The notes beneath the pieces were generated by a model. That model made no database searches. It worked only from the letters and a program-made list of their open reading frames with translations, and had not been told where the DNA came from. Shown one piece after another: positions 1 through 32,641 of a stretch of 32,641 nt of DNA. The DNA lies in the NCBI GenBank assembly GCA_947589625.1, contig CANQCM010000001.1:1-32641 (forward strand), written 5' to 3'. Made by a program: the position numbers and the translations under genes. Origin of the DNA: an uncultured Alphaproteobacteria bacterium. Its GTDB lineage: Bacteria; Pseudomonadota; Alphaproteobacteria; Rs-D84. The first letter of the stretch is position 1, and every line of letters starts with the position of its first letter.

Positions 1-818
1 TCGTCACCAACAGTAACATCAACACCACCATTTAATGTCAGATGTCCAGTAACTGCACTGCTGGACAAATAAGTCAGGCTTGAACCGCTTTCAAATATAT
101 TTTGCCCACCAAATAAATTTGCACCTTTTTTAACAGTAACCTTGCCTTTCTTGTTTTCAAATTTACCTTTGAACTGGTCATTATTTCCACCTAATTCAAC
201 TGTATTTTCACCATCATGAGTAATAGTACCATCACCATATATACCAGTACCAAATGAAACTGTTCCAGCCTCACCGTTTATTAATATAGTTGCGTGTGGC
301 GCATTATAAATATCACCAGCGTTTGTTCCACGGCGCGACCCACCATTATTGCTTTCAAACTTAACATCTTTATTTTGTTCAGATTGTAAAACCAAAGTGC
401 CATGATTTATGATGGCACCTGAATTTGCAACGCTACTGCTGCCCCAAAACTCTTTTAATGTTATATTTTTTAGTGTTAATGTTGTATTTGCACCAATAAT
501 AAACGCATCACCGTTCATTGTGGATTGTTTATTTCCATTACTATTTTTATTATAACCCTTTAATGTATGCCCATTACCATTAATAACCATATTCGGGTTA
601 GATTGTTCACCAGTTCCTTTTAAATCAAAATATTTACTATTTGCATCAAATGTAATATCAGCACTTAAATCTATCGCAGATTCAGGCTTTTTCAAACCAT
701 CTTCAATCGCTTTTTGTAAGGAATTATAATCACTAACCGATGTATCTTGCGCATGTGCGGTTACTGCCATCAAAATGATTGGGAATATTAAAGATACTCT
801 GATGATGTTTTTATTCAT
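1..818 (-). CDS. Secreted repeat protein resembling a polymorphic-membrane-protein / autotransporter passenger. Only the N-terminal part is present; the ORF runs off the window start.
   Basis: Manual reverse-complement translation from ATG (818..816) stays open for all 272 codons down to position 1. It is absent from the ORF track because it has no stop in the window. AGGA (complement 825..828) lies 6 nt upstream of the ATG. The N-terminus MNKNIIRVSLIFPIILMAVTAHA/QD looks like a Sec signal peptide. The body is G/N/T-rich with a GGAI-like motif (SGAIINHG), an FxxN-like motif (FESNN), and repeated G-x-V/L-x-L beta-strand patterns. Confidence 0.7.
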   Translation of the reverse strand, partial: MNKNIIRVSLIFPIILMAVTAHAQDTSVSDYNSLQKAIEDGLKKPESAIDLSADITFDANSKYFDLKGTGEQSNPNMVINGNGHTLKGYNKNSNGNKQSTMNGDAFIIGANTTLTLKNITLKEFWGSSSVANSGAIINHGTLVLQSEQNKDVKFESNNGGSRRGTNAGDIYNAPHATILINGEAGTVSFGTGIYGDGTITHDGENTVELGGNNDQFKGKFENKKGKVTVKKGANLFGGQNIFESGSSLTYLSSSAVTGHLTLNGGVDVTVGD

Positions 819-897
819 GGTTCGTCCTTAATGTTTACTTATATGCCTCAGATTAGAACAGAAAATCCTAAAAATCAAGTATTTTGTGCGGATTTCC

Positions 898-926
898 TTG
901 ACCGTAACCGATTTGATACCTATATC
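898..926 (+). promoter_or_regulatory. Candidate sigma70-type promoter for gadB (TTGACC-N17-TATATC)
   Basis: Hexamers read directly at 898..903 and 921..926 with a 17-nt spacer, about 55 nt upstream of the gadB ATG. Confidence 0.35.
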
Positions 927-941
927 ATTTTTTCGCTAAAT

Positions 942-967
942 TTGTGATTAATTTAATATATTCACAA
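942..967. promoter_or_regulatory. Inverted repeat TTGTGA-N14-TCACAA between the candidate promoter and the gadB RBS (possible operator)
   Basis: TTGTGA at 942..947 and TCACAA at 962..967 are exact reverse complements. The spacer is pure A/T (TTAATTTAATATAT). The GGAGAG RBS is at 971..976 and the ATG at 982. Confidence 0.4.
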
Positions 968-981
968 AATGGAGAGAAAGT

Positions 982-2361
982 ATGAAAAAACAATCTGATT
1001 CTAAAAAACAAATCCGCGATATGGTTGATGACGATATTTTCGCGTCAGATGAACTGAAACATGTTCTGCCAGATTTCAAAATGCCACGCCGTGAACAAGA
1101 CGCAGACCGCATATACCAAGCGGTTCGCGATGAATTAATGATGGACGGTAATGCACGGCAAAATCTGGCGACTTTCTGTCAGACATGGGTTGATGAAAAT
1201 TCTCATAAATTAATGGATCAATCTATTGATAAAAATATGATTGATAAAGACGAATACCCACAAACCGCAGAAATAGAACGCCGATGTGTCGCAATGCTGG
1301 CTGACCTGTGGCACAGTCCAAATCCGCGCACAACAATGGGCTGTTCAACAACAGGGTCGTCCGAGGCGGCTATGCTGGGCGGATTGGCACTGCTGCGCAA
1401 ATGGCAATCAACACATAAACGCGGAAAACCAAATCTGGTGTGTGGGCCCGTTCAGATTTGTTGGCATAAATTCTGTCGCTATTGGGATATTGAAATGCGC
1501 GAAGTACCCCTTGCCCCCGACCGTTTAATGATGACACCTGACGAAATGTTGAAATATATTGACGAAAATACTATTGCGGTTGTGCCAACATTGGGCATTA
1601 CATACACAGGCCGATATGAAAATGTTGAATCAATTGCGCGCGCACTGGACGCATACCAGCGCAAAACTGGTATTGATATTCCAATTCATGTTGATGCGGC
1701 ATCTGGCGGATTTCTGGCGCCGTTTTGCCAGCCTGAATTAAAATGGGATTTTCGCATTCCGCGTGTAAAATCCATCAATTCATCAGGACATAAATTCGGT
1801 CTGTCGCCATTGGGTGTTGGTTGGGTCGTGTGGCGCACCCGTCAAGATTTACCAGATAATTTAATATTCTGGGTCAATTACTTGGGCGGAAATATGCCAA
1901 CATTTGCATTGAACTTTTCGCGGCCAGCGGGTCAAATAATCTGTCAATATTATAATCTGTTGCACCTAGGGTTTGAAGGTTATAAACGTATACAAGACGC
2001 ATGTTATGACACGGCAAAATATCTGGCACGCGAATTAAATAAATTAAAAATATTTGATTTAGTTGCAGATGGTACAGACGGCATACCAGCGGTCGCATGG
2101 CGGTTAAAGAAAAATGCGTCTGTAAATTTCACACTGTATGATTTGGCAGATCGCCTGCGCACAAATGGGTGGTTGTCGCCTGCGTATTCTATGCCACCAA
2201 ATGCCCAAGATGTTGTTGTTATGCGCGTCTTGGTCAAGCATGGATTTTCGCGCGATCTGGCAGACTTGTATATAAATGATATAAAACGCGCCCTTGATTT
2301 CTTTGCATCGCACCCTGTACAGACACCATTGAAACGCGGCAGTTTCAATCACGGAAAATAA
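982..2361 (+). CDS. gadB: Glutamate decarboxylase (PLP-dependent, group II)
   Basis: 459-aa ORF. It has the PLP-lysine motif [22 protein letters not shown], close to E. coli GadA/B ([22 protein letters not shown]). Length also matches (about 466 aa in E. coli). An RBS is present. Confidence 0.9.
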
Positions 2362-2389
2362 AAATTGCCCCGTTTGGGGCATTTTTATT
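2362..2389. terminator. Bidirectional rho-independent terminator shared by gadB and the convergent orf205
   Basis: Stem TGCCCC (2366..2371), loop GTTT, stem GGGGCA (2376..2381). An A-run lies upstream and TTTTTATT downstream, so the structure has a U-tract on both strands. Confidence 0.75.
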
Positions 2390-3002
2390 CAAAACATTTT
2401 TTTAACGATGTGCCATCGTCTAATTGGTCAACGCGCTTGTTTCTTATCTCTTGCGCAGCGTTTATTTTTTGTTTTACCAAAATCAGTTCTGGGTGCGATT
2501 GCAATTTTTTATTTAATTGGTCAATTGCCGAATCTATTTCTGATTCAGAATGAACAAACACTGGCATAATAGAATTTGCCGCGTTATAAATAGAATTCTT
2601 TAATTCTGAATTAAAATCGTCCATCACAGATAAATATGCGCGAATATGTTCGTCTTCGTGTGCCAAAATCGCATCATAAGAACATGTGTTCGGTTTATGA
2701 CGAATATCAATTTGCACCAGAAAATCACTATATCCGACATCTGCATCAATTTCTTTTATTGCGACACAAAATCCGTCTTCTATATTTGTAATGTCTGCAA
2801 CAATATCATAATTGTCATTCATTGTCGCAATAACATCACCATGTAATAAATCCATTTCTTGCAATGGTTGAACAACTTGTTTGACCCATTGTGGACTGGT
2901 TAAATTTATTGTTGGCTTTAATTTATACGGCATGCAATCGTCAGAATATGCCAATGTCGGAATAAATAAAAATGCAGAAAAAATTATATTTTTAATTTGC
3001 AT
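2385..3002 (-). CDS. Secreted hypothetical protein with an HExxH motif (possibly a DUF922-like Zn-peptidase fold), last gene of the virB3-virB4 unit
   Basis: 205-aa ORF. The N-terminus MQIKNIIFSAFLFIPTLAYS/DD resembles a signal peptide. It contains the motif AHEDEH. The ATG (3002) lies 2 nt after the virB4 stop (3005..3007), implying translational coupling. The family assignment is a recollection, not a search result. Confidence 0.7.
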   Translation of the reverse strand: MQIKNIIFSAFLFIPTLAYSDDCMPYKLKPTINLTSPQWVKQVVQPLQEMDLLHGDVIATMNDNYDIVADITNIEDGFCVAIKEIDADVGYSDFLVQIDIRHKPNTCSYDAILAHEDEHIRAYLSVMDDFNSELKNSIYNAANSIMPVFVHSESEIDSAIDQLNKKLQSHPELILVKQKINAAQEIRNKRVDQLDDGTSLKKCFE

Positions 3003-3004
3003 TT

Positions 3005-5425
3005 TTATAAATCACCACCGCCGCTTTTTTTCAAGTATTCTGAAACAAAACTATTTCCATATTGCTGGTATAATTCTTCTGCCAGTAATACAGATGAACG
3101 GCCTGATTCAAATAACCGCAATAAATTACCCAACCCACCCAGTTCCGTATTTAATATCACAGATTCACCTGTGACCGGTCTTGATAATAATACGGCGCGT
3201 TTCAAATTAGGATATGCCTTGCCCTGAATAAATGCCATTTCCAGTGGATTCAAATTCCAATGTTCGTAATCATTTGCGTCTGCCGCAGGATTACGGAAAA
3301 ACAGTACTGTTTGCGCCTGACCACGAACAACATCGCCAATACCTAATTTATCCAGAACATTTGCGCGTTGAAATGCAACCATATATGCTTGACGATTTTT
3401 GCGCCCTTCTTGCAGACCTGTAATAAAATTATCGCGAAACATTTTGTTTTCCAGCATTGGCGCTGTTTCATCAATCATAATCAATGACGGATTACCACCC
3501 GACACAGTTATATTATTTATACGATGTAAAATATATGATATGACCGCAGGTGCCAATGTCGCATCTTGCAAAATATCTGTAAAATCAAATGTCGTCAGAC
3601 GCGATTGCAAATCAAGAGTATCTGCAGATTCATTAAACATATCGCCATATTGCAGTGGGTCAACCCACTTTTTTAATGCACCACGCATATTGCCTTCGGA
3701 CGAAAAACAACTTTCCCACAGATTTTTCAGCAAACGGTCTTTTTCTGGTAAATAGTCAAAATTCACCGACACAGCGCGCGCAATTTCGTCTGCAGAAAAA
3801 GCATCTTCTTGACCAGAAATCATTGCCAACCAACGCCGCAAAAATGCGCGGTTTGCCGCCGTATCAGATATTTTTAACGGGTTCAAATGTGTTTCAAAAG
3901 AAATTGCGTTTTCGTCTGTATTTTTATCTTTGCCCTGCATCGTTATATACTTGCCACCAACAGACAATGTAAATATTTCTGCACCTTTATTACGGTCAAA
4001 GAAAAATGCTTTTAATTTTTTATGACGCAATGATTGCGCAATCAAGAAACTAAACAGTGTTGTTTTACCACCCCCAGTTGGCCCAATTGTCAGAGTATGC
4101 GCCACCGCCGCAGGTTTGTCTGATACATGAAATTGAAATTGATACGGTGTACCTTGGGCGGTTGGAAATATAACCAATGGCCCACGACCCCAATCAGAAT
4201 TTGCAACACCGCGCGGTGTACTGGACATCGGAATACTGATTGCCGCGGTGCGCGACAACATTTTGAAACTGCGCGGAAATGTATCAAAGCCTGGAATTTG
4301 TGCAAACCAAGAAACTTGTGCAGCGAAATTTTCTATAATCGGCGAAATACCAAAAGACGCGCAAATCTTTTTGAATTCATCAATATAATTATTCAATTCT
4401 TCTTGGGTTGCGCCAGATATAATAAACAGCGGATAAAAATTCACCAGTGTTTGATTACCAGAAATATTTTCGTCCATCGCACTTTGTGCCGCATTTATTT
4501 GCTGTTCTGTTGAATCTGTTTTTTCGTCTGCGGTTGCTTGTCGTTGGCGAATTGTGGCTTCTACTTCGGACGCGCCCATAATACGAAATGCGTTCATACA
4601 AACCATTTCTGTTTGAATTGTTGATACAGATGTAAAGAAATCTTCGTCCAGATAATCAGGCGACATTTTGAAAGACGCCATTGCTGCAAAAGATTGCTGG
4701 TTGCCACTGACATACCGAACCAGCCCATGACGAATAAAATTCACATCGTCAACAGTTGCCAATTCAGATAAACGATTATCACAAACGCGCGGTGATGGCT
4801 TGGAAATTGGCGATAAAATGCGCCCGAAAAATTTCGCCATATTATCAGTATTGTTATTGCGCAATACAGACGGTTTATATGCCGCCAAAATAGATTCTAT
4901 ATAATTTCCATATTGATTTAATTTATCACGCGCATTTGCACCAGATACAGTCAAAACAATATAATAATTATTCAAAAATATTTTTAACCCTTGCGCGCGC
5001 CATTTATCATAAATTTTCTGTAATACAGGCTGGTCAAATTCGTAATTAGTATTTTCATCGGCGGCATCACGCGTCATAAAGAACCGCAACACCGCATTTG
5101 AATCGTTTATTTGGTTAAATAATTGAGTACGCAATTCCAGAAATTTTTCACGCGTTGCGTCATCTTGCATACTGGTTTGAACACCATTGACCCGATAAAC
5201 CCGTACCAGTGATCCATCTGATAATTCCACAGAATCGTCATTATAAACAGTTTTGAACGGCATATATTGTGAATAACGCGCATAACCAAAACTGGGGAAA
5301 ATACGGCGCGTCAATGCAGGCAGATACATCATCAACAAAATAAATACAAAAATTACCGCCATTGCCAAAACAGTAATAGTTATTGGAAATCCACCACCTG
5401 CAAAATATTCAAAAAATTTATTCAT
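3005..5425 (-). CDS. virB4: Type IV secretion system ATPase VirB4
   Basis: 806-aa ORF with Walker A GPTGGGKTT and Walker B-like LIMIDETAP. The N-terminal TM segment, the size, and the position directly after virB3 are all typical of VirB4/TrbE. Confidence 0.93.
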   Translation of the reverse strand: MNKFFEYFAGGGFPITITVLAMAVIFVFILLMMYLPALTRRIFPSFGYARYSQYMPFKTVYNDDSVELSDGSLVRVYRVNGVQTSMQDDATREKFLELRTQLFNQINDSNAVLRFFMTRDAADENTNYEFDQPVLQKIYDKWRAQGLKIFLNNYYIVLTVSGANARDKLNQYGNYIESILAAYKPSVLRNNNTDNMAKFFGRILSPISKPSPRVCDNRLSELATVDDVNFIRHGLVRYVSGNQQSFAAMASFKMSPDYLDEDFFTSVSTIQTEMVCMNAFRIMGASEVEATIRQRQATADEKTDSTEQQINAAQSAMDENISGNQTLVNFYPLFIISGATQEELNNYIDEFKKICASFGISPIIENFAAQVSWFAQIPGFDTFPRSFKMLSRTAAISIPMSSTPRGVANSDWGRGPLVIFPTAQGTPYQFQFHVSDKPAAVAHTLTIGPTGGGKTTLFSFLIAQSLRHKKLKAFFFDRNKGAEIFTLSVGGKYITMQGKDKNTDENAISFETHLNPLKISDTAANRAFLRRWLAMISGQEDAFSADEIARAVSVNFDYLPEKDRLLKNLWESCFSSEGNMRGALKKWVDPLQYGDMFNESADTLDLQSRLTTFDFTDILQDATLAPAVISYILHRINNITVSGGNPSLIMIDETAPMLENKMFRDNFITGLQEGRKNRQAYMVAFQRANVLDKLGIGDVVRGQAQTVLFFRNPAADANDYEHWNLNPLEMAFIQGKAYPNLKRAVLLSRPVTGESVILNTELGGLGNLLRLFESGRSSVLLAEELYQQYGNSFVSEYLKKSGGGDL

Positions 5426-5427
5426 TT

Positions 5428-5745
5428 TTATGCCGCTAATCTTTTAGGTATTTTGTCTTTGAATAATTTTATTTTTGCCGCAATTATTTGCCCCAGTTGC
5501 GGATCGCGTTTGGCAAATATCGCAATGATAGAATGAACAATTATCACAGAAATTAGAAAATACAACGGGTTAATTGCATTTTGACCCTTGGTTATTATTA
5601 AATCTATGGTGAAAATTATTATAAATATTATAAATTGAATAACAAAGTTCAACACCGCCAAAGTATATGGCACATAAAATAACCTTGCAGGATTTGCAAA
5701 AGCTTTCAAAACCTGTTGTTTCAATGGTAATAATCCTCCTAACAT
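5428..5745 (-). CDS. virB3: Type IV secretion system protein VirB3
   Basis: Small two-TM protein. The segment VLKAFANPARLFYVPYTLAVLN matches the VirB3 signature (xxTRPAxxxGVPxxxxxxN). Its stop lies 2 nt before the virB4 ATG. The start is ambiguous. The track uses TTG 5784, which overlaps the motif array. I list ATG 5745. An in-frame TTG at 5724 is preceded by a perfect AGGAGGA (complement 5734..5740) and may be the real start. Confidence 0.8.
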   Translation of the reverse strand: MLGGLLPLKQQVLKAFANPARLFYVPYTLAVLNFVIQFIIFIIIFTIDLIITKGQNAINPLYFLISVIIVHSIIAIFAKRDPQLGQIIAAKIKLFKDKIPKRLAA

Positions 5746-5759
5746 AAAAATTATAACAA

Positions 5760-5956
5760 TTTCAACAGTTTTCAACAAGAACAAAAAGTATTTAGATAAA
5801 ATTGTTGAAATCTGTTGAAAACTTTCACTTTTTCAACTGTTTATTAAACAGGTGGTATTTTTCAACAGATTTTCTATACCCCGCAGAAATCTGGCAAAAA
5901 ATTGTTGAAAAATTGTTGATAAAAAATTAAAAACTCGTTTTCAACAATTTCAACAG
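5760..5956. promoter_or_regulatory. Array of 10 copies of a 9-bp motif TTTCAACA(G/A), reverse complement YTGTTGAAA, in the virB3/rpmJ divergent intergenic region
   Basis: Forward copies start at 5760, 5770, 5860, 5939 and 5948, plus the variant TTTCAACTG at 5831. Reverse copies start at 5802, 5812 and 5902, plus the variant TTGTTGATA at 5913. Four tandem pairs are spaced 9-11 bp apart. 5760..5778 and 5802..5820 form an 18/19 inverted repeat. Confidence 0.6.
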
Positions 5957-5989
5957 GTACAATAAAAACAACAAATATATAATAATTAT

Positions 5990-6017
5990 TTGATTTTATG
6001 TAAAAAGCGTTTATAAT
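5990..6017 (+). promoter_or_regulatory. Candidate sigma70-type promoter for rpmJ (TTGATT-N16-TATAAT)
   Basis: Hexamers at 5990..5995 and 6012..6017 with a 16-nt spacer, about 24 nt upstream of the rpmJ ATG. Confidence 0.45.
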
Positions 6018-6040
6018 GCCAAGGCAAAAAGGATTTAGAC

Positions 6041-6175
6041 ATGAAATTTTTAAGTTCATTAAAGGCTTGGAAAAAACGCGGTAATGTTAAACAAATTCGC
6101 CGTGGAAAACAAGTTATCTTGATTGACCCTAATAATCCTAAATTAAAGGCTAAACAAGGGTTCAAGAAAAAATAA
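6041..6175 (+). CDS. rpmJ: 50S ribosomal protein L36 (Cys-less type, as in alphaproteobacteria)
   Basis: Not in the ORF track because it is only 44 aa. Translation: MKFLSSLKAWKKRGNVKQIRRGKQVILIDPNNPKLKAKQGFKKK. This aligns with the non-zinc L36 pattern MKxxxSLKxxKxR...RRxGxxxVIxxxNPxxKAxQG. An AAAGGA RBS lies 7 nt upstream and a hairpin terminator follows. Confidence 0.85.
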   Translation: MKFLSSLKAWKKRGNVKQIRRGKQVILIDPNNPKLKAKQGFKKK

Positions 6176-6200
6176 CATGCCAATTGGTTTTGTTTTTATG

Positions 6201-6228
6201 CCTGTGATATTTCACGGGTATTTTTTTT
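6201..6228 (+). terminator. Rho-independent terminator after rpmJ
   Basis: CCTGTGA (6201..6207) pairs with TCACGGG (6212..6218), including one G-T pair. The loop is TATT and a T8 run lies at 6221..6228. Confidence 0.6.
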
Positions 6229-6229
6229 A

Positions 6230-6910
6230 TTAAAATAATGAAAAATCGTTTTTGAATGCTTCGCGCATGGCGGCATCAGCCTCGGCACCGGAAAGTCCTG
6301 CACCCCGTAAAAATTGAATTTTATCGGGGCTGATATTATAAATAGATGCACTGTGACCAGCATTTTGTGGAACGGAATTTATTCTTTGCGATGGCATAAA
6401 TTCTATTTTCGCCGATTTATCAGCCATAACAGACATTGAAATATCAGAATTTGCGTTTTCTATATTTTTCAAAATTTGTGCGGTGGCGTGTATAACTGTT
6501 TTAGAATTTTTTTCAGCCAAGATTCTAGATTGGATTAAAATCCCTGTATCATCGTATAAATGTTCGGCGTTTATATTTATATTTAATTCGTTAAAATTTT
6601 GGGCAAATATTTGACCGCGCATTTCAGAATTTTTACCGGCATTTTTTACAAAAATATCAAAAAAAGCCGGCTTTTTATTATTTATATTTACACTTAAAAA
6701 GACCGGTTGATTTGGCACAGAAATATCAATATTTAACCGACATTTACCGGCAATTTCGCCAATATAAATTATATGAACAGGTTTTTCGTATTTTTTATTT
6801 ATTTGTGTGTCGGGCAAAGTAGATAATTCTGGGCAAAATTCACCATCGCGAAAAACAACAGTTTCCGCCGCAAAGGTTTTTATATTGAATTCTTGCCAAA
6901 GGTATGACAT
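6230..6910 (-). CDS. Short stand-alone SufD/SufB-family (UPF0051 beta-helix) protein
   Basis: 226-aa ORF. The C-terminal segment AGHSASIYNISPDKIQFLRGAGLSGAEADAAMREAF matches the conserved SufB/SufD C-terminus (xGHxAxxGxLdeexLFYLxSRGixxxxAxxLLxxAF). It is roughly half the length of canonical SufD, and no sufB/C/S genes are nearby. Confidence 0.65.
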   Translation of the reverse strand: MSYLWQEFNIKTFAAETVVFRDGEFCPELSTLPDTQINKKYEKPVHIIYIGEIAGKCRLNIDISVPNQPVFLSVNINNKKPAFFDIFVKNAGKNSEMRGQIFAQNFNELNININAEHLYDDTGILIQSRILAEKNSKTVIHATAQILKNIENANSDISMSVMADKSAKIEFMPSQRINSVPQNAGHSASIYNISPDKIQFLRGAGLSGAEADAAMREAFKNDFSLF

Positions 6911-6937
6911 ATTATTTCTATTATAAAGGATTTAATT

Positions 6938-8017
6938 ATGGGATTCAATTGTGGAATTGTTGGTTTGCCAAATGTTGGAAAATCTACATTGTTTAATGCA
7001 TTAACGCAAAGTGCTGCCGCAGATGCGCAAAATTATCCTTTCTGCACGATAGAGCCAAATACAGGTCGTGTTGTTGTGCCTGATGAAACATTGTTAAAAT
7101 TGGCGGCATGTTGTAATTCTGCGAAAATAATACCGACACAACTAGAAATTGTTGATATTGCAGGTCTGGTCAAAGGCGCATCACAGGGCGAAGGGCTGGG
7201 CAATAAATTTTTAGGTAATATTTTATCCACAGACGCGATTATTCATGTTGTTCGCTGTTTTGAAAATGACGATATTGTTCATGTAAATGGTAAAATAGAT
7301 CCGTTAAGTGATATTGACACAATTGAAACAGAATTAATGTTGGCAGATATAGAAAGTCTGGATAAACAAATAAAAAATCTTGAAAAGAAAGCACATGGAC
7401 TTGATAAAGTTGCAATTAAATTATTAGAGGCAGCAAATAAAATTCGTGCTGGTTTATCATCTGGCATACCAGCCCGAAACACAAGCCCAGATGCATGCGC
7501 GTTTAATTTATTAACTGCAAAACCTGTGATTTATGTTTGTAATGTAGAAGAAGCATCTGCGGCAAATGGAAATAAATTTTCAGATATGGTGGTTGAAAAA
7601 TTTGGAAAAATTGCGCCTGTTTTAATTATTTCATCAAAAATAGAAATGGAAATTTCACAAATTGTTGACCCAGAAGAACGCAAAATGTTTTTAGATGAAC
7701 TGGGGTTGCAAGAATCAGGACTTGATAAAATTATTCGTACAGGTTATGAAACATTGGGATTACAAACATTTTATACAGTTGGACCAAAAGAAGCGCACGC
7801 TTGGACAATTACGCGTGGCATGACTGCGCCACAGGCAGCGGGCAAAATTCACACAGATTTTGAACGCGGATTTATTCGTGCAGAAATAATTTCACCCCAA
7901 GATTTTCTTGAACTGGGTGGTGAAGTGGCTGTTAAAGAAGCAGGAAAAATGCGCCTTGTTGGTAAAGATTATGTTATGCAAAATGGTGATATATGCCATT
8001 TCTTGTTTAATAATTAA
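6938..8017 (+). CDS. ychF: Ribosome-binding ATPase YchF (Obg-like)
   Basis: 359 aa. Has the G1 motif GIVGLPNVGKSTLFNALT and the conserved C-terminal TGS-like region (HTDFERGFIRAE). AAAGGA RBS. Confidence 0.93.
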   Translation: MGFNCGIVGLPNVGKSTLFNALTQSAAADAQNYPFCTIEPNTGRVVVPDETLLKLAACCNSAKIIPTQLEIVDIAGLVKGASQGEGLGNKFLGNILSTDAIIHVVRCFENDDIVHVNGKIDPLSDIDTIETELMLADIESLDKQIKNLEKKAHGLDKVAIKLLEAANKIRAGLSSGIPARNTSPDACAFNLLTAKPVIYVCNVEEASAANGNKFSDMVVEKFGKIAPVLIISSKIEMEISQIVDPEERKMFLDELGLQESGLDKIIRTGYETLGLQTFYTVGPKEAHAWTITRGMTAPQAAGKIHTDFERGFIRAEIISPQDFLELGGEVAVKEAGKMRLVGKDYVMQNGDICHFLFNN

Positions 8018-9633
8018 ACAATATCTGTAATTGTTTCAAGTTTTTCGCGGCATTTGGCGATTTCTGCGTCTATTTGATTTACGCGTTCCATGTCGCCCGC
8101 CGCACCAGAAACAATGTCTGCCATCGCAGATTTTTTTTCTTGGATTAATTTTTTTATTCTGTTGTTTAACTTTAATGAAACGATATATTTTTCCGCCGAT
8201 GTAAAATCAAGATTTTGTTCAGGCGCACTGTCATCAAGTGATATATTTAATGATGCCAAAAATTCTGCATGCCGTTCTGCCAATTCTGGATATTTAATCG
8301 CAATATATGTCAAAGTATTACGTGTCAATGAATCAATATCAGGAACATCAATTACGGGCGCGTCAGATTTCTTTTTCCATTTATGCCAAGCGTTAAATTT
8401 GCGTGAATTATATTCATTTTCATATTCCGCGCGTAATTTTATATCGGTAATTTTTGAAATTTGCGATGTTAGAAATTTTTCTGCCTGTGTGCGACCATTT
8501 GGTGTATTTATCAAATAATTTTTATTTACAGTATTCCATAAAAAATCAACCAAAGGTGTTGCGCTGTCTATAATTTTACGCATTGCATCAACACCTGATG
8601 TTTTTAATACTTCGTCTGGATCTTTGCCACCTGTTACAAATGCAAATTTCACATCAGAATTATCGCGCAAAAATGGCATAACAATTCCGCATGCACGCAC
8701 AGCCGCCTTTTGCCCAGCATTATCGCCATCAAAACAGAAAACAATATTACGATTGGATTTACATAAAATAGCGATATGTTCTTCGGTCAGTGCTGTTCCC
8801 AGTGGTGCAATAGTTTCTGGAAAACCGTTATTTTGCATTTGAATTGCGTCAATTTGGCCTTCTACCACGATACTGCGATTCGCACGGTGGATTGCATCGC
8901 GCGCGAAGTTAAGTCCAAAAATTGTGTGCCGTTTATGAAATAGTTCTGTATCAGATGTATTTATATATTTTGGTTCACTGCCGTCAAGGCTGCGCCCAGA
9001 AAAAGCAACAATTTGACCACGCGGTGAAAAAATAGGAAACATTAATTTATCACGAAAAAAATCGTATAAACCATAATCACCGCGCCGACAAAGACCGGTA
9101 TTAATAACATTTTCCATGCGCGTATTTACAAATTTATTTGAAATAATGTTATTTTTTGGTGCATAACCAATGCGGTATTTTTTTATCATTTCATCTGAAA
9201 AACCGCGGCGGCGAATATATTCTAATGCATGCGCACCATCGGGTGAAAATAATTTTTCAGTATATATTTTGCATGCTGTATCCATTATATCAAAATAAGA
9301 TTCTTCGCGCGCAATTTGCTCGTCAGATTTTGGTTTGTATTCTGGTAATTTTAATCCAGCCTGTGCAGCAAGTTCTGTGATAGCAGCGCGAAAATCAATA
9401 TTATTTATTTTCATTGTAAAAGAAATAATATCGCCATGTTCGCCACAACCAAAACAATGATAAAAACCTTTTTCTTCACTGACAGAAAAACTTGGTGTTT
9501 TTTCATTATGAAACGGACAGCAACCCCAATAATTTTGACCTTTTTTTACTAGTGGCACACGTCTGGACACAACATCAACGATTGATAATCGTGTACGTAA
9601 TTCATCTGTAAAATTTCTGTCATAAGATGCCAT
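8014..9633 (-). CDS. dnaG: DNA primase
   Basis: 539 aa. Zinc-binding motif CCPFHNEKTPSFSV...YHCFGCGEHGD. TOPRIM motifs VVEGQIDAI and FDGDNAGQKA. Confidence 0.93.
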   Translation of the reverse strand: MASYDRNFTDELRTRLSIVDVVSRRVPLVKKGQNYWGCCPFHNEKTPSFSVSEEKGFYHCFGCGEHGDIISFTMKINNIDFRAAITELAAQAGLKLPEYKPKSDEQIAREESYFDIMDTACKIYTEKLFSPDGAHALEYIRRRGFSDEMIKKYRIGYAPKNNIISNKFVNTRMENVINTGLCRRGDYGLYDFFRDKLMFPIFSPRGQIVAFSGRSLDGSEPKYINTSDTELFHKRHTIFGLNFARDAIHRANRSIVVEGQIDAIQMQNNGFPETIAPLGTALTEEHIAILCKSNRNIVFCFDGDNAGQKAAVRACGIVMPFLRDNSDVKFAFVTGGKDPDEVLKTSGVDAMRKIIDSATPLVDFLWNTVNKNYLINTPNGRTQAEKFLTSQISKITDIKLRAEYENEYNSRKFNAWHKWKKKSDAPVIDVPDIDSLTRNTLTYIAIKYPELAERHAEFLASLNISLDDSAPEQNLDFTSAEKYIVSLKLNNRIKKLIQEKKSAMADIVSGAAGDMERVNQIDAEIAKCREKLETITDIV

Positions 9634-11891
9634 TATTTCCGTTTGAATCTGGTAAATTTATGTGTTGGTTGTTTGTTATTTATTAAATCTATTGCGGTTT
9701 GCAAATCAGGCTTTTCTTTCACACCGACATTAACGCGATTTGATGAAATATATGGCCCATATCTGCCAGATGAATAATAATAAATTTGTTTTCCAGTATT
9801 TGGATTTTCACCAAGAATTTCGGGCTCCTGCTTTTTTGTACCGCCATTTAACAATTCGCGCGCAATATCAAGAGTTATTGTTTCTGATGTATAATTTTTA
9901 GCAGACGCATTTTTTTTACCGTTCGTGACATACGGCCCAAATTTTCCAATTTTGAACACAATATTTTCACCCAAATCAACAGACGCAGCCGTGGCAGGTT
10001 TTTCCACAGAATTTTCAGGCGTCCCACTATTATCACCCGATTCAAATCGTTTTGTAAAATTGCATTTTGGATAATTTTCACAACCAATAAATGCACCAAA
10101 CTTGGACAGTTTTAATCCCAGTTTTCCGCCACATAGCGGACAGATATTATTTCCATCTGATGCCAAATGCGCCGCCATAGATTCATTTAATGAATTTATA
10201 ATATCTGTGGTTTTTACACCGCGCGCATCATCAATCATAGATTTCGTTGGTGTCCAGAAATCTTTTAACGCGTCCAATTTTTTTTGTTTGCCATTTGAAA
10301 CATCGTCCAGAGTATCTTCGGTTTTTGCGGTAAAATTAACATCAACCAGTTCAGAAAAATATTTTTCCAAATAAGATGCAATAACCCAACCGCCAGATGT
10401 CGGGTGAAAACGGCGTTGTTTATCTTGTTCAACATATTTGCGGTCTACAATCGTAGACATAATTGTTGCGTATGTTGACGGACGCCCGATTCCCAACTCT
10501 TCCAGTTTTTTTACCAAAGATGCCTCGGTATAACGCGCAGGTGGTTGTGTGAAATGTTGTTCAGAATTTAGTTTATTTATTTCAATTTTTTCGCCAATTT
10601 CTAATGGTGGTAATTTATTATCGTCTTTATCAGAATCGTCATCGCGTGCCTCGGTATAAACGCGTGTAAAACCATCAAAAGTTTTTGTAGAACCAGACGC
10701 ATGGAATATTGCATTTTTTGTGGCGATATCGGCACTGACGCCATCAAATTCTGCATTTGTCATTTGACATGCAATAGTACGTTTCCAAATCAAATCGTAT
10801 AATCTTTCTTCGTCACCAGATACATTTGGCGCACTGCCATCAAAGTGTGTAGGACGAATCGCCTCGTGCGCTTCTTGGGCATTTTTAGATTTTGTAATAT
10901 AAATATTTGGTGCGTGTGGTACAAACGCGTCGCCATAATTTTTTGCAATATATTCGCGAATTTCCGCCACCGCGTCTGCTGACAAATTTGTTGCGTCTGT
11001 ACGCATATATGTAATTAAACCTTGTTCATATAATTTTTGTGCAGCCACCATTGTGCGTTTAGACGAAAAGAATAATTTACGCGCCGCTTCTTGTTGTAAT
11101 GTACTGGTTGTAAAAGGTGCAGCGGCACGTCGCGAAGTATGCTTTTTATCAATTGTTTTGACTGTGCCAGTTATTACAGGCGCGCCAACTGCGTTCAAGA
11201 TTTTATTCATTTCATCTTGATTTTTAATTGATAATTTTTCAATTTTTTGTCCGTCAAATTGCGTTAAATTTGCAACAAATGCGCCACTGTCTGATTTGCA
11301 TTCTGCGTCCAATGACCAATATTCAACAGGCTTAAACGATTCTATTTCGCGTTCGCGATCAACAACTAATTTTACCGCCACAGATTGCACACGGCCAGCA
11401 GATTTACCAAGGTTTCGCCGCCACAGTAATGGTGAAATACCAAAACCAATTAAATAATCCAATGCGCGGCGAACCATATACGCATCAACTAAATCATTAT
11501 CAATTTCGCGCGGATTTTCAATTGCCGCCAAAACCGCCTTTTTAGTAATTTCATGAAACGCAACGCGATAAACTTTTTTATCTTTTAATAATTTTTTTGC
11601 GTTTAATATATCCAGTATATGCCATGCAATCGCCTCGCCTTCGCGGTCAGGATCTGATGCCAGATATACTGCATCGGCTTGTTTTAATTCATCAGTAATA
11701 ATTTTTAACTGTTTTTCTTTGCCTGGCATAATTTGCCAACGCATTTGAAAGTCTTTATCTGGGTCAACACTGCCGTTTTCAGGAACTAAATCACGAATAT
11801 GACCAACAGACGCAACAACATGCCAGCCATTGCCCAGATATTTTTCAATTGTTTTTGCTTTGGACGGTGATTCAACAATAAGTAAATTCAT
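9633..11891 (-). CDS. topA: DNA topoisomerase I
   Basis: 752 aa. TOPRIM motifs LLIVESPSKAKTI and SDPDREGEAIAWH. Active-site Tyr context GLITYMRTD. C-terminal Zn-ribbon CPLCGG...CENYPKC. The stop shares one nt with the dnaG ATG (TAATG). Confidence 0.93.
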   Translation of the reverse strand: MNLLIVESPSKAKTIEKYLGNGWHVVASVGHIRDLVPENGSVDPDKDFQMRWQIMPGKEKQLKIITDELKQADAVYLASDPDREGEAIAWHILDILNAKKLLKDKKVYRVAFHEITKKAVLAAIENPREIDNDLVDAYMVRRALDYLIGFGISPLLWRRNLGKSAGRVQSVAVKLVVDREREIESFKPVEYWSLDAECKSDSGAFVANLTQFDGQKIEKLSIKNQDEMNKILNAVGAPVITGTVKTIDKKHTSRRAAAPFTTSTLQQEAARKLFFSSKRTMVAAQKLYEQGLITYMRTDATNLSADAVAEIREYIAKNYGDAFVPHAPNIYITKSKNAQEAHEAIRPTHFDGSAPNVSGDEERLYDLIWKRTIACQMTNAEFDGVSADIATKNAIFHASGSTKTFDGFTRVYTEARDDDSDKDDNKLPPLEIGEKIEINKLNSEQHFTQPPARYTEASLVKKLEELGIGRPSTYATIMSTIVDRKYVEQDKQRRFHPTSGGWVIASYLEKYFSELVDVNFTAKTEDTLDDVSNGKQKKLDALKDFWTPTKSMIDDARGVKTTDIINSLNESMAAHLASDGNNICPLCGGKLGLKLSKFGAFIGCENYPKCNFTKRFESGDNSGTPENSVEKPATAASVDLGENIVFKIGKFGPYVTNGKKNASAKNYTSETITLDIARELLNGGTKKQEPEILGENPNTGKQIYYYSSGRYGPYISSNRVNVGVKEKPDLQTAIDLINNKQPTHKFTRFKRK

Positions 11892-11894
11892 TTT

Positions 11895-13040
11895 TTAACT
11901 TCCTTTGGCAGACAATTGTTGGTCTTTATGAATATGTGCGTTTTGGCAAAGTCCAAACCCAAACATCAGTGATAACAGGCTGCTGCCGCCGAAAGACATC
12001 AATGGCAACGGCACACCCACAGTTGGCATTAGACCCAACACCATTGCAATATTTATAAAATAATAAATGAAAAAGTTCAACATAAAACCAAAACAGACCA
12101 GTTGCCCAAACCGATTTCTGCATGTTTTTGCGCACCAAAATAAGATAAATACCATAAATGTATATATTGCCAACAGTACAAACGCGCCCAAGAAACCAAA
12201 TTCTTCGCCCAGCATAGTAAATATGAAATCTGTCTGTTTTTCTGGCAAAAATGATTGTTGCGATTGCGACCCATGCAAATATCCTTTGCCAATAATACCG
12301 CCAGAACCAAATGCGATTTTTGCCTGATTTATTTGATAACCTGCGCCTTGGGCATCAATATCAGGATTTATAAAAGTTATAATTCTGTCGCGTTGATAGT
12401 CGTGCAGACCACCATACCAAACCAAAGGAGTGGCTAAAATACCCAGAATCGCGGCAATTACAAACCATTTCTTTTGCGCGCCAACAATATAAAACATGCC
12501 AACTGTAATCATGCCTAATGATAACGCAGTACCTAAATCAGGTTGCGCGACAATCAGACCAAACGGTACCAGCATTAATAAAACAGGCACAATGTAATTT
12601 TTTATCTGTGCCAGTTCAACAGAATTTAACCATGCAAAATAACGCGCCAAAGCCAACACCAGTGCAATTTTAATAAATTCTGATGGTTGTATATGAATAA
12701 AGCCCAAATTTAACCATCGCTGGGCGCCCATACCTGTATGTCCAACAAATGTAACCAATATAATCATAACCAGCGCGATTGCGTAAATAACATATGCTGA
12801 TTTAACCCAAGTTTTAATATTAGTAAATGCCGCAATCCAGAACACAACAAAACCCATTAAAATTTTCATCAATTGCGATAATGCAAACGGGCGCCATGCG
12901 CCACCACCTGCAGAATACAGAACAACAATAGACATCGCCATAATCAAACACAATGGAATAAACATCAGCCATGAAAAACGCGACAGTTTTTCAGAAAAAT
13001 TCATCATTGATGCGTTTGAAACACGTGTCTGATTTGCCAT
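11895..13040 (-). CDS. rodA: Peptidoglycan glycosyltransferase RodA (SEDS family)
   Basis: Polytopic membrane protein of the FtsW/RodA family, located directly after PBP2 and mreCD. The start was moved from the track's 13109 to ATG 13040, 1 nt after the mrdA stop. The longer version overlaps mrdA by 68 nt. Confidence 0.88.
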   Translation of the reverse strand: MANQTRVSNASMMNFSEKLSRFSWLMFIPLCLIMAMSIVVLYSAGGGAWRPFALSQLMKILMGFVVFWIAAFTNIKTWVKSAYVIYAIALVMIILVTFVGHTGMGAQRWLNLGFIHIQPSEFIKIALVLALARYFAWLNSVELAQIKNYIVPVLLMLVPFGLIVAQPDLGTALSLGMITVGMFYIVGAQKKWFVIAAILGILATPLVWYGGLHDYQRDRIITFINPDIDAQGAGYQINQAKIAFGSGGIIGKGYLHGSQSQQSFLPEKQTDFIFTMLGEEFGFLGAFVLLAIYTFMVFILFWCAKTCRNRFGQLVCFGFMLNFFIYYFINIAMVLGLMPTVGVPLPLMSFGGSSLLSLMFGFGLCQNAHIHKDQQLSAKGS

Positions 13041-13041
13041 G

Positions 13042-14808
13042 TTATTTTTGTCCCTGTAATATAGCCCGCATAGTTGCCGCCGCGGTACGTGCCGCAGGCC
13101 CAGAACCACCAGAATGTTCTGTTATAACACATACTGCATATTTCGGATTATCCAGTGGCGCAAAACCAACAAACAAACCATGATTTCGCATATTCCATTT
13201 TAATTGTTCGTTTGTTAAAACACCGCTAAGTCTTTCTGCGCGTGATATAGAACGAACCTGTGCAGTTCCTGTTTTGCCACCCATACGCGCGCCGTTTATG
13301 TTTATTGCGCTGCCTGCGGCAGTACCGCCAGCGCGCAAAACTTCTGCCATGCCGTCCATAACATATTTTATATTTTTTTGTTGCAGACCCAATGATTTGA
13401 AGTTTGCTTTTTTATCGCTTTTGATAATATGCGGCACAATTTTCCGATTTGATGTCGCGCGCGCAACCATTGTTGCCAATTGCAGACAATTTGCTAAAAC
13501 ATAACCTTGACCAATTCCAGAAATAATCGTGTCCCCATGAACCCAGCGCGCACCGATATTTTTTTCTTTCCAAATTCTGTCTGGAATAATGCCTGCCATT
13601 TCGCGTGGCATAACATCGCCCAGAAATTTTTCTGTGAACCCTAGTTTTACAGCCATATCTTTGATTGCATCAATACCAATACGCAACGCAACCTGATAAA
13701 AATAAATATCGCATGAATGTTTTAATGCACCCTGTAAATCAACCCAACCATGACCGTCAGATTCCCAACAGTGATAACGATGGTCGCCATATTCCCAAAA
13801 TCCAGGGCAATAGATTTTTTCGTTCGGTGTAATTGCGCCAGATTCTAATGCTGCCAACGCAACAACAATCTTGAATGTTGACCCAGGTGGATATAAACCT
13901 TCTATTGTTTTATTTACAAATGGTTTGCTGGGGTCAGAACGCAGATTTTCAATATATTCTTCGTCTTCAAAATTATTTGCATCAAAACTGGGCGTAGAAA
14001 CCATTGCCAGAATATCGCCCGATTGAATATCCAGTAAAACGCCACAGCCTGCATTATGTAATGTCAATGCATCATACATTGCGCGTTGCGCAGTGTCGTT
14101 TATTGTTGTCTGAATATCGGCGCCGATTTTTGGTGCAATATATTGTGATTTATCTTCGCCTGTTATGCGCCCTACTGCATTTGCAATCATAACTGTTTGC
14201 CCAGGCGTACCAGATAAAACATTGTTATATTTTTTTTCAAGACCCGTGATACCAGTGGTAAAAAATGGTGCATTTGGCACAGGCGCATCAGGCGCACCAA
14301 CATACCCAAAAACTTGTGCGCCAGCAGGCCCCATTTCGTACACACGGGCAAATCCGCTGCGTACATGCAGACCTTCAAGATTTTTCGCCTGTAATTTTGC
14401 AAGGCTGTCCCAATCGGAATTTTGGCTGACCAGAACAGGTTGAAATGGTGCTTGTTTTTTTATTCGCTTGTAGATTTTATCAACAGTTTTTTTACTTAAA
14501 TTCAATTCTGTGGAAACTGTTTTAACCAGTGCGTCAATATCAGGCGTTTCTTCGGGAATAATATAAATGCGATATGTGGGCGCATCGTGTGTAATTGCTG
14601 CGCCAGACGCAGATAATATCTGACCGCGTTGTGGCATATCAATCTGGATACGGAAAGAATTATTCTCGCTTTTTTTAGTATATTCGCGATAATCAAACAA
14701 TTGCATTTGCAACATTCGCATCACTAATACAGATGTTAAAATCGTGCCTGTGGTTAAAAACAAAGCACTGCGACGGTCAAAAGTGCGTGCGACTTCGTTA
14801 TCTATCAT
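13042..14808 (-). CDS. mrdA: Penicillin-binding protein 2 (elongasome transpeptidase)
   Basis: Has the SxxK motif (GSTFKIV) and KTG motif (GKTGTAQ), plus an N-terminal TM anchor. ATG 14808 is preceded by AAAGGG at 6 nt. The track start at 14811 is a GTG only 3 nt after that RBS. Confidence 0.9.
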   Translation of the reverse strand: MIDNEVARTFDRRSALFLTTGTILTSVLVMRMLQMQLFDYREYTKKSENNSFRIQIDMPQRGQILSASGAAITHDAPTYRIYIIPEETPDIDALVKTVSTELNLSKKTVDKIYKRIKKQAPFQPVLVSQNSDWDSLAKLQAKNLEGLHVRSGFARVYEMGPAGAQVFGYVGAPDAPVPNAPFFTTGITGLEKKYNNVLSGTPGQTVMIANAVGRITGEDKSQYIAPKIGADIQTTINDTAQRAMYDALTLHNAGCGVLLDIQSGDILAMVSTPSFDANNFEDEEYIENLRSDPSKPFVNKTIEGLYPPGSTFKIVVALAALESGAITPNEKIYCPGFWEYGDHRYHCWESDGHGWVDLQGALKHSCDIYFYQVALRIGIDAIKDMAVKLGFTEKFLGDVMPREMAGIIPDRIWKEKNIGARWVHGDTIISGIGQGYVLANCLQLATMVARATSNRKIVPHIIKSDKKANFKSLGLQQKNIKYVMDGMAEVLRAGGTAAGSAININGARMGGKTGTAQVRSISRAERLSGVLTNEQLKWNMRNHGLFVGFAPLDNPKYAVCVITEHSGGSGPAARTAAATMRAILQGQK

Positions 14809-15256
14809 CACAAACCCTTTTGATTAATTCTGTTATCGGAAAATACAAAACGCAACACCACGCCATCAGCCATAATCCGCGCGCCAGTATTGCAAATTTG
14901 AAATTTACCAGCGTCATGATAATCAACGCCACCGCTATAAAGCACGCAAATAAACCCAAACCATTACGATCTATATTACGCATATCAATAATGTTTTGGA
15001 AACCTGTAATTGCATATGTAAATAAAAATAATACTGTCCACAATAACAAGGTATCAAAGCGATAATCTATTAAAAAACAAAATATAACTGAAAACGGCAC
15101 AAACCACCGCACAGGGCGAATAAAAGAACAAAAAAATATCGGAATAATTGCTAAAATACCACCTGGATTCCAAAACGGTATCATTAGTCGCCACAGTATC
15201 AAGACCGCAAAAAACGGAAATGCAGCGCGACAAAAATTTATAATTTTTGGAATCAT
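14798..15256 (-). CDS. mreD: Rod shape-determining protein MreD
   Basis: 152-aa polytopic membrane protein lying between mreC and mrdA. It has an ATGA overlap with the mreC stop. The call rests mostly on position and hydrophobicity. Confidence 0.75.
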   Translation of the reverse strand: MIPKIINFCRAAFPFFAVLILWRLMIPFWNPGGILAIIPIFFCSFIRPVRWFVPFSVIFCFLIDYRFDTLLLWTVLFLFTYAITGFQNIIDMRNIDRNGLGLFACFIAVALIIMTLVNFKFAILARGLWLMAWCCVLYFPITELIKRVCDDR

Positions 15257-16074
15257 TTATATTCAGCCCCAATATCAAAATCTAGAATCATAACACGACT
15301 AAGTTTTTGTGGCGGAATAACGCGCACATCAGATTCATTTATCAATTCGCCAACAATCAGCCCATTTGGTAAAACACCACTGATATTACTGCTGACCAGT
15401 TTTATGCCAGATGTTGGTTGAAATTCTGGGTCACTAAAAAATCCAATTGTTGGGTTTGATGTGCCGTTACCTTGCAGAAAACCATATACTTCGGAACCTG
15501 CAACGCGTACAGCAATATTTGTATTTGCGTCTGTCAATGCGCGTATGCGTGAAAAATGCGATGCGACATCAATTATAATTCCAACCAGATAACCATCAGG
15601 CGAAATTGCAACCATGCCTTTTTCCAGACCTTTATTTGCGCCTTTATCTATTAAAAAAGTACTGTGATTAAATGCAGTGTTATCATAAATCACATCTGCA
15701 ACAATTGTGCGACGGGGCGAATTTTGCACAACATCTAATTCATGTGCCAGTTTTTGATTTTCATCAATTGCCACGTCGCACAAGTTTTTATTTGCCAACG
15801 CATCATCAAGGCGCGCGCGTAATTCTTCGTTTTCTTCGCGCAGATTAGACAATTCACGCAAGTTTGCCGCAACATTGCCCACTAATCGCACAGGATATGT
15901 AATTATATCGCCACAAACATTTGCCACAGGCAAAACAACATGCGCCAACCCGTTCATAATGCGATAATCTGGTTTTGCAATCATCACATATATAAACAAT
16001 ACAGGCAATACCGCGGCTGCGATTGCAGAACGTATAATTTGCCATGCGCGTGATGATAATCTGTTTTGGTTCAT
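15253..16074 (-). CDS. mreC: Rod shape-determining protein MreC
   Basis: N-terminal TM segment, a coiled-coil region (LRELSNLREENEELRARLDDA), and beta-rich C-terminal domains. The start was moved to ATG 16074; the track start at 16110 is a TTG. Confidence 0.85.
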   Translation of the reverse strand: MNQNRLSSRAWQIIRSAIAAAVLPVLFIYVMIAKPDYRIMNGLAHVVLPVANVCGDIITYPVRLVGNVAANLRELSNLREENEELRARLDDALANKNLCDVAIDENQKLAHELDVVQNSPRRTIVADVIYDNTAFNHSTFLIDKGANKGLEKGMVAISPDGYLVGIIIDVASHFSRIRALTDANTNIAVRVAGSEVYGFLQGNGTSNPTIGFFSDPEFQPTSGIKLVSSNISGVLPNGLIVGELINESDVRVIPPQKLSRVMILDFDIGAEYK

Positions 16075-16212
16075 GGTTATTACTTTAACCACTAAAATTT
16101 CAGGATTCAATAAAAACTTGATTTTTCTTTTTTATGTGCCACAATAGTGCCGTGTTTAATCAGCCAAAGTGGCAATTGGCATTGCCATCAGGCGAAAATA
16201 AGAGGTTAAAAA

Positions 16213-16416
16213 ATGCCAAAATTAAAAACCAAGTCGTACTTGAAAAAGCGCGCATCTATGACCGCAACGGGTAAAATCCGTGTTGCCAGAAATGCCCACA
16301 AGAAATTGTTGCGCCACAAATCAAAACGCGCAAACAATGCTGGGTCAAAACCACAATATTTGAACGAAAACATGGTGTCGCAGGCAAAAACTCTTGCGCC
16401 ATACGGTTTGAAATAA
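16213..16416 (+). CDS. rpmI: 50S ribosomal protein L35
   Basis: 67 aa, beginning MPKLKTKSYLKKRASMTATGKI. AAGAGG RBS. Followed by rplT. Confidence 0.93.
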   Translation: MPKLKTKSYLKKRASMTATGKIRVARNAHKKLLRHKSKRANNAGSKPQYLNENMVSQAKTLAPYGLK

Positions 16417-16432
16417 TTAAAGGGGTCTTATC

Positions 16433-16801
16433 ATGGCAAGAGTAAAACGCGGTACAACCGTTAAACAAAAACATAATAAAATTCTGGCACGCGCCAAAGG
16501 TTATTTGGGTCGTCACAGCACGACATATCGTGCCGCACGCGAAAAAACAGAAAAGGCTGGACAATACGCATATCGCGACCGCCATGTGAAAAAACGCGAA
16601 TTTCGTGGTTTGTGGATTGTTCGTATAAATGCCGCTGTGCGTGAAAATGGTTTAACATACAGCCAATTTATGAACGGCTTAAAGAAAGCTGGTGTTGCGC
16701 TGGACCGCAAGGTTTTGGCAGAAATGGCGTATGCAGGCGATGAAAACTTTTCTCGTCTGGTTGAATTGGCAAAACGATTTATCGGTGGGGACAATAAATA
16801 A
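16433..16801 (+). CDS. rplT: 50S ribosomal protein L20
   Basis: 122 aa, beginning [24 protein letters not shown], a typical L20 N-terminus. Confidence 0.95.
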
Positions 16802-16837
16802 ACCCTTGGCGGTAAGGTTTTGTTTTGCAATAATAAA

Positions 16838-16865
16838 AGCCGTCAATGACGGCTTTTTATTTTTT
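16838..16865 (+). terminator. Rho-independent terminator/attenuator between rplT and pheS
   Basis: AGCCGTC (16838..16844), loop AAT, GACGGCT (16848..16854), then TTTTTATTTTTT. The T-tract ends about 9 nt before the first possible pheS ATG. Confidence 0.75.
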
Positions 16866-16873
16866 AACATATA

Positions 16874-17833
16874 ATGGTGGAAAATATGGAAAAACAAATT
16901 CAAGAAACAACCAATTTGGCAGATTTACAAGCCTTGTATACATCTGTTTTTGGCAAAAACGGCACAATGACGGCAAAACTGCGCCAAATGGCAACACTGG
17001 ACAATGACGCGCGTGCAAAATTAAATAATGAAAATACGCGGTTGCGCGAACTGTTTCGTGTGCGTCAGGCGGAAATTGAAAACGCAGAAATGATGGCGAA
17101 TTTGAAAAAACAAAAATTAGACGCAACATTGTCGCCACTGCCTGAAAACAGGGGAACTTTGCACCCGTTGACTCATTCTTTGCATGAAATTTCAACGATT
17201 TTGGAATCGTTTGGATATACAATGTGGACTGGCCCAGAAATAGAAGACGATTGGCATAATTTTACCGCATTAAATACGCCTGCACACCACCCTGCGCGCG
17301 ATATGCAAGATACTTTCTTTATGCCAAATGGCAATGTTTTGCGCACCCAGACATCTGCGATTCAGATTCGTGCAATGGAAACACATGGGGTGCCAATTAA
17401 AATGTTCGGCATTGGTTCAACATATCGTAAAGAAATGGACGCAACACACAGTCCTATGTTCCACCAGATAGAAGGTCTGTATGTTGATAAAAATATCACA
17501 ATGTCTGATTTAATTGGCGATGTGAAAGAATTCTTGAAACGGTTTTTTGAAATGGACGATGTCAAGATTCGTATTCGCCCATCTTATTTTCCATTTACAG
17601 AACCCAGTATTGAAATTGATATGCTGTGGCAAGGTAAAAAATGGCTGGAAATTATGGGCGCAGGTATGGTGCACCCAAATGTTCTTGCCAATTGCGGCAT
17701 AAATCCAAATGAATATCAGGGCTTTGCGTTTGGTTTTGGTTGGGACAGATTGGCAATGTTAAAATATAACCTGAACGATATACGCAAATTCTATGACGGT
17801 GATGTGCGCTGGTTGAAAAATGCAGGATTTTAA
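16874..17833 (+). CDS. pheS: Phenylalanine--tRNA ligase alpha subunit
   Basis: Class II motifs FRPSYFPFTEPS, GAGMVHPNVL and GFAFGFGWDRLAML. An alternative start is ATG 16886, preceded by GGTGGA. Confidence 0.93.
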   Translation: MVENMEKQIQETTNLADLQALYTSVFGKNGTMTAKLRQMATLDNDARAKLNNENTRLRELFRVRQAEIENAEMMANLKKQKLDATLSPLPENRGTLHPLTHSLHEISTILESFGYTMWTGPEIEDDWHNFTALNTPAHHPARDMQDTFFMPNGNVLRTQTSAIQIRAMETHGVPIKMFGIGSTYRKEMDATHSPMFHQIEGLYVDKNITMSDLIGDVKEFLKRFFEMDDVKIRIRPSYFPFTEPSIEIDMLWQGKKWLEIMGAGMVHPNVLANCGINPNEYQGFAFGFGWDRLAMLKYNLNDIRKFYDGDVRWLKNAGF

Positions 17834-17850
17834 TATATAGGGGTTGAATT

Positions 17851-20154
17851 ATGAAATGGACTTATGATTGGTTGTGTGATTGGTTAAAAACAGATTTAGA
17901 CGCAAATCAAATTGCAGATGTGCTGACCCGTACAGGGCTGGAAGTTGACGATGTTATATCGCCAATTGCACCAATTGCGGCAAAAATCGTAGAATGTAAA
18001 CCGCATGAAAACAGCGACCATTTGCATGTTCTGATGGTGGACGATGGCACAAAAAAACTGCGTCAGGTTGTATGTGGTGCGCCAAATGCGCGTGTAGGTT
18101 TGATTTCTGCGCTGGCATTACCAGGGTGCGTGATAGAAGGACACGAAATTCAAAGTGGAAAATTGCGCGGTGTTATATCTGACGGTATGATGTGCAGTCC
18201 GCGCGAGTTGGGCATCAGCGATGACCACAGCGGTATTATTGAATTAGACGAAAAGACAAAAATCGGCACACCTGTTATAAAATCTGAAACAGTTTTTGAC
18301 GCAGGTATCACCCCGAATCGCCCTGATTATTTAGCGGTGCGTGGTATTGCGCGCGATTTGTCTGCGTGTGGTGCAGGTCAATTTATTGATAAAAAAATCC
18401 CAGAATTAAAACCTGTAAAATCTGCGCGCAATGTAATTATCAAAACAGATAAATGTCCGACATATCAATTCTGTGAAATAAGTGGTGTTAAAATCGCGCC
18501 CAGCAATGACACAATTAAATCGCGTCTGGCGGCAATTGGAATCAATCCAAAGAACGCGGCAATAGATGCAACAAATTATGTTTGTTATGATTTGTGTCAA
18601 CCAATGCACTGTTTTGACGCAGACCAAATTCATGGTGATATCATTGTACGCAATGCGACCGCTGGGGAAAAATTCACTGATTTGTTTGGCGGTGAACATA
18701 CACTGACCGATGCAGATATTGTTATTGCGGACAATGACGGAATCTTGGCGTTGGCAGGTGTCGTTGGTGGTGCGCGTGGTATGACGACCAATGATACAAA
18801 AAATATATTACTGGAAAGTGCGTATTTTGCCCCTGTATCTGTGCGCAAGACTGCCAAACGATTGGGAATTTCTACGGATTCATCATATCGTTATGAACGC
18901 GGAATTGACCCAACTGTTTCAGGTGTTGCGTTGGCATATGCCGCAGATATTATCATGCGCGAATGTGGCGGTAAAATCACAGGTACTGGCATTGGTGGCG
19001 CGATAAAAACGCCTGATGTTAAAATAGAATACAGCCCAGAATTATTTACCAAAAAAACGGGTATTGAAATGGACACTGAAACGCAATCTAAAATTTTAAC
19101 AGGATTGGGTTTTGCGGTTGATAAACATGGCGACAAATGGACAATTACACCGACACCTGCGCGTGTTGATGTTGTGTTGCCAGAAAACATTGTGTCTGAA
19201 TTGGTGCGTATTTATGGTTATGATAAAATCGCAGAAAACGCGGCGCATCATGCGTCAGATATGGCGGCGCATAATGACGGCGATTTGTGGTTAAAAAATA
19301 TATTGGCATCGCGTGGCTTGAACGAGGCTGAATCTTTCGGATTTGGTAACAGCGCGACCGAGGCATTAATTTATGATGATGCGCCAATTAAAATATTAAA
19401 TCCGATTGTTGCAGATATGGATACTGCGCGTCGCGGTCTGTTGGGTAATATGCTGGAATTCGTTGCGTCTAATGAAAAGCGTGGATTCCCAGATGTAAAT
19501 TTGTTCAATGTTGGTGTTGTGTTTGACGGTGATGCACCAAACGCGCAACACACGCAATGCGTTATTGTGCGGTCTGGCAATACATCGCCACGGCATTGGA
19601 CACGGCGCAACAGACAGGTTGATATTTACGATGTAAAATCTGATTTAATTGCGTTAATGCAAAATCAGAAATTTACTGTTGATACAGAAAATGCACCGCG
19701 CTGGGCGCACCCGTTCAGATATGGCGCAATATATCAAGGCAAAAAGAAAATTGCTGAATTTGGCGAATTGCACCCAATGGTCGCACGCGCATTAAAGATA
19801 AAAACAAATGTTGTGATTGCGGTGGTTGATAATATTGAAAACTTGCCGCGTCCGCGTCGTGCGCACGAACCTGTGATTTCTGAATTTCAACCGATAACAC
19901 GCGATTTTGCGTTTATTGTTGATAATGATTTTGCCGCAGAAAAAATAGTTGCTACTGCACGCGGCGCAGACAATCGCATTTCAGATGTTGTCATATTTGA
20001 CGCGTTTGATATGGGCGATGGAAAAAAGTCAATTGCGTTCACAATTACAATCACACCAACAGAAAATATGTCAGATGGTGATTTAATGAATTTGCAAAAT
20101 TCTGTCATAAAATCTGTTGAATCAAAATGTAATGCAAAAATACGCGATAAATAA
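17851..20154 (+). CDS. pheT: Phenylalanine--tRNA ligase beta subunit
   Basis: 767 aa. N-terminal tRNA-binding (OB) domain, plus B3/4, B5 and FDX-ACB regions. Directly follows pheS. Confidence 0.93.
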   Translation: MKWTYDWLCDWLKTDLDANQIADVLTRTGLEVDDVISPIAPIAAKIVECKPHENSDHLHVLMVDDGTKKLRQVVCGAPNARVGLISALALPGCVIEGHEIQSGKLRGVISDGMMCSPRELGISDDHSGIIELDEKTKIGTPVIKSETVFDAGITPNRPDYLAVRGIARDLSACGAGQFIDKKIPELKPVKSARNVIIKTDKCPTYQFCEISGVKIAPSNDTIKSRLAAIGINPKNAAIDATNYVCYDLCQPMHCFDADQIHGDIIVRNATAGEKFTDLFGGEHTLTDADIVIADNDGILALAGVVGGARGMTTNDTKNILLESAYFAPVSVRKTAKRLGISTDSSYRYERGIDPTVSGVALAYAADIIMRECGGKITGTGIGGAIKTPDVKIEYSPELFTKKTGIEMDTETQSKILTGLGFAVDKHGDKWTITPTPARVDVVLPENIVSELVRIYGYDKIAENAAHHASDMAAHNDGDLWLKNILASRGLNEAESFGFGNSATEALIYDDAPIKILNPIVADMDTARRGLLGNMLEFVASNEKRGFPDVNLFNVGVVFDGDAPNAQHTQCVIVRSGNTSPRHWTRRNRQVDIYDVKSDLIALMQNQKFTVDTENAPRWAHPFRYGAIYQGKKKIAEFGELHPMVARALKIKTNVVIAVVDNIENLPRPRRAHEPVISEFQPITRDFAFIVDNDFAAEKIVATARGADNRISDVVIFDAFDMGDGKKSIAFTITITPTENMSDGDLMNLQNSVIKSVESKCNAKIRDK

Positions 20155-20160
20155 TAAAAA

Positions 20161-20189
20161 ACACCAGCATTTGCTGGTGTTTTTTTTTA
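20161..20189. terminator. Bidirectional rho-independent terminator between pheT and accC
   Basis: ACACCAGC (20161..20168), loop ATTT, GCTGGTGT (20173..20180). An A-run lies upstream and a T8 run downstream. Confidence 0.8.
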
Positions 20190-21557
20190 CTTATCTGATT
20201 CAGATTTTTTTGGTGGATTTTTCAAATATTCTTCCAACCAATGATTATCAAAATTTAATTTGCGAACATCAGGATTTTCCAACAACCGTTTATGCAAAGG
20301 AATTGTTGTTTTAACACCATCAATCACAAATTCGTCCAGCGCACGCGCTGCACGCATAATACATGCAGGCCGTGATTGTGCATGAACAATCAGTTTTGCA
20401 ATCATGGAATCATATGTTGGCGGTATAACATAACCTGTATAAACAGCACTGTCTACGCGCACGCCCAATCCGCCAGATGGTGCATATAATGTGATTTTAC
20501 CTGGGTTGGGAATCAGTGTTTCTGGGTCTTCGGCATTGATACGAAATTCAATTGCATGACCGTGTGGCACGACATTAGATTGCGTATAGCCCAATTTTTC
20601 GCCTGCGGCGATACGAATCTGTTCGCGTACCAAATCAACACCATAAACCATTTCGGTTACAGGGTGTTCTACCTGCAGACGAGTATTCATTTCCAAGAAA
20701 TAGAATTTGCCGTCTTCATACATAAATTCAAATGTGCCTGCACTGGTATAGCCCATTTTTTTCGCAGCCGTTTTGCAGATTTCAATCATATCATCGCGCT
20801 GTTTTTGCGTCAGTGCTGCCGCAGGACATTCTTCCATAATTTTTTGGTTTTTGCGTTGTAATGAACAATCGCGTTCGCCAAAAATCACAACATTGCCGTG
20901 TTTGTCGCCCAGTACTTGAAATTCAATATGCCGTGGGTGTAACAGCAATTTTTCCATGTATAATGTATCATCGCCAAAGCCTGATTTCGCCTCGTGTTGG
21001 GTAATGGCAAAAGCCTCGGCCATGTCTTCGGCGCGCATTACAGGGCGCATTCCGCGACCACCGCCACCGGACGCCGCTTTTAACATAACTGGATAGCCGA
21101 TTTTTTCTGCACATGCCAGTGCCGCATCAACCGATTCAACTGCGCCGTCTGAACCTGGCACCACAGGCAGCCCACATTTTATTGCGGTCTTTTTTGCATT
21201 AACCTTGTCACCCATTTTAGAAATCATATCTGCACTGGGGCCAATCCAAATAAGACCGTGCTGTTCAACCTTTTGCACAAAAGATGCGCGTTCAGACAAA
21301 AAACCATAGCCCGGGTGAATTGCGTCTGCGTTGGTCAACAATGCTGCGGTTAAAATCGCTGATTCGTTCAAATATGATTCTTGTGATGGCCCTGGGCCAA
21401 TACAAACAGATTCGTCCGCCAATTGTACATGCATGGCATTGCGGTCAACCGTAGAATACACCGCAACTGTACGAATGCCCATATCGCGACACGCACGAAT
21501 AACACGCAACGCGATTTCGCCACGATTGGCAATCAAGACTTTTTTTATTTGCGACAT
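20187..21557 (-). CDS. accC: Acetyl-CoA carboxylase biotin carboxylase subunit
   Basis: Contains KVLIANRGEIALRVIRAC and GGGGRGMR (ATP-grasp). ATG 21557 lies 1 nt after the accB stop. The track start at 21572 is a TTG inside accB. Confidence 0.93.
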   Translation of the reverse strand: MSQIKKVLIANRGEIALRVIRACRDMGIRTVAVYSTVDRNAMHVQLADESVCIGPGPSQESYLNESAILTAALLTNADAIHPGYGFLSERASFVQKVEQHGLIWIGPSADMISKMGDKVNAKKTAIKCGLPVVPGSDGAVESVDAALACAEKIGYPVMLKAASGGGGRGMRPVMRAEDMAEAFAITQHEAKSGFGDDTLYMEKLLLHPRHIEFQVLGDKHGNVVIFGERDCSLQRKNQKIMEECPAAALTQKQRDDMIEICKTAAKKMGYTSAGTFEFMYEDGKFYFLEMNTRLQVEHPVTEMVYGVDLVREQIRIAAGEKLGYTQSNVVPHGHAIEFRINAEDPETLIPNPGKITLYAPSGGLGVRVDSAVYTGYVIPPTYDSMIAKLIVHAQSRPACIMRAARALDEFVIDGVKTTIPLHKRLLENPDVRKLNFDNHWLEEYLKNPPKKSESDK

Positions 21558-21558
21558 T

Positions 21559-22002
21559 TTATTCAATAACAATTATAGGTTGGTCAAATTCAACCGCTTG
21601 GCCATCAGAAACTAAAATTTCTTTGACCACACCATCTTTATCAGATTTCAGTGGGTTGAATGTTTTCATGGCTTCTATCAATGCGACAGTATCGCCCGAT
21701 TTGACTTGTGCGCCAACAGTGGTAAATGGTTTTGCACCTGGTTCTGGCGCCAGATATGCCACACCCACCATTGGTGATTTTAACACATGCCCCTTGATAG
21801 ATTGTGCGCCTGATTCTGAATTTGGCTTTTTAGTGTCCAGCGCAGGCATTGTTGGCATTGCGACCGCCGCCGCAACTTGTTTAGATAAATGAATATGTTT
21901 GCGATAAACACCAAATAAAAATTGGCGTTCTAATTCCAGTTCTGTTATTCCCATTTCGTCCATAATTTTAGACATGGATTCAACGGTTGCATGAAATGAC
22001 AT
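21559..22002 (-). CDS. accB: Biotin carboxyl carrier protein of acetyl-CoA carboxylase
   Basis: 147 aa. Biotinyl-lysine motif IEAMKTFN within a C-terminal lipoyl-like fold. AAAGGA RBS. Confidence 0.9.
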   Translation of the reverse strand: MSFHATVESMSKIMDEMGITELELERQFLFGVYRKHIHLSKQVAAAVAMPTMPALDTKKPNSESGAQSIKGHVLKSPMVGVAYLAPEPGAKPFTTVGAQVKSGDTVALIEAMKTFNPLKSDKDGVVKEILVSDGQAVEFDQPIIVIE

Positions 22003-22065
22003 ATTTTAATCCTTTTATATATTACCCATAAAGTGTATCAAATTTTATCATAATTGACCGTATTG

Positions 22066-22305
22066 TCAAGGGACAGGGTCATAACCAAATCCGCCCAGTG
22101 GTCTGCACCTCATAATTCGCCGCAATCCCATATATGTGCCGCGTAAAACACCGTATTTTTCAATTGCGATACGGGTATACTCGCTGCATGTCGGGGTAAA
22201 TCGGCATGCCGCACAGCCCCCAGTTATGGGCGATATAGCGCGCTGATAAAAACGAATTAGTCCAATTGCGCCACGGGTTGTGATTTTTTTGATTTCTTGA
22301 TACAT
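22066..22305 (-). CDS. yidD: Membrane protein insertion efficiency factor YidD
   Basis: 79 aa with the signature YQRAISP....[10 protein letters not shown]. Overlaps the 3' end of rnpA by 49 nt. Confidence 0.85.
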
Positions 22306-22646
22306 CTTGCAGTTATTCTTATGTGTTTTAATGCGCGCATCATGGCACGGCGCCCGTCTTCGCGCGATGCGTCCAGAATTGGCGCACGGGCAAAAAATAT
22401 ATAATCCAGCCCGTCGTTTAACAGTTTTTCATTAAACCGTATCCAATCGCGCAATTTGCGTTTTGCCAGATTGCGTTCAACAGCATGCCGAAATATGCGC
22501 TTGGTCACCGTCAGACCATATCGCGCATCGCACGGTGTTTTTGTTTTACGCGCCCGAACCAGAAAATATGCACTATGTGCCACCAGACAATCGTCTGGCA
22601 TATTAAAATCGTTATGATTTTTAATTGTATCTCGCATGTCTGACAT
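22257..22646 (-). CDS. rnpA: Ribonuclease P protein component
   Basis: 129-aa basic protein with the RNR-like motif [16 protein letters not shown]. Lies upstream of yidD, the conserved arrangement. Confidence 0.85.
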
Positions 22647-22702
22647 AATACCAGAATATATAAATAATCAAATAAAAAAGCATAAATTTTTATGTGTTGC
22701 CC

Positions 22703-22731
22703 TTGATTTTTTGCCATCTGTGATTTATAGT
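22703..22731 (+). promoter_or_regulatory. Candidate sigma70-type promoter for mreB (TTGATT-N17-TATAGT)
   Basis: Hexamers at 22703..22708 and 22726..22731, about 45 nt upstream of the mreB ATG. Confidence 0.4.
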
Positions 22732-22757
22732 GCAATCAAATTAATCAAATGTTATAA

Positions 22758-23825
<1,068 letters not shown>

Positions 23826-23830
23826 TATTA

Positions 23831-23854
23831 CGGGCGCACAATCGCCCGTTTTTT
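23831..23854 (+). terminator. Rho-independent terminator after mreB
   Basis: CGGGCG (23831..23836), loop CACAAT, CGCCCG (23843..23848), then TTTTTT. Confidence 0.7.
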
Positions 23855-23858
23855 AATA

Positions 23859-23886
23859 TTGCAATCTGTAATTTCTTTGATATAAT
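23859..23886 (+). promoter_or_regulatory. Candidate promoter for tRNA-Val (TTGCAA-N16-TATAAT)
   Basis: Hexamers at 23859..23864 and 23881..23886. The -10 hexamer ends 11 nt before the mature tRNA 5' end. Confidence 0.5.
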
Positions 23887-23897
23887 CACGGGGCTAT

Positions 23898-23974
23898 GGG
23901 TGGTTAGCTCAGTTGGTTAGAGCGTTACGTTGACATCGTAAAGGTCGTTGGTTCGAGTCCAATACCACCCACCA
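23898..23974 (+). tRNA. tRNA-Val (anticodon GAC), CCA encoded
   Basis: Cloverleaf folded by hand. Acceptor stem GGGTGGT/ACCACCC. D stem GCTC/GAGC. Anticodon stem TTACG/CGTAA with loop TTGACAT. Variable loop AGGTC. T stem GTTGG/CCAAT with loop TTCGAGT. Discriminator A followed by CCA. Confidence 0.93.
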
Positions 23975-23993
23975 GATTTCAAAGGTAAAAATT

Positions 23994-24011
23994 ATGCGAA
24001 TGCAGATGTAA
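23994..24011 (+). promoter_or_regulatory. Candidate leader mini-ORF ATG-CGA-ATG-CAG-ATG-TAA (M-R-M-Q-M) upstream of metG
   Basis: AAAGG (23981..23985) lies 8 nt upstream of the ATG. Three of the five sense codons are Met. It sits between tRNA-Val and metG with no terminator before it. Confidence 0.3.
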
Positions 24012-24044
24012 TAATATAAACAAACATTTACAACAGGATTCTCT

Positions 24045-24064
24045 GGGCGCCCTGTTGGGCGCCC
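24045..24064 (+). promoter_or_regulatory. GC-rich hairpin / duplicated palindrome GGGCGCCC-TGTT-GGGCGCCC in the metG 5' region
   Basis: Each 8-mer is self-complementary, so the two copies can form an 8-bp all-GC-rich stem with a TGTT loop. It is followed by ATATAATT, which is AU-rich but not a clean U-tract. It lies 24 nt before the metG ATG. Confidence 0.5.
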
Positions 24065-24087
24065 ATATAATTAAAAAGGCGCAACAA

Positions 24088-26085
24088 ATGGAAAATAAAA
24101 ATAACAAATATTTAATTACTTCTGCATTGCCGTATGTTAATGGCGAATTGCACTTGGGTCATTTGGTTGGGTGCTGGTTGCCGTCTGATGTTTATGCGCG
24201 TTTTTGTCGTGCAATGGGTCGTGATGTTTTATTTGTCTGTGGCGCAGACGAACACGGCACACCGGCAATTGTTGGTGCGGCGCGCGAAGGTATGCCAATT
24301 TTGGAATACAATAACAAATATTATGACAAGCATTTGCGTGCGGTGCATGATTTTAATCTATCGTTTGATTTATATGGTCGCACACATACCCAATTGCAAG
24401 AAAAATTGATTCACGAATTATTTTTGCGCCTTGACGCACAGGGTTTAATTTCAGAACGCGAAACGATTCAGCCCTATTCTGTTGATGACAAAATGTTTTT
24501 GGCAGATCGGCAACTGGTTGGCACATGTCCCAATTGCGGTTATGAAAACGCGCGTGGTGACCAATGTGATAAATGCGGTGCGATTTACGAGGCGACAGAA
24601 TTAAAAAATCCGCGCAGCGTGATTTCAGGTTCTGATAAAATAGAAGCGCGCCCAACAAAAAATCTGTTTTTCTTGGCGTCAAAAATGCAAACAAAGTGGC
24701 AAAAATGGTTGGCCCAGACAACGAAAAAATGGCCACGCAGTGCCGCAGCAATCGCAAATGGTTGGGCAAACGATGGTTTGCGTGATACATCTATTACGCG
24801 CGATTTGTCGTGGGGAATTCCTGTGAACAAGCCGGGATACGAAGATAAAGTTTTCTATGTTTGGTTTGATGCGCCATGGGGTTATGTTTCTATATCCCAA
24901 GCCGCGCGCCCGAACGATTGGGACACATGGTGGAAAAATCCAGATTGCCACTATGCACAATTTATGGGCAAAGATAATGTTAAATTTCATGCGGTATTTT
25001 TCCCAGAACAACAATTGGCAATGAACGACAATTGGAAAACTGTTGATGTATTAAAAGCCATGAATTTCTTGAATTTTGAAGGCGGTAAATTTTCAAAATC
25101 GTCTGGTCGTGGCATATTTCTTGACGCGGCAATTGACATTGCGCCTGCAGATGCATGGCGATATGCGTTGATGGCGTCTGCACCTGAAACAGATGATAAC
25201 GATTTCAAAATTGAACGATTTGCAGATATTGTAAATAAAGACCTGAACGGCATGTTGGGCAATTTTGTATCGCGCGTATGTAAACTGGTTGCGAAAAATT
25301 TCGGCGATACTGTTCCAAACGCAGGCAAAACAGATATTGAAACAGATTCAATTAATGCGAAAATATCAGAATTGACCAACGCGTTGGACGCGTGCGAATT
25401 TCGCGCGGCAATTACTGCGTTGCGTGGGTTGTATGCAATTGGTAATGAATTTATGACGCGTAATGCGCCATGGGCGGCAATCAAAGACGGCAATACAGAT
25501 TATGCAGCGGCGGTATTAAACGAATGTATGAATTTAATTGATTTATATGCGCGTGTGTCTGCGCCGTTTATTCCAGATGCTGCGCAAAAAATGCAAAATA
25601 TTTTTGCCACACAACACGATTTATCTTGGCCAAAAACATATGAACATCGTATAAAGGCGGGTGAAAAATTTAGTGTGCCTGAAAACTTGTTTAATCGTAT
25701 TGACGATGAAACAGTTGCCACATTGGTTGCAAAATATGCCAGAAATGATGCAGATACACCGTGTTTAATTACTGCAAAAATTGTGGCGGTAAAACCACAC
25801 CCGTCGCGTGCCGATTTGAATGTTTTAACTGTTGACGATGGTACAACACATGATATTCAAGTTGTATGTGGTGCGCCAAATGTTCGCGATGGAATGATTG
25901 GTGTATATGCGCCAGTTGGTGCGAAAATACCCACAGTAAAAAAGCCTATCGCGCAAAGAACTGTTGCAGGTGTTGAATCTTATGGCATGATGTGCAGTGC
26001 GGCAGAAATCGGAACAGGCACGACCGCAGATAAAATCATTGAATTAGATAGCAATACGAAATTAGGTGAACAATATAAGGCGTAA
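24088..26085 (+). CDS. metG: Methionine--tRNA ligase with C-terminal tRNA-binding (Trbp111/EMAP-like) domain
   Basis: HIGH-type motif YVNGELHLGH, KMSKS-type motif KFSKSSG, and Zn knuckle CPNCGYENARGDQCDKCG. The start was moved to ATG 24088 (AAAAGG RBS). The track start at 24055 is a TTG inside the GC hairpin. Confidence 0.93.
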   Translation: MENKNNKYLITSALPYVNGELHLGHLVGCWLPSDVYARFCRAMGRDVLFVCGADEHGTPAIVGAAREGMPILEYNNKYYDKHLRAVHDFNLSFDLYGRTHTQLQEKLIHELFLRLDAQGLISERETIQPYSVDDKMFLADRQLVGTCPNCGYENARGDQCDKCGAIYEATELKNPRSVISGSDKIEARPTKNLFFLASKMQTKWQKWLAQTTKKWPRSAAAIANGWANDGLRDTSITRDLSWGIPVNKPGYEDKVFYVWFDAPWGYVSISQAARPNDWDTWWKNPDCHYAQFMGKDNVKFHAVFFPEQQLAMNDNWKTVDVLKAMNFLNFEGGKFSKSSGRGIFLDAAIDIAPADAWRYALMASAPETDDNDFKIERFADIVNKDLNGMLGNFVSRVCKLVAKNFGDTVPNAGKTDIETDSINAKISELTNALDACEFRAAITALRGLYAIGNEFMTRNAPWAAIKDGNTDYAAAVLNECMNLIDLYARVSAPFIPDAAQKMQNIFATQHDLSWPKTYEHRIKAGEKFSVPENLFNRIDDETVATLVAKYARNDADTPCLITAKIVAVKPHPSRADLNVLTVDDGTTHDIQVVCGAPNVRDGMIGVYAPVGAKIPTVKKPIAQRTVAGVESYGMMCSAAEIGTGTTADKIIELDSNTKLGEQYKA

Positions 26086-26100
26086 TAAAAAGGCTATATT

Positions 26101-26634
26101 ATGAACACAGAATGCTTTTATACAAAATTTGCAATTAACGGGTATCAGTTTTCGTCTGAAATAACAGACAGTGTTGAAAAATTGTTTTGGCAAATGAAAT
26201 CCAAAAATTTATTGATGTTTGGCAATCACCCTGTGTATAAAATAAATATTAATGTAAAAGAAAATGTTCACAATGCGAATTTTTACCGAAATGTTCAATC
26301 TGAATATGAAATTTTTACAGCCAGCGATATAAAAACAGACGAACAAATTTGCCAATCTGTACGCAAAGAATATGATAAAATACAACATATGCCAGATGTA
26401 TTGGGTGTGCCTGCAATATTAACAAAAGTGTCTGATGTTTATCATGGTTTTGGTATTTTACAACGGCGCCCTATATACGGTGTAAAACGAACTGTCGCAG
26501 GTAAAGATATAGAATGGCATGTTTTGAATCCCGATTCAGATATAGTTATAGATAAAAATTTGAACCAGATTTATCCAGAAAAAACAGGCGCAATGCCAAT
26601 GATATTACAAGAGTTATTACAAAGAACAAAATAA
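26101..26634 (+). CDS. Hypothetical protein (orf177), no recognisable family
   Basis: 177-aa ORF. AAAGG RBS, 15 nt after the metG stop. Its stop abuts the queH ATG (TAAATG). No signal peptide, TM segment or motif that I recognise. It is visibly more AT-rich than its neighbours: 19/60 G+C in the first 60 nt versus 29/60 in a sampled stretch near the metG 3' end. Confidence 0.65.
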   Translation: MNTECFYTKFAINGYQFSSEITDSVEKLFWQMKSKNLLMFGNHPVYKININVKENVHNANFYRNVQSEYEIFTASDIKTDEQICQSVRKEYDKIQHMPDVLGVPAILTKVSDVYHGFGILQRRPIYGVKRTVAGKDIEWHVLNPDSDIVIDKNLNQIYPEKTGAMPMILQELLQRTK

Positions 26635-27168
26635 ATGAAAATCGTTCTGGTATCTTGTTGTGCGCCGTGCAGTGCAGGCGCAATTCGGCAATTGAAAGAC
26701 GGCGAAATTGCAGATGTTTCTGATTTTGTCGTCATGTTTTTTAACCCTAATATTTACCCGTTTGACGAATATCAAAAACGATTAAACGAACAAATCAAAT
26801 ACTGTGAACAAAACGGTGTAAAATATGTAATTGGCGATTATGACCATGACGCATGGCGGCGCACAGTACAGGGCCTTGAAAACGAACCAGAACGCGGTGC
26901 GCGGTGCAGTGCATGTTTCGCATATCGTTTTTGTTTTGCAAAAAAATGGGCATTAGAAAACGGTTATGACGCAATCGCGTCTGTACTGGGTGTGTCGCGC
27001 CATAAAAATCAGGCACAAGTTGATAATGCGGCGACATCTGTGTGTGGCACAGAAATTAAATATTTGCCAATAAAATGGAATGAAAATCTACGACAAGAAA
27101 TCGGGCATAAATCTGATTTTTATCGTCAAAATTATTGTGGTTGCGAATTCAGTATTCGCAAACTATAA
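26635..27168 (+). CDS. queH: Epoxyqueuosine reductase QueH (DUF208)
   Basis: 177 aa with the characteristic Cys pattern CCAPCS ... CSACFAYRF ... YCGCEFS. Confidence 0.85.
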   Translation: MKIVLVSCCAPCSAGAIRQLKDGEIADVSDFVVMFFNPNIYPFDEYQKRLNEQIKYCEQNGVKYVIGDYDHDAWRRTVQGLENEPERGARCSACFAYRFCFAKKWALENGYDAIASVLGVSRHKNQAQVDNAATSVCGTEIKYLPIKWNENLRQEIGHKSDFYRQNYCGCEFSIRKL

Positions 27169-27197
27169 TGGCATTGAATAAAACAAAAGGTTTTACA

Positions 27198-28076
27198 ATG
27201 TCATCTATTCTTGTTTTCCCCGGTCAAGGTTCACAAACCGTTGGTATGGGGCGCGAATTATACGAAAATAATCCTGCAGCGCGTGCCGTTTTTGATGAAG
27301 TTGATGATGCACTGGGTCAGAAATTATCAGATATTATCTTTAATGGCCCAATGGAAGATTTAACCCTGACTGCAAATGTTCAGCCGGCGATTATGGCAAC
27401 ATCTATGGCGATGTTGCGTGCGTCTGGTGTTGAATTAACAGAATATGTTGCGGGTCATTCGTTGGGTGAATATACCGCATTATGTGCTGCAGGTGCGTTA
27501 TCTGTTGGCGATACGGCAAAATTACTGCGTACGCGTGGCGATGCGATGCAGGCGGCAGTGCCAGTTGGCATGGGGTTGACAGCTGTGATTCTGGGGCTGG
27601 ATATTGATACAGTGCGTCAAATTTGCCGTGACGCAGATGCTGATGTTGCAAATGACAATTGTCCAGGGCAAGTTGTGATTTCTGGTGCGCGCGGTGCGGT
27701 TGAACATGCGCTAGATATGGCAAAGTCTGCTGGGGCAAAACGCGCAATGCCGTTGCCATTGTCGGTGCCAGTACATTGTCGCATGCAAGAACCGGCGGTT
27801 GCTGCAATGCAGGCAATAATTGACGCCACAACAATCAAAACACCAAAGGCAAAAATTATTGCAAATAAAACTGCGGCACCAATGTCAGATGTTGATGAAA
27901 TTCGTGCTGAATTGGTTTATCAAATGACACACGGTGTGCGTTGGCGCGAAAGTGTCTTGGCAATGCACGAATTGGGTATTACTGAAATGATAGAAGTTGG
28001 ACCAGGCGCAGTATTAACAGGTTTAACACCGCGCATTTGCCCACAGATGACCGCAAGAAAATTGGAGGTACAATAA
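27198..28076 (+). CDS. fabD: Malonyl CoA-ACP transacylase
   Basis: Contains FPGQGSQTVGMG and active-site GHSLGEY. Start moved to ATG 27198 (AAAAGG RBS). The track's longer version overlaps queH. Confidence 0.92.
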   Translation: MSSILVFPGQGSQTVGMGRELYENNPAARAVFDEVDDALGQKLSDIIFNGPMEDLTLTANVQPAIMATSMAMLRASGVELTEYVAGHSLGEYTALCAAGALSVGDTAKLLRTRGDAMQAAVPVGMGLTAVILGLDIDTVRQICRDADADVANDNCPGQVVISGARGAVEHALDMAKSAGAKRAMPLPLSVPVHCRMQEPAVAAMQAIIDATTIKTPKAKIIANKTAAPMSDVDEIRAELVYQMTHGVRWRESVLAMHELGITEMIEVGPGAVLTGLTPRICPQMTARKLEVQ

Positions 28077-28300
28077 TGTCAATAAAAAAATGCTGTAAAT
28101 TTGACTATAACTGTCCGTATTATGACGATGAAACATCGTACTGTCTTGATATAAAAGATAACTATATTTGTCATAATAAAATAGATTGGAACAAACAGTT
28201 AAACGTTGAAGAAATTACAGTTGGACTGGTACAACACTTAAAACGCATTGAAAGACAAAATTCTGATTTGCTGAAATTAGTACGGCAACAACAAAAATAA
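28076..28300 (+). CDS. Small Cys-rich hypothetical protein (orf74) between fabD and fabG
   Basis: ATG 28076 overlaps the fabD stop (TAATG) and is preceded by a strong GGAGG (28064..28068). Sequence: MSIKKCCKFDYNCPYYDDETSYCLDIKDNYICHNK, followed by a helical/coiled-coil-like tail LVQHLKRIERQNSDLLKLVRQQQK. Very AT-rich. It lacks the ACP DSL motif. Confidence 0.6.
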   Translation: MSIKKCCKFDYNCPYYDDETSYCLDIKDNYICHNKIDWNKQLNVEEITVGLVQHLKRIERQNSDLLKLVRQQQK

Positions 28301-28312
28301 AAAGGAATTAAA

Positions 28313-29041
28313 ATGTTTGAACTGGATGGACGTGTGGCGTTAATTACCGGCGCAACAGGCGGAATCGGCGGCGCAATTGCAAATCAAATGCGCGCGGCCG
28401 GTGCAACTGTTGTTGTGTCTGGACGCAGTATGGATAAATTAAATGCGCAATTTGGCGATGAATTTATAAAAATTGCCGCAGATATTTCACAAGACGGCGC
28501 TGCGGAAAAATTAGTTTCTGACGCATTGGCGGCGGCTGGTAAAATTGATATTTTGGTCAATAATGCAGGCATTACCAAAGACGGATTGTTAATGCGTATG
28601 TCTGACGAACAATTTGATTCTGTGTTAAATACAAACTTGCGTGCGACTTTCAAAATGTGCCGTGCGGCAATTATGCCCATGATGAAGGCGCGTTTTGGTC
28701 GCATTATAAACATGGCATCAATCATCGGTGTTATTGGTGGCGCAGGTCAGGCAAATTATGCAGCGTCCAAAGGTGGCATGATTGCTATGACAAAATCAAT
28801 CGCAGCCGAGGTTGCATCCCGCAACATCACTGCAAATTGCATCGCGCCGGGATTTATTAAAACACCAATGACAGATGTTTTGTCTGATGAATTAAAGGCG
28901 GCATATCTGGCACAAATACCCGCAGGTCGTTTTGGTACACCTGATGATATTGCTGCCGCATGCGTGTTCTTGGCATCTGATGCGGCGTCTTATATCAACG
29001 GTCAAACATTAAATGTAAATGGTGCGCTGGGGCGTTTTTAA
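28313..29041 (+). CDS. fabG: 3-oxoacyl-ACP reductase (SDR family)
   Basis: Contains TGATGGIGGAIA, NNAG, and the catalytic motif YAASKGG (YxxxK). Lies in a fabD context. Confidence 0.9.
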   Translation: MFELDGRVALITGATGGIGGAIANQMRAAGATVVVSGRSMDKLNAQFGDEFIKIAADISQDGAAEKLVSDALAAAGKIDILVNNAGITKDGLLMRMSDEQFDSVLNTNLRATFKMCRAAIMPMMKARFGRIINMASIIGVIGGAGQANYAASKGGMIAMTKSIAAEVASRNITANCIAPGFIKTPMTDVLSDELKAAYLAQIPAGRFGTPDDIAAACVFLASDAASYINGQTLNVNGALGRF

Positions 29042-30690
29042 TGACCGCGTTTGATGTAATCGTTATTGGTGGCGGTCACGGCGGTGTCGAAGCGGCATGC
29101 GCATCTGCGCGTCGTGGTGCGAAAACATTACTTATTACCATGCGCGCCAGTGATATTGGCGCAATGTCTTGCAACCCCAGTATCGGTGGCCCAGGTAAAT
29201 CACAAATGATTGCAGAAATTGATGCAATGGGCGGTGTTATGCCCGTTGCCGCCGATGCCGCAGGAATACATTTCAGAACACTGAACGCATCGCATGGCGC
29301 GGCAACACAGGCACTGCGTGCGCAAATTGATCGCGAATTGTATCATAATGCAGTAATGGAAATTTTGCACAATACGCCAAATTTGACGGTTGTGTTTGAA
29401 CGCGTGAATGATATTGATTTAGAAAAATGTACTGTAAATAAAAACTATTCATCGCGTGCGATTGTTGTAACCACAGGCACTTTCTTGGGCGGACTGGTAA
29501 CGCGTGGTGCGGAAAAAATTCCGTCTGGGCGTATGCTGGACGATGGCACATATCAAGAAAATGATGGTACAATTTCTGGGCAATTAAAAAAATTAGGCTT
29601 TAATATTTTGCGCTTGAAAACAGGCACACCTGCGCGTATTTGGCGCGACAGTATCAATTTTGATGTATGTGAATTGCAACCTGGCGACATGCCGCACGAT
29701 TGGTTTTTTGCGCCAAATGAAAAAAATATTTATAATGCAGTATGCTATATCACACATACCACCGCGCAAACACATGAAATTATACGCGAAAATATTGCAA
29801 ATGCCCCAATGTATAATGGTGATATTGTGGGCACAGGCCCGCGTTATTGCCCAAGTCTGGAAGACAAGGTTATGCGTTTCCCAGAACACACATCACATCA
29901 TGTCTTTTTAGAACCCGAAGGTTTAACCAGTCCACTTATTTACCCTAACGGCATTTCAACCAGTTTTGGTGCAGATATTCAAGACAAATGGATTCGCACT
30001 ATTCCAGCCCTTGAAAATGCGCGTATTGCGCGTTATGGTTATGCAATTGAATATGACGCGATTGATGCGCGCGCGTTGAATAAAAATTTACAATCGCGCG
30101 AATTTCCGCATCTGTTTTTTGCTGGCCAAATAAACGGCACATCTGGTTATGAAGAAGCCGCCGCCCAAGGCATAATCGCAGGGGCAAATGCTGCGGCGTA
30201 TGCGTGTGGTATGTCGCCCGTTACATTGAACCGAACAAATGCAATGATTGGTGTGCTGATTGACGATATAACAACACTGGGCGTTGATGAACCGTACAGA
30301 ATGTTTACATCGCGTGCAGAATTTCGTTTAAGCCTGCGCGCAGATAACGCAATTGCGCGTCTGGGAAAAATGGCTGTGGCGGCAGGACTCATTACATCGG
30401 CGCAATATGATGAAAAATATGCCAGACACGCGGCGCAAATTGACCAAAATGACAAATTCTACGCAGGCTACATTGCCAGAAACGAACATGAAATCGCGGC
30501 ATATCTGCGCGATATGGAATTAAAAATTCCGCGTGATTTTGTATATGAAAATCTGCCGGGTCTGACCAATGAATTAATTGAAAAACTAACGCGCACCCGT
30601 CCAGAAAATATCGCCAGCCTGTCGCGCATACCTGGAATGACACCTGCAGGCATTATGATTGTGTTGCGCCGTATTCGCATGGGTAAATAA
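29041..30690 (+). CDS. mnmG: tRNA uridine 5-carboxymethylaminomethyl modification enzyme MnmG (GidA), short form
   Basis: FAD motif DVIVIGGGHGGVEAA, plus GQINGTSGYEEAAAQG, PYRMFTSRAEFRL, and C-terminal IPGMTPAGI. It is 549 aa, against about 620-630 aa for typical MnmG from memory. Confidence 0.9.
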   Translation: MTAFDVIVIGGGHGGVEAACASARRGAKTLLITMRASDIGAMSCNPSIGGPGKSQMIAEIDAMGGVMPVAADAAGIHFRTLNASHGAATQALRAQIDRELYHNAVMEILHNTPNLTVVFERVNDIDLEKCTVNKNYSSRAIVVTTGTFLGGLVTRGAEKIPSGRMLDDGTYQENDGTISGQLKKLGFNILRLKTGTPARIWRDSINFDVCELQPGDMPHDWFFAPNEKNIYNAVCYITHTTAQTHEIIRENIANAPMYNGDIVGTGPRYCPSLEDKVMRFPEHTSHHVFLEPEGLTSPLIYPNGISTSFGADIQDKWIRTIPALENARIARYGYAIEYDAIDARALNKNLQSREFPHLFFAGQINGTSGYEEAAAQGIIAGANAAAYACGMSPVTLNRTNAMIGVLIDDITTLGVDEPYRMFTSRAEFRLSLRADNAIARLGKMAVAAGLITSAQYDEKYARHAAQIDQNDKFYAGYIARNEHEIAAYLRDMELKIPRDFVYENLPGLTNELIEKLTRTRPENIASLSRIPGMTPAGIMIVLRRIRMGK

Positions 30691-30747
30691 TTTTCGTGTG
30701 CTTTTATACCTGTGGCGTGGGTTTATGTGTCGCACTAAACTGGGGTT

Positions 30748-31164
30748 ATGGCGCGCAAAAAGACAGATAAAATTCAATTTTTTGATACTGCGATTCAGGC
30801 AGGATTTCCCAGTCCTGCCGAAGATTATATGGCAACCCCAATTGATTTAAATCGCGAATTGATTTCGCATCCGTCATCAACCTTTATGGGGCGCGTTCGT
30901 GGCGACAGTATGCGTGACGCAGGTATTTTCACTGGCGACATAGTGATAATAGATAAATCTTTGCGCCCAAAATCAGGCGATATAGCGGTCTGTTTTATAG
31001 ACGGCGAATTCACAATCAAATATATAAAAATAGAATCGTCATCGGTGTTGCTGGTGCCTGCAAATCCAAATTATCCGACAATAACCGTTGGCACAGATAA
31101 TGATTTTATGATTTGGGGCGTGGTGACTTATTCTATACGCGCGCACCGCGGAAATAAAAAATGA
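30748..31164 (+). CDS. umuD: Translesion DNA polymerase V accessory subunit UmuD (S24 peptidase)
   Basis: AGFPSPAEDYMATPIDLNRELISHPSSTF aligns with E. coli UmuD [29 protein letters not shown]. It retains an Ala-Gly cleavage-site equivalent, the catalytic Ser (GDSM) and Lys (FTIKYI). Confidence 0.88.
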   Translation: MARKKTDKIQFFDTAIQAGFPSPAEDYMATPIDLNRELISHPSSTFMGRVRGDSMRDAGIFTGDIVIIDKSLRPKSGDIAVCFIDGEFTIKYIKIESSSVLLVPANPNYPTITVGTDNDFMIWGVVTYSIRAHRGNKK

Positions 31165-32414
31165 TTGGGTTGGCAGATTGCAATAATTTTTATGCCAGTT
31201 GCGAACGCGTCTTTAATCCGAACCTGCGTAATCGTGCCGTTGTGGTGTTGAGCAATAATGACGGTTGTGTTATTGCACGTTCGCCCGAGGCTAAAAACAT
31301 CGGCGTTCAGATGGGTACGCCTGCATTTCGTATCAAGAATTTGATTGATTCAGGCGATGTAGTTGCAATGTCGTCAAATTACACGCTGTATGGCGATATG
31401 TCGCGGCGAGTGATGAATATATTGTCTGAATTTGCACCAGATATTGAAATTTATTCTATTGATGAAGCATTCTTTGCGGTGCCAGACAACATAAACTATA
31501 AATCATTTGGCGACAAAATTGCGCGCACAATTACGCAATGCACAGGCATACCCTTGTCAATTGGAATTGCGCCAACAAAAACACTTGCCAAGGTTGCCAA
31601 TCACGCGGCGAAAAAATATCCTGGGTATAACCGCGTATGCGTAATTGCAACCGACGCCCAACGCGTACGCGCACTGCGCATTACGCCAATTGATGAAGTA
31701 TGGGGTATTGGACGGCGATATGCGGCGCGCCTGCGTGATATGGGGGTAAATACAGCATACGATTTTGCGAATATGGAACGCGCAACTGTGCGGAAAATGA
31801 TGACGATACTGGGCGAGAAAACATGGCGCGAATTAAACGGCATGCCGTGCATAGATATTGAAACGGTTGCCCCAGACAAACACCAGATTTGCACATCGCG
31901 CAGTTTTGGTGAAATGGTGCATACGCTGGACGAACTGGAACCAGCCATTGCAACATTTGCGTCGCGTGGTGCGGCAAAATTACGCGCACAAAAATTGTGC
32001 GCTGGCGCGGTTATGCCTTTTATCATGACAAACAGATTTCGTGACGATTTGCCACAATTGGTCGCCAGTAAAATTGTCGCCCTGCCCCAATATTCAGACG
32101 ACACGCGCGTTATCGTGCGCGCAGCACTGAACGGATTGCGCGAAATTTACCGCAATGGTTTTTTATATAAACGCGCAGGTGTAATTTTATCAGAACTAAC
32201 ACCGCGTACGGCGCGCCAACTAGATTTATTTACTAAAACTTATTCAGACGAAAAATTGATGCCAGCCATAGACAAATTAAATAAAAAATTTGGACGCGAC
32301 ACATTGCGCACTGCCGCAGAAATCACCGACAACAAATGGCGCATGCGCCGCGAAAACCTGAGTCCTGAATTCACCACCGACATAAACCAAATAATCACAA
32401 TCATATGCGAATGA
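31161..32414 (+). CDS. umuC: Translesion DNA polymerase V catalytic subunit UmuC (Y-family)
   Basis: Contains DCNNFYASCERVF and SIDEAF. 417 aa. Its start has an ATGA overlap with the umuD stop. Confidence 0.92.
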   Translation: MIGLADCNNFYASCERVFNPNLRNRAVVVLSNNDGCVIARSPEAKNIGVQMGTPAFRIKNLIDSGDVVAMSSNYTLYGDMSRRVMNILSEFAPDIEIYSIDEAFFAVPDNINYKSFGDKIARTITQCTGIPLSIGIAPTKTLAKVANHAAKKYPGYNRVCVIATDAQRVRALRITPIDEVWGIGRRYAARLRDMGVNTAYDFANMERATVRKMMTILGEKTWRELNGMPCIDIETVAPDKHQICTSRSFGEMVHTLDELEPAIATFASRGAAKLRAQKLCAGAVMPFIMTNRFRDDLPQLVASKIVALPQYSDDTRVIVRAALNGLREIYRNGFLYKRAGVILSELTPRTARQLDLFTKTYSDEKLMPAIDKLNKKFGRDTLRTAAEITDNKWRMRRENLSPEFTTDINQIITIICE

Positions 32415-32443
32415 AAATCAGTATGCAATATGTTGTATTTATT

Positions 32444-32471
32444 TTGATTTTTATAATTTTTAGTGTAGAAT
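32444..32471 (+). promoter_or_regulatory. Promoter-like element TTGATT-N16-TAGAAT facing the structured region at the window end
   Basis: Hexamers at 32444..32449 and 32466..32471. No annotated gene follows within the window. Confidence 0.3.
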
Positions 32472-32503
32472 ATCAAATGACATGGCAAATGTCGTGTTGG
32501 GCG

Positions 32504-32632
32504 TCAGAACCCTTGAATGTATTGTGTCCGCGGGGACATTAAACACCCTCAGCCCCTTTTTGGGTTGGAGGGTGGCGAATATAAAGAATAAGCCCGCTAT
32601 TTTCAATACATTATAGTTCTGAACCTCCAACC
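32504..32632. other. Nested imperfect palindrome: candidate structured ncRNA or REP/MITE-like element
   Basis: Outer arms TCAGAAC (32504..32510) and GTTCTGA (32616..32622). Inner arms AATGTATTG (32516..32524) and CAATACATT (32604..32612). Internal hairpins are GTCC-GCGG-GGAC (32527..32538) and CACCCTC...GAGGGTG (32544..32574). An alternative 9-bp pairing exists between GGTTGGAGG (32563..32571) and CCTCCAACC (32624..32632). Confidence 0.45.
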
Positions 32633-32641
32633 ACCAACCTT

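Follow-up and report, generated by a model that had tools for sequence, protein, structure and literature searches.

The repeat array in the spacer between virB3 and rpmJ is very likely the chromosomal origin of replication (oriC) of the Candidatus Enterousia (Rs-D84) genome, as indicated by the motif of which it is composed, by an architecture shared across species and by a switch in strand composition. Candidatus Enterousia belongs to the order Rs-D84 and has genomes of less than approximately 1 Mb (PMC12306168). Three features by which an origin may be recognised were found together: ten predicted boxes lie within 197 bp, where a cluster within a few hundred bp is expected; an element which is AT-rich by composition (5960-5999) lies beside the terminal box, directly after box B10 and its spacer; and the array coincides with a skew switch of origin polarity (215 genes, 35 loci). 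Two details are unusual: in this alphaproteobacterium the boxes are uniformly non-canonical, and CAA-type repeats stand where DnaA-trios would be.

The window (the whole stretch of DNA that was analysed, 32,641 nucleotides of a metagenome-assembled contig) was found to contain 11 exact copies of the core TTTCAACA on both strands, eight of which lie inside 5760-5955 (at 5760, 5770, 5803(-), 5813(-), 5860, 5903(-), 5939 and 5948). With two further copies bearing one mismatch (TTTCAACTG at 5831 and TATCAACAA at 5913(-)), the whole array comprises ten 9-bp copies within 197 bp (5759-5955). The remaining 32.4 kb contains three isolated exact cores, at 1547, 23582 and 26172. A shuffled window gave 4.49 cores per 32.6 kb, corresponding to approximately 0.03 expected in 197 bp compared to the 8 observed (clustering probability approximately 1e-17, a Poisson estimate from the shuffle figures). 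Four tandem pairs are present, with start-to-start spacings of 10, 10, 11 and 9 bp and with successive pairs alternating in orientation, and the first two pairs form an inverted repeat of 19 nt (5760-5778 and 5802-5820) which is 95% complementary. The original prediction had described ten copies (eight exact and two one-off), four pairs of alternating orientation 9-11 bp apart, an 18/19-bp inverted repeat formed by the first two pairs, no more than isolated cores elsewhere (for example at 1547) and clustering far beyond chance, and the recount agreed with it on each of these points. The predicted boxes are as follows:

5759..5767, plus strand: putative DnaA box B1, ATTTCAACA; within the virB3 promoter spacer
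5769..5777, plus strand: putative DnaA box B2, TTTTCAACA; overlaps the virB3 -35
5803..5811, minus strand: putative DnaA box B3, ATTTCAACA; position conserved, TGTTAAAA in many relatives
5813..5821, minus strand: putative DnaA box B4, TTTTCAACA
5830..5838, plus strand: putative, degenerate DnaA box B5, TTTTCAACT; several relatives have the exact TTTCAACA where B5 aligns
5859..5867, plus strand: putative DnaA box B6, TTTTCAACA; kept at relative position of about +100 in most species
5880..5895, no strand assigned: short, GC-containing inverted repeat, CCCGCAGAAATCTGGC; between B6 and B7
5903..5911, minus strand: putative DnaA box B7, TTTTCAACA
5914..5922, minus strand: putative DnaA box B8, TTATCAACA; differs at one position from TTATCCACA, the E. 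coli consensus
5938..5946, plus strand: putative DnaA box B9, TTTTCAACA; the more upstream of the two boxes in the candidate unwinding module, aligns with Ruminococcus modules
5947..5955, plus strand: putative DnaA box B10, ATTTCAACA; closest to the AT-rich region, towards which its ACA end points

In 9-mer form the array repeat is (T/A)T(T/A)T(C/T)AACA, with TT(T/A)T(C/T)AACA as the typical form. The general DnaA-box consensus is TTWTNCACA, from which the repeat departs consistently only in having A instead of C at position 6; of its three variable positions (1, 3 and 5), two coincide with the degenerate positions 3 and 5 of that consensus. Six of the ten copies in the window fit TTWTYAACA exactly, while the median over 33 species was 6 exact copies and 11 with at most one mismatch. 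The Mollicute consensus TT(A/T)TC(C/A)ACA and that of Acholeplasma laidlawii, TT(T/A)T(C/T)(C/A)ACA, both appear in PMC3322544, which cites Cordova 2002. The ten repeats are most likely DnaA boxes of this published variant with A at position 6, as judged from their sequence. Canonical TTWTNCACA boxes occur in the window at a chance-level count and are unclustered, and the literature matches to the literal 8-mer core were to primers only. Partial resemblances to an RpoH-type -35 (CTTGAAA) and to the PhoP, Spo0A and Ros boxes were dropped, as the motif occurs in both orientations, equals the DnaA box and is found at one locus per genome among the matches listed.

The genes and promoters surrounding the array were assigned as follows:

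3005-5425, minus strand: virB4, confirmed by NCBIfam
5428..5722, minus strand: virB3, weak Pfam match only; start TTG at 5720-5722
5750..5778, minus strand: virB3 promoter, -10 TATAAT at 5750-5755, TG extension at 5757-5758, -35 TTGTTG at 5773-5778; 17-bp spacing
5990..6017, plus strand: rpmJ promoter, TTGATT, 16 bp, TATAAT; inside the AT-rich block
6041..6175, plus strand: rpmJ-like gene for a divergent type B L36 of 44 aa; 27 bits, under the 70-bit cut-off
6230-6910, minus strand: sufD-like gene
6938-8017, plus strand: ychF
8014-16110, minus strand: dnaG, topA, rodA, mrdA, orf152 and mreC

The flanks are those named in the original prediction, with VirB4 confirmed, VirB3 weakly matched and the rpmJ-like protein below the cut-off; the latter is 84-97% identical across the clade. 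The essential dnaG-topA-rodA-mrdA-mreC operon would run head-on to a rightward fork, an observation which counts against oriC. The virB3 start codon, revised to the TTG at 5720-5722, aligns with the ATG of relatives and is preceded by a Shine-Dalgarno sequence (AGGAGG, 5734-5739). The promoter block ATTATAACAATTTCAACA.TTTTCAACAAG is conserved, and the anatomy of the virB3 promoter (-35 TTGTTG, 17 bp, TG-extended TATAAT, AGGAGG) was found in all relatives; the promoter and Shine-Dalgarno model of the original prediction, in which the proximal pair overlaps the promoter, holds, and the revised start is in agreement with it. The rpmJ promoter is nearly invariant in 25 species, and both promoters point away from the array. 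As B1 and B2 cover approximately -16 to -35 of the virB3 promoter, a protein bound there should hinder RNA polymerase; DnaA thus probably also influences transcription of virB3-virB4, with occupancy lowering it.

Relatives of VirB4 at 83-86% identity are abundant, some on contigs of 0.76-0.94 Mb. Three loci (L005, L007 and L008) were fetched via VirB4, the motif playing no part in their choice, and have the same rpmJ/virB3 spacer with B1 and B2 kept in 3/3; in these GAATTATAACAATTTCAAC-A-(G/A)-TTTTCAACAAG differs solely at the G/A position, and the rpmJ promoter does not vary. In addition, GTDB species genomes were scanned with the pattern WTTTCAACARWTTTCAACAR (the exact tandem pair), which identified at least 120 eight-kb loci; among the matches listed, 31 were from the Enterousia clade, being Candidatus Enterousia or gut Alphaproteobacteria MAGs, and 89 were non-alphaproteobacterial. 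All 31 clade loci among the matches listed proved to be the rpmJ/virB3 locus (tblastn), one per genome, in a scan which required the exact tandem pair. VirB4 identity was 64-82% and VirB3 identity only 29-42% in these 31 scan-derived loci (VirB4 64-86% clade-wide). Because the scan required the exact proximal pair, it is circular to regard B1 and B2 as conserved in the scan-derived loci, which is not so for the other boxes. The virB3 upstream regions of relatives were compared, as had been suggested with the original prediction, and the box positions were kept in approximately 35 species in the same rpmJ/virB3 spacer. Counted from the proximal pair, these positions are 1 and 11 (forward), 44 and 54 (reverse), 72 or 83 (forward), 100 (forward), 143 and 154 (reverse), and 178 and 188 (forward). 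Degenerate copies in relatives read TGTTAAAA, one subclade carries a 10-bp indel (equal to one helical turn) beside B8, and the inverted repeat lying between B6 and B7 is conserved in position and variable in sequence across species. Rfam searches returned sub-threshold matches only and the conservation is neither codon-like nor RNA-like, which makes both a structured RNA and a small ORF unlikely.

The original prediction had taken the array for binding sites of an OmpR/PhoB-type response regulator, with an extended motif recalling the Agrobacterium VirG vir box, and had proposed it as the cis-regulatory hub of T4SS expression. That a dedicated transcription factor (of the OmpR/PhoB family, VirG-like or CtrA-like) uses these sites to control virB3-virB4, and perhaps rpmJ, now appears very unlikely. 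Tandem direct repeats approximately one helical turn apart, with a proximal pair overlapping the virB3 -35 and spacer, are what such a factor would bind; however, the pair spacing varies (9, 10 and 11 bp) and is therefore ill-suited to a fixed tandem dimer, and the vir box TNCAATTGAAAY, with up to 2 mismatches allowed, was recognised in none of the ten copies; the window-wide count of that box is at chance level. The exact pair was found at one locus in each of the 31 related species among the matches listed, which is not regulon-like, and neither a second locus with the pair nor any relaxed tandem pair was seen elsewhere in approximately 87 kb of clade DNA. The role of a T4SS hub is not supported. 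A CtrA-type site (TTAA-N7-TTAA) is present in 8/35 species, mostly at the B7/B8 pair, but is absent from the window array and from 27/35 species, and TTAA-N7-TTAA(C) was rejected as a candidate, being not conserved. A transcription factor would also leave unexplained both the skew switch and the motif-filled origin region beside dnaA in Ruminococcus, which are described below.

Directly downstream of B10, the following candidate elements of an unwinding module were identified:

5956..5959, plus strand: 4-nt spacer, GGTA; most relatives and Ruminococcus have GCCC or GGCC
5960..5977, plus strand: trinucleotide-periodic tract, CAA TAA AAA CAA CAA ATA; candidate deviant DnaA-trios
5960..6011, no strand assigned: AT-rich block, candidate DNA-unwinding element; 90% A+T in 5960-5999, by composition alone

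The order in the window (module 5938-6011) is thus B9-B10 (TTTTCAACA-ATTTCAACA, 5938-5955), GGTA, the trinucleotides and the AT-rich block. In most relatives the module reads TTTTCAACA-A-TTTCAACA-G-(G/C)CCC-TAC-AAC-AAC-AAC-AAT-AAA..., with a trinucleotide tract of CTA CAA CAA CAA in which the CTA unit occurs 1-3 times per species.

Among the 89 non-alphaproteobacterial loci listed, dnaA was present in the same 8-kb block at 5, where approximately 0.3 would be expected by chance (an estimate). DnaA was confirmed by NCBIfam at four of these (L013, L103, L017 and L024), and L104 was assigned from the Walker A and DHTTV motifs only. Two Ruminococcus MAGs (L013 and L103) carry more than 20 copies of TTTCAACA each, just downstream of dnaA; the copy-rich region of L103 is the confirmed dnaA-dnaN spacer, and the copies of L013 are mixed with TTTTCCACA. 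The region terminates in CTTTTCCACAGTTTCAACATACCCTACTACTACTACTAACTATATAC... in L013 and in CTTTCAACAGTTTCAACAGCCCCTACTACTACTACTATAAATTATTT... in L103, and a Clostridia MAG (L091) has the same arrangement together with canonical TTATCCACA, without dnaA in its 8-kb block. All three ends have the form box-box-GCCC-(CTA)n-AT-rich and, on the basis of sequence, are textbook modules of the basal unwinding system (BUS), with a box pair, GC cluster, CTA repeats and AT-rich DNA. The module of the Enterousia relatives aligns with the Ruminococcus modules column for column up to the first triplet. The box with A at position 6 thus appears to be used well beyond the Mollicutes, in Ruminococcus, in other Clostridia and in this alphaproteobacterium.

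In the BUS model a box or box pair lies no more than 16 bp from the repeats with its ACA end towards them (PMC8287927, PMC6669920), and B9-B10 are separated from the repeats by the 4-nt spacer in the same orientation as in L013 and L103. The model also specifies at least 3 consecutive 3'-NAN-5' trios, on the strand which runs 3' to 5' away from the boxes (PMC8287927); the top-strand form of the DnaA-trio repeats is CTACTACTA (PMC7561715). The array repeats depart from this trio rule (PMC8287927), being mostly CAA on the top strand and 3'-GTT-5' below, so that the central adenine is missing on the trio strand. Deviant DnaA-trios were foreseen by the authors of the BUS model (PMC8287927), and this origin may exemplify them.

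Plain GC skew in 1-kb windows was found to follow gene orientation and was uninformative; four-fold degenerate third positions were therefore used with a coding-strand baseline, in 215 long ORFs from 35 loci all oriented like the window (at most approximately 26 kb of flanking DNA was covered, and approximately 10 kb in relatives). Coding-strand GC skew was +0.339 for the minus strand and -0.025 for the plus strand to the left of the array, compared to +0.178 for the plus strand and +0.059 for the minus strand to the right, and AT skew at four-fold sites showed complementary behaviour. This pattern corresponds to a constant coding-strand bias on which is superimposed a leading-strand excess of G/T which switches at the array, and therefore has the polarity of an origin rather than that of a terminus. 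In a likelihood scan the best breakpoint for such a switch lay -500 to +500 bp from the array, with log-likelihood gains of 121.7 (G/C) and 39.4 (T/A) compared to 13.9 for one-directional replication. The switch survived removal of virB4 and orf205, and also of the whole syntenic core (gains of 29-39 units; Mann-Whitney P = 1e-13 to 4e-3 after the removals), and was present at the level of the individual locus in 25/25 loci for GC and 21/25 loci for TA. From -3.5 kb to +10 kb, non-coding DNA runs for more than approximately 60 bp in the array spacer alone. The alternative offered in the original prediction, that the repeats are replication iterons, was thus essentially right: they are putative DnaA boxes and coincide with a switch of origin polarity.

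A cluster of DnaA boxes need not be an origin, and the array might be a DnaA-controlled promoter or a titrating site comparable to datA of E. coli or to the DnaA-box clusters of Bacillus subtilis, with oriC elsewhere. The motif as a DnaA-box variant, the overlap of boxes with the virB3 promoter, the lack of a nearby dnaA and the non-canonical trinucleotide repeats would all suit such a site. We consider it quite unlikely nonetheless, given that the origin-polarity switch maps to the array spacer in 25/25 loci, that the layout of box-box-spacer-repeat-AT-rich DNA is that of bona fide dnaA-dnaN origins and that no other sizeable non-coding DNA is present nearby. Phased repeats in an origin-proximal position, once per genome as seen here among the matches listed, would also suit a centromere-like (partition) site or some other architectural element to which a nucleoid protein binds. 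This explanation is regarded as extremely improbable, as no parS-like sequence was detected even at 3 mismatches, the motif is asymmetric and equals the DnaA box, and parAB genes are absent nearby.

If the array is oriC, as preferred here, characterised origins suggest that DnaA-ATP would fill the boxes, which abut in pairs (gaps of 0-2 bp) that alternate in orientation, and would oligomerise across them. B9-B10 would direct DnaA onto the 4-nt spacer, the trinucleotide repeats and the AT block (5960-6011), and the duplex would open at 5960-6011, where the helicase would be loaded. Divergent transcription of virB3 and rpmJ may aid unwinding via negative supercoiling. No dnaA was found in the 32.6-kb window or, in relatives, within the DNA of up to approximately 10 kb that flanks the array on each side, which also counts against oriC, and a dnaA motif scan of all fetched loci showed it to be present only in the Firmicutes matches. 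A bolder possibility, which we hold only tentatively and think rather doubtful, is that this origin operates on a shifted code, in which DnaA reads both double- and single-stranded DNA unlike the paradigm, and that the first T4SS genes are wired into it such that DnaA occupancy couples virB3-virB4 expression to the initiation of replication; the shifted code is suggested by the A at position 6 of all boxes and by single-stranded repeats which are 3'-GTT-5' and not 3'-GAT-5'.

Alphaproteobacterial origins are usually sought at hemE or dnaA. The present assignment would place the origin for an uncultured gut order of reduced genome size (less than 1 Mb), Rs-D84/Candidatus Enterousia, at neither of these. 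As it is without canonical TTATCCACA boxes, it could be missed by consensus-based origin finders, and a known origin would permit coverage-based estimates of growth rate for the Enterousia clade in metagenomes. Repeats clustered ahead of virB3 are not necessarily the site of a virulence regulator, attractive as that reading is.

In comparison with known systems, the sites of Agrobacterium VirG (the vir box) and of OmpR/PhoB regulators share with the array direct repeats approximately one turn apart upstream of a virB gene, whereas the array has variable spacing, a single locus per genome (among the matches listed) and a position at the skew switch. The origins of Caulobacter crescentus (Cori) and the Rickettsiales (PMC1914354) are also alphaproteobacterial and, as here, have a promoter embedded in the origin and about five paired sites within 200-400 bp. 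They differ in being flanked by hemE and in carrying CtrA sites and an IHF site (PMC1914354), whereas the array has no hemE or COG1806 flank, its CtrA-type TTAA-N7-TTAA is not conserved in the Enterousia clade (8/35 species) and canonical TTATNCACA boxes are absent from it. The array motif is exactly the A-at-position-6 form of the Mollicute/Acholeplasma consensus; the Mollicute boxes flank dnaA, whereas the A-form here occurs in a reduced-genome alphaproteobacterium.

The B. subtilis incC region and other BUS origins (Richardson 2016/2019, Pelliciari 2021; PMC8287927, PMC6669920) have, as here, a tandem box pair followed by a 4-nt, usually GC-rich, spacer, then trinucleotide repeats and an AT-rich block, with further upstream boxes in both orientations. 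In contrast, every array box has A and not C at position 6, most of the repeats are CAA and not CTA, and the array does not adjoin dnaA as the B. subtilis-type origin does. The Ruminococcus and Clostridia origins belong to Firmicutes (L013, L103 and L091), whereas the array host is an alphaproteobacterium; they mix TTTTCAACA with TTTTCCACA or TTATCCACA, unlike the array, and carry canonical CTA trios where the array repeats are mostly CAA, and L013 and L103 adjoin dnaA (L103 between dnaA and dnaN) while the array does not. Their box sequence (TTTCAACA) is nevertheless identical to that of the array, the spacing is likewise 9-11 bp, and their junction, TTTCAACA-N-TTTCAACA-G-CCCC-TAC..., is nearly identical to that of the Enterousia clade.

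Within the Candidatus Enterousia clade, the array of probable DnaA boxes (B1-B10) between virB3 and rpmJ was found to vary at box B8, beside which exactly 10 bp are missing in one subclade (window 5914-5935 and the aligned columns; loci L009, L014, L034, L059, L064, L068 and L079). As 10 bp corresponds to one helical turn, the flanking boxes keep their phasing. Between B6 and B7, the spacer contains a further element:

Window 5880-5895: small GC-containing inverted repeat

This repeat reads CCCGCAGAAATCTGGC in the window and, for example, CCGGAAAAACCGG among relatives, across which the position of the repeat is conserved while its sequence varies.

The array is flanked on one side by the following gene:

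Window 6041-6175: rpmJ, divergent, L36

The rpmJ product scored 27 bits against type B L36 (cut-off 70 bits); it is devoid of cysteines and bears a lysine-rich tail. Despite this low score, conservation of the product within the clade amounts to 84-97%, and the gene has a near-consensus promoter. On the other side, calls for the start of virB3 (window 5428-5784) disagree, the ORF finder placing it at TTG 5784 and the public gene call at ATG 5745, while alignment with relatives supports TTG at 5722. Identity across the clade was only 29-42% for VirB3 compared to 64-82% for VirB4, VirB3 thus being much the faster evolving of the two.

The T4SS genes are adjoined by the following gene:

Window 982-2361: glutamate decarboxylase

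In L007, a related locus identified through VirB4, an amino-acid permease follows the decarboxylase (L007:15568-18380), which suggests that these gut bacteria with reduced genomes have an acid-resistance module dependent on glutamate. The stretch immediately past orf205 differs among close relatives (L005:13051-16442; L006:13555-15713), where differing restriction-modification or GmrSD genes were observed in addition to a resolvase; these genes have a skew opposite in sign to the genes around them, and the whole picture fits recent acquisition. In some species topA-dnaG has shifted across the virB3-virB4-orf205 block (L034:1-1901; L064:4764-7999), but still faces the array, so that its inferred lagging-strand position is retained.

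In L023, L044 and L052, which are orthologous Bacteroidales loci (Bacteroides/Phocaeicola), 7-9 dispersed copies of TTTCAACA were also observed in each 8 kb, and the relative spacing of these copies is similar.

Dense clusters of DnaA boxes were identified in Ruminococcus and in a Clostridia metagenome-assembled genome:

L013:6500-7650: Ruminococcus, downstream of dnaA
L103:6040-6620, minus strand: Ruminococcus, confirmed dnaA-dnaN spacer
L091:3370-3560: Clostridia, block without dnaA

In the L013 and L091 clusters TTTTCAACA is interspersed with TTTTCCACA or TTATCCACA, while the boxes of L103 are solely of the TTTCAACA type; all three clusters terminate in box-box-GC-(CTA)n-AT-rich modules. 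DnaA residues were compared for L013, L103 and L017, the ORF of L024 being known through its Walker A motif only. All three proteins carry GGRDHSTI, compared to GGRDHTTV in E. coli and Bacillus, a difference which might bear on whether A is tolerated at position 6 of the box.
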